In this document: positions 1 through 64,000 of the stretch, piece by piece | Position numbering within the stretch: position 1 is the first letter of the stretch | Layout of the letters: every line of letters begins with the position of its first letter | Source: Eledone cirrhosa | Taxonomy: Eukaryota | Direction: 5' to 3' | NCBI GenBank assembly: GCA_964016885.1 | Contig: OZ024740.1 | Coordinates: forward strand, 320,230,001-320,294,000 | DNA length: 64,000 nucleotides | Translations under genes and position numbers: made by a program | The notes under the pieces: generated by a model | Seen by the model: the letters and a program-made list of their open reading frames with translations, nothing else | Told to the model about the DNA's origin: nothing | Databases searched by the model: none

Positions 1-1253
1 AAATCCACGTCCCCGCCCGGACCCTCGCCTCCCCCGAACAATCGGGCAAAGTGCCTTTGAAAGGCCTCGCATATCTGCTTAGGCTCCCGGATCACCCGTC
101 CATCTTCGTCTTGCAACGACCGGATGGTGGATCGATTTCCACTCTTAGCTTCTGTCACGCGGGCCCAGCCAACGGCTTTGGCCCCCTCATTACCTAGAGC
201 ACGTATTTTACTTCGAATGACGCAGCCTTCGTGCTTTGCATCGAAAAACTGGTTCAAGGCCGTCCTCGATGCCAGCACTTTGGCCACATCTTCGCTCTTG
301 ATTGCCTCTTCTAATTTACCTGTTAATTCTTTCTCGTTTCTATTCCTATCGGCAGCTAACATCTTGCTATAACTTATTGATTCTGTTTTAATCTCTCTTT
401 TGAGAGATGCCCACCATCGGTTGTTGACGATTGCACCCGTCAACCTCTCCTTAACTAATCTGCTAATCCGGTTTCTGTAAGTCTCTTTTGCCGGTAAAGA
501 CAAATTAAGTTTCCAGTAACCGGGACCCTGTTTATGTGTTTTCTCGAGATTGACTACGCAGGTCACTAATTTGTGATCCGTGTAGCCAATCGTGCGCATT
601 TCTGGACAGCTTAATATGTCCCTATCCTTACTTCTAACTAAGAATCTATCTAAGTACGATCTAGATTGACCACTGTGGTTTCTCCAAGTCCAGGTAGGCA
701 CAGTTGGAAAATCTAGTCGATATCTATCGACCAAGTTAAAACGGTCAAGTAACCCCTTGAGGCTGTTACACCCCCCTCTATTAGGACATGCTCCTGCATA
801 GTCCCAACGTGCATCTAGGATGTCATTCCAATCCCCCGCTAGAAGCAGGGAACGCGACGTTCCCAGAAAAGTCTCTAAACGCTGGAAGAAGTCGGGCCGT
901 TCAGCTCCGAAAGGGGAGTAGACGGCGACCAGTCTTAAGGCCGCACCTTCACTACTATCAACGTCTAGCACCAACAAACGACCCTCCGGGTCCGAGTGCA
1001 CAACCTGTACGGCAAGACCCAGGTGTTTTTGCAGCAGTACGACAACCCCACCCCCACCTCCAGGTTGACAGAGAGATGCATGCACCTCAAAGTCATCGAA
1101 GGTAGGGGCCAGCTGCCGCACGACGCTGATCCGAGTCTCACAGATAACCATTACATTTATACCACATGACCTGAGGTCATTTAGAAGCTTTGCTTGCTTC
1201 CAAGTTGAGCCCAGGCCACGTGCATTTAAACATCCTACTCTTAACACATCCAT
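1..1253 (-). CDS. Tx1 ORF2 N-terminal part (apurinic-like endonuclease), partial
   Basis: Manual translation from ATG at 1253: MDVLRVGCLNARGLGSTWKQ...VICETR...LLLAGDWN; homologous to 12024..14624; probably absent from the ORF track because it runs off the window edge. Confidence 0.85.
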   Translation of the reverse strand, partial: MDVLRVGCLNARGLGSTWKQAKLLNDLRSCGINVMVICETRISVVRQLAPTFDDFEVHASLCQPGGGGGVVVLLQKHLGLAVQVVHSDPEGRLLVLDVDSSEGAALRLVAVYSPFGAERPDFFQRLETFLGTSRSLLLAGDWNDILDARWDYAGACPNRGGCNSLKGLLDRFNLVDRYRLDFPTVPTWTWRNHSGQSRSYLDRFLVRSKDRDILSCPEMRTIGYTDHKLVTCVVNLEKTHKQGPGYWKLNLSLPAKETYRNRISRLVKERLTGAIVNNRWWASLKREIKTESISYSKMLAADRNRNEKELTGKLEEAIKSEDVAKVLASRTALNQFFDAKHEGCVIRSKIRALGNEGAKAVGWARVTEAKSGNRSTIRSLQDEDGRVIREPKQICEAFQRHFARLFGGGEGPGGDVD

Positions 1254-1286
1254 GTGGGCGGCAGAGCCAAAGGAGAGTGTAGAGAC

Positions 1287-3180
1287 CTACCTTTCCGCTT
1301 CCCGGGGTTCGGGTCGCACGACTTTCATGGTGTCGGGGGTGTTGGGTGAAGGGGTGTCTTGTGGTGGTGTGGGGTCGTCAGTGTGTGGTGGGGTTGGGGT
1401 GTTTGGAGTTGTGTTGGGGAGGGGAAGGGGGGGGGGGCTTTTTAGTAGGACGCGGTTTATGGGTTTGACAGAGGGTGGTCCTACGTCCTCCTTAAAATCC
1501 TTTTTTAGTTTTTGGTAGAGGTTCATTGGGATCTTTATTAATTTTAAATGTGGGTAGTTTTCTGAAGAAACAAAGTTTACCCCTTCGGTTTGTACCGAAG
1601 GATTATTGTATATGAGTTCAAATAATTTATTATTGTTTCTGTTGATGTAAGAATAGTGTAATGTCTTTTTTTCGGATGGTGTGAGTGTTTCGAAGAGGGG
1701 AGGGGCAGGTTTGGTTTTGTTTGTTGCTGGAGGGGTGTTTTCTGTTTTGTTGGATTGTGTTGAGATTTGGGTGGGGGTTGTTTGGCCTTGTGTGTTTTGC
1801 ACATGTTTTCTTTTTTTCCTTTTAATCTGTCTGAAGGACTCCGTTTCTTCCTCCGAATTCGTTGGGTTATCTTCAGTGTTGGGGGGAAGAGGTATGTTTG
1901 CTGGTAATGTTTCCGTGTTGGTTTTCTTTGTGGGGGAGATGGATGTCACTATGTTAGACTGTGTTGTGTGTTGTGTCTGCGGTGGTTGTGTTGTCTTATT
2001 GAGTGAGGGGTTGGGTGGGCCTGTATTTTGTTTTGGGGTAATGTGTTGTGACTGTTTGTGTTGTGGTGGTGGTGTAGTTTTACTGAGGGACGGGTTGGGT
2101 GGGACTGAGTTTTGTTGTTTGTTTATCTGTTGTGGTGGTGGAGCTGGTGTTGGTAGCAGGGTTTTCTTTTTGTTGAGTTGGGGACAAGCGGCCTTCAGGT
2201 GCCCTCTACCTGCACAGATATGACAGGACGGCCTTCTCCCCTCCACGCTAATGTTTATATACCCGTGGCCCTCTAATAGGATTCTGTCGGGTATTTGGGC
2301 GATGCGTTCAGGCTTCATTTGCACTACCAGCTCTATTCCTGTTCCACTGAACGCATTTCCTGTGGTTTTCCCAATGGAAATCACGTTGTCATTCACTGGA
2401 TCGATGAAGCCAGCTATGAACCAGCAGTAGTCCACATCTGGCATCATTGCATTCAGCCATATTCGTTGAGTTCTTTTACCCATATAAAATGGATAAAAGG
2501 TAAAATTTTTCGAACGAATCGGTGACAAAGCACATTTTTTTGCCGCCGATTCGTTCTTCATGATAATTGCTAGGCTTCCATACAGTCTGTCTTTTCTTAT
2601 GAAAGTGGTTTCATTAAGTACTTCTGTGAGTACTGTTTTGATATCTGCTTAAGAAGGCTGTTCAGGTTTTTTTGAAGTGTTGTTGATTGTGCGGAACACG
2701 ACCGTTCGACTTTCAATGTCTTTGGTGAGTTCTTGAGGCATTTTTACCGATAAAATACCATTCTCTCCTTCACTTATGTATTGTTTGGCGTCTGTGATTC
2801 TTCGTGCCACATCTGAAATATTTTCGGGTACATATGTCAAAGATTTCTTTGTTGTTTGTGCAAATGAAATCTTGACTCTGTCGTCTGCTTTGCTTTCTGT
2901 TATGGTGTTATTTTCAAATGTTATTTTTGTGTTTGTTGTGTCTTTGTTTGTGGTGTTAGTATTGTCATGCAATTTTTCAAATTTGTTTTTTTCGTTGTTG
3001 GAATCCATGTCCAGATTTGTGTTTTCGTCATTTTTCTCCGCAGATTCGTCTGTTTTTATTTTAATTTTTCCTTCCTTCTCTATGACGTTAGTTGGGAAGG
3101 AAGGGGGGGACTAAAGCGTGCGAGCTTACAACTCTTACCGCTGTCCCCCCACCACTATTTTCGTTCGCTTCGTTCAACAT
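1287..3180 (-). pseudogene. Tx1 ORF1 (gag-like zinc-knuckle protein), disrupted
   Basis: Pieces 3088..3180, 2649..3008 and 1287..2561 align to ORF1 of copies C/E; frameshift near the G run at ~3105; in-frame TAA at 2649 where copy E has Gln; CHICAGRGHLKAAC knuckle. Confidence 0.85.
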
Positions 3181-3405
3181 TTCTGTCAGACGATTGAAAT
3201 TTTTTGCCACAAAATTTTTTAAAACAAGTTTTTCACCTCTAGGAGGGGTAAAGATGAGCTGACCCACCGTCTGACAGTTCAGACGGGGGGTCAAGCTACA
3301 CAATGGTATCAAAATTAAATTTGAACTCACAAAATTTCCGTAATAAATTTGAACAAAACTTCTGCGCGAAGTGAATTACATCCACACTGTAGAACAGACG
3401 ACAGC

Positions 3406-3418
3406 TAGATTAGCTAGC

Positions 3419-3478
<60 letters not shown>

Positions 3479-3479
3479 C

Positions 3480-3512
<33 letters not shown>

Positions 3513-3513
3513 T

Positions 3514-3584
<71 letters not shown>
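3406..3584. repeat. (GATA)n microsatellite between Tx1 copies A and B
   Basis: Direct reading. Confidence 0.98.
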
Positions 3585-4473
3585 TCTTTCTTTATTTGCC
3601 ACAGGACGTACAAAAATGGGACATTACAAGACGTGACGGCGAGGCTTTTACATAAAAAAATCATATAACTTTAACATTAATAAATAACAATAAATTATAT
3701 ACTGTATAAAATGACAATTGAAATCCCCAATAGGGGGAACGTTACTGCAGGGTTGTTTTACACCCCGTGGATAGAACAACCCTCAACACCAGGAACACGT
3801 TTTTTAGGTGTTCCTGTCTTCCCTCTGTTTATCTTCCTCAACCTACAGGTTTATATACAGAGAAGGCACATTCACTCGGGCCATTTTCGCCACATTCACC
3901 CACCTTTCAGCGAATTTACTGGGGTGTAGCACCTCTCTCTCCACTCTCACCTTCCTTCTGAAGTGATACTTAAAGAAGGGGATAAGTTGTTGCGCGGAGA
4001 GAAAGATGTTTGCCCTCAGTCCTTTTAACCTCGTCCACCATATTACCTCTTTCGCCATAGCCACCAGACAGAGGAAAACCGCCTCCATTCATTCTTAAAT
4101 GAAGGCTGCGGGGTGACCCTCACGATGGACTCGGCTGACAACTGGATGCACCCCACACGTGACAGTAGCTGTTCGACATAATTCCACAGGTCGGTCACCC
4201 CTGGGCACTGAACAATTGCGTGTAGAACGGTTTCGATGTCCTGCTCGCATATTGGACAGGTCTTTTTGGCAGGATCTCTGCCAGGGCGTCCTTGCCTGTA
4301 GATTTGTCTCGAACTGGTAGAGCTCCTCGGTAGCACTGCTAGGTCAGAGACCTCTGGAAGTTATCCATAGGCCCTGGACGGAAAGTCCTCCCGAACAGAC
4401 TGGTCAGTTCGTCCTCCTCGATGCCTAGAGTTTCCCCGAGAACGTCGTCGCACTTATCCTTCACTAATCCCCT
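3585..4473 (-). mobile_element. 5'-truncated Tx1 copy B (ORF2 C-terminal Cys/His region plus 3' UTR), decayed
   Basis: CPICEQDIETVLHAIVQC and AMAKEVIWWTRLKG match the ORF2 C-terminus of C/E; AATAAA just before (TATC)n. Confidence 0.92.
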
Positions 4474-4491
4474 AGGTACGTAGGTAGGTAA

Positions 4492-4550
<59 letters not shown>
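4474..4550. repeat. (GGTA/GATA)n microsatellite between copies B and C
   Basis: Direct reading. Confidence 0.97.
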
Positions 4551-4789
4551 TGTTTCTTTATTAGCCACAGGGGCACAAAAGAAGGGGACAAATACAAAGG
4601 AGGAAGTTTACATACAATAAAAACGTGTAAAATATTATCACAAATGTAATTTAAAAAGTTAGTCGATTTTCCCCAATAGGGGGAGACAGTTTATATGGGT
4701 AACACATACCCCCGAAAAAATGTGCAACCCTCATCTCCAGGGGTACGAAGAGTTTGTACTCCTTTCCTCTCCTCCTCCTTTTCCTCAAC

Positions 4790-7700
4790 CTACAGGCTGA
4801 TATAGAGAGAAGGCCCATTCACTCGGGCCATTCTCGCCACTTTCACCCACCTTTCATAAAACTTGCTGGGGTACAGTACCTCTCTCTCCATCCTGATTCT
4901 TCTTCCAAAGTGGTATTTGAAAAAAAGAATCAGTTGTTGGCCGGAGAGAAAGGTGTCTGACCTCAGCCCTTTCAACCTTGTCCACCATACAACCTCTTTC
5001 GCCATAGCTATCAGGAAAACCGCCTCTCCTTCGTTTTTGAAGGAGGGTGGCGGTTTGATCATGACAATGGACTCGGTGGTCAACCGGATTGGTCCCACCC
5101 GCGACAATATTCGTTCTACATAGCCCCACAGGTCAGTGACGCTCGGGCACTGTATGAATGCGTGCGCGACGGTTTCTTCGTCTCGCACGCACCTCGGACA
5201 GATCTTTTTTGCAGGGTCCCTGCCCGGGCGCCCATGTCTGTAGAGCTTGTCACGAACTGGTAGAGCTCCCCGGTAGCACTGCCAGGCCAGGGACTTTTGG
5301 AAGTTGTCCATCGATCCCGGGCGGAAGGTCCTACCGAACAGACTGGCCAGTTCATCTTCCTCTACGCCTAGAGTTTCACCGAGCGCGTCGTCGCACTTGC
5401 TGCGGATCAACCCTCTATAGAATGACGAAGTGGAGTCTCCACTGATCGCCGGGTCTGCCTGCCAGAGGGCTGTGAGCGCCTGAGCACATTAGATGTGCCA
5501 GTAGTCCATTTTCCTCGGTCTTTGCTTGACCCAGGACTGCAGCTCGGTCAGCGAGACGAGTCGTGGGAAGGCTCGCCTCACGAACGGGGCCCACACCGGT
5601 TGTCCGGTGAGGAATACGTAGAGATGCCGCAGCCTGAGCGCGTGTTTGCGCATCGTCAACCACGGCATCCCCAGCCCTCCGTTAGAAGGGTGTTGGCAGT
5701 AGATGGATCTTCTCACCAAAGGAGCCCGCCTCTTCCAAAGGAATCGGAAGAGCGCGCGTTCCATTTTGGCGACCGTTTGGGCTGGACAAGGCATGACGGT
5801 CAAGCGGTAGTAGATGGCGGACGCTATGAAAGTGTTCGCCACCTCCGCTCGACCTTTCAAGGTGAGTGCAAACACCTTGGCCGTCACTTCGTTCTAGTTC
5901 TTCTCCACCTGGAGGTCCGAACCAAACCAGACCCCGAGCAGCTTTACCGGTCCTTCCGTCCAGCGTCCGACGACGCCATCGGAAGGCATCGGTTTGCCTC
6001 TCCACGATCCGAGTTGCAAACCGATGGACTTGTCTCGGTTCAGCTTCGCTCCTGTGAAACTTTCGTATTCCTTCAGTAAGGTGCCGACTTCCTCGATTTG
6101 CGAGGCGCTCGACACCATTACTGTCACGTCGTCGGCGTAGGCCGACGTCGCTTTCCGCAGTCCCGGTTCCAGAGGGATGCCCTGCAATAGCTCCAGCTTC
6201 CGCAGTAGTGGCTCGAGAGTCAGTACGTACAGAAGGGAGGAGAGAGGGCATCCCTGTCGAATGGATCGCGTAATATGGAACGGCTCCGAGAGGTAGCCGT
6301 TCACCTTGACCCTTGAGCAGATGTTGCTGTTGTGCATTGCAGCAATCCAGCCCTTGAACACGGGTCCGAAGCCTGCCGCCTCGAGCACCGCATCCAGGTA
6401 ACGATGGTCAACCCTATCGAAAGCCTTAGACTGATCCAATTTGATCAGAGCCCCACCGAAGGCTCTCTATGATGTATCACATGAGGTGGAGGTTGTCGTG
6501 TATGGACCTGGTCGGGATTGCGCATGTCTGCGCTTCTCCCACCAGGTTCTCGACGACAAGCGCCAGCCTCTTTGCTAACACCTTGGCCAAAATCTGTAAC
6601 TCTGTGTTTAGCAGAGTTATGGGCCGGAAGTTGCCTATGTCATCCCCCTTATTCTCGTCCTTCCTGATTAGTGTGACCACGCCCCCGGTTACAGAACTGG
6701 GAATTCTCCCGTTCTGTTGCCAGTTGCAGTAGACCGCTTCCAGGAGACCGGAGAATAAGTCCGGCATTGCTACGTAAAATTCGTAGGGTAGACCGTCGAG
6801 ACCTGGAGATTTGCGTTTGCCGCATTGGCTCAGCGCGTCCCCTATCTCAGTGGCTGAAATCGGCTTTTCGCAGAACTTTGCCTCGCTGTCCGAGAGTCGC
6901 GGTAGGCCGTCGAGTTATGGACCGAAATCCATAGTCCCCCCCCCCCCCGAACAGCTGAGCAAAGTACCGCTGAAAAGCCGCACACATCTGCTTCGGCTCA
7001 CGTATCACGCGTCCGTTTTGGTCCTTCAAAGACCGAATCGTGGACTTGTTGCCACTTTTTGCCTCCGTCACTCGGGCCCAGCTAACAGCTTTGGCTCCCT
7101 CGTTTCCCAGAGCACGTATTTTGCTTCTGACAACGCAGCCCTCGTGCTTTGCGTCAAAGAACTGATCCAAGGCCGTTCTCGTTGTTAGCACGCTGGCTAC
7201 GTTTCCACTTCTAATTGCCTCTTCTACTTTATCTACCAGTTCCTTCTCGTTTCTATTTCTATCTAACGCTAATTCTTTACTAAAAACTATCGAGTCTAAT
7301 CTAACTGCCCTCTTGAGAGAGTACCACCATCTGTTGTTGACAATGGCCCCTGTCAAATGCTGTTTAACTAAAGTGCTAATCCGTCTACTGTAGCTTTGCT
7401 TGTCGGTAACGACAAGTTCAGCTTCCAGTAGCCGGGTCCTTGTCTATGGGTTCTATCAAGGTTGGCCATGCAGGTCACTAGTTTGTGATCTGAATAGGCA
7501 ACCATGAACATTTGTGGACAGCTTAACATGTCCCTATCCTTATTTCTAACTAGAACCCTATCTAGGTACGATCTAGATGTTCCGCTACGATTACTCCACG
7601 TCCACAGTGGCGCAGTCGGAAAATCTAGTCGATATCTATCGGCCAGGTCAAATCGGTCGATTAACTGTTTGAGGCTGTTACACCCCCCTTTATCGGGACA

Positions 7701-8165
7701 TGCTCCCACATAGTCCCAACGTGCATCTAGGATTCCATTCCAGTCCCCCACTAAAAGCAAGGAGCGGGACGTTCCCAGAAAAGTCTCTAGACGTTTGAAG
7801 AAGTCTGGCCGCGGTGTCCCGGATGGGGCATATGCGGCCACCAGCCTGAAGACTCCACCTTCACTACCGTCAACGTCTAGGACCACCAGTCGACCCTCCG
7901 GGTCCAGATGTACCGTCTGTGTTACGAGGCCCAGGTGTTTCCGCAGCAAAACGGCAACCCCACCCCCACCTCCCGGTTGACAGAGAGATGCGTAGATCTC
8001 AAAGTCATCGAAGATGGAGGCCAGCTGTCGCTCGCTGTGGATCCTGGACTCGCAAATGGCTACCACATCCATACTGTGCGACCTGAGGTCGTTTAAGAGT
8101 TTGTCCTGTTTCCAGGGCATCCCCAGGCCGCGTACGTTCACACATCCAACTCTTATATTGGCCAT
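4790..8165 (-). pseudogene. Tx1 ORF2 (endonuclease + reverse transcriptase), several frameshifts and stops
   Basis: Fragments 7368..8165 (CVNVRGL, VGDWN, YLDR, SDH), 6847..7356, 6477..6767 (FRPITLLN), 5894..6439 (KAFDRVDH, QGCPLS, YADD), 5489..5887, 4790..5410 (CPRC..H..C). Confidence 0.95.
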
Positions 8166-8198
8166 GTTGGTGCTGAAAAGTTAAAAGAGGAAAAGAGA

Positions 8199-10102
8199 TC
8201 ACTCACCCTTCGTCTCCTGGGGACCAGGCCGCACGATTTCCATGGGGGTGTTGGAGGGGTTGTCTGGATGGGTGGTGGTTTCCGGCGGGGTGGGGACGGA
8301 GATGTTTGGTGGGGTGGGGTCTGGTGGGATGGGGGTGTCTGGGGTGGGGAGACATTTGAGAAGGACGCGGTTGAGTGGTTTCACGCAGGAATTACCCACA
8401 TCCTTCTCAAATGTTTCTTTTAGGGACCTATAAGTTTGTATAGGGACCCTAATCAGTTTTAGGTTCAGTTTTTTGCTATTTTTAATAGAGTGGGCGAAAG
8501 TTTTCCCTTCGGTTTTCACCGAAGGGTCGTTCGTGATGGTCTCCATTAGTGTTTTGTTTTCAGTGTTTATGTAAGTGTAAGTGTAATTTTCTTGTGTTGT
8601 GTTTGTTTTTGTCTGTAGTTCTTGTGTGTGCTTTCGTTTTGTTGTAGGTATTTTGTTTTCAGGAGGTGGGGGTTTTGTTTGTGATGTTTTTGTTGTTTGT
8701 GTTGGTGGTTGTATGTTTGTGGTAGTGTTTGCTGGTTTTTTGCTTTTGTGATGTCTTTTCTTTCTTTTCGAGCGATGGGGTTCTCCCTCGTCTTCACTGG
8801 GTGATGGCGAGATAGCCTCATCTGTTGTATCGTCTGTGTGATTGGGGAGGGGTATGTCTTGGGGAGCTGTTGTGTCTGTATGTGATTTTGCAGTGGTTTT
8901 AGGTGGAGTGGGTTTGGGTGGGACTGTGTTTGTTGTGGTTATTTTTGTGTGTTGGTGTTGTTGTTGTTGTGGTGGTGTTGGTGGTTGTGTTGTTTTGATG
9001 GGTGTCGGCAGAAGAGCCTTTTTTTTATTCATTAATTTAGGACAGGAAGCCCTCAGGTGACCCCTGCTAAAGCAATGGTAACATGAAGGCCGCCTACCCT
9101 CAACCGAAAAGTTTATGTAGGTGAGTCCGTCCAGGAGTACACGTTGTGGGACCATAGCTATTCGCTCTAGGCTCATTTGCACCAGAACTTCAATGCTAGT
9201 CCCATTGAATACATCTCTGGGGGACTTTCCTACTGACAGTATTCTGTCTTCATCAAAATTGATGAAGCCGCACAGTATCCACCATATGTTCAGCTTTGGT
9301 GTGACACTCGTGATTCTGATCTTTTGTGTCCTTTTTCCCATGTATGTAGGGAAAAAGGTGTACAGGTTGGATACAATTGGCGACACAGAGTAATTTTGGG
9401 CCGTCAATTGATCCTTCATAAGAACCGAAATACTCCCAAAAAGTTTGCTTCTTTGAATGAATGCAATATCATTCATTGAATTTTTGAAAACCAGTTCGAT
9501 TTCTTTCTGTGACAATTGGACTGGTTTTCGGGTAGAATTGGAAACTGTCCTAAAAACTATCGTTTTGAGAGCAGTTTCCTTGCGAATTTCTACCGGAGAA
9601 TTGATGCTGAAAGCACCATTTTTTTCGAAAGTGACATATCTCCTAGCGTCCTTTAAAAGTTGTTCAGCATTTGTTATGTCGAGATATATCAATTCCTCCT
9701 TTTTTTTAACTTTCTCTGCAAAGGAGATTTTGGTTTCTTTGTGGAATCCGTGTTGTTGATGTTGTCATTATTGTTGTTATTCTTGTTGTCACCGATGTTG
9801 GTATTATTCGTATTTTCCTTGGTGTTGTTGTTGTCTTTGATGCTGGTGTTATTGGTGTTGTCTTTATTTTTTTCTTTGTTGTTGTTATCATTGTTGCTTT
9901 TATCATCATTATTGGTGTTGCTGTTATTTTTGTTGTCATTGAATTGTTTGGTGTCATTTGTGTTGTTTGGATATGAATTCGTTTTTACATTTTCATTTCG
10001 TCTTTCCATCTCTATAGTATCTAATGAAGAAGACGTTGATGACTGCGAGCTTTGTAGTCTTACCGCCTCTCCACCACCATTATCGTTGGACGCAGCGTTC
10101 AT
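8199..10102 (-). pseudogene. Tx1 ORF1 of copy C, one frameshift after the Asn-rich N-terminus
   Basis: ORFs 9689..10102 and 8199..9692 together align to the 597-aa ORF1 of copy E; CYHCFSRGHLRASC knuckle; Pro/Thr-rich linker. Confidence 0.88.
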
Positions 10103-10332
10103 AACGTAATCAAAATTTTACAATATTTTTTCAAAGATTCGATGGAGAAAACATTTTTCAAATGGATATTCCGCTCCTGTGGGGGTGAAAATGAGTTGAC
10201 CCACCACCTGAAGGTCCAGACGGGGGGTCAAGTTACACAATGATATAAAATGTAACTAAAAACTCACGTTTCTTTCTTACATAAATTAACGGAAACTTCT
10301 CCGCGAAGTTACACACGTCTGATAGATAGATA

Positions 10333-10830
10333 TATTTCTTTATTAGCCACAGGGGCACAAAAGAAGGGGACAAATACAAAGGGGGAAGTTTACATACAAT
10401 AAAAACGTGTAAAATGTTATCACAGATGGAATTTAAAAGTTAGTCGATTTTCCCCAATAGAGGGAGACAGTTTATATGGGTAACACAGACCCCCGAAAAA
10501 AATGTGCAACCCTCATCTCCAGGAGTACGAAGAGCTTGTACTCCTTTCCTCTCCTCCTCCTTTTCCTCAACCTACAGGCTGATATAGAGAGAAGGCCCAT
10601 TCTCGGGCCATTCTCGCCACTTTCACCCACCTTTCATAAAACTTGCTGGGGTACAGCACCTCTCTCTCCATCCTGATTCTTCTTCCAAAGTGGTATTTGA
10701 AAAAAAGAATCAGTTGTTGGCCGGAGAGAAAGGTGTCTGACCTCAGCCCTTTCAACCTTGTCCACCATACAACCTCTTTCGCCATAGCTATCACACAAAG
10801 GAAAACCGCCTCTCCTTCGTTTTTGAAGGA
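10333..10830 (-). mobile_element. 5'-truncated Tx1 copy D, same family as copy C
   Basis: Near-identical to 4551..5045; flanked by short GATA (10321..10332) and (GATA)n (10831..10897). Confidence 0.93.

Positions 10831-10897
<67 letters not shown>
10831..10897. repeat. (GATA)n microsatellite between copies D and E
   Basis: Direct reading. Confidence 0.98.
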
Positions 10898-11161
10898 TGT
10901 TTCTTTTATTTGCCACTAGGGCATCAAAAGTGGGACAAGTACAAAGGGGGGAGTTTACACAAAAAGGCGTCCTCAATAAGGAGGAGGCAATAACAAAATA
11001 TAAAAATAAAATAAGATATAACAAAAAATAAAATTTATAACAAAATCCTCAATAGAGAGGCAGCGCCTTGGGGGGTCGCACACACCCCCGAAAAAAGTGT
11101 GCAACCCTTCTCCTCAGGAGCACAGAGAAGGGGTGCTCCCTTGGTCTTTCATCTTCCTCAC

Positions 11162-14100
11162 CTATAGTCTGATGTAGAGTGAAGGCCCATTCACACGGGC
11201 CATTCTCGCCACTTTCACCCATCTTTCATAGAAACGGCTGGGGTGCAGCACCTCTCTCTCCATCCTGATCCTTCTTCCGAAATGATATCGGAAGAAACGG
11301 ACCAGTTGTTGGCCAGAGAGAAAGGTGCCTGACCTCAGTCCTTTCAGACGCGTCCACCATACAACCTCTTTCGCCATGGCTATTACGCACAGAAACACCG
11401 CCTCTGCTTCATCTTTGAAGGGGGGAGGCGGCTTGATCATTACAATAGACTCGGTGGTCAACCGGATCGGTCCCACCCTTGACAGCAGTTGTTCGACATA
11501 GCCCCACAGATCGGCTACGCCCGAGCAGTGTACCAATGCGTGTGCAACGGTTTCCTCGTCGCACACGCATCTGGGACAGATCTTTTTGGCGGGGTCCCTA
11601 CCCGGGCGCCCGTGTCTGTAGAGCCTTTCTCGAACGGGTAAAGCCCCTCGGTAGCACTGCCAGGCCAGGGACTTCTGGAAGTTGTCCATAGGTCCCGGGC
11701 TGAACGTCCTACCGAACAGGCTGGCCAGTTCGTCCTCCTCCATGTCTAGGGCTTCTCCGAGGGCGTCGTCGCACCTGCTGCGTACCAGCCCTCTATAGAA
11801 TGTTGCGGTGGAGTCTCCACTGATAACCGGATCCGCCTGCCAGAGGGCGGTGAGCGCCTGGGCACACTCAGTGTGCCAGGTGCCCAGTTTTCTCGGTCTT
11901 TGCTTGACCCAGGATTGCAGCTCGGTGAGTGAGACGAGTCTAGGAAAGGTTCGTCTCACAAACGAGGCCCACACCGGTTGTCCGGTGAGGAATACGTAGA
12001 GGTGCCGTAGCCTTAATGCGTGTTTACGCATCATTAGCCACGGCATCCCCAGCCCTCCTTTCGAAGGGTGTTGACAGCAGATGGATCTCCTCACCATAGG
12101 AGCCCGCCTCTTCCAAAGGAATTGGAAGAGCGCGCGCTCCATCTTGGTGAGGGTTTCCCTTGGGCAGGGCACTACGGTCAGGCGGTAGTAGGTAGACGGA
12201 CGCTATGTAGGTGTTCGCCACCTCCGCCCGACCTTTCAGGGATAGTTTGCAACTGGCCCACTTCTGGGTCAGTGCAAACACCCTGTTCGTAACCTCCGCC
12301 CAGTTTTTCTCCACCTGGAGGTCCGGTCCGAACCAGACCCCGAGCAACTTCACCGGGCCCTCCGTCCAGCGTCCGACGACGCCATCGGAGGGCATCGGTC
12401 TGCCCCTCCACGTGCCGAGTTGCAAACCGATCGACTTGTCCCGGTTCAGCTTAGCCCCTGTGAACTTTTCGTACTCCTCCAGTAAGGTGCCGACCGCCTC
12501 GATTTCGGAGGCCGTCGACACCATTACTGTCACGTCATCGGCGTAGGCCGACACCGCTTTCCGCAATCCCGGTTCCAAAGGGATGCCCTGCAACAACTCC
12601 AACTTCCGCAGTAGTGGTTCGAGAGTCAACACATACAGAAGGGAGGAGAGAGGGCACCCTTGTCGGATGGACCGCGCGATTTTGAACGGCTCCGAGAGGT
12701 AGCCGTTCACCTTGACCCTAGAGCAGATGCGGCTGCTGTGCATAGCAGTGATCCAGCCCCTGAAAACGGGTCCGAAGCCTGCCGCCGCTAGCACCGCATC
12801 CAGGTAACCATGGTCGACCCTATCGAACGCCTTAGATTGATCCAAGTTGATCAGAGCCCCACCAAAGCCGGGTTCGTTCCCAACCCTCTCTATGATGTAT
12901 CGCATGAGGTGGAGGTTGTCATGGATGGACCTGGACGGGATAGCGCATGTCTGCGCATCTCCCACCAGGTTGCCCACGACAAGCGCCAACCTCTTTGCTA
13001 GCACCTTGGCCAAAATCTGTAACTCTGTATTTAGCAGAGTTATGGGCCTGAAGTTACTTATTTCGTCCCCCTTGTTCTCGTCCTTCCTCACTAGCGTGAC
13101 TACGCCCTTGGTCACAGTACAGGGAATTCTCCCGTTCTGTTGCCAGTTGCAGTAGACCGCCTCGAGGAGATCGGGGAACAAGTCCGGCATAGCTAGATAT
13201 AATTCGTAAGGAAGACCATCGAGACCCGGGGATTTGCGTTTGCCGCATTGGCTCAGCACGTCCTCTATCTCAGCGGCCGAAATCGGCTCCTCGCAGGACT
13301 TCGCCTCCCTGTCCGAGAGGCGCGGCAGGCCGTCGAGGTATGGACCGAAGTCCACGTTCCCAACCGGCTCCCCGCCCCTCCCGAACAGTCGGGCAAAGTG
13401 CCTTTGAAAGGCCTCACACATCTGCTTAGGCTCAAGAATCGCCCGTCCATCCAGGTCTCGCAAAGACCGGATGGTGGATTTAGTTCCACTGTTGGCCTCT
13501 GTCACGCGGGCCCAGCTAACAGCTTTGGTCCCCTCGTTCCCTAGAGCACGTATTTTACTTCGGACAACGCAGCCTTCGTGCTTCGCGTCGAAAAACTGGC
13601 TCAAAGCCGTTCTCGACGCTAGCACTCTGGCCACGTCGCCGCTTCTAATTGCCTCTTCTACTCTATCTATTAGCTCCCTTTCCTTCCTATTCCTATCCGC
13701 AGCTCGAACCTTACTAAATTCTATCGAGACTACTCTAATCTCTCTCTTTAGAGATACCCACCACCTGCTGTTGACGATCGCTCCAGTCAACCGTTCCTTA
13801 ACTAACGTACTAATCCGATTCCTGTAGGCTCTACTTGCCGGCAAGGACAAGTTGAGCTTCCAGTAACCGGGGCCCTGTCTATGAGTTCTGTCAAGGTTGA
13901 CCATGCAGGTCACTAATTTGTGGTCTGAATAGCCAACCATGCGCATTTTTGGACAACTTAAAAAGTCCTTATCCTTAATTCTAACTAAGAACCTATCTAG
14001 GTACGACCTAGATGATCCGCTACGATTTGCCCAAGTCCAGGTTGGCGCAGTCGGAAAATCTAGTCGATATCTATCGGCCAGGTCAAATCGACCGATTAAC

Positions 14101-14600
14101 CCTTTGAGGCTATTACACCCCTCTCTATCGGGGCAGGCCCCTACGTAGTCCCAGCGTGCATCTAGGATACCATTCCAGTCCCCCACTAATAGCAAGGAGC
14201 GGGACGTCCCTAGAAAAGTCTCCAGACGATGGAAGAAGTCCGGCCGCATTGACCCGAAAGGGCCGTAGGCGGCTACCAACCTAAACGCTCCGCCTTTACC
14301 ACTGCCAAGGTCCAGAACCACTAGTCGACCCTCCGGGTCCAAATGTACCATCTGTGTTGCGAGACCCAGATGTTTTTGCAGCAGAACGACAACTCCACCC
14401 CCACCTCCGGGCTGACAGAGAGATGCGTGCATCTCAAAGTCATCAAAGGTGGGGGCCAGCTGTCGCACGTTGCTGATCCGGGCCTCGCAAATAACCATCA
14501 CATCTATACGTTGTGACCTGAGGTCATTTAGAAGCATTGCTTGCTTCCAAGTTGAGCCCAGGCCACGCACATTTAAACAGCCTACTCTTAGCATAGCCAT
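11162..14600 (-). CDS. Tx1 ORF2 (APE endonuclease, RT, C-terminal Cys/His finger), 1-nt frameshift near 12191
   Basis: ORF track 12024..14624 and 11162..12172; likely start ATG at 14600 in context CACCAACATGG; motifs CLNVRGL, GDWN, SDH, KSPGLDG, YADD, CPRC..H..C. Confidence 0.93.
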
Positions 14601-14624
14601 GTTGGTGGTGAAGAGAAAAGGCAC

Positions 14625-16418
14625 TTACCTCTCTGCGTCCCGGGTATCGGGCTGCACAATTTCCATTAGGGTGGGGGATGGGTTGTTGGTTGGGGTGGTG
14701 GTTTGTGGAAGTGTGGGGGCATCAGTGTGTTGTGTGGTTGGGGAGCTTGGAGTTGTGTGGGTGTTTGGGGAGGGGGTGGGATAGTTTTTTAGGAGGACGC
14801 GGTTAATGGGCCCGACGCAGGAGGGACCCACGTCCTCTTTAAAATTGTTTTTTAAAGTTTTATAGGTGTCCTGTGGGGCCTTAATCATTTTGAGGTGGGG
14901 GAAATCCCCTGCCTGGGTGAAGTTAGGCCCTTGTGTTTTTATTAGATTGTTGTTGTACACAATGTTTAACAGTTTTTTGTTTCTTGTGTTTATGTATGTG
15001 TATGCATGTTTTTGTTTTTGTGTGGTGTTTTTTGTTTGCTGTTGTTGTGAGCTCTTTTGTGTTAGTGTCAGTGTTATGTTTTGGGGAGGGTTTTTTTTCA
15101 TTTGTGTGTCTGAGGTGTGTTTTCTTTTTTTTCTTTTGATTGTGTGGAAGTGCTCCTCCTCGTCTGACGACGAACTAGGGTCATCTTCCGCGTTGGAGGG
15201 GAGGGGTATATTTTCGGGTTGTGTTTGCGGTACGGGTGTTTTGGAAATTGTTTTTGTTTTTTGAGTGGAGGGGATGGGTTGGACATTGTTTTGTTTTGGT
15301 TTGAGCTGTGGTGGTTGTTTTTGTAGTGGTAGTTGTGGTGATTGTGTTGGTTGTGCAGTTGTTGGTGGTGTAGGAAGGATTGGGGTTTTCTTATTAAGTT
15401 GGGGACAGACAGCCCTCAGGTGACCTCTGGTTCCGCAGAGGTAACACGAGGGCCATCTACCCTCAACGGTAATGTTGATGAAGGTTAGATCATCCAGTAT
15501 GACGCGTTCAGGGATCTGGGCGATCCTTTCGGGCCTCATTTGAACTACAAGTTCGAGGCTCGTTCCACTGAACGCGTCACCCGATGCCTTTCCCATGGAC
15601 ACCAGCATGTCATCCTCCAGGTCCAGAAAACCTGTCAAAACCCACCATATGTCCATAATCGGCAGGATGGTGTGGATTTTTATTTTTTGTGTTCTTCTAC
15701 CCATGTACGTAGGGTAGAAGGTGTATGCGGTGGATGTGATTGGTTTGATGGACAGTTTCACTGCTGTGTCCCTGTCCTTCATGAGAATGGATAGACTCCC
15801 GTAGAGTCTATCCTTCTGAATGAAGGTGATGTCCTTCATGACGTCTTTTAAAACCAGCTCTATCTCGCTCTGTGATGGTTGAGCTGGTTTTTTACTTTTG
15901 TTCGAGATTGTCCTAAACATGACCGTGTTTAGGAGTCTCTGGCTTTTTAGTTCCGGGGGGGAATGGATTGTGAATGAACCATTTTCCCCGTACACTATAT
16001 ATTTTTTCGCATCCGTCAGTAGCTCCTTCGCTTTTGTTATATCTACTGGCAGATAGTCGAGGGTTTTCCTTGTCGTCTCAGCGAAGGAGAAATTTTGTTT
16101 GTTTGTGTTGTTGTTGTCGTTGGTGGTGTTGTTGTTATCATTGTTGTTGTTGTCACCGTTATTGGTCTTGTTGTTGTTGTTATTGTTATTGTTATTGGTG
16201 TTGTTTTCGTCCGTCGCATTGTTGTTGTTGTTGCTGTTGCTGCTGGTTCTTTGGGTTGTTGCCATGGCAACGTCAAGTTGTCGGTTAACAGGTGGAGAGA
16301 ATTCTTCCTCTGGCTGACCTTTCTTCTTGACCTCTGCTACTGTGACAGTGGCAGGGGGAAGCTTTAAGTTCATCTTCCCCTTTCCTCCTTCGAATTTTGG
16401 TGAAGAAGCTTCGGCCAT
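14625..16418 (-). CDS. Tx1 ORF1 protein, 597 aa, zinc knuckle
   Basis: Uninterrupted ORF; poly-Asn N-terminus, CYLCGTRGHLRAVC knuckle, basic KRKKRK patch shared with copies A and C. Confidence 0.93.
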   Translation of the reverse strand: MAEASSPKFEGGKGKMNLKLPPATVTVAEVKKKGQPEEEFSPPVNRQLDVAMATTQRTSSNSNNNNNATDENNTNNNNNNNNNKTNNGDNNNNDNNNTTNDNNNTNKQNFSFAETTRKTLDYLPVDITKAKELLTDAKKYIVYGENGSFTIHSPPELKSQRLLNTVMFRTISNKSKKPAQPSQSEIELVLKDVMKDITFIQKDRLYGSLSILMKDRDTAVKLSIKPITSTAYTFYPTYMGRRTQKIKIHTILPIMDIWWVLTGFLDLEDDMLVSMGKASGDAFSGTSLELVVQMRPERIAQIPERVILDDLTFINITVEGRWPSCYLCGTRGHLRAVCPQLNKKTPILPTPPTTAQPTQSPQLPLQKQPPQLKPKQNNVQPIPSTQKTKTISKTPVPQTQPENIPLPSNAEDDPSSSSDEEEHFHTIKRKKRKHTSDTQMKKNPPQNITLTLTQKSSQQQQTKNTTQKQKHAYTYINTRNKKLLNIVYNNNLIKTQGPNFTQAGDFPHLKMIKAPQDTYKTLKNNFKEDVGPSCVGPINRVLLKNYPTPSPNTHTTPSSPTTQHTDAPTLPQTTTPTNNPSPTLMEIVQPDTRDAER

Positions 16419-16638
16419 TTAAAAAAAAATATTGATTTTTCAACAAGAAAAAACTTTTTTTTTTTTGTTTAACTATTTCGCCTAAAGGCGTAGAATATTT
16501 TGAGAGACTGACCAGATCAAAGTTTGACCTGGCAGTCCCTCTACAAAATGGTACAAAAATTAAAGTTATCAGACAAGAATTTCTATAGAAATTTAAACAG
16601 AACTTACTCAGCAAGTTATACGCGTGTGTCCATCCCAG

Positions 16639-16639
<1 letters not shown>

Positions 16640-16711
<72 letters not shown>
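16640..16711. repeat. (GATA)n microsatellite 5' of the Tx1 array
   Basis: Direct reading. Confidence 0.98.
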
Positions 16712-16712
<1 letters not shown>

Positions 16713-16939
16713 GTAGGTAGGTATCCAGATATGAGTGTATCTCTGTATATATCAATATATATGTGTGTGTGTGTGTGAATGTAAACACCAAACAGTTTGC
16801 TTCAGTAAATTTTCTAGTCAAAACTTTATTGATTATTTCTATCATTTATAGATTTTATAATTTGTAATTTTATAATTTTAGATGACATAATTTAGGCGAT
16901 ATGGACTTCACCTATCTTATCAATTCAGAATATATATAT

Positions 16940-17140
16940 CTCCAGATGCGAGAAAAACCACAAACCCTTCATCTCAATTCTACTTTTGAAACGCACAAGA
17001 ACTGCGAAACCGGTAAAAGAACCAAATAAATATTCTTAAAAAGACTGCAGTTGCATTTTCAATTTCATCATTTTTCCTTATACTTTCACTTGTGTAAGAC
17101 ATCTCGTTTTTTTTTTTCATTTTGTAAAAGAAACCATATA
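16940..17140 (+). repeat. Dispersed repeat, probable Penelope pseudo-LTR fragment, (TA)n-flanked
   Basis: Reverse-complement similarity to 56290..56500; contains decayed hammerhead TTGAAAC..CTGCGAAACCGGTA. Confidence 0.6.
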
Positions 17141-17203
17141 TATATATTAGAAAATGACGTTTCTTTTTTATATATATATATATATATATTAGAAAATGAG
17201 GTT

Positions 17204-17257
<54 letters not shown>

Positions 17258-17609
17258 CACCTCTGCCGATGGAAATCTCTAGAACATAGAAAATCTGCTG
17301 GTGTATGCAGAAATCTATAGATATACAAATCTCCATCACAGAGCTCTTGACGTTATACGATTAGTTTAAGCTACAATGAAAATTCTTCGACAACATTCTA
17401 CTTGTTGCTCTGTGAAAAGGTGAGTGCATGGACTGGTTCGCTGGGAAACATGTAATTCAGATAGAAAAGCTTATCCAAGAAATCGCTAGCTCAGCAGGAA
17501 TCATAGCAGGCTTTTACTGCCATCTTCTCTCCGATTAATCTACTTATAATTTTCAATTTACCAGTCTACGTGAACGAAATCGCTGTATTATATATTATCT
17601 CATTTAGAC

Positions 17610-18076
17610 ATGCACGCACACATATATACATAAACATACACTCACATATATATACATACACATACAGACACATATACACATGCACACATACACATCATTG
17701 ACACATACACACACACCTCACTGTTACATATACACACATAAGCAAACACACACACACACCAGCAAACATACACTCACAAATACACACACACACGAGCATA
17801 CACACACAAATGCACACGCACACGCACACACGCACACATACATGAATGCATACATACATGCATACATACATACATGCATATATACATATATACATATATA
17901 CATACATATGTACGTACATACATACATACCTACAAACATATATACATACATACAAACATATACATATATACATACATACAAACATACATACATACAAACA
18001 TACATACATACATACATACATACATACATACATACATACATACATACATACATACATACATACATACATACATACA

Positions 18077-18107
<31 letters not shown>

Positions 18108-18125
18108 GCGTACTCACATATGTAA
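17610..18125. repeat. Compound (CA)n/(CATA)n microsatellite
   Basis: Direct reading. Confidence 0.95.
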
Positions 18126-18494
18126 ACTCACATATGTATGTGTGTATCTGGTTGTGTATGTATCTGATTGTGTATGTCTGTGTTTCGGGTGGTAAATTTG
18201 GCGCGAACAGTATTGAGACGGATAAAAGCTGTACAAAATTCTGTTCCAGACGAACTTTTTGGAGTTTAAATTAGACTGAGATTGATTTTACTAAATATCA
18301 ATAAATTACGTTTATGTCTTGTCTCATTCTCCGAATTTTGAGTTGATCTTTTTTATTTTTTCACCGGCCACCTTCCCGGCGGTAAGGTTGTAAAGAAAAG
18401 GAAATGTCCATCGTCCCTTGTGCCAACGTTTATGTTTTTTAATCATAAGAATGTTTTAATAAGATTTTGAAAGTTCCAGATACCGTTGTATTTC

Positions 18495-18845
18495 TGGTAT
18501 GGTATGGTATGGTACGGTTCCATAACTCCTGTTGGAGTCATAGGGGCGCCGTAGTGACATACGGCGTTTCTTGGGCATTTTAAAGCCTGGCTGAGCCCAA
18601 CCCTTACCAGACCAGAGTGCAACAGATTTCTTCCGAAGAAGGGTAAACAGTAAGAGAGAGAATGTGAGAAAGAGATATAGAGGAAGAATCGACACCAGTA
18701 CTAGACTGGTACTTGTTTTATCAACCTCGAAAGGATGAAAGGTAAAGTTGACCTCGGCGAGATTTAATGTCAGAGAACAGAGAGCCGGGCCGAATACAAT
18801 AAAGTATTCTATCCGACGTTCTAACGACTCTGTCAATTCACCGCC
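18495..18845 (-). mobile_element. tRNA-derived SINE with alternative 3' tail ending in (ATACC)n
   Basis: Head and body (GGCGGTGAATTG...GCCGAGGTCAACTTTACCTTTCATCC...GTACCAGT) shared with the other SINEs; second copy at 41860..42193. Confidence 0.75.
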
Positions 18846-19095
18846 GTTCTGGTAATTTATAATTTATGAATTAAGAAACTGAACTTGGTTGGTCTCGCTT
18901 GGGAATCCAACCGTATCAGTTGGAGACGGTTGTTCTGCCAGAACCCGCTGGAAGGAATGTTTGAGGATTCTGACCCCACGACCCTCTCAGGAATAAGTGG
19001 ACGAAGAAGAAGAGAAGAAACTGTTTTTTTTTCTCCAGGATTCCAAGTTGTATCATACTTTGTTCCATGTGGGTTCGTATATATCATGTAGCTCC

Positions 19096-19282
19096 AATAA
19101 TAATTGTTTCTACTTTTGACACAAGGCCAGCAATTACCCAGTGTATTACTGGTACTTTATTTTATCGACCCCGTAAGGATGAAAGGCAAAGTTAACCTCG
19201 GCGGGATTTGAACTCAGAATGGCAAGGGCTGTAACTCAATGCGTCAAAGCATGGCGTCCGACCCTCTACCGATACTGCCAAT
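19096..19282 (-). mobile_element. tRNA-derived SINE (octopus-type)
   Basis: B-box GAGTTCAAATCC, body GCCGAGGTTAACTTTGCCTTTCATCC...GATAAAATAAAGTACCAG, (TTA)n tail; several copies in window. Confidence 0.85.
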
Positions 19283-19364
19283 GATTATGTAACTGAACTT
19301 GTAGTTTGGGATACTGGATCGGCAAACGCCACTTCAATTGTCCATGGATATCCTCTTTGTCGAA

Positions 19365-21017
19365 TGTATGTATGTGTGTATGTATGTATGTTCTTCTGGT
19401 TTTATAAGTTCACAGATGTTTGCCAATAGAGAGAGAGTCGGTTTCTAACATAGATACAAGACTTTCTCATTGGAATTTACACAACAGCAACTAGGTATAT
19501 ATGTGTGCATGTCTGCATGCACGCGTGTGCAGGTATGGATGTTATTGTATGTGTGGATGTGGATCTTTTTAGTTTTTTAGTTATATGTGTGCATGTGTAT
19601 ATGCTTAGTATCTGTACATGTGTATATGCAGTTATTAGATGCAGAATTTTTGAAATGTTTTACATATTTTTTACTGTTCCATTAATGGATTGTGCTTGTA
19701 ATTTCCAAACTAGTTGTGTTCTTTCTGTTCCTGTGAAGCCTAGCTTCTCAAGATTTATATTGAGACAGTTACTAACATATCCCAGTGCCCCAATAATCCC
19801 AAGCATAAATCTGAAGGTATAGTCAGGGTGGAATATCTACAGATTTCTCATTAGTTCTGCCTAAGTATTCTCCTTTTCGCTAATCTTTGATATTATATTG
19901 GCATCTGCTGGACAGCTAACTCCCACTACTGTGCATGCCTTCTTTTCCCTGTCCCATGTCATTATATATGGTCTGTTATGCCTGCATTCTATTGGGGTTT
20001 TTACTGGACATTCCACCAGTACTCTTTCATATTATGTATATATATGTCTTCCACATTGCTGTAGCTTTTAATGTGTTTATTATCGGGGCTATCTTTTCTG
20101 CAGATTGTATTGTACAGTGTTGTGGCCACTAGATCATGCCTCGTAGGTCGATAGTACCGTGATGACATTTTTGGACAGCTGCTTATAACATTGGTGACAT
20201 CTTCGATGTTAATTCTGTAGCGTTTGCACTTGTTGTCACATCTAAGTGTTTTGTCTGCATCCCTATCTTTTTGTGAATCAGGTATTTCGTGTTGATCTCC
20301 TGTTCTTGAATTGCAAAAGCGTATCCTTCAAAATGGGAGCCAATATAGCGGTTGTTGGTCCAAGATAGACTACTTTGTTTATCTATATTACTCTCACTCT
20401 GGAGCTCCTTGGCAACATATCCATATATGATTTTTTGCTGGTAAGCATGAAGTTTTTCATCCATGAATTTACTGCGGTACTGCTAAGCAATTTCCCTGGG
20501 TGTGAGTTTTTGATTATCATGCAGGGAGTCTCTTTCAAGGAGTTCCTTCCCAACTCTCATGATTTTTTTCTGTCTCATGCAGATAGACTTGATCAGTAGA
20601 TGAGCTCCTACGAGGTTCGTAAATGTTGTGCGAGGGATATGATGCGACATTCAAATGCTGTCTGGACTGATGTTAGGCCTCTGCCTCCCTGCTTACGTTT
20701 CAAGTAGAGTCGGTCTATGCCACTATTGATGTGGAAGTTTCCGGTGTTCTTTAGAATTTTTCGAGTTTTAACAATAATTGCTCAGATTTCGTCTATCGTC
20801 CAATTGAGTATTCCAAACGTTGGTGTTAGGACAGGCACAGCAAACACATTGTGAGCCACTGTTTTATTGTGCGCAGAGAGTTCCAATAACCATATTTTTC
20901 TTAATCGGATGTAACATTCCCTGGTTATGCGTTCCTTATTACATATACCATTATAGGATATATTCTCATCTATTCCCAGATATCTGAGGCAGTCTACGTC
21001 AGATATCTGTAAAACAG
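19365..21017 (-). mobile_element. 5'-truncated, decayed R4/Dong-like LINE (RT C-terminus, Cys/His finger, restriction-like endonuclease)
   Basis: Manual translation: YLGIDENI, AVPVLTPTFG, IDRLYLKRKQGGRGL, EGYAFAIQEQEINT, HNRPD, IIGALG; 3' end runs into (CATA)n. Confidence 0.8.
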
Positions 21018-21094
21018 TTAGGCCATTGATAAAAATGTTGCTAGATTGGGTTGTAGTTCCCCCGTATATGTATGTTTGTATGTATGCATGTATG

Positions 21095-21385
21095 TATGTA
21101 TGTTAAGAGAGTGGGACTGGCTTTGTGCAGTGCCTTTGCTCACTATAAAAGCTTCACGGCACAGGCATTGCTTTATATCTGGAGATCTCTCTGCACTTGT
21201 CATCACAGGGTACAATGGGCCCAGCACTATGTGTCAATAATTGTCACAAGTGTAGTGTTTGTACCAGAGTTTTCAAGTCGTTGGCTGGACTAAAACGTCA
21301 CACTCGTTCAGCGCATCGGTAGGGGTTCTCCTACATTGATATAAAGTAGTGGCCGTACACGAAAACGAGTTGGCAGCCACCATGT
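21095..21385 (+). mobile_element. Short non-autonomous element with (TATG)n tail, related to 23483..23830
   Basis: Shares GAGAGTGGGA..GCCTTT..CTCACT..CACAGGCATTGC and the GGCC.TAC.CGA..ACGAG..GCAGCCA tail. Confidence 0.6.
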
Positions 21386-21734
21386 ATGTATGTATGTATG
21401 CATGTATGTATGTATGTATGTATGTATGTGTGTGTGTGTATGTATGTATGTATGTATGTATGTATGTATGTATGTATGTATGTATGTGTGTGTATGTGTG
21501 TATGTATGTATGATACTATTTTCATTATTTGAATTCTTCCTCTAACGAAGAAGTTGGTTTCCAACAAAGAAAATAATGCTCTACCAGTGGAATTTGGATA
21601 ACAAAATGGTGTCACGTGTAGATCTTTAGAAAAGTCTTACATATTTTACTGTTTCTCATACAGATTGTATTAATAAGGATAAGTGTAAACTGATCGTTTT
21701 CTTTTCTGAAAACCTTATCTTTTCCAGGGTACAA

Positions 21735-22070
21735 TAGTGCATGGCTTAGTGATTAGAGCGTTGGGCTTGCAATTGAGAGATTGTGAGTTCGATTCTCGGA
21801 CCGGGTGAAGCGTTGTGTCCTTGAGCAAGACACTTTATTTCACGTTGCTCCAGTTTACTCAGCTGTAGAAATGAGTTGCGACTTCACTGGTGCCAAGCTA
21901 TATCGACCATTAACTTTCCCTTGGACAACATTAATAGCGTGGAGAAGGGAAACTGGCATGTCTGGGCGACTGTTGGTCTGCCACAAACAAACCTTGCCCA
22001 GGCTTGTGCCTCGGAGGGAAACTTTCTAGGTGCAAAACCATGGTTATTGCTCACAGATGGGGGTTTCTCT
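21735..22070 (+). mobile_element. tRNA-derived SINE, second family
   Basis: A-box TGGCTTAGTGATTAGAGC, B-box GAGTTCGATTC, central TGTGTCCTTGAGCAAGACACTT; relatives at 40940..41135 (-) and 58168..58620. Confidence 0.8.
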
Positions 22071-22593
22071 GTCTGATAAATCTATACCAGGTCTGTTATG
22101 TTTTCATTAAATTGCTGATTTTATTGGGATGTTCCGCCAGTATTCTTTATTCATTAAAAATACGGATACATTCTGGTTATGGTGTGTTTTTGACATGACC
22201 TGTGGATAACATTGTAAAAGTGTTGACACCTATATCATGTCTCATTGAAAGGTGGTACAATGTGGACATTTTAGACAGCTGTTGATGATGTTAGTGATAT
22301 CTTCCACTGGTATGACACAATCGATATTTTCTATCACAATGTTCCGGCTGCAGACGTCATTATCTCTTTTATTGATCATCGTGCAGGTTTCATGGTAGCT
22401 TTTAGTGGATAGATTTGCATATTTCTTCTCATCGAACATGAATTGTTGGCGGAGTTGCTTTACGTTTAAGTTTTAAAAGATCAGATATGTTTCATTCCAG
22501 TATTCTTTCACCCTTTTCATATAGCCTATCGGAGGATCTTCCCTAACTTTTTTTTTATATAATTGGTTATTGGATTATTCAAAAGCTATTGGT

Positions 22594-22820
22594 TTAATTC
22601 AAAAGTCCACAGGAATTTCTCGTGCAAGTTCCGCCACCTGAGTTAGACGATCGCTGGTCCCTGTCTAGTCAAACCAAATGTAACAATTTGTATAATCGAA
22701 TAATTGTTTAATTCAGAATATATTAATTTAATTCAGAAGCCCACAGGAATTTATCTTGCAAGTTCCACCACCTGAGATAGTCGACCCCTGGTCCTTGACT
22801 AGTCAAAGTAAATGTAATAA
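22594..22820 (+). repeat. Tandem pair of a ~130-bp dispersed repeat
   Basis: Two diverged units TTTAATTCA.AAG.CCACAGGAATTT...CTAGTCAAA; inverted relative at 24585..24670. Confidence 0.75.
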
Positions 22821-23199
22821 TAATCTTCGAGTTGTTTATCAGTTTCATTTCGTTGCTTGATTCCAGATAATATATTATTTCTTTTTAAGGGTGTTTCTTT
22901 GCATTTACCCAAAGAAGACAACTATTTTTGTTTGTCTTTTTGTTTGTCTTCTTGTTTGTGTTTTATTTTATTTTCGTGATTGTATTAATGATAAAAATAA
23001 ATAAATAAAGAAAGAAAGAAGGAAATAAATAAATAAAGAAAGAAAGAAAGAAGGAAAGAAAGAAAGAAAGAAAGAAAGAAGGAAAAAGAAAGAAACAAAC
23101 AAGCAAATATGTCGTTATACGAAAGAATGAACAGTCTTGTATGTCGACGACACTAGATTTGATGCCATATATGTATATATGTATATATGTATGTATGTA

Positions 23200-24255
23200 T
23201 GTTTTGTGGGTCGCCGGGGCCTTCTCCTTGCAGCTGTCGGGGGAGGAGAGGCTGGCGTGGTTTGGCCGCGTCGCACGGTGTGATAGCCTGTGCAGACCAT
23301 TAAGGGCAGGAGGGACGCCAACGCAAAAACTAGTTGGACAATGACAAAGACTGGACGCAAATGACAACATCAGATTTGTTGACGGCCGCCGTTGATAGAC
23401 TATTTTGAGTGTGTGCTGCTTCTGTAGTAGGATGCCCCCGACGACTACAGAAGTCAAGGGACTGATTATGTATGTATGTATGTTAGAAATAGTCGGGCTG
23501 GACACCCGATCGCGCAGTTAAACCACTGGGAGTGAAGGACCCCTAGCCTTTGTCAGGGCATTCTTCTAGGAGAAGGCAACTCAGCAAACTGGGATAACTT
23601 CGATATAAAACCTGCGGCTCAGTAGTTACCGATGATGTTGATCTTTTCTTCTTTTCGGATTATAGCTACTGTCGCTCAGAGAGTGGGATTGGCTCAGTGC
23701 ACGGCCTTTCCTCACTTTAAAAAATATCTTCACGCACAGACATTGCACGATAGAATTAATTAATAATTATTAATAATGTTATATCGTGCAATGGCCATAC
23801 TCGATAACGAGGGCGCAGCCATCATCATGTATGTATGTCAGGTTGCTCTCAAGTGCTATTGGTAACATGTAACCCAGTACAACCTGTCTTATGGTCGGGT
23901 CGTCGGCGACTAAACTGGCAGCCCCACCAAGTTTGCTTGGTGAGGAGGGTGATATTTGGACACTTTGCGGGATGAAATACAATACCCGGCGAAGGGCGGA
24001 GGAGCTCAGCAGAATCAACGGCCATCCAAATAATATTTTTCTTTTTCACCCGGGAGTGAAAGGCTCCCAGTTGTTGTCAGCACACCTTTCTAAGAGAGGG
24101 AAACTCTGAAAAAGAAACCTGCGGCTTCGGAAGCATCCGATGATGTTGACCTGTTCTCCTTTTCGGGTAGTGTTTTTGATGCTCAGAGAGGGGTATTGGT
24201 CGAGTTCAAGGCCTTTATCCACTTAAAAAACCTTCAAAGCACAGGCATTGCTTGT
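23200..24255 (+). mobile_element. Three tandem short units inside a (TATG)n tract, at least two of them RTE 5'-UTR-like non-autonomous elements
   Basis: Units separated by TATG repeats; CTAGGAGAAGGCAACTC / CTAAGAGAGGGAAACTCTGA..AAACC resembles RTE 5' UTRs; inverted copies at 38165..38497 and 38600..38690. Confidence 0.6.
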
Positions 24256-25149
24256 TCAGGATATGTTACAGGTTCGCGTGACTGGCCGTAGCCTAAAAGT
24301 GTACCATTTTCTATGCAGTACTCTTAGCAGAGTTTGCAGCCATCATGAATGCATGTATTTATCATTATTGTTCAACATATTTTTCATGCAGAGAACCTCT
24401 TTAGTAAAGCATTATAACAAATACTTTCCCAGGGTCCACTGCATGGAGGTGAGGTTAGCTTGGTCCCATTTCTGACTTTATCAATACCTATAAGTGTCTG
24501 TGCTTGTTGTCAATATACTAGGTAGCCGCTGAAGGCTGTTCTAGATTGATTAGTATACCTGATAAACGACACGTGGATGATTAGTTACTTTGACTAGACA
24601 GGGACCAGTGATAAACTCTCAAATGGCGGGATTTACGAGAGAAATTCCAATAGGCTTCTGAATTAAATTAAGATCTGTATCGATAATAACTAATGTTTAA
24701 AATCTTCAACATGTTTCGAAACTTTTAATTTATTTAGGAAAGAATAATATCATGACATACATGATAAGATTATTATTATTACTTTTTTTAAAATTAGATT
24801 CATAGTTGTCATTATCGTCACACTGTTCTCTGATTTATTTGATAGTGAACAGAAAACTATGTTACTTTCGGCTGCAAAATCTTCCTTGTGTAATGTCGGT
24901 GCAATATTCTTTTCTGTGCTCTTACTTCAGACACTCCCAATTTCGTTTGCAGTAATCTAGATATTTCACTGGCGTTCATTTTCTCATATATACAGCGTTG
25001 CTCAGTTCTTTGAAGACATTTTCTTGGATTTAGTAAAAGAATTTAGTAAAAGAGTCAGGAAAGAAGAGCATTATTTGAGAAAAAAATTGCATGAATAATC
25101 TTGAGACACTTCTTGACGCATCTACTCAATGAATCTGCCGTTAGCATTG

Positions 25150-25900
25150 ATATGGGGTCTGAAACTTTGACATGTCTAAATTAGATGATATTTTATCTAT
25201 TTTGGACATTGTGCTTTTATGGCGGACTTCAGAGATTATATAGTGTTATGAGAGCATTGATTGACTGCCCTCTCGACTATACCCGGTACATAGTAGTCCA
25301 ACGGATTCGGGACTGGACAGATAGGAGTTCATATGTTTGGAGTGACATGATCACGAAGATTGTAACTCATCCATTCTTAGATCGTATTGACTTTATGAGT
25401 CTTGTTGGTAGGTGTACGATCTTCCGTTGCTCACACTCTCTATCCACGAAGTCACGACTCTCTCCAACACCTCCGTATAGTCATCAACATTGATCCTTAA
25501 GATTCTAGGAAGGAAGTAAGGAGCCATGACATCTCCCTCACTGATCACGACTCCCAGAACCATTACAACTGCCGGAAATGTTGTATGCATGACTGTTGGA
25601 ACGTCTTTATGGTCTCTGTATAACCATCTGTCATTCCTTCGGTTGACCTTTTTGTCCGGACCAACGTGTTTCTCTTGCTCAACAAGAGCTTTACGCAGAT
25701 CAGACTATAATCTTTCGTCTTTGCTGACATGAATTGGGCTCTTTACATTACATATGACTGGTACCGAAAGTACTTATACACAACTCCTCCGATAGTGAGC
25801 CATGAAATCCTATGCTCCTTAGCTATAGCGTTAACTGACTTTCTGTAACGTACTGTAACGAACTGTGCCTAAATCTGTTAAAGTTTAACCGTTGGGCTCC
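25150..25900 (-). pseudogene. Decayed Tc1/mariner-superfamily transposase
   Basis: VMVLGVVISEG..YTEVLERVV..WI..YQQDS followed by SPNPLDY (SPDLNPLDY-like). Confidence 0.75.
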
Positions 25901-26032
25901 TTATCCTATAATATCTACACTAGACTTTACTTATATATGAAGTACTAAGTTAAATAATGTTGTTAATAGACTTAACTAGTACGATCACACAACACACACG
26001 CACACATATATATACACATATATATACATACT

Positions 26033-26094
<62 letters not shown>

Positions 26095-26095
<1 letters not shown>

Positions 26096-27096
26096 TAGCA
26101 GCAGTACCCAGCGTTGTCTGGGTAGGTAAAATAATATCTGCTTTGATGAAAAGGAGTTAATCTTAGCGACTGCTTCTCGATGACTCGTCTATGACCACAC
26201 ACAGGCCATGCGAGGGAGGGTCGTGATGACCTCTATCACTGAGAAACGCGGGTGACTGACGAAGAGGTATGCTGGGAGAGGGAGGTAATGACCTCTAACA
26301 CTAAGCCAAATTTCCTCATGCTACTTGATTGGAAACCGATGAATTCTCAAATACACAACTAAAAGCTCAGAAGACGTCAGTGGCCATCGTTTTGCCTTTG
26401 AGCATCTATAAGATGTGAAATGATAGGTTCTATTGTAGTATAAAAGTTGAACCAAATAAATTGATTTATGTGTGAGGTGGAGCCGAAGTTTCGAATTTGA
26501 ACGAAATCGGTTGAAAAATGTGGGAGCTAGAGCCGAAAAGGCGGAAATTTGAGCGAAAATGTGGTATTTTCGAATATTTAAGCGGCTGTCACGCCGTTCC
26601 TGAACAATGTAAAGCCACTTTAAGACGTGAACTAATCAGATATAGCGTAGTGTAAAATTTGAACAAAGTAGGTTGATTAATGTGGGAGCTAGAGCCGAAA
26701 AAGTGGAAATTTGAGTCTAAAAGTGGTATTTTTGAATAGGTAAGCGGCTCCCACGCCGTCCCTGAACAACAAATGCAAAATATAAAGCCATTACAGGATG
26801 TGCAATGAGAAATTATATTTTGCTTTAAATTTTGAACGAAATCGGTGGCAAAATGTGGGAGTTAGAGCCAAAAATCTTATTTTTCGATACCTAAAAAAAA
26901 GGTGACCCCCTATCGATTTTTGTATCTGCAGAATGAGCCCGGAATAAAAAAAATGATACGCTGGTATATGGAAAACACTCCCCGATGACTAATCTATGAG
27001 CCTATAAAGTTTCATGAAAATCAGTCGTAAGATGTAGGCCCCTATAGGTAATACACAGACACACACACACACATACTTAATTTTATATATATACAG

Positions 27097-27097
<1 letters not shown>
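26095..27097 (-). mobile_element. Non-autonomous Helitron-like element inserted in (TA)n
   Basis: 5' TC..TATATAAAA; 3' hairpin ACCCAG-ACAACG-CTGGGT then CTAG|T; three internal subrepeats (TTTGAAC.AAA..GGT..AATGTGGGAG.TAGAGCC). Confidence 0.75.
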
Positions 27098-27173
<76 letters not shown>

Positions 27174-27339
27174 AACGATAATCAGCAGACTACTGATGAG
27201 GACATTTTATCTCTTGGTCTATTTTTATTCATATGTTCATGTTCGCAACAACGCAGCACGCCATTCTTCATTCATTTATATATATATACATACATACAGC
27301 AATACTATGTTTTTCAGTAGTAATATATATATATATATA

Positions 27340-28362
27340 TATATATAAAACTGAGGATGTCTGTCTGTGTGTGTGTGTGTGTGAGTTTGAATCCCTAAAA
27401 CTCGAGAAGTACCCAACTGATATTTTTCAAACTTTACATGCACATAAAATTCAACTTTTTGATCCCTTAGGGTCCGCATTAGGTGAAAAACTGCGTTTTT
27501 CAGCTTTTTAGTGGTTTTTTTGAGGCGTTACGTCAGATCGATTTCCTTGAAATTGTAACTATGTATTAGTCTGTCTCTTCTTCATACCGTGAGCAAAGAA
27601 AATCCAACTTTTTTATGGCCTAGGGCTTGCATTAGGGGGAAAATTTCATTTTTTCAGCTTTTTGGGGCAGGAAGGTAATCGTTGCTGACGATAGCTAATA
27701 AGCTTGAAACTAGTACAGCGTTCCTTTGTCAGTGTTGAACAAATGAGCAACGATGGTTGCTAGACACTGTACGGCTTAATTCGGGATGTTTGTTTACAAA
27801 CACACCGAGCATTATAATAAGTGTTCGGTGAATCCATACGTACATATATATATGTGTGCATGTATGTATATATATATACATACTACTGTACGTCTGTATA
27901 CATATATGTATGTACGTATACATACTTATATTTAAGTAACAGCCGTACTAAGAGTGAGAAATGAAATTTCGTTTCATTTTTTCCGTTTATCGTTTTCGGT
28001 ACCCCGGCCGATTAACTCACTCGATATGCAAATTAGGCTGCTCAGCCGTTAATATGCATAAGGAAAGTATATACTTTCAGACGTTCAATCATCTGGCAGG
28101 AAGGTATACGTTGCTGACGATAGCTAATAAGCTTGAAACTAGTAGATCGTCCCTTTGTCAGTGTTGAACAAATGAGCAACGATGGTTGCTAGACACTGTA
28201 CGGCTTAATTCGGGATGTTTGTTTACAAACACACCGAGCATTATAATAAATGTTCGGTGAATCCATACGTACATATATATATGTGTGCATGTATGTATAT
28301 ATATATATATACATACTACTGTACGTCTGTATACATATATGTATGTACGTATACATACTTAT
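27340..28362 (+). mobile_element. Helitron-like 5' segment followed by a tandemly duplicated internal repeat
   Basis: 5' TATAAAACTGAGGATGT shared with the 28417..29140 element; 27680..27930 repeated at 28109..28362; same family inverted at 51275..52270. Confidence 0.6.
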
Positions 28363-28363
28363 A

Positions 28364-28416
<53 letters not shown>

Positions 28417-28417
<1 letters not shown>

Positions 28418-29140
28418 TAGCAGAGGTGCCCGGCGTTGCTCGGGTATTAAGTAGCAGTCATGTATAGCACTCATGTCAATACTTCAGTGCTGCTTCGAAA
28501 ACTCTACTTGTACAAAATCATCAGCTTTTTTCCAAAAGGGGGTTCCTGCCCCCAGGGGTCCCCTAGTCAACATGGGCCAATTCTGTTCAAATTCATCTGT
28601 AGAACATATGTAGCCCATGTGTCAAGTTTCGTGAAAATCGGTTGCTAACTCCAGAAGTTATGACGTTTTGTTGCATTGCACTGCAGTGCTTCAGTCGACT
28701 CCAAGGAAGTGGTTAAATGGGGTTATCTGCTCCGGAAGGCCCTATAATCAATATCTGGAAGAATGAAAGTGCCCATAACCATCCGGAGCACATAAGTAAC
28801 CTATGTCTTAATAGAACGCTCTTGCAGTAGCTTTACGTTCATCATCTTGCGATTGTCTAATTGCAGCCTCCATTTTCCTTCCCTCAGCTTTCACCATTCT
28901 TCGACCAATGTTAACCAACAGTCATTTAAGTTTCGCACATGCGACGTGATCGTCACGGTGATCAAGAGACAGCCTTCGTCTATCTAGGGGCCGCATTAGA
29001 CAAAAGTTTGAAAATGCATGAGTCCACAACACTTCTGGGAACATAACGCATATTTGTTCCAAATTTGAAGAAAATCGGTTGCAAACTGTAGAAGTTATGT
29101 GGGTACGGACATACACACAAACACATCCTCAGTTTTATAT
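28417..29140 (-). mobile_element. Non-autonomous Helitron-like element
   Basis: 3' hairpin ACCCGAGCAACGCCGGGC plus CTAG|T next to (TA)n; 5' TATATAAAACTGAGGATG. Confidence 0.72.
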
Positions 29141-29639
29141 ATACTAGCAGATAAACTACCCTCGGATGGTTTTCTGCTAGCAGGTGTAGTGTGCATATTG
29201 ATATTATACGCAAATATATATGTATTTAGATAAGATACGTCAAATAAAATCGTAATTGAGAATATGCACAGAAATTGAAGCGAGACTGTGCTACTTTAGC
29301 AATCAGTAAAGTAATCCATAATACAAAAAAAGATATTATATATAAACTGCATTAGGAGAAAATTATCGATGAAAATATATGAACGTTTATATAAGCGATA
29401 TAATAAGTGTTATAATATAACGGGGGCTAATCGGAAATTTTGATATTTGATAAAAGAAGTGAATCTTGAAATAAGCAATAAAATTATTTATATTTAATCA
29501 AGAGTTACGAAATTTAGTACATAAATTATGTAATATTCATTCATTATTTATTCAAAGTAATCCAACTTATTTCATAAACGGGATAAAAAAATATATTCTG
29601 GATGCAGTCCCGCACTCCTTCTTTTATTATATTATGATA

Positions 29640-29778
29640 CTAGCAGAATAGCCCGGTGTTGCTCGGAATTTGCTCTAGGGTTCTTATATATTTGATATAT
29701 ATTTATCCTTATCGAGCCTCGTGAAATAAGTACGTTTGTTTATATTTTGTTATTGTGTATGCAAAAATATCTGTACAC

Positions 29779-29850
<72 letters not shown>

Positions 29851-31083
29851 TAACAGATTAAAGTTTAAGCAAAGAATCGCTGCTTTCAACCTTAACGGGA
29901 TCTTCTGAAACTCACAAAATCAATCTGCGAAAGCAGAAGTAAATAATTCGATATATAGTACGTCATTAATAGGAGCGGTGAAAAACAATTACACGCAAAG
30001 ACAGAACCACGTTTATGGTATAAAATAAGTCGTAGACTAATGTTCTCTTAGGTGGTTCATAGAGACGTTCTCGGGCAATGAACGGAAAAAACGAAGATAA
30101 TACGTCATATGTGGAGCGTGGAGAACAATTGCACGCAAAGACAAAACCACGTAAATAGTATAGCTGAAGTCGTAGACTAAAATTCTAACTAGGAAACTGA
30201 ATGATTCTCCGCTTCAGAGTTAAGAATAAAGTAAATAAAATACAATACAGAGGTAATTGATATTAAATAAATACATACACGCATCCAAATACGTACATAC
30301 ACAAGCATACGCGAAAACACTCGCCATAGGTATACAAAACCACGCACATATAAATATGTGTGTGTGTGTGTGTGTGCGTGTATACAAATAAATAAGTAAT
30401 TAAATAAACGTATAAAATAAATAACTACGTATATAACAAGCGCACACACATACCTACATGTAAATACACAAATGTTCGGAGACGTACGTCAACCAAAACA
30501 TGAAGTACACACACCCAACATACGTACACACACCCAACATACGTACGAACCCGCATACTCACACAGACGCAAAACTCCCGTATACACATAACCAAAAGCA
30601 TATGTACCAGAATATATAAAAATATACGCCATAACATATACAATCAAATATACGTACGAGAAAGTATACATACCTTGTCTGTATGTCTGGCTGTCTGCAT
30701 TACATTCATTATGAAGCTATATGTGTGTGTGTGTGTGTGTATATAAGTATATATAGTGCGAATATATATATATACACACACTATATATACATATATACGG
30801 ACACACACACATATAGCTTCATAATGAATGTAATGCAGACACCCAGACACACAGACAGATATTATAAGGGCGCAACTTTATATCTATGTATCTATCTAAA
30901 AAGAAAGACTAAGAATTATAGAGAGAGATCGCTAAATCGCCTAATGCGGTCCCTAGGGCATTGAAAATTTGAAATTGTTTTTGCTCTAAACACTCACAGG
31001 ACCATAAGTATTACATGTGTAAAGTTTGAAAACAATCAGTTGGGTGGTTCTCGAGTTTTAGGGAGACAGACAGACATTCTCTG

Positions 31084-31090
<7 letters not shown>
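29640..31090 (-). mobile_element. Possible Helitron-like element with internal insertions
   Basis: CTAG plus hairpin at 29640..29670; 30935..31090 resembles the Helitron 5' end at 27340..27490; pairing of the two ends is inferred. Confidence 0.45.
29862..29912 (-). ncRNA. Hammerhead-like motif with atypical core CAGAAGA
   Basis: agttt CAGAAGA tcccgttaaggtt GAAA gca..tgc TT aaact; second copy at 47570..47620. Confidence 0.45.
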
Positions 31091-31148
<58 letters not shown>

Positions 31149-31326
31149 TATATAGATATAGATAGGTAAATATACACGGGTGTGTATGATTGTGTATAGA
31201 AGATTATATTAATAAGAGGAATTCCAACTTTGTCTGATTTACTCGTTTTATTTACAATCCTTTAAAATATATATAATGGTATTATAATGAAATAGTATGA
31301 TAGAATATTAAATTCTAAGTGTTAAT

Positions 31327-31365
31327 TGAACAAGTACTTTCATGCTTTCGCAATCTTCAGGTTCA
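31327..31365 (-). ncRNA. Minimal type I hammerhead ribozyme in the 3' pseudo-LTR
   Basis: tgaac CTGAAGA ttgc-gaaa-gcat GAAA gtac TT gttca; palindromic stem III AAGTACTT. Confidence 0.75.
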
Positions 31366-31740
31366 TGATATGTGGTGACAGTCGAGTTTGCAATTTTCAA
31401 CTGTAATGAGATGGGTAAATTTCCTACCTTTTATACATTTTATACAGAGAAAAGTGGCTCCAGAATGCAAAGCCCTGTAAACTGTATTTCGACCAATCAG
31501 TGTGTAGTTTCACTGAATTACTACAGCTGATTGGTTTAAGCGTCACGGCTGGTTGAGCATGCTAACGACCAATAGTCATATCCAACGTATCAATTGTTTT
31601 GCTTTTTTGAAATGATGAAAATAGCATTTTCTATTAATCATCACCATCAACATCACTTTTATTATTATTATTATTGTTGTTGTTGTTGTTGTTAGTGGTC
31701 GTGGTCATAGTGGTAGTAGAAGTAATACCCCTAGGCGTTA

Positions 31741-32220
31741 TTATTGTTCATTTAGCTTGGGTTTGAATTTATCAATAAAATTCTTTTCTTTGATTTTTCT
31801 CTTGATTTCACTTGGGCTGTGTAATTTGTAGAATGGGAATATTATAAATATTCCCTGACCACATGTTGCCAGGTGGCCGCTTAGGGGTATCTGACGGACA
31901 TTTGGGTCTCTGATTTGTTGACGGTGTACCCGTGCACGTTCCGATAGTGCATTTCCAGTTTGACCGACATATAGTTCTTCACAATTCGGGCATTTAATGC
32001 AGTAAATTAGATTTCTGCTTTTGCAGTTCATATTTGTATTTGGGAATATTTTTCCAGTTTTTGTTTTCATATATTGACCGGCGTGTATGGATTGACATGT
32101 GCCGCATCGATTATCATTGCATTTAGATACAGTGAATGATTGGTCTTTGTTGTTAAGGTCAAACTTTGCTTTTGTTAGCAATTGCTTCAAATTTTTTGGC
32201 TGTCTTTTACTAAGAGTCAA
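31741..32220 (-). CDS. GIY-YIG endonuclease domain of the Penelope-like element
   Basis: CNDNRCGTC linker, CKSRNLIYCIKCPNCEELYVGQT, R..H, E..I..LN; separated from RT by a frameshifting deletion near 32260. Confidence 0.9.
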   Translation of the reverse strand: MTLSKRQPKNLKQLLTKAKFDLNNKDQSFTVSKCNDNRCGTCQSIHAGQYMKTKTGKIFPNTNMNCKSRNLIYCIKCPNCEELYVGQTGNALSERARVHRQQIRDPNVRQIPLSGHLATCGQGIFIIFPFYKLHSPSEIKRKIKEKNFIDKFKPKLNEQ

Positions 32221-32243
32221 AGATCGATCTGTGATTAAGCCTT

Positions 32244-33980
32244 TTAATTCATTACTTTGAGCAATGGTATGACCAGTTCTTGGTTTCTTCTTCCTTGGGT
32301 TGTTCTAAGTTGTTGTATAGGTATTTTTATAGCCCGCTGTATGCCATTTTCTATAAGTAGAGATGGGTATTTTTGTTTGAGCAAAAATTCTCTTAGTTCT
32401 GTTAGGCGTTTGTACCTGGTATTCGTATCTTCTACAATGGTACAAATTCTTCTGGCTAGGCAGTATGGGATGTTGCGTTTTGTATGAGGTGGATGGCACG
32501 ACTTAAAATTCAGATATTGATGGGTGTCTGTGTGTTTATAATATATATCCGTGGTAATGGTGGTGTCGTTTTTGATTATCATTATATCTAGGAATGGTAA
32601 TTTGGTCCTACTCATCTCTTTTGTGAATTGGAGAGATGGGTGTAGGTTATTCAGGAGGATATTGAACTCATCTAGAGTATCTAGAGATTCTGTCCAGATG
32701 ATGAAACAGTCGTCAAGGTATCTCTTCCAAGATTTTTCAATGTACTTTCTAAAGTCAGTACTATATTTTTCCTCTATTTCTTGGTAGAGTTGTTGTTCTA
32801 AGTATCCCATTACAGAGTTCGCGTAAACGGGAGCAAACTTCGTTCCCATCGCTGTGCCTCTAATTTGGATGTAATTCTTTCCATTGAAGAAGAAAGTGTT
32901 GTTTTCCAGAATAAGTTTAACTGCGTCTAATATAAATGGCGCTGTGAATCTAATGGGAATCACTTCTCTATGTTTTTCCACCCAGTATTTAACCGCCTTT
33001 ATTCCTAAATCATGTGTAATGTTGGTGTAAAGGCTTACCACATCAAAACTGAGTAGAAGTGAATTCGTTTCCGTGGTTTTGGGAAGATGGGACAGGAAAT
33101 CGATATCATCCCGGATGAAACTGGGTATGTGAATACATAGTGGTTTCAAAATGTCAACAAAATTGCTTAGACGGTGAGTGGGGCATGTTGGACCAGCTAT
33201 AATAGGTCTAAGTTTTAAGTCTTTTGGGTGTAATAATTTAATGTACTCACTGTTTTGTTCTCTTACTGCCAGTTGTATTTCTTTTGACTTGTGAACTTTC
33301 GGTAGGCCATACAGGTTGCTGGGTTTCGGCTCAAAATTGGTGATGTAGTCTCTTTCCTTATCAGTAAATGAGTTGTGGTATTTTGAAGCCAGGTTGTTGA
33401 TCTTCTTCATGATGTTGTGGTCTATATTTGACGGTATTTCATGATAGAATGTTGTGTCTTTCAGTTGTTCCTCAACCAAATCCTTGTAGTATTCAGTATC
33501 CATTATAACAACTGCACCCCCTTTATCTGCTTGTTTAATTATTATTGTTTTATCATTTTGTATACGTTTAAGTGCAGACATTTCTGATTTGTTAATGTTT
33601 GGCCTAACATTAGTATTATGTCTAAGAGGAAATTTAGACAGGATGTCAATGTATTGGTCGAGATAGATATTTCTTCCTTTTGGCGGAGTGAAATTTGATT
33701 TATTCTTTACTAGTGATTCATCACTCTCATTATTTTTATCAGCGAAGAATTCTACAAGACGTAATTTTCGACAGAATTCTTGGGTATCCTCCTTCAGTTC
33801 TTGGTGGTTGACTGTTGGAGTCGGTGTGAATTTCAGTCCTTTTGACAGAATTTGCATTTCATCATTGTCAAGATCTCTTTTAGATAAATTAATTATTTTA
33901 GGATCTACGTGTACAGCTGTTTTGGGTATGTTTCCTCCTGGAGTTTTTCTTTTTCCGGTTTTTGTTGTTCTGACGTTAAA
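32244..33980 (-). CDS. Penelope-like reverse transcriptase
   Basis: INLS..E..LSKGLKF, ADKGGAVV, LPKVHK, RPII, FDVVSLYTNI, GTAMG, RYLDD, LPFLD, SCHP; frame stays open upstream of ATG 33857 to a stop near 34000. Confidence 0.93.
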   Translation of the reverse strand, partial: FNVRTTKTGKRKTPGGNIPKTAVHVDPKIINLSKRDLDNDEMQILSKGLKFTPTPTVNHQELKEDTQEFCRKLRLVEFFADKNNESDESLVKNKSNFTPPKGRNIYLDQYIDILSKFPLRHNTNVRPNINKSEMSALKRIQNDKTIIIKQADKGGAVVIMDTEYYKDLVEEQLKDTTFYHEIPSNIDHNIMKKINNLASKYHNSFTDKERDYITNFEPKPSNLYGLPKVHKSKEIQLAVREQNSEYIKLLHPKDLKLRPIIAGPTCPTHRLSNFVDILKPLCIHIPSFIRDDIDFLSHLPKTTETNSLLLSFDVVSLYTNITHDLGIKAVKYWVEKHREVIPIRFTAPFILDAVKLILENNTFFFNGKNYIQIRGTAMGTKFAPVYANSVMGYLEQQLYQEIEEKYSTDFRKYIEKSWKRYLDDCFIIWTESLDTLDEFNILLNNLHPSLQFTKEMSRTKLPFLDIMIIKNDTTITTDIYYKHTDTHQYLNFKSCHPPHTKRNIPYCLARRICTIVEDTNTRYKRLTELREFLLKQKYPSLLIENGIQRAIKIPIQQLRTTQGRRNQELVIPLLKVMN

Positions 33981-35254
33981 AAATGAATTTTTCTCTGTTC
34001 AGGATTTATATTCCTGTTGGTGTTCGCTTGATGAACTTTTGGTCGTGATATTATATTTGGTTTCGTTATGTATTTTGTCCTATTTTTGGTATCCTGTATA
34101 TTATTTTTCTTCCTGTTAGCATTATTTTTAACAATCTGGGAAAATGACCTAGGTTTGCTTTCAGGTTTAGATCGTTTTTTCGTCCAGTTTCTTGTGGGCA
34201 ATCTCTGTTGAGATCTTGAGAGTGATCTGGTTATTCTACGTTTTGTTTCCACATTCCTTGTTGGTAGTCTCTGTTGAGATCTTGAGAATGATCTCCTGGT
34301 TTTACTACTTCTCATGGTCTGGTCAAAGGAATACCTATCGTGTTTGTGCTTTTTGTTCATGTTGTGTGCGATAGGGTGTTTTTGTAGAAAAAGCGAAGAG
34401 TTATTACCGTAGTTCTTCTTTGATTCAAGGTAAGGTGAGTGTTTGTGTTGGCACGTGTTCTGGCGTATGTTGTGTTGATGAGATTGTCCACTTTTAATGC
34501 TTTTTCTCAGGGTTCCAGAGTCTTTACCGTAATTTGCAGCATATTCATCGAGAAATAATTGTTTCTGCTGCCATACCTTTCTTGATTTGTTTTCTTCTTT
34601 TGAGATATCTCCGATCCATAGTTCTCGTAGTTTTTCAGCTATAATACCAGTCGTTAGCTTTGAAATTTCAACTTCAATTTGGTCATCAATAGCTTCATAT
34701 TTGGCTTTGTAGCGGGATTGTTTACATTCAGAAATGGAGATGTCGGTCCTGAATGTTGTCAATGTAAGTTCCCATCGGAGTTTTGTTTCTTCTTCTGGTT
34801 CTCCTGCAATTTCTGTAATTAGGTATTTACGAGGGAGTATGGGTGCCGTTAGAGAGAGCCATTTCGAATGTGTTTCGACATATTTTTCGCATCTGTATGC
34901 TTTCCAGAAATTTTGTTTTCTTATGTTAAGGAATTTTTTCCATGTCTTCCACATTTCTTTTCTTATTCGATGTGTTTTGTTTTCCAAATTTCTTTCGTTT
35001 ATTTCTGACATCCAAGGGGGTTGTGGTAGGCTTTCTCTTGTATCTTTGATAACTGTTGGTATAATTTCAGCTAAATTCTTAATTTCAGAGTTTATATGTT
35101 CAGTTATAAGTTTTCCGTCTGTAGATTGTTTTTCTATTTCCTTTAAAATAGAGGATTGTGTATCCATCATCGTGATAAGTGTTGATAATTTCGATGATAT
35201 CTCCTTTAGAATTCTTTCTGATTCTGTTGGTTTCATTTGTTGCTTTCCAGACAT
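33905..35254 (-). CDS. Upstream ORF (449 aa) of the Penelope-like element; helical N-half, basic Arg/Ser-rich C-half
   Basis: Uninterrupted 1350-nt ORF in AT-rich DNA, starting just after the 5' pseudo-LTR and overlapping the RT frame. Confidence 0.8.
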   Translation of the reverse strand: MSGKQQMKPTESERILKEISSKLSTLITMMDTQSSILKEIEKQSTDGKLITEHINSEIKNLAEIIPTVIKDTRESLPQPPWMSEINERNLENKTHRIRKEMWKTWKKFLNIRKQNFWKAYRCEKYVETHSKWLSLTAPILPRKYLITEIAGEPEEETKLRWELTLTTFRTDISISECKQSRYKAKYEAIDDQIEVEISKLTTGIIAEKLRELWIGDISKEENKSRKVWQQKQLFLDEYAANYGKDSGTLRKSIKSGQSHQHNIRQNTCQHKHSPYLESKKNYGNNSSLFLQKHPIAHNMNKKHKHDRYSFDQTMRSSKTRRSFSRSQQRLPTRNVETKRRITRSLSRSQQRLPTRNWTKKRSKPESKPRSFSQIVKNNANRKKNNIQDTKNRTKYITKPNIISRPKVHQANTNRNINPEQRKIHFLTSEQQKPEKEKLQEETYPKQLYT

Positions 35255-35458
35255 GTTGGCATATACACAATAGGAATATATATATAGATATAGATAGGTA
35301 AATATACACGGGTGTGTATGATTGTGTATAGAAGATTATATTAATAAGAGGAATTCCAACTTTGTCTGATTTACTCGTTTTATTTACAATCCTTTAAAAT
35401 ATATATAATGGTATTATAATGAAATAGTATGATAGAATATTAAATTCTAAGTGTTAAT

Positions 35459-35497
35459 TGAACAAGTACTTTCATGCTTTCGCAATCTTCAGGTTCA
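35459..35497 (-). ncRNA. Minimal hammerhead ribozyme in the 5' pseudo-LTR
   Basis: Identical to 31327..31365. Confidence 0.75.
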
Positions 35498-36047
35498 TGA
35501 TATGTGGTGACAGTCGAGTTTGCAATTTTCAACTGTAATGAGATGGGTAAATTTCCTACCTTTTATACAAAATTTTTATACAAAATTTCCTACCTTTTAT
35601 ACAAAATTTCCTACCTTTTATACAAAAGCAAAACAATTGATACGTTGGATATGACTATTGGTCGTTAGCATGCTCAACCAGCCGTGACGCTTAAACCAAT
35701 CAGCTGTAGTAATTCAGTGAAACTACACACTGATTGGTCGAAATACAGTTTACAGGGCTTTGCATTCTGGAGCCACTTTTCTCTGTATAAAATGTATAAA
35801 AGGTAGGAAATTTACATGGGAGTCGAACCCACATCTTTGGTTATCCGAACCACTGTGCTACCATTTTCACCAACACATCACCCGTCTTTTACCATTCAAA
35901 TTAGAAGCTATAAACTTAGCGACTCTAATGTCAAGTAAGAATATTTTCGAAACAGCGAGTTGATTTGAAATTATTAGAAATGTTAGCTATCGCCGTATTT
36001 TGGCTAAAGAAATTAAAGAAATTATTTAGCCTGATATAAGACGGGTG

Positions 36048-36118
36048 ATGTGTTGGTGTAAATGGTAGCACAGTGATCCGGATAACCAAAGATGTGGGTT
36101 CGACTCCCATGTACGTCA
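36048..36118 (+). other. tRNA-like sequence (pseudo-tRNA or SINE head); inverted copy at ~35813..35880
   Basis: GATGTGT TG GTGT-AAATGGTA-GCAC ... GTGGG TTCGACT CCCAT GTACGTC A folds as a cloverleaf with wobble-rich acceptor stem and non-canonical anticodon loop. Confidence 0.6.
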
Positions 36119-36268
36119 ATACTCATCTTTTTCCATTTCTCCGAGGGTTCTTAACCCCACTATCAGGCTAAATAATTTCTTTAATTTCTTTAGCCAAAAT
36201 ACGGCGATAGCTAACATTTCTAATAATTTCAAATCAACTCGCTGTTTCGAAAATATTCTTACTTGACA

Positions 36269-36314
<46 letters not shown>

Positions 36315-36401
36315 CACGTTATTCCGGGTTAAATCGGAGGTAACCACAGTAAGCAAGGTACTCAATACATAGCAGAGTATAAAAGTTTTAATATAGATGA
36401 G

Positions 36402-36448
36402 ATTCTACAGGACTAGAACTGTTTCATTCTTTAGAAATCATCAGGAAT
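36402..36448 (-). ncRNA. Minimal hammerhead ribozyme in a short (TA)n-flanked repeat
   Basis: attc CTGATGA tttc-taaa-gaat GAAA cag-ttctagtc-ctg TA gaat; relatives at 46290..46365 and 50460..50650. Confidence 0.7.
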
Positions 36449-37022
36449 ATATATATATATATATATATATATAACAGAGTGTTGTAGTTTGCTTGAAGCA
36501 TTGTTGAATAGGAAACACAAATTTAAATAATTTTAAAAACCATACAATGCACTAGAAAGAAAATCAAGATTGCTAAGATAACAAAAGAATCTTACCTTAG
36601 TAAATTTAATAATCTCAAATATTTTCGGGTTTAAAAGCTCATTATCAAGGGAGTATCCCCATGAGAGACTTAAAAGATTAATCAGAGTTGACTTAGAATA
36701 ATTGTGTGTCCATGAACATGCGTAGTTAGGTAGCAGGCTCTGGCGTAGAGTAAATATTCAACGCAACCAGTCGATATTAATAAGGTAAATATTTACAGAA
36801 GACTTTATCATTATGAGACATTATGTGGAAATACATATCAACAATATATGTGCGCGCGTCTGTGTTGTTCTATGTATGTGCATAAGTGTGTGTATGTGTA
36901 TAGGAGTGTATTTTTTTTTTCGCTCTAGTCTTATCTATTGAGTACTTTAGCTAACTATGCACAAAACTACTGATTCTTTTTTTCTTTTTAGAAATATTGA
37001 TTGTTCCCCCTCTCCGCCCTCT

Positions 37023-37098
<76 letters not shown>

Positions 37099-37155
37099 GT
37101 GTGTGTGTATGTACGGTGTTTGTGTGTGTTTATGTATGTATATATACATACATTC

Positions 37156-37227
<72 letters not shown>

Positions 37228-37440
37228 ACATACATACTTAAACACACACAAACACGCACATACACACATATTACACATACACACACTTTAGCTAACTATG
37301 CACAAAACTACTGATTCTTTTTTTCTTTTTAGAAATATTGATTGTTTCCCCTTCTCCTCCCTTTCCCTTTATATGTGTGTGTGTGTGTGTACATACATAC
37401 TTAAACACACACAAACACGCACATATATATATTATATATA

Positions 37441-37519
<79 letters not shown>

Positions 37520-37549
37520 GAAGAATAGCGATTTACTATCTTTGTAATA

Positions 37550-38050
37550 TCTAAACTGAACGTGATTTGGAAGAACTGACTGGAATATTTTTAAAAGATC
37601 GAAGAAAAGATTAATCAAAGCTTTGATTTGTCCAGTTGTGACCTACGGAGTAGAAACGTGGATAATTAATATAACTGATCAGACAAGAACTGAAGCTTTT
37701 GAAATGTTGTATTGGAGAAAATGCTGCGAGTTTCTTGAACTGAAAAGCACGCAAACGAATCAATTTTCAGGAAATTGAAGAAAATAAACCATTATTTGAC
37801 ATGTTCATGCAATGGCAACTGAAATATTTTTGACATAATATGAGTAAATATGATAGTCTTGAGAAAAGTATTCTTTTGGGAATGATGGAGGTAGAGAGGA
37901 GGGAGGTGTAAGGAGTACACCAAAGACGAAGATGGACATATGGAATCCGCTGTTTTATGAATAAAACTTTGAATAAACTAGATTTTTGGTTAATGAATTG
38001 ATTGGCAACAAGAGTTTTTGAAGCGAACAGGGAGGTCTGGGTCATTACGG
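37550..38050 (+). pseudogene. Decayed RTE-clade RT C-terminal fragment
   Basis: KRLIKALICPVVTYGVETW..EAFEMLYWRK..QLKYF..SLEKSILLGMME. Confidence 0.8.
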
Positions 38051-38068
38051 CCCGCACACGTGGGCGTG

Positions 38069-38497
<429 letters not shown>

Positions 38498-39975
38498 TTA
38501 TTCTATGTCCCCGCGCATATACATACACATGCACCCATGTATATGCACATATACATATACATACATATGTACATGCGTATATACATATGTACACACTTGT
38601 GGATGGCCGTTGACTCAGGTTTTGTTTTTTGTCCTGCAGGGTGTCCAAAATCACCCTCCTCACCAAGTAAACTTCGTGGAGCTGCCAGTTTACTCAATAA
38701 TTAGGGTAGTAGAGTGGGAAATAGGAAAAAGTATGACCCCGACGGCAGAGCTCAAGCCGTTTCGGCGGCTATTTCAGGGAAGATTAATCATATTATAAGG
38801 TATCTATTTTTGAAGTTCTAGTTAACTTTATTTAGTTACCTACCTAGCTATGTGTGGTTACACACTTGTAAACATTATCCCCTGTGATTGTTTCATATGT
38901 TTATTTATATGTTAATCAATTTCTAGTTGTTATAAAATGCTCGGACCTACTCATTAGAATCTTGGAGCTTATTTTACGGGTGATATGGCGCATGCCTTTC
39001 TGGCATGACACCCATAATTTTGATTTAGATTAAATTCACTTTGATTTATCTTAATTTTGGATATATATATATATATATATGAAAAACAAGGGGAGAAGAA
39101 TACTGCATGGTTGCACATGGATTACATATTATAAAATTAGTCCCTCATCAGTGATTTGCCAACCATCATTGGTATTTCATCGCATTAAAAATCAGATACC
39201 TCAGGTTGGTGCGAGCAATAACTAAAATAAGCTATTGGGACAAGTGAGTCGCGTAAAGCGAGTGAGACAAGTAAACAACAGAAGGAAAAGCAAACCGAAG
39301 GTTGGAAAACAGCAAGCCACATGATAGTTATCCGATCAGCATAAGGTGGGTGAATTTCATGAGCGGTCAGAGAAGCAGACCGTACGCCGTGAATGCGGTG
39401 TGAGAAAGAAGGAACCCCACTACTAGCGAACGGGAGGAAGTGAGAAGGGGAGAAACAGAGAGTGAGTGAGTGGAAGTGCGAGGAAGAGGGCAGTCGAGAG
39501 AAAAAGTGTAACTGACAGAGAGGGCGAAAGAAGGTAAGAGAAACAGAGAGAACGGGGGAGCAGTAAGAGAGAAAGAGAGAAACAGATAATCGCAGTATAT
39601 GAAAAACAAGGGGAGAAGAATACATATATATATATATATATATATAATGAAGGAATTGTGGTAAGGAACCAGATGGACCATAACGCACCAGAGTACTCAA
39701 TACTTAGGGTAGTAGAGTGGGAAATAGGAAAAAGTATGACCCCGACGGCAGAGCTCAAGCCATTTCGACGGCTATTTCTGGACTTTTTTCCTATATATAT
39801 ATATATATATATATAACTTTCTCGCATTCGTCGGTGGCGATTGTCAAACTGATCTCAGGTTGTGTTGTGATGTGTGACTCTATATATAAGAGATTTGGGT
39901 GTGTCAGGGGGTGCAGGGGGTGTTAATGATTGAAAGGGTGAAGGAGTGTTGATGAAGATTTAAAAGAATTAAAGC

Positions 39976-40018
<43 letters not shown>

Positions 40019-40019
40019 C

Positions 40020-40460
40020 AGAAAATAGTGAATGGTAACAGCAATCAATTATCTTGGTGGTACCATATATATAGTTATTAACTGCCTCAGTACAAATATT
40101 GAGAAACTAGGCTTCACAGAAACAGAATTAACACAACTAGTTAGGAAATTACAAGTACAATCCATTAATCCATTAAAATATTTAAAACATTACAAAAACC
40201 TGCATCTAATAACTGCATGTACAGATGTACAGTACAAAGCATAGGCACATGCACACATATAACTCAAAATATACACATCCACACATACATTAACATCATA
40301 CCTGCACACACATGCATACATGCAGACATGTATACATATCTACATAGTTGCTGTTGTGTAAATTCCAATGTGAGAGTATTGTATCTATGTTAGAAACCGA
40401 CTCTCCCTCTTTCTGGGTAAAAATTTATAAAATTATAAAACCAGAACATACATACATGCA
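40020..40460 (+). mobile_element. 3' fragment of the R4/Dong-like LINE family
   Basis: NCLSTNIEKLGFTETELTQLVRKLQ and 3' UTR match 19365..19800; ends in (CATA)n. Confidence 0.8.
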
Positions 40461-40659
40461 CACACACGCACATACAGTTGACTTCTATGAAAACAATAGC
40501 AACCAAATCTCTCTTAAATCAAACCGTGTCATGTTAAAAATGAAGTGGCTTTTGATAGTCTTAGATAGGCTATAACTGATAAAAAGGAGGCGATGGTAAC
40601 GGCTGGTAAACCTTTAATCAGATATCTGCTTGATCAAGCCAACAACAATAACATCCTGT

Positions 40660-41790
40660 TTACAATTCTATTATCCAATATCTCTAGTATCAATGATATT
40701 TGATAGCTTTAATCGATCATATATCCAATATATCGTGTATCTATGATATTTAACATTTATTATCACTCAGTGAAATCTATATCTAACATCTGCTCTACGT
40801 CTCTTATTTAATATTTTTATATCTATGTTATCTAACTTCTGGTATGGCGTTTGTGTTGTTACAGCTCTCACCTGTGTAGGTTTAGTTGGCCTCCTAAGGG
40901 GCGGCATCTCATAGAGTATTTCTCGAGCCTTCAAATGAAAAGACTGGACACCAGTCCATTGTGTGAATTAAACCCCAGCTGTTGCTGGCATTCATTTTCT
41001 TCTCAACTGAATAGACTGGAGCAACGTGAAATAAAGCCTCTTGATAAAAAGTACAACCCATCGCCCGTTCCAATACTTGAACTTACGACCTTATAATCCT
41101 GATTCTAACATCCTAACTACTAGGTTACTCACCTTTTATGCAGTATATGTTGTATGTCTGATAGATAACATCTGTTAAAGTTCTGTTATACTTGTATCTA
41201 TAATATCTAAACATGTTTTAGCATTCAATATATATTATATTTACTCGTATAATATAAATCATTTCTTTTACTCTTTTACCTGTTCTAGTCAAGGGGTTGC
41301 GGCCGTACTGGGATACGATTCTAATATATCATACAGCTCAGTTATCTAACATATCATATCTATAATCTTTCACATTTCTCATGGTTCTCTTAATCGAATA
41401 TCTCTGCTATATGTGATCTATAACATCTGTTGTAAGTCTGTTACCTAACATTTGTGTTATCTAGGATATCCAACATCTCTTGTCAATCTATTATGCAACA
41501 TCACTTGTGTCTACGATTGCTAACATATGTTATAAATATATTATCCGGTAAAGCTTGTATTCATTATATTTAACATGTGTTATAACTCTGTTAACATCTT
41601 TTGTAATATCTAACATCTATAGCTTCTGCTATCTAAAATATTTTCTAGTCATGATATCTAACACGATATCTTGTCTAATATCTCGTATATCTATGATATA
41701 TATAACATCCTTTATAAATCTTAGAACTAACAGAACTTGTATCTATATTAGTATTAGTTAGAGCTCTGTTATTCAACATTTCGTATAATT
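40660..41790. repeat. Degenerate TATCTAACAT-type minisatellite, interrupted by a SINE (40940..41135, minus)
   Basis: Many diverged TATCTAACATC / TATCCAATATC units. Confidence 0.6.
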
Positions 41791-41796
41791 CTTAGA

Positions 41797-41843
<47 letters not shown>

Positions 41844-41859
41844 ATATATATATATATAT

Positions 41860-42193
41860 GGTATGATATGGTATGATCACTTAACACCTGATGGAGTTGT
41901 AAGCGCACTGTATTGACATGCGGCGTTTCTTGAACATTTTAAGACTGGCGGAACCCATCCCTCCCCAGACCTGAGTACAACAATTTCTTCCAGAGAAAGA
42001 TAGAAAGTGAGAGAGAGGAAATAAGAAAAAGACATAGTGGAAGAATTGACCTCCAGTACTAGACTGGTACTTTTTTATCGATCTCGAATGGATGAAAGGC
42101 AAACTTGACCTCGACGGTATTTGAACTCTGAACCGAAACGAATACTGCAAAGCATTCTACCCGACTTTCTAAAGACTCTGTCAATTGGCCGCC
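41860..42193 (-). mobile_element. SINE with (ATACC)n-type tail, second copy
   Basis: Colinear with 18495..18845. Confidence 0.75.
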
Positions 42194-42195
42194 TT

Positions 42196-42314
<119 letters not shown>

Positions 42315-42424
42315 GTGTGTGTGCGTGTGTGTGTATGTGTGTGCGCGCACGTACGTGCGTTCGTGCGTGCTTGTGTCTATGTGTGTGTGCGTGACTCCCA
42401 GGCTATATATAACTGTATGTTAGC

Positions 42425-43953
42425 TTTCCGCACCTTAAAGGGGGACTTTATCGTGACGATGCATTATTTGTGATAAACTCTAGCACTAATAACATTGAGC
42501 ATAATAGGAAGAAACTATATTTAAGTTTTATAAAAATGTTAACCTTTCGATCACGATTGATAAGAATAATAGAGCAGTCAACTTTTTAGATGTGACATTA
42601 GACTTGGTCACTAAGAGTTATAAACCCTTCCACAAGCCTAATGAGACACTCTCTTACGTTAATCCCAATTCCAACCACCCTAAATCTATGATTAGTTCTA
42701 TAATTAATGGTGTATTTAATAGAATCTCCACACTCTCTAAGGATTTAGGAATCTTTAATTCATATGCAGAGTATTATAATAACGCCCTAGCTAACTCAGG
42801 TTACTCTGGTAAAATACATTATAAGGAGGACAACCTTGAAATGACTCCGATTACCCATAATAACGTAATATCCCATAATATGGCCTTGAATGGGAGTAGA
42901 AAACATAGGAATCATAGAAATATTATAGATATATCTAAACCGAACCCTAAGTTTAGCTACTGAAATAGTAGTCGGATTAGTGAGTCTAATGGTACGCATA
43001 TGGAGATCAGTTCTAGGGAGCAAGATAGGCGCTCTGAACGTTCACCCAGTGGTAATGTTTTAACTGCTTCTAATAGTGTTAATTCAACTGATCCTCATAT
43101 TAACCCTGATCCTATTAATAGGATACCAGATTACGGTAGAGAAAGTAAAGGTAGGAATAGGAGGAGACTCAATACTTACTTTAACCCGCCTTTTGATCAT
43201 GAAGTGTTAACTAATACCCCTAGGTCTTTCTTTTCTATCTTAGAGAAAAATTTCCCTCCTACTAATAAATATCATGGTATATTTAATAAAAACGTAATTA
43301 AACTCTCCTTCTCTACCACCCCTAACATTAATTCTCATCTAGCTAGCACTAACAATAGGAAATTTAGGGATAGCTACTCCTCTTTGCGTACTGCTAATCT
43401 TGATAGCTCTATTGATAATTTACCGCCCGAGCAGATCTTATCTTATAATAACCCTAGGAATAATGCATCGCGTAATCAGCTAGTCACTAGTACCCGGAAG
43501 TGTAACTGTAGAGTAAGTAATAACTGCCCTTTAAATGGTCACTGCCTCTCTAGGAACATTGTTTATGCTTGTGAAGTTAAGACTAATTCTTCTTGTAGCA
43601 CATATATAGGCTCCACATCTAATACTTTTAAAACTAGGTTTAATTCGCATGTTTCCAATTTTAAGCATATCAAGTTTAAGAACTCTACTTCTTTGGCACA
43701 CCATATCTGGGATTTAAAAGGGGCTGGTATACCATATAGCCTAAATTGGCGAATAGTAGCACACTCTAATCACCTATCAACACACACTAAATTCTGTAAT
43801 CTTTGTATCCTAGAGACCCATTCTATAATTTTCTCTAGGAGCATATTGCTTAATAGAAAATCTGAGATATTTTCTTCCTGTCCGCATGCCATTTCTAATT
43901 CTTTCTTCTATTATAGACCTAAAAGTTCCGGTAGTTTAAACCGTATCCATTAG
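42425..43953 (+). pseudogene. Naiad-type RT C-terminus plus GIY-YIG endonuclease
   Basis: ORFs 42592..42963 and 43000..43953 share a frame across one TGA (42961); frameshift near 42515. Confidence 0.85.
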
Positions 43954-45231
43954 CTGCTATATTTCCCTATCTCTTTGGTTTTAGTTCATTTTTATTACCA
44001 TTATTATTAAGTTTCCACGGTTGTTTCGATTTTCGAATTTTAGTTTTCGTAGTCGTATTAGCTACCTCACCATATCTATCATCTTAAACATTATTACATT
44101 TTTACTCAATATTATCGCCTAGTAAGTTTGTATCTTATTGAATAGTTTAATTTTGAGTCTCCTACATCTAAAACTAATGAACCTCCTCCTTTACACACTT
44201 CATATTCGCCCCTTTTTATTATATTATATATTATTTCTACTTTTGTACTCCTTTTTATTATATTATATTATATATTAACTTTTACTTTTATGATCCTTCC
44301 TATCCTCCATAGTTTCACTTCTTTCTGTTCCCATTGGTCTACCATAGTTTTATTTAGAGTTTTTTCTTTGATAACGTAATTCATATGATCGGATCGTAAT
44401 ATATACTATATTATAGTTTTTATTGAAATATCCTAATTTTATACGACTTTGATGAATTAAACTTTGTTCCATTTAGACTTACTAATAATATCCTTTAGGC
44501 AATTTTAATATTAATTAATTTAATAAGGTTTTCTATTCAACTCTTTAGTTTAGAATAATAATACCTTCTATGTTTACATAATGAATCGTTATACCTACGT
44601 ACTGTGCTTGTTTTTGTTTTTTGTTTTTGTTCTTCGTTTTATTTTATTTTATTTATTTTTTTACTACCACGTGATGTCTGTCTTCCTATCATCATCATCA
44701 TTACTTCTTCACTACCACTTGCTGCTTTGTCCTCCTATAATATGCTTTGCATAATAAATTGCCTCCCTATATTAATATAATATATTATTCGCGTAAATAT
44801 CTCTTAAACATTTTCAATTGACTCTGCCAGTCTGCTTTTATATTTTTATATTATTATATCATTTATCATTATAATATTAATATTTATATATCATATTATT
44901 TCTATGTAATGGAATTATACGTATTATTTTATGTCTGATTATTAAGGTACTGTAATATTTTATAAATGTAAACTGCATATACCCCTATATACTTATTATC
45001 AATACTTTATGTACTTATGTATTTATGTATATATATATATTTTTCAACATACTCCAGATTTATTAAGATATTTTTTCTTGCCCTTGTAAAACTTTATATA
45101 CAACTTGTTGACATTAAGTGATATGTATGACGTAATTTTGTATATTTTTGATGTGTGTATATTATATTATTTCTTGTATAGCTTATTTTTGTATAGTTTA
45201 TTTTTTGTATAGTTTATGCGCAGTCAGGGAG

Positions 45232-45501
45232 TTTTTATTTTTATTTTTATTTTTATTTTTATTTTTATTTTTATTTTTATTTTTATTTTTATTTTTATTT
45301 TTATTTTTATTTTTATTTTTATTTTTATTTTTATTTTTATTTTTATTTTTATTTTTATTTTTATTTTTATTTTTATTTTTATTTTTATTTTTATTTTTAT
45401 TTTTATTTTTATTTTTATTTTTATTTTTATTTTTATTTTTATTTTTATTTTTATTTTTATTTTTATTTTTATTTTTATTTTTATTTTTATTTTTATTTTT
45501 A

Positions 45502-45532
<31 letters not shown>

Positions 45533-45843
45533 TTTATTTTTATTTTTATTTTTATTTTTATTTTTATTTTTATTTTTATTTTTATTTTTATTTTTATTTT
45601 TATTTTTATTTTTATTTTTATTTTTATTTTTATTTTTATTTTTATTTTTATTTTTATTTTTATTTTTATTTTTATTTTTATTTTTATTTTTATTTTTATT
45701 TTTATTTTTATTTTTATTTTTATTTTTATTTTTATTTTTATTTTTATTTTTATTTTTATTTTTATTTTTATTTTTATTTTTATTTTTATTTTTATTTTTA
45801 TTTTTATTTTTATTTTTATTTTTATTTTTATTTTTATTTTTAT
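45232..45843. repeat. (TTTTTA)n hexamer array, ~610 bp
   Basis: Direct reading; one phase slip near 45525. Confidence 0.98.
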
Positions 45844-46178
45844 ACTTATTAAGTGTTAGTATGTGTTTGTGTAAATGTATATATATATGGATATATATAT
45901 ATATATACATTTATTAAGCTTTATTACCCATTATATTGTATTGTAATTCTCATATTATATTACCATGTTGTATTTAATGTATTTGTATCATACTGTAATT
46001 TCAACGTGGGTTTGACATTTTACTCACTTCCTTGCCATATAATCTATTTTTGTAACTGCAAACTTTTAGCTTTAGCATGCTTTTCCTTCATATCTCTCAT
46101 AAGTTTTCATAGATATGAATTCCCTATTCTTCTGAGTTTTGGATTGTTCTGGCCGTTAATGCTTCTTATCTGTTTAAT

Positions 46179-46221
46179 TGCCCTGATGAGTCCTTATTAA
46201 TGGGACGAAACATTGTAGGCT
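46179..46221 (+). ncRNA. Minimal type I hammerhead ribozyme, canonical core
   Basis: gcc CTGATGA gtcct-tattaat-gggac GAAA cattg TA ggc, followed by AATAAA. Confidence 0.85.
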
Positions 46222-46855
46222 AATAAAGATTTTTGATGTATTGAAGGCTTCTTTGTCTATTTTTATAATATATATATATACATATATATAATGTTTAATA
46301 TAGAAATGGCTTCTACAAGAATAGAATTGTTTCATTCAAAAGAAGCCATTTCTATATTAAACATGATGTTCACACTCTACTAATGTATTGAGTACCTTAC
46401 TTATACATACATACACACACGCACACACACAAACACACACACACGCACTCACACACGCACACATACATATATATATTTATATATCGCCAACGGGCTTACA
46501 CCTATCGGTGTACTATAACTTATTCCACTTTCTCTTCGGTTACTTTACATACATGTGCCATTGTCATGTGTCCCAACTTATATCGGTATGTTTACTTCGT
46601 TTTTTCCTCTTTTCCTCATGGCCTCTTGATGGATAAAATGCTATGAGCGCGCTACAGATCGATGTTTTGTTTTAAGCGCCGGAACATCTATGATCTGTAG
46701 TAAACAGCTGATGAAGGGATACTTTTCTTCTCTTGTTTTGTCCCGTTTACCTGCTAACACTTCGTTTTCAGTAACCACACAGCCTAGCTCTTCACTTGTA
46801 ACGGCGATGAATTAGTTTTGTGAGGTTTTTTATATGAAATCGTGTGTCGAAACAA

Positions 46856-47462
<607 letters not shown>

Positions 47463-48390
47463 ATAATAATAAATTTGAAGACTAAAATCCAAAGAGGGCT
47501 CGATAAGGATAAATATATATCAAATATATAAGAACCGTAGAGCAAATATTTATTAAAATAACAGATTAAAGTTTAAGCAAAGAATCGCTGCTTTCACCCT
47601 TAACGGGATCTTCTGAAACTAACAAAGTCAATCTGTAAACGCAGAAGTGGATATTTCAAAAAACGTTGCAACCGGAGGAAGACAGGAAGACGATACTTTG
47701 GTTCGTGGAAACGTTCGCTATGCAAATGAGTAATGGTATAAACAAAACATATACTTAGCTCCTACATCAAGACGTAAAATATCCACGTATAGATCGTACT
47801 ATCCGTTAGGGTATAACGTGGGGCTGTAATACAGAAAAGTTTTGTGCAATTTATGTTTACAAGCCGAAATATATATATATTGGAAAATGTGAAAAATCCT
47901 TGCTACAGTTAGGTATATTTAAAAAAATGACTTCACTTGTAGTTCTAAACAATTTGATTTCAATTTTATATTAGGAAATTATGAGTTGGTAGATCTAGTA
48001 AGTTCTTTGTTAACTTCGGTGGGAAGATTTTTTAAAGATTCCTGGTTAACTTTCCTAGAGAACTTTCTCACATTCGTTGGTGGCGATTGTCAAACTGATC
48101 TCAGTTCAAAAGCGGTATACATTTTCTGTTTTCTTCTTTGAGAAATTTATGTGGATACATCCCGGCAACCCCAGCAAATGTTTTAAAATGTTCTGAATCA
48201 AATTTACCAATAGTTAATTTGAAAAATTCTTGAAATAACATGAAAAACTTAAGAAATATTAAATTGTCTTAATAAAGCACACGACTTCTATAAGAGAAAC
48301 ACATTTTTTTATTTACAACAATAATTTCTATAGAATCAAAAACATAATGTGAACACTGAACACTGAATATTGAACATTATTTTTCCATAA

Positions 48391-48580
48391 GGCGGTGGAT
48401 TGGCAGTATCGGTAGAGGGTCGGGTACCATGCTTTGACGCATAGAGTTATGGCCCTTGCCATTCTGAGTTCAAATACCGCCGAGGTTAACTTTGCCTTTC
48501 ATCCTTATGGGGTCGATAAAATAAAGTACCAGTAATACACTGGGTAATTGCTGGCCTTGTGCCAAAAGTAGAAACAATTA
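48391..48580 (+). mobile_element. tRNA-derived SINE (octopus-type) with 15-bp target-site duplication
   Basis: ATTATTTTTCCATAA at 48376..48390 and 48577..48591. Confidence 0.9.
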
Positions 48581-48930
48581 TTTTTCCATAAGAGAGGATT
48601 TAGTGGCAGTTGGGTATGTTTTACGGTTTTCGCTAACGATCTGTAAAACAAATTGTTTCTTAGTTTCATCTTTTGTGAGGATGTTATTGTAATCCTGAAT
48701 GACACCTCTTTCTGCAACATCATTCACAACAACTGTCTTCTCAAGTTTTTCAAGTCCACTTTTGTAACCAGGATCATCCTTCCATGTTGAAGGGTCTTTG
48801 TCGAGGAAGTCGGTGCTGATAGAAAATCTCGTGAAGAAAGTTTTTGTATCAGGAGTTAGAAAAGACGAAAACTCGATGTTTGTAAAGGAAGAAAAGTCAT
48901 TTTGGTGCAAAATGTACCTCTTCAGTTGAT
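48578..48930 (-). pseudogene. C-terminal fragment of a DNA transposase (probably hAT-related)
   Basis: FL..DPSTW..Y..VVNDVAERGV..N..LTKDE..KQFVLQIV..R motif; superfamily assigned from memory; TAGGGT termini at ~49708 and ~50052 nearby. Confidence 0.55.
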
Positions 48931-49361
48931 TTTTTTCTTCTTCCTCTTCTTCCCCTTTGTCTGCTTTCAGCATAACATCAGCAATATTTGCCTTAACCTC
49001 TCCTTGCTCTCCTTGCTCATAGCTCTCTTTGCTCTCCTTTTATCCTTGCTTTCCTTTCCTCATTGCTCTCTTTGCTCTCCTTTGCTCATTGCTCTCCTTC
49101 CCCTCCTTTTTTCATGCTCTCCTTACTCTCCTTTTATCCTTGCTCTCCTTGCTCTTCTTTTATCCTTGCACTCCTTGCTCTACTTTTCTCATTGCTCTAC
49201 TTGCTCTCATTTTGTCCTTGATCCCCTTGCTCTCCCTTTCTCCTTGTATCTATATACTTGTTTATATACAAATACAATGGGAAAAGGGAAACAAGGAGCA
49301 ATATGAAAGCAAGGATATAAGGAGAGTATATATACACATATCATATATATATGTATATATG

Positions 49362-49449
<88 letters not shown>

Positions 49450-49517
49450 CACATATATATATGATATATGTTATAGAATACTATTAGCTTCTCGCTAAAA
49501 CATTCTCTATACCTTTC

Positions 49518-49650
<133 letters not shown>

Positions 49651-50376
49651 CTCAATACTGAGTACGCATTTCTCTCAGCTGTCAACCAGATAGGAATATA
49701 TGTATATTAGGGTATTTTCCGAAAGTTAAATTTTGCTGCTCCCACAGTGAAAAATAGGTTTTCCCTATACATGCGCTCTGTCCCCAGATTTGCAAGTTGC
49801 CTTCCCCGTTATATTTATTGTCACTTATCCTTCTAATACCACGAATAAGTCTGAACAAGTTTTTAATTTAAGAGAAAAGGATATAAGAAATAAAAAAAAT
49901 TTATCTGTAAAAATGACTTTCCGGGAGAAAACTTCAAAAATTCACGGTCGATTAGCTTGAGCTAAGGTTTCGCATTCGTTTTTGGTTAATTGGAACAAGA
50001 TAGGGGAATGGGAGCTAAACTTTTAGAAAGTTTAAAAATAAGGGCCACCCTAATATATATATAACAACTAGTTATCGCTCTACATGGCTGAATACAATAA
50101 ATGTAATCTGAGTTTTTCGAATATAAATAATAATATTCGATTCGTTTGCAATGATGCAAACAGCTTCTTTTGTAAACCATGTCAGTAGAATGAACCCCTC
50201 ATTCTTGCTCTTGTGTTGGCATGCAAACAGAACTGCAGACACTAATGTTTCTGGGTTTGCATGCCAACACAAGAGCGAGAATGAGGGGCTCATTCTACTG
50301 ACATGGCTTATAAACGAGGCTGCATCACTGCAAACGAATCGAATATTATTACTAATATTCAAAAAACTCAGATTAC

Positions 50377-50462
<86 letters not shown>

Positions 50463-51016
50463 ATCCCGGGTTCAATCGGGGGTAACTACAGTAAGTAAGG
50501 TACTCAATACATAACAGTGTATAAATATTTAATATAGAAATGGCTTCTACAGGACTAGAACTGTTTCATTCGGAGGAAATCACCAAGAAAGCTTTGCTGA
50601 TGATTTCCTCCGAATGAAACAGTTCTAGTTCTGCAGAGGCCATTTCTGAATTATATATATACCATACTTAGAACCCTGCTAGATAATAGAAGTTACAGGT
50701 CGAAACACTTGCTTGAGCTTGAAAGGGTTTCTTCTTTGAAGACGTTCTGCTGTCCAGCTCTCCTGAGAAGAGTTTCTTATCGCTATATTTATGTATGATA
50801 TCTGGTATTCCTTGCTGTTCTGTCATCCAATATATAATACTTATATGATATATCACATATGTTATAACTTTGATATCTAGTGCGACTATGATATCCAACA
50901 TCTGATATAACCCATATATATGTTTTTCATGCTGATGGCCAGGTACAAATATTCACATTGTACATTAATCACGTTAATCTTACCACTGAGATGGCTTGAA
51001 AAGATTATGAGAGCGT

Positions 51017-51047
<31 letters not shown>

Positions 51048-51120
51048 CTATCTCTATCTATCTCTCTCTCTCTCTATCTCTATCTATCTATCTATCTATC
51101 TCTCTCTCTCTATCTCTCTC

Positions 51121-51241
<121 letters not shown>

Positions 51242-51242
51242 G

Positions 51243-52409
<1,167 letters not shown>

Positions 52410-52436
52410 AAAAAATAGAGGTGTAACACACGAGTT

Positions 52437-55400
52437 GTGATATATTAGTAAAAGGAAAAGAAAATGCTGACACATTTTTCCCAATAAAATAGTTTAATTA
52501 GGAATAAGTATAAATTAGTAATAGTATTGGTTAGTATTCAGTTTTAGTTTTAAATGTTTACCGGTTGCGCATTTCTAATGCTTTTCAAAAATAATTTTTA
52601 GATAGAGCGCCCGTGATGTTTGCTCTAATCTGATTAGTTTTGGAAATTCTTCCTGTTTTATGTGAAAAAAGTGGCTCCAGAGGTATTAAGATTTGGTTGG
52701 TTGTTGAATGTCACGTGAATAAGTACTATACATTTCGCGCCAATTCGTGTTGCAAAAATTCTTGTAGTCAAAATAATTTTGATTGGTCGGTAGAGGTCAC
52801 GTGAATGTTGATGAATCATTAACCAGAAATAGAAGCAACTACACCCCATCAAAAGGTAGAAATAAAATCCTGGACGAATTTTACGAATACATCACAAACT
52901 TCCCTTACCAAAACTTGCACAGACAAAAACACAAGCCAAACCTCAACAAGAAAGAATGGGAAGAATTAAATAGATTAAAAACCGACAGAACTATTACAAT
53001 TAAAGAGGCTGATAAAGGGAGTACAGTAGTCCTAATGGAGACAGAATTCTATATCAACTTAGCGCTCTCCACTTTGGAAAACGAAACATACTACGAAAAG
53101 GCTGAACACTACAATCAACAGAAAATTATGAGAGACCTAAAAACTCTGATCAACCAATACAAAGAAGGACTCATTAACAAGGAATTCAGCTTCATCACAG
53201 ACTTCACAAGTAAATCCAGCTTTTTCTACGGTATCCCTAAAGTACATAAAAGCGAATTAATAAGTAAGGTATGCAAGGAAGCCACAGACATAGTCATCAA
53301 TGTCCTCTCACCCAATGATCTCAAATTAAGACCTATAATAGCAGGCCCCGCTTGCGAAACCCACCGCCTTAGTAACTTCATTGATACTCTTCTCAAGCCT
53401 TTTCTCAAACACATCAAAAGCTTTATAAGGGACGACCTAGATATGCTCAATCACCTCCCTAATATGCCCCTTTCTGAACAAACCCTACTAGTGACGTTCG
53501 ATGTAGTCAACCTATACTCCAACATCCCCCACAACCTAGGAATAGAAGCTATCCAATTCTGGCTGGATAATTACCACAATGAACTCCCACAACGCATCAA
53601 AAAAGAATTCATGATAGAAAGACTCAAATTTATCTTGGAGAACAATTACTTCGTTTTCAATAACAAATCCTACAGGCAGAAATATGGGACCGCTATGGGA
53701 ACGAAAACAGTCCCCACTTATGCCAAACTAGTCATGGGATACCTGGAAATCACCCTCTTCACTAAAGTACTAAACAAATTTGGAAACACTCTCCACTTAC
53801 ACATAGAAAAGAACTGGAAGCGATATCTAGATGACTGCTTCATCCTTTTGCACGAAACATCGAGAAACTTAAAGAATTTCACACCCCTATAAATGGGATC
53901 AACACGAATATTAACTTTACGATAGAATACAGCCATCAACAACTCCCCTTCCTCGACATCCTCATTAAGATCCATAACAAAAAAACAGAAACAGACATAT
54001 ACTACCAGCCCACAGACTCCAAGCAATATCTTCCTTTCAACTCTTGCCACCCTAGACACGTTAAAATTAATATTCCCTACAACTTAGCCAAGAGAATCTG
54101 TACTATAGTCTCCAATAAAAATACCTGTTACTTACGGCTACAAGAACTAAAGGACACACTCATAGGCAGGGACTACCCTGCATCACTAACTGACAATGGA
54201 ATCCAACGTGCCCTAAAACTCAGTACCCAGGACCTTAGACACCCTAAAGTAAATCAACCGAAACTAAAAGCTCTTCCATACATCTCCACACACAACCCCC
54301 TCAACAATGAGGCCTTTGACACCATCCTCCAGAACATCCGTGTTAAAAAAGGACCATAGAATGAAACAAATCCTTCGAACACACGATATCATAAAGAGCA
54401 AAAGACAATCTAAGTCAATGAAAAACATCCTAACACATGCCAAAGTACTGCCAACCACAACAACGAAACCCACAGTAAAAAAAATGCGATAGACCCAACT
54501 GTGGCATATGCATCAACCTAATAGAGGGTTCGGAATTCTATTTCAAAGAAGGACAACGTATTATAGTAAAACACAATTTCACATGCGCATCAGAAAATCT
54601 AATATATGTATTAACTTGCTCAGGTTGTCGAGAACAATACATAGGCCAGACTAAAAACAGCCTCCGCCAACGCATGACTGTCCATAGATCCCAAATTAAA
54701 ATACGGGAATACAGGAAAATACCACTGAGTGAACACATTGATACCTGTGCTGCCCAAAATCATCCCAACTTTAGAATCTTTCCCCTCTACAAATTTAAAG
54801 ATAATGCCACCCACACCCAGCGCATCAGCAAGGAATCTCACTTTATTAACAAATACGGACCCCATCTAAACACTTCTCCCTAAGACGAACGCACAACATA
54901 CACACGTCAACATACATACCTACATCAGCATACATCCTACATACATTTCTATCCACATATAAACACAATGACATACGTAAACACACATGTTCTATGGTGC
55001 AACACAAATATACACAAATTTGCATACCTTTTGAGGTTTATAGATGTAAACGTGCCGATACACACACAGACATATACGCACACATGCATTGCACATTGAT
55101 GGGCACATACATATTTGTACACAAGTATTCCCATACGGCAGGGCCTAATGGATTCCCCTTGCAGTACGTACAATCTGGACACTCACACACACCTTGGTGT
55201 TATAACAATACTATACATCATTTCACCCCTTTTATTACTGATGTTTTTGATGTTCTTTTGAGAGAATCGTTTTTGCAAATTACTGAAAATATCGAATAAT
55301 GTACACCATTTTTACCACTATCACAAAAATACTGGTCCATCCACACACACACACACACACATACACACATATACACACATACACACATACACACACACAC

Positions 55401-55689
55401 ATACATACACGTACACTAACATACAAACAGACATACACACACACACTTCTCTGTATAAGACAAGAGCTGATAAATATCTTTCAACATGTTAAAATATCCC
55501 CCACACACGTACACACACATTCCTACTGACCGATTTCATTCCCTCTACCACGAAAACTCTGCTACATACACACACACACACACACACACACATTTGTCTT
55601 AATAGACACCTGAACTGTTGACCTTTCAACATGACTGCAACTCACACACACATCCCTATTGACCATTATCACAGGAATGAACCTCTTTA

Positions 55690-55763
<74 letters not shown>

Positions 55764-56217
55764 TTGTCTTAATAGACATTTTTCAGTGACTTCTCAATCA
55801 GGCGAAAAAGGACACTCTTCGACAAACCTACATTTGGCGCAAAATCAATTTTTAACATTCACGTGACCTCTACCGACCAATCAAAATTGTTTTGACTACA
55901 AGAATTTTTGCAACACGAATTGGCGCGAAATGTATAGTACTTATTCACGTGACATTCAACAACCAACCAAATCATAATACATCTGGAGCCTCTTTTTTCA
56001 CATAAAACAGTAAGAATTTCCAAAACTAATTAGATTAGAGCAAACATCACGGGCGCCCTATCTCAAAATTATTTTTGAAAAGCATTAGAAATACGCAACC
56101 GGTAAAAACTTAAAACTAAAACTGAATACTAACCAATACTTATTACTAATTTATACTTATTCCTAATTAAACTATTTTTCACAGGGAAAAATGTGTCAGT
56201 ATTTTCTTTTCCTTTTA

Positions 56218-56222
<5 letters not shown>
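52437..56222 (+). mobile_element. 5'-truncated Penelope-like element (Neptune-type) with inverted pseudo-LTR, inserted in (TA)n
   Basis: 52442..52809 is the reverse complement of 55853..56222; RT and GIY-YIG coding sequence between. Confidence 0.92.
52810..54883 (+). pseudogene. Penelope-like RT plus GIY-YIG, several frameshifts
   Basis: ADKGSTVV, IPKVHK, RPIIAGP, FDVVNLYSNI, GTAMG, RYLDD; later CASENLIYVLTCSGCREQYIGQT; homologous to 31741..33980. Confidence 0.92.
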
Positions 56223-56292
<70 letters not shown>

Positions 56293-56423
56293 GTGAGGTT
56301 TTTTTTACAAAATGAAAAATAACCGAGGTGTCCTATACGAGTGAAAGTATAAAGAAAAAGAGATGAAATCGAAAATGCAACTGGAGTCTTATTTTTTTTA
56401 GAAATATATTTATTTATTTTGTT

Positions 56424-56461
56424 CCTTTACCGGTTTCGCAGTTCTTCTGCTTTTCAAAAGG
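56424..56461 (-). ncRNA. Minimal hammerhead ribozyme, U3-A8 core variant
   Basis: cctt TTGAAAA gcag-aagaa-ctgc GAAA ccgg TA aagg. Confidence 0.7.
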
Positions 56462-56755
56462 TGAGTTGAGATGGAGGGTCTGTGGTTTTTCTCACATCTG
56501 AATGTTACTATGGAAAAAGTGGCTCGAAATGCCAGGTTTTTCGAGAAGTAATTTGATTGGTTTGTCAATAATTATAATAAATTTCGCGCCAGTTCGCGTT
56601 ACAATAGTTCTTCAAATAAGAGGGGGGTTGTCACAGGTTGCTTTTTTTCATATATGAGTGTTTGAATTTCTTTTTTTCTCAGTTTCCTTGACTTCTATGC
56701 ATGTTCACATACATATATATATGTGTGTGTGTATATATGTATGCATGTGTATGTG

Positions 56756-56786
<31 letters not shown>

Positions 56787-56944
56787 TATGTATGTATTAT
56801 GTATTTATGAATGGATGGATGAATGGATGGATAAATGTGTACAGAATAAATTATAATTGTCAGAACAATTATACATACACACACATTGTAGTTATGGTCG
56901 TCACCTTGTCAGACTGACAACAACAACAACAACAAATGATAATA

Positions 56945-57136
56945 ATAATAATTGTTTCTACTTTAGCACAAGGCCAGCAATTTGAAGGGGAGAGGGAAAG
57001 TCGATTAAATCGATCCAGTACATTACTGGTGCTTTATTTTATCGACCCCGTAAGGATGAAAAGCAACACTAGCCTCGGCAGGATTTGAACTCAGAACGCG
57101 AAGCAGGGTGTCCGATGCTCTACCGATTCTGCCAAT
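56945..57136 (-). mobile_element. tRNA-derived SINE (octopus-type)
   Basis: Same body as 19096..19282. Confidence 0.82.
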
Positions 57137-58167
57137 AAAATACATAAATAATTAAATTCTATTATTGTTTCCCATTATCATCAATGAAGAACACCACTTC
57201 CCCTCTCTTATCAGCCAATTTCCACTCTGCCGTCTCTCATCAACGCCATGCCAGCATAGTTCCGGTATCCGACAGATATTGAGTTTGAAATCAAAGCTGG
57301 TTTGCAGATGACTTGTTTCCATAGTTGAACTGCCTCTCGTCTTGGTTGGCGGTTTGAACCCCGTAACAATACAATGACGTAACAAGCCAACCATTACAAA
57401 CAATACCACTTCTAAAGCATTTCTACCACAACATGGCTGAATTTATAACCCATCTCTCACCAGCCATCATGCAACGCTGAAGAATTACAGAGAAACTATA
57501 ACGGTGTCTTTTTATCTTTGATTCGATAAAACTATGGATAGCAATAATCGACATTTATTCAACGATTTAAATACTCCAATTTTACTGTATATAATTACTG
57601 GTTCATTAAAGTAGTATATTAGGAGGCCGTGAAATATAATGCGTGCGGTAATAGTTCCGACTCTTTGTGCTTTAAGGTCAAACATTGCTGAGTCCAATTT
57701 TGCCTTTCGCCTTTTCAGGATCGATAAATAAAGTACTAGTCAGGTATTGGGGCCGATTTATCTCCTTCCCTTTTTTCTGTTTCTCCTACTCACAAATCGG
57801 TTGTTACATGACGGTCCCAAGAAAGGAGCATTTACATCAATCGTTTCATCACTACAATCAGAAAGATTGGGTCATTTTGTGTCACTGTGGGTCATTTGGG
57901 TCATTAGGGGTCATAGTGGAACAAAAATGTTGGTGGTGATAATTGGGCATTATGGGTCAGCTTCTTATTGTAATGAACAATTTTACATCGACATCTGCAC
58001 GAAAACATATATGGGTGGGATATCGATGGAGTGAGTGAGTATTTTGGGAGGAAATGTTTGACGTGGGATCTAGCAAGTGGAGAGGATAATAAATGCTTAT
58101 GTCTATATATCGTTCTTTCTTGGTGTTTTAGCTGTAGAAGATATGCAGTGCCCATACTCTTTAAAGT

Positions 58168-58620
58168 GGAGGCGCGTGACCTAGTGGTACGGGTGTTGGA
58201 CTTATGATCATAATTGTTTCTACTTTAGGCACAAGGCCAGCAATTATTACCCAGTGCATTACTGGTACTTTATTTTATCGACCCCGTAAAGATGAAAGGC
58301 AAAGTCAACCTCGGCGGGATTTGAACTCAGATCGTAAAGGGACGTAACTATGCTGGAAAGCATGGCGTCCGACCCTCTACCGATATGATCATAATGCCAT
58401 GGGTTCGATTCCTGGGCTGGGTTTGTGTTGTGTTCTTGAGCAAAACACTTCACTGAGTATACTCAGCTGAAAATTAGTACCAGCAATAGCTGAGAGTTTA
58501 ACCCTGCGATAGACTGGCATCCTTTACAGGGTAAGTCTTGTACTTTCAGTCGCTTCACGCTACGAAACTTGGATAAGCGCCTGTCTAACGAGCCTCCTGG
58601 TTTGAGACAGACCTTAGACT
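58168..58620 (+). mobile_element. SINE of the second family carrying a nested minus-strand SINE (58211..58384)
   Basis: A-box before and B-box after the insert; duplication TATGATCATAAT on both sides. Confidence 0.8.
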
Positions 58621-59800
58621 AAATTTAGATATCTTTTAAAGATCTTTATTTGCTGTTAATGTCGAAGCGGAAGATGATCAGCTTGACTTGCTGAAGTTCG
58701 ACATCGGAAATAAAAACATGAGTTTGGAGAGATTTGTAGGTGTTAGTGTTGGCACCGAGAAGTGAGACACAGTAAGGACGGTAGGAGTACAGGTGGGTGT
58801 AATAAATGTTTTTTTGGTAGTGCTGCTAAACATTTTAAGAAGGGAAATTTGGCCAGGTTTCCATCGCTGGAAGAAGTTGTTGAAGAAGTTGAGTTACGAC
58901 AACAATACAGACGCACCTTCAGCAGCTGTTGAATGCCTTGGATGGATATTTCTCTGTGAGAAATTTGGAGGCTTACGACCATTGAATAAGGGACCTGTTT
59001 CTGTTTCAGCTAAGTGACGTGCCTGATGGAAGTCATTTGAAAGAGGAAATCATTGACATGATAAAGCTGCAAAAATGGTTTTTGAAGTGAATTGCAGAAT
59101 TTCTGGGCATCACAAGTTGCAACATTCCCAAGCAGTTCCAAGAAAGCACTTAGTGTACTTGATCCGTGTGTAACAACCTATCTTTGTGAAGCAGGATTTT
59201 CAACTCTTTTTCATATCAAAAGCAAGTTTCGAAACCACCCCGCTACTCAGCATCACATGCATCTCACTTCAGCAAAACGGAACCCCGTATTTCAAACATA
59301 ATTAGGCCACCTCCGTACTCACCACCATCGGCACAGTGTAGGATACCCTCAGTTGTGAGCCTCGCGAGCTGGAATGGCTTTTCTAGCGCATTTGCCTCAC
59401 CACTCGCCGGGGAAACGTCTTTTCTATTCTGTCCGCCGGGACCGCGGGGCGACCAGCACGGGGGGCCCCCATTTGCTCATAATAGTGAGATACCGAGGCA
59501 GAAACTGTGGGAGTTTGATTCCTTTGTTGGATTCCTTCGGACCGGGTTTATATGTATGTTTCACAGACACACACTCACACTGAAAAGAAGCAACAACAGA
59601 AGTCATATTAAAGATTAAAATATTTTAATTTGTATTTATCAATCATCGTAGTTAATTAATTAAATAGTAACAGCTAAGTAGCTGATAATTTGACCTGAAA
59701 ATTCAAGTTCTTTTGTTTTGTGTTAAGTCTAGGGCTGTGAGATGGAATTTCAAAATCTTAAGGGGTGCTGCGATAGAAAAATGTTAAGAACCACTACTGT
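58620..59800 (+). pseudogene. Decayed hAT (Charlie/Buster-like) transposase C-terminus and right end
   Basis: FW..FP..KKAL..TTYLCEAGFS..IKSKFRN; terminal GTTAAGAACCACTACTG resembles a Charlie-type TIR. Confidence 0.75.
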
Positions 59801-60004
59801 AGAGTAAAGAATTCTTGTATTTCGTAGAACTGTTCAGGAATGAAGCATTTTATGGAAGGCTGGGGGGGGGGGGCATTTTTGTTAGGTGCTCTTTTTGAGT
59901 AAAAGGGTGTAGCAGTCTAAGCATGATTGGTTGATATAGTAGTCAAGGTGTGTTGATGTTGAATGAAATGTTATTATGTCTCCATTAGAGTGTGGTGTTC
60001 CGAG

Positions 60005-60212
60005 GGCGGTGGATTGGCAGAATCGGTAGAGCGTTGGTCAACATGTTTTGCGGTATTTTCTACGTTCTCAGTGCAAATCCCACAAAGGTCAACTTTTCCT
60101 TTGTTTCTGCCGAGTCGATCAAGTAAAGTACCAGTTACATACTAGGTAGATATAATCGACTTTTTCTTTCCCCACTAGTGTTTAGCCTTGTGCCTAGATT
60201 AGAAATAATTAT
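60005..60212 (+). mobile_element. Diverged tRNA-derived SINE (octopus-type)
   Basis: GGCGGTGGATTGGCAGAATCGGTAGAGC head, AAGTACCAG body, CCTTGTGCCTA..AGAAA tail. Confidence 0.75.
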
Positions 60213-60349
60213 AGTGTGATGTTCTATTGTGTTTATGTGTTTCAGGATGTCTGTATGCATACATTTATATGTATAATATATCGGTGCGCATATGTACAGT
60301 TGGATCGGGAGACCGCATGTATGATCAAGTTGTAGCAAATGAGAGGAAT

Positions 60350-62474
60350 ATTGGGGGTCGAGTTCAAAAAAGAAAAATCAACGTTGACCTAAATATATAT
60401 CTTCAGATTGTCACTCAGTCACTCAGTCATCTCGATACGTTTAACATTAAGTGTGTAAAGTATAGGAGGTGAGAGTATTTTATACGTATCTGTTGTTTAG
60501 AAACGAGATAAATGTCATAGTGAAATGTCCCCTCTGTCGGAAGGAAGGTGAACAAAATATAAATAGGAACAACAACAAAATATTATAAATTACTTATTTA
60601 ACATCTTATGGCAGTGAGAGAACAGATTGCAAATATGAGACAAGTTCCCTGCGTGGTACTTTCTATGTAACAATGGTCAACAATATAACATTCACAGACA
60701 AATTAAATGATCTCATCATTTTTGCATGGTTCTCTTACAGCTAATTTCTAATTAATTGATCAAATGTCTTTATATTTTTCAAGTATATGAACCATTTGCG
60801 TTGCGATCCTTTTATGGATAACAGGTTGCTCCTGCAATTCTCGGATATGAAACAGAATTTTTAGGAGAAGGGATTTCTCCAAATTGAGAGATCACAGCTC
60901 CGATACTATGGTATGTGGTTAGAATGTCTCAGGAAAGAATTGCTGGACAGATTTTACGGGCAAAACCAACTAGCAAGACCCAGAGGTAGACCCTGAGTAA
61001 GATGGTTGGATAACTGCCAGTTTCAGTTTTGATCACCATTTGTGTGGTGACCACCCCTTTGGGATTAAAGAAATGGACTCGGCGGACTATTGTAAATAAG
61101 CAACGTGTCTCGTTGTCAGGAGTGTGGTTGGAGTCTCGTTTGAAAGTTTCACGTTTTGTAGTCGGAAGTTACGCCAGAGATGAAATTGTTACCCCGCATC
61201 GTACAAAATATAACCAGTCAAAAGGGTTATGAAAAAAGAAAAGGAAATTAATGCATTAGTAACATCTGTTTAATCATTTCAATCAATGACTATTGAAAGT
61301 TATCAGTTTATGAAAAATAAAACTGACTGAATCGAAGTCTGTTTATGTGCTTCAGTTTATAGTACATAGTAAATAGAAATATAGGACAATTTTATATTTG
61401 GCAAAACGAAATTAAATTTGTAAAAGATCTGTAATGAAATTTTCAAAACGAAATTATAGAAACTACTATTTTTAATAACAATTACATGGCAAACTGAAAG
61501 TAAATTTGAAGAAGTTTGCTGAATGCTACACATATACGTAAATATTTCCAAGGGATTGTATTCATATAAACCATGTTCTTAGTGTAACAAAACGGTAAAG
61601 TAAATAAAAAATAATTTATTGTTTACGTAATCTTCTATTTATCGATTATCTACATAGCTGACATGATAGAATTACTTAACTAACCACTGCCGTAATTTCG
61701 TCGTAAATAAATTGGTCATACTTTATCACAATAGAGAACGGAAATAGCAAGTTTGTTCGTGTGTTTTATTAAAAGATTTTTACAAGAAATGACAGCGAAG
61801 TTATTTGGGGGTCGAGTTCAAAAAAGAAAAATCAACGTTGACCTAAATATATATCTTCAGATTGTCACTCAGTCACTCAGTCATCTCGATGCGTTTAACA
61901 TTAAGTGTGTAAAGTATAGGAGGTGAGAGTATTTTATACATATCTGTTGTTTAGAAACGAGATAAATGTCATAGTGAAATGTCCCCTCTGTCGGAAGGAA
62001 GGTGAACGAAATATAAATAAGAATAACAACAAAATATTATAAATTACTTATTTAACATTTTATGGCAGTGAGAGAACGGATTGCAAATATGAAACAAGTT
62101 CCCTGCGTGGTACTTTCTATGTAACAATGGTCAACAATATAACATTCACAGACAAATTAAATGATCTCATCATTTTTGCATGGTTCTCTTACAGCTAATT
62201 TCTAATTAATTGATCAAATGTCTTTATATTTTTCAAGTATATGAACCATTTGCGTTGCGATCCTTTTATGGATAACAGGTTGCTCCTGCAATTCTCGGAT
62301 ATGAAACAGTATTTTTAGGAGAAGGGATTTCTCTAAATTGAGAGATCACAGCTCCGATACTATGGTATGTGGTTAGAATGTCTCAGGAAAGAATTGCTGG
62401 ACAGATTTTACGGGCAAAACCAACTAGCAAAAGACCCAGAGGTAGACCCTGAGTAAGATGGTTGGATAACTGCC
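60350..62474 (+). repeat. Direct duplication of ~670 bp (60350..61017 and 61805..62473)
   Basis: Near-identical blocks ~790 bp apart, each ending in a decayed RTE RT fragment. Confidence 0.92.
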
Positions 62475-62605
62475 TTGCGCTTGGCTGATCACGCTAGGGG
62501 ATTAAGCGGATCAGTTGGAGACGGTTCTGACAGGACCCGCTGGAAGGGGTTTTTGAGGACTCCGCCACCACGACCCTCTCAGGCATAAGTAAGCGAAGAA
62601 GGAAT
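62260..62605 (+). pseudogene. Decayed RTE-clade 3' end
   Basis: IERSQLRYYG..RMSQERIA..KRPRGRP..RWLD; tail also found at 18895..19015. Confidence 0.7.
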
Positions 62606-62766
62606 TTTTTTATTGTCCAATGTTTGTCCCTATATCTGGACACTGGTTCTGATTGCGTAATGCTCATGGTGACTATATGGCCACCACTCCATCTTGCATT
62701 CAAAGAGTTTTTAAAACATACATAACAAAATGCCACAACCGAGTATTATTATATATTATTATACAA

Positions 62767-62958
62767 GGGCGGTGGATTGGCAGTATCGGTAGAGGGTCGG
62801 ATACCATGCTTTCCAGCATAGTTACGTCCCTTTACGATCTGAGTTCAAATCCCGCCGAGGTTGACTTTGCCTTTCATCCTTACGGGGTCGATAAAATAAA
62901 GTACCAGTAATGCACTGGTTAATTGCTGGCCTTGTGCCTAAAGTAGAAGCAATTATTA
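62767..62958 (+). mobile_element. tRNA-derived SINE (octopus-type), well preserved
   Basis: Nearly identical to the nested copy 58211..58384 and close to 48391..48580. Confidence 0.88.
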
Positions 62959-63149
62959 TATATTACATCAATAACAACACAACAATTTAGCGATTTACTT
63001 ATATGTCTACTTATATGATGTGTTAATCTTAAAGCGGTGTGATAACCTAATGAATACAAGCCAGTGCTTTCTAAAGCACGCAAAAACAAGTTTTAATGTA
63101 ACGCGGTTAAAATACAAATTAATGTAATACGACAGAGAAAGTTTAGTGA

Positions 63150-64000
63150 CGTCGAGAATCCAAAGTAGTTTACAAACCAGCTTCGAGGGTTGTTCAATAG
63201 GCCCGGGTGACGGAAGCACAACGCAGCAACAAAGCCGTAATTCGATTTCTGATGGCCCGCGGAGGGAGTGTACAATCTGACTCTAAGCCGATGTCTGTAA
63301 TTTTCCAGCAGCACTTTTGCTGAACTTCTTGCGAGAAGTGGCGGATTGGAGGCGAGAGACATCAATTCCTACCATAACAGCCTGTCGCGACTCTCAACTT
63401 GGGAGGTAGTGTTACAAAAAAACGTTCTCAGCAGATGAATTGGCAGAGGTGCAGAGTTAGTATGTGAGGGACACCGCCAGGGTTGGGTGGTCTACCTTAT
63501 ATGTTATACTTCAACAAGCCAGACTTGTTTGCTACGGTCTCAGCATCCCCAGTCGTGTAAGCCGTTAAGAAAGGACCTGATAGAAAACTACTGAACATAA
63601 GACAGAAGGTTTTTGCAATGGTATTTGCCAAGAGGTTCGCACTTGTCATAAGTTGTGTAGCCGGAGATGCGCACACCTGTGCGATTCCTGACAGATCTAT
63701 TCATGACATTCTCTACCTTATAACATACATCGTAGAACGGTTTGGAATTAGATCCGACTTTGGTGAAGTCTGGTCAATTTAGATCTGTTCAAAGCTACTT
63801 GGTGACTGTCCTAAGAGCAGCTGGTTTCGGTTCCGTTTTCAGATGCTGGAACTCTACATTCAGCGGCATTTGTTTAGTGATCAAACTAAATAGTCTCTTA
63901 TCAGAACCCCCCCCCCCCCCCCCCCCCATCCGTAGCATACATTCAATCCAACAGGAATGTCCCTTATCTCCCTCCTCCGTATGTTGGCTTTGGAACCTTT
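63150..64000 (+). pseudogene. Old, heavily decayed Tx1-type RT fragment
   Basis: GLPY..PDLF, LLN..FAKRFALV..GDAHTCAIPDRSIHD, AAGFGSVF, QECPLS; related to ORF2 of the array. Confidence 0.8.

What the first reader, a model, noticed from the sequence alone, without database searches (positions are those of the whole stretch)
1..16711. Five Tx1 insertions from several diverged families stacked in one (GATA)n microsatellite: apparent GATA-repeat target specificity
Seen: copies A-E are co-oriented, never interrupt each other, and are each separated by GATA repeats. The four 3' junctions join (TATC)n in the same phase, and a GATA tract also lies 5' of the outermost copy, so the repeat is not only an element-made tail. 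ORF1s and UTRs are strongly diverged while ORF2 is conserved. Established: Tx1-clade endonucleases can be sequence-specific (Kibi for TC repeats, Koshi for TTC repeats). Inference: a lineage specialised on (GATA)n, a target I cannot assign to a named family.
Basis: partly seen in the sequence, partly recalled or inferred. Interest (0 to 1): 0.75.

Follow-up and report, generated by a model that had tools for sequence, protein, structure and literature searches.

The report
Octopod LINEs choosing GATA microsatellite targets
Five copies of a jumping gene, likely from an octopus, lie head to tail in one GATA repeat, as copies elsewhere in this genome sit at the same step of that repeat, likely because their DNA-cutting enzyme reads the motif there; a close sister family sits in GACA repeats instead, which would allow a simple test of how such genes change target.

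Summary
Confirmed and extended. Five co-oriented L1/Tx1-group LINE copies from four families lie between (GATA)n tracts, and a sixth lies just left of the window. Elsewhere in the genome, 76 of 87 full-length 5' ends and 44 of 66 5'-truncated copies follow two or more TATC units; the background is 0.24%. Of 41,064 3' ends, 17,104 run into ATCTAT and 1 into the opposite strand. Target-site duplications of about 10-22 bp start at TATCT. Paralogues of one host repeat show the empty site, with no added tail. So the repeat is mostly a target, not a tail. The likely mechanism is an endonuclease nick at CTATCT, possibly helped by pairing with the RNA 3' end; no nicking was tested. The lineage is not GATA-only. 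A young sister family (88% endonuclease identity), nested among the GATA families, sits in (GACA)n; others use (ATT)n or a ~72-bp satellite. Microsatellite-targeting Tx1 elements are known (Kibi, Koshi). I found no GATA target in nine paper searches, but Repbase could not be checked. This scan has already reported the same families many times, in this genome and in others.

The parts
1..3405 (-). Copy A, 5' part of a full-length LINE (5,807 bp with the neighbouring stretch). ORF1 3110-1287 has one in-frame stop; ORF2 starts at 1253 and has one frameshift near residue 650, left of the window.
3406..3584 (.). (GATA)n tract between A's 5' end and B's 3' end. Its variant end (TATC units followed by AGCT units) recurs at A's 3' junction, like a target-site duplication; read by eye.
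3585..4473 (-). Copy B, 5'-truncated and frameshifted; an older family (best relatives 94% identical).
4474..4550 (.). Degenerate (GGTA)n then (GATA)n tract between B and C.
4551..10320 (-). Copy C, full length and decayed: ORF2 8165-4799 has three frame changes and four stops; ORF1 carries a CCHC knuckle.
10321..10332 (.). Three GATA units between C's 5' end and D's 3' end.
10333..10830 (-). Copy D, a 498-bp 5'-truncated member of the C family (96% to C).
10831..10897 (.). (GATA)n tract between D and E.
10898..16638 (-). Copy E, full length and young (99% to relatives). ORF1 16418-14625 is open (597 aa, CCHC knuckle). ORF2 14600-11168 (APE endonuclease, RT, zf-RVT) has one frameshift near 12190-12159. 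No poly(A) tail.
16639..16711 (.). Outermost (GATA)n tract, 5' of E; sequence unrelated to the elements follows.

Best explanation
These are L1/Tx1-group LINE retrotransposons that sit in one orientation and one phase at TATCT, mostly inside (GATA)n microsatellites, likely because their APE endonuclease nicks the GATA strand at 5'-AGATA/G-3' and the freed end primes reverse transcription of the element RNA. Shown: orientation, phase, 5' truncation, duplications of about 10-22 bp starting at TATCT, one empty site, no poly(A), and intact young copies. Inferred: the nick and its position; that the RNA end (AAUAAA motif, two bases, then likely UAUCU from the element end or read-through) pairs with the primer and fixes the phase; and that each insertion leaves TATC on both sides, so later families re-use the tract and build stacks without cutting older copies. 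Also inferred: the (GACA)n family arose from a GATA-targeting ancestor, with R193N at the tip of the betaB6-betaB5 loop as one candidate among nine family-specific endonuclease changes.
For: 5' flanks of full-length copies with two or more TATC units in the last 25 bp: E 28 of 30, A 21 of 30, C 30 of 30; 46 of 54 where no other element ends within 250 bp upstream. 5'-truncated copies, which cannot carry an element-made 5' repeat: E 11 of 18 and C 17 of 21, B 16 of 27. Background is 0.24%. Strand polarity is 17,104 versus 1 among 41,064 3' ends. Duplications start at TATCT. Where the target's left side is not itself TATC, the base before is C in 8 of 9 cases, although the element has A or T there; the background is 13%. 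Most of the 19 paralogues of the repeat hit in L045 run straight through the site, and the closest has one copy of the stretch that is duplicated around the insertion. Catalytic motifs align with L1 ORF2p. The loop is a known contributor to nicking profiles, and Tx1L endonuclease nicks almost only its target (PMC1950540 passages). 8 of 20 fetched E copies keep both ORFs open.
Against: No nicking or transposition was assayed. 22 of 66 truncated copies lack two TATC units upstream. Several B copies (L116, L118, L120, L124, L126) have no duplication and no upstream TATC, yet still end in ATATCTAT, two of them in 38 and 97 bp of repeat; so part of the 3' repeat can come from the element, or target DNA was deleted. 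3' tracts were longer than 5' tracts in 52 of 84 copies and shorter in 29 (Wilcoxon p=0.09). Sampled loci are the top-scoring 30 of 40 scored hits per search, which favours young copies. The 8-of-9 count was read by eye from 25 informative rows. R193 is shared with the ATT and satellite families, so it cannot explain all targets. Loop grafts onto L1 did not transfer specificity in a modular way.
Confidence: 0.78

Rival explanations
1. The endonuclease is loose, and the target is chosen mainly by pairing of the RNA 3' end (UAUC units from the element end or read-through) with nicked DNA. A family's target then perpetuates itself, and a switch to GACA needs only one master copy beside a GACA tract.
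For: There is no poly(A), and every family's 3' end runs straight into its target unit. In L129 the target reads TGTCT but the 3' junction reads TATCT, as if the RNA supplied the A (one case). Some copies have 3' repeat with none at the 5' side. PMC1950540 names RNA-DNA pairing as a possible added contribution.
Against: The C just 5' of the duplication is conserved in 8 of 9 targets, where the element has A or T, so pairing cannot explain it. Targets follow endonuclease clades, each with one target in the rows sampled. Insertions at non-repeat sites add no extra units.
Confidence: 0.14
2. Insertion is near random; the repeats are element-made tails that expand, and the stacks come from passive accumulation or recombination.
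For: Arrays are common: 11 of 30 E, 10 of 30 A and 15 of 30 C 5' ends follow another element's 3' end. Passive accumulation near CA repeats is proposed for Drosophila Waldo-A/B (PMC3812793).
Against: Solitary and truncated copies still have upstream TATC. Duplications are in a fixed phase, and polarity is 17,104 to 1. Neighbours in the stack are 67-80% identical, so they are not duplications of each other. Fragments upstream of C heads differ in length and family.
Confidence: 0.03
3. A host protein that binds GATA repeats, or the repeat's DNA shape, tethers the complex, and the endonuclease only sets the local phase.
For: L1 endonuclease reads DNA structure more than sequence. Long tracts dominate the flanks.
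Against: Insertions also occur at single CTATCT motifs in non-repeat DNA. An 88%-identical sister uses a different repeat.
Confidence: 0.05

Closest known systems
Kibi (TC)n and Koshi (TTC)n of teleosts; crocodilian Tx1 families in (TTCC)n/(TTTC)n
   Same: APE-type L1/Tx1-group LINEs that insert into a microsatellite (PMC4494074 passages and text part 3 of 5; PMC3812793 section 5 part 1). The criterion of more than 20% of flanks used in PMC4494074 is met by all four families.
   Different: The target unit is TATC. The octopod RTs form their own clade, with unnamed relatives, outside the vertebrate Tx1 group, so the habit may be convergent. Several families with different units coexist in one genome.
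Xenopus Tx1 (Tx1L; YTX2_XENLA, P0314)
   Same: Same domain order; 310 bits against the E-family ORF2 and 36% identity over the RT; sequence-specific endonuclease.
   Different: Tx1L targets a DNA transposon. Its betaB6-betaB5 loop is two residues longer in the alignment.
Waldo (ACAY)n, Mino (AC)n, Dong (TAA)n, SART1Bm (TTAGG)n
   Same: Non-LTR elements with simple-repeat targets (PMC3812793 section 5; PMC7265360 abstract).
   Different: They belong to other clades (recalled: R1 and R4). SART1Bm needs three repeat units and a long poly(A), whereas these elements insert at single motifs too and leave no poly(A).
L1-Tx1 families annotated in Octopus vulgaris (PMC13282606)
   Same: 13 recently active L1-Tx1 families with 421 insertions are listed; they may include relatives of these families.
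   Different: No target preference is described in the two of three text parts read. Their library and supplement were not seen.

Membership tests
L1-group APE-type non-LTR retrotransposon | ORF2 with APE endonuclease, RT and C-terminal zinc-binding domain | tested here: met
   Pfam Exo_endo_phos, RVT_1 and zf-RVT; best solved-structure match is L1 ORF2p, E 7.8e-48, ahead of R2
L1-group APE-type non-LTR retrotransposon | Two ORFs, 5' truncation, target-site duplication, no LTRs | tested here: met
Tx1 clade (broad sense) | RT groups with Tx1 rather than L1 | tested here: inconclusive
   310 bits to Xenopus Tx1 versus 166 to human L1. In a quick tree the octopod clade is in a polytomy with vertebrate Tx1 (SH-aLRT 90). 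No mammalian L1, Keno, Mutsu or Dewa sequence was in the tree.
Tx1 clade (broad sense) | ORF1 with a CCHC zinc knuckle (feature recalled, not from a call) | tested here: met
   CX2CX4HX4C in A, C and E
Tx1 clade (broad sense) | Target preference (more than 20% of flanks in one repeat class, PMC4494074) | tested here: met
   59-100% per family
Tx1 clade (broad sense) | Sequence-specific nicking by the isolated endonuclease | not testable with these tools
   needs a biochemical assay
Kibi / Koshi | Target (TC)n or (TTC)n | tested here: not met
   junctions are in TATC phase
Kibi / Koshi | Nests in the teleost/crocodilian microsatellite-targeting group | tested here: not met
   Outside the 7-row vertebrate Tx1 clade (support 100). 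That the Tetraodon row P0340 is a Kibi or Koshi protein is recalled and unverified.
A named Repbase/Dfam GATA-specific family | Sequence match to a database entry | not testable with these tools
   Repbase and Dfam are not held; Fig. 3 and the supplements of PMC4494074 could not be seen

The most novel reading that the evidence does not exclude
An octopod LINE radiation (about 41,000 3' ends) has switched target repeatedly and independently of vertebrate Tx1. A one-base switch from GATA to GACA happened recently between endonucleases 88% identical, and it maps to very few residues, with R193N at the hairpin tip as the lead candidate. This would give a natural code for retargeting APE-type retrotransposons.
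Probability: 0.25. Interest if true: 0.72.

Novelty: new variant of a known kind. Interest (0 to 1): 0.45.

Why it matters
How APE-type LINE endonucleases gain new targets is still open: PMC3812793 calls microsatellite targeting 'not well understood', and loop grafts in PMC1950540 did not transfer specificity. Here young, intact families with 88% identical endonucleases differ by one base in target, which makes the endonuclease-versus-RNA question directly testable. It also means that many GATA tracts in this genome are split and duplicated by LINE insertions, which may matter for microsatellite markers and repeat annotation in octopods.

Tried and rejected
The first B-family junction analysis (4 of 29) used a composite locus as reference. 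I discarded it and repeated it with L134, checked as colinear with E. Laying public contigs on two insertions to find empty alleles gave no joint across either element among the rows shown; repeat flanks were skipped and all runs were contigs. No RNA holder was listed. The protein atlas held neither the ORF2 nor the stored homologue. Kojima and Fujiwara 2004 is not held. I considered D plus C as one 5'-transduced unit and rejected it, because fragments upstream of other C heads vary in length and family. A systematic tail is not supported (median tract 24.5 bp 5' versus 27.5 bp 3') but is not excluded for some copies. The C-terminal tree and the RT tree are quick trees without bootstrap. Family B has no clean endonuclease in my sample and was left out of the endonuclease tree and the residue comparison.

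Full report
Observation. The first 16.7 kb hold five minus-strand LINE copies separated by GATA tracts. A, C and E have intact 5' ends; B and D are 5'-truncated. D is 96% identical to C, so there are four families. Over their 3' parts the families are 68-80% identical. All four 3' junctions read AATAAA(A)GAAA, two bases, then TATCT, with no poly(A). The neighbouring genome stretch shows A's 3' end in the same phase and a sixth copy, F. E has an open 597-aa ORF1 and one frameshift in ORF2; A and C are more decayed.

Host and class. The genome is 3.0 Gb. The closest named protein relative is from Argonauta hians (63-67%), so the host is likely an octopod. ORF2 has APE endonuclease, RT and zf-RVT domains, and ORF1 has one CCHC knuckle. 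ORF2 scores 310 bits against Xenopus Tx1 and 166 against human L1. In a quick RT tree of 39 rows, the octopod sequences form a clade (99) with an unnamed sister group (98). That clade lies outside the vertebrate Tx1 clade (100), in a polytomy with it (90). No mammalian L1 or named Keno, Mutsu or Dewa sequence was available.

Target or tail. I searched the genome with the 5' ends of E, A and C and took the best 30 loci each, of 40 scored among 1,135-1,314 candidates. Two or more TATC units lie in the 25 bp upstream in 28, 21 and 30 of 30. That is 76 of 87 without the window's own copies, and 46 of 54 where no other element ends within 250 bp. Background is 169 of 71,820 windows. Truncated copies are the sharper test, since they cannot carry an element-made 5' repeat. 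From 3'-end searches, 24 of 90 loci were dropped: 22 whose 5' end lay beyond the locus or the reference, and 2 without a proper 3' end. Of the rest, E 11 of 18, C 17 of 21 and B 16 of 27 have upstream TATC. A pattern for the shared 3' end matches 41,064 places, with 0 for the reversed control. Of these, 17,104 run into ATCTAT within three bases and 1 into AGATAG.

Insertion signature. Duplications of 10 bp or more were found in 74 of 91 TATC-family copies with both ends. Most lie in pure repeat and tell little; 25 include non-repeat letters. In 16 of those 25 the match starts two bases after the GAAA motif, at TATCT in 15, and the clear cases run about 10-22 bp. Where the target's left side is not TATC, the preceding base is C in 8 of 9 cases (read by eye; background 13%), while the element has A or T there. 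One copy (L045) lies in an interspersed repeat. Most of its 19 fetched paralogues run straight through the site, the closest has a single copy of the duplicated stretch, and most have TATCA or TATT where the hit copy had TATCT. No repeat units were added there.

Results against. A third of the truncated copies lack two upstream units. Five B copies have neither a duplication nor upstream TATC, yet end in ATATCTAT. 3' tracts are longer than 5' tracts in 52 of 84 copies and shorter in 29 (p=0.09). So the element end supplies at least part of the first unit, and some tails or target deletions are possible.

Beyond GATA. A full-length sister 12-17 kb left of the window has (TGTC)n on both sides. 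In its family G, 21 of 30 3' flanks have two TGTC units and 2 have TATC (one has both), and 8 have neither. All 9 distinct 5' heads seen follow TGTC, several of them in arrays and so not independent. Family H ends in (ATT)n in 27 of 30. Family I sits at one position of a ~72-bp satellite. In the endonuclease tree (27 rows), G lies in a clade with the TATC families E, A and J (100/97), with TATC family C and family I outside and H as the most distant group. The RT tree agrees (99/97). So GACA targeting is likely derived from GATA targeting. G's endonuclease is 88% identical to E's and has nine residues seen in none of 26 TATC-family sequences. One, R193N (H in family A, Y in one sequence), lies in the loop that aligns with the betaB6-betaB5 hairpin of L1 and Tx1L. 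That loop alters nicking profiles, though not in a modular way (PMC1950540 passages). H and I keep R193, so other residues must matter too.

Mechanism. Most likely this is target-primed reverse transcription from a nick at 5'-AGATA/G-3' on the GATA strand. A second nick about 10-22 bp away would make the duplication, and the RNA end may pair with the primer. Each insertion leaves TATC on both sides and never faces the other way, so later families can re-use the tract; hence the stack. The nick, the pairing and the role of residue 193 are inferred, not shown.

Prior knowledge. Microsatellite-targeting Tx1 families are described: Kibi (TC)n, Koshi (TTC)n, and crocodilian (TTCC)n/(TTTC)n (PMC4494074: passages and text part 3 of 5; PMC3812793: passages and section 5 part 1). 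Neither lists GATA or GACA as a target in what I read. PMC4640811 (passages) and PMC3747384 (passages) add none. PMC13282606 (parts 1-2 of 3) counts 13 active L1-Tx1 families in O. vulgaris without targets. Of PMC7265360 I saw the abstract only. Nine searches found no GATA-specific family. Repbase, Dfam, Kojima and Fujiwara 2004, and the figure and supplements of PMC4494074 were not visible and could name one. This scan's own unreviewed notes report the same families at many other loci and in other genomes. I looked at them after reaching my reading; they supplied the lead to PMC3812793 and are not counted as support.

Verdict. The feature is real, and the targeting is well supported by genomic evidence. 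It is a new variant of a known kind: the strategy is known, the targets appear undescribed, and the recent GATA-to-GACA switch is the most useful part. Interest 0.45.

Noticed in passing
L062:2826-8450 (G000:C1, about 12-17 kb left of the window): Full-length sister copy (family G), 87% identical to E at the 3' end, flanked on both sides by (TGTC)n. The family is very young (32 of 40 scored hits 100% identical over 254 bp) and forms tandem arrays.
   Followed up: yes
L067:1625-4984 and L251-L280: Family H, with about 60% endonuclease identity to E, ends in (ATT)n in 27 of 30 loci; 6 of 12 truncated copies have ATT upstream.
   Followed up: partly
L303-L308, L331-L333 (G000:C1:4.23-4.26 Mb): Six copies of family I, spaced about 6-7 kb apart, inserted at one position of a ~72-bp satellite (period counted by eye); also L281 and L287.
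   Followed up: partly
L061:6823-7599 and L061:4361-4460: Sixth copy F and the 3' end of A continue the array left of the window. A separate short A-like 3' fragment with its own GATA tract lies about 2.4 kb further on.
   Followed up: partly
L215: Full-length copy with E-family 5' part and endonuclease but the 3' part of another TATC family (J): a likely recombinant between families.
   Followed up: partly
window 63150-63970: Decayed RT fragment of a related LINE (32-46% to E ORF2), not in a GATA tract.
   Followed up: no
window 45232-45843: About 102 copies of a TTTTTA hexamer, 99% matches.
   Followed up: no
protein clusters P0003, P0004, P0193, P0198: Unnamed ENA proteins, 43-55% identical, form the sister clade of the octopod elements; some clusters have hundreds of members. 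Their targets are unknown.
   Followed up: no
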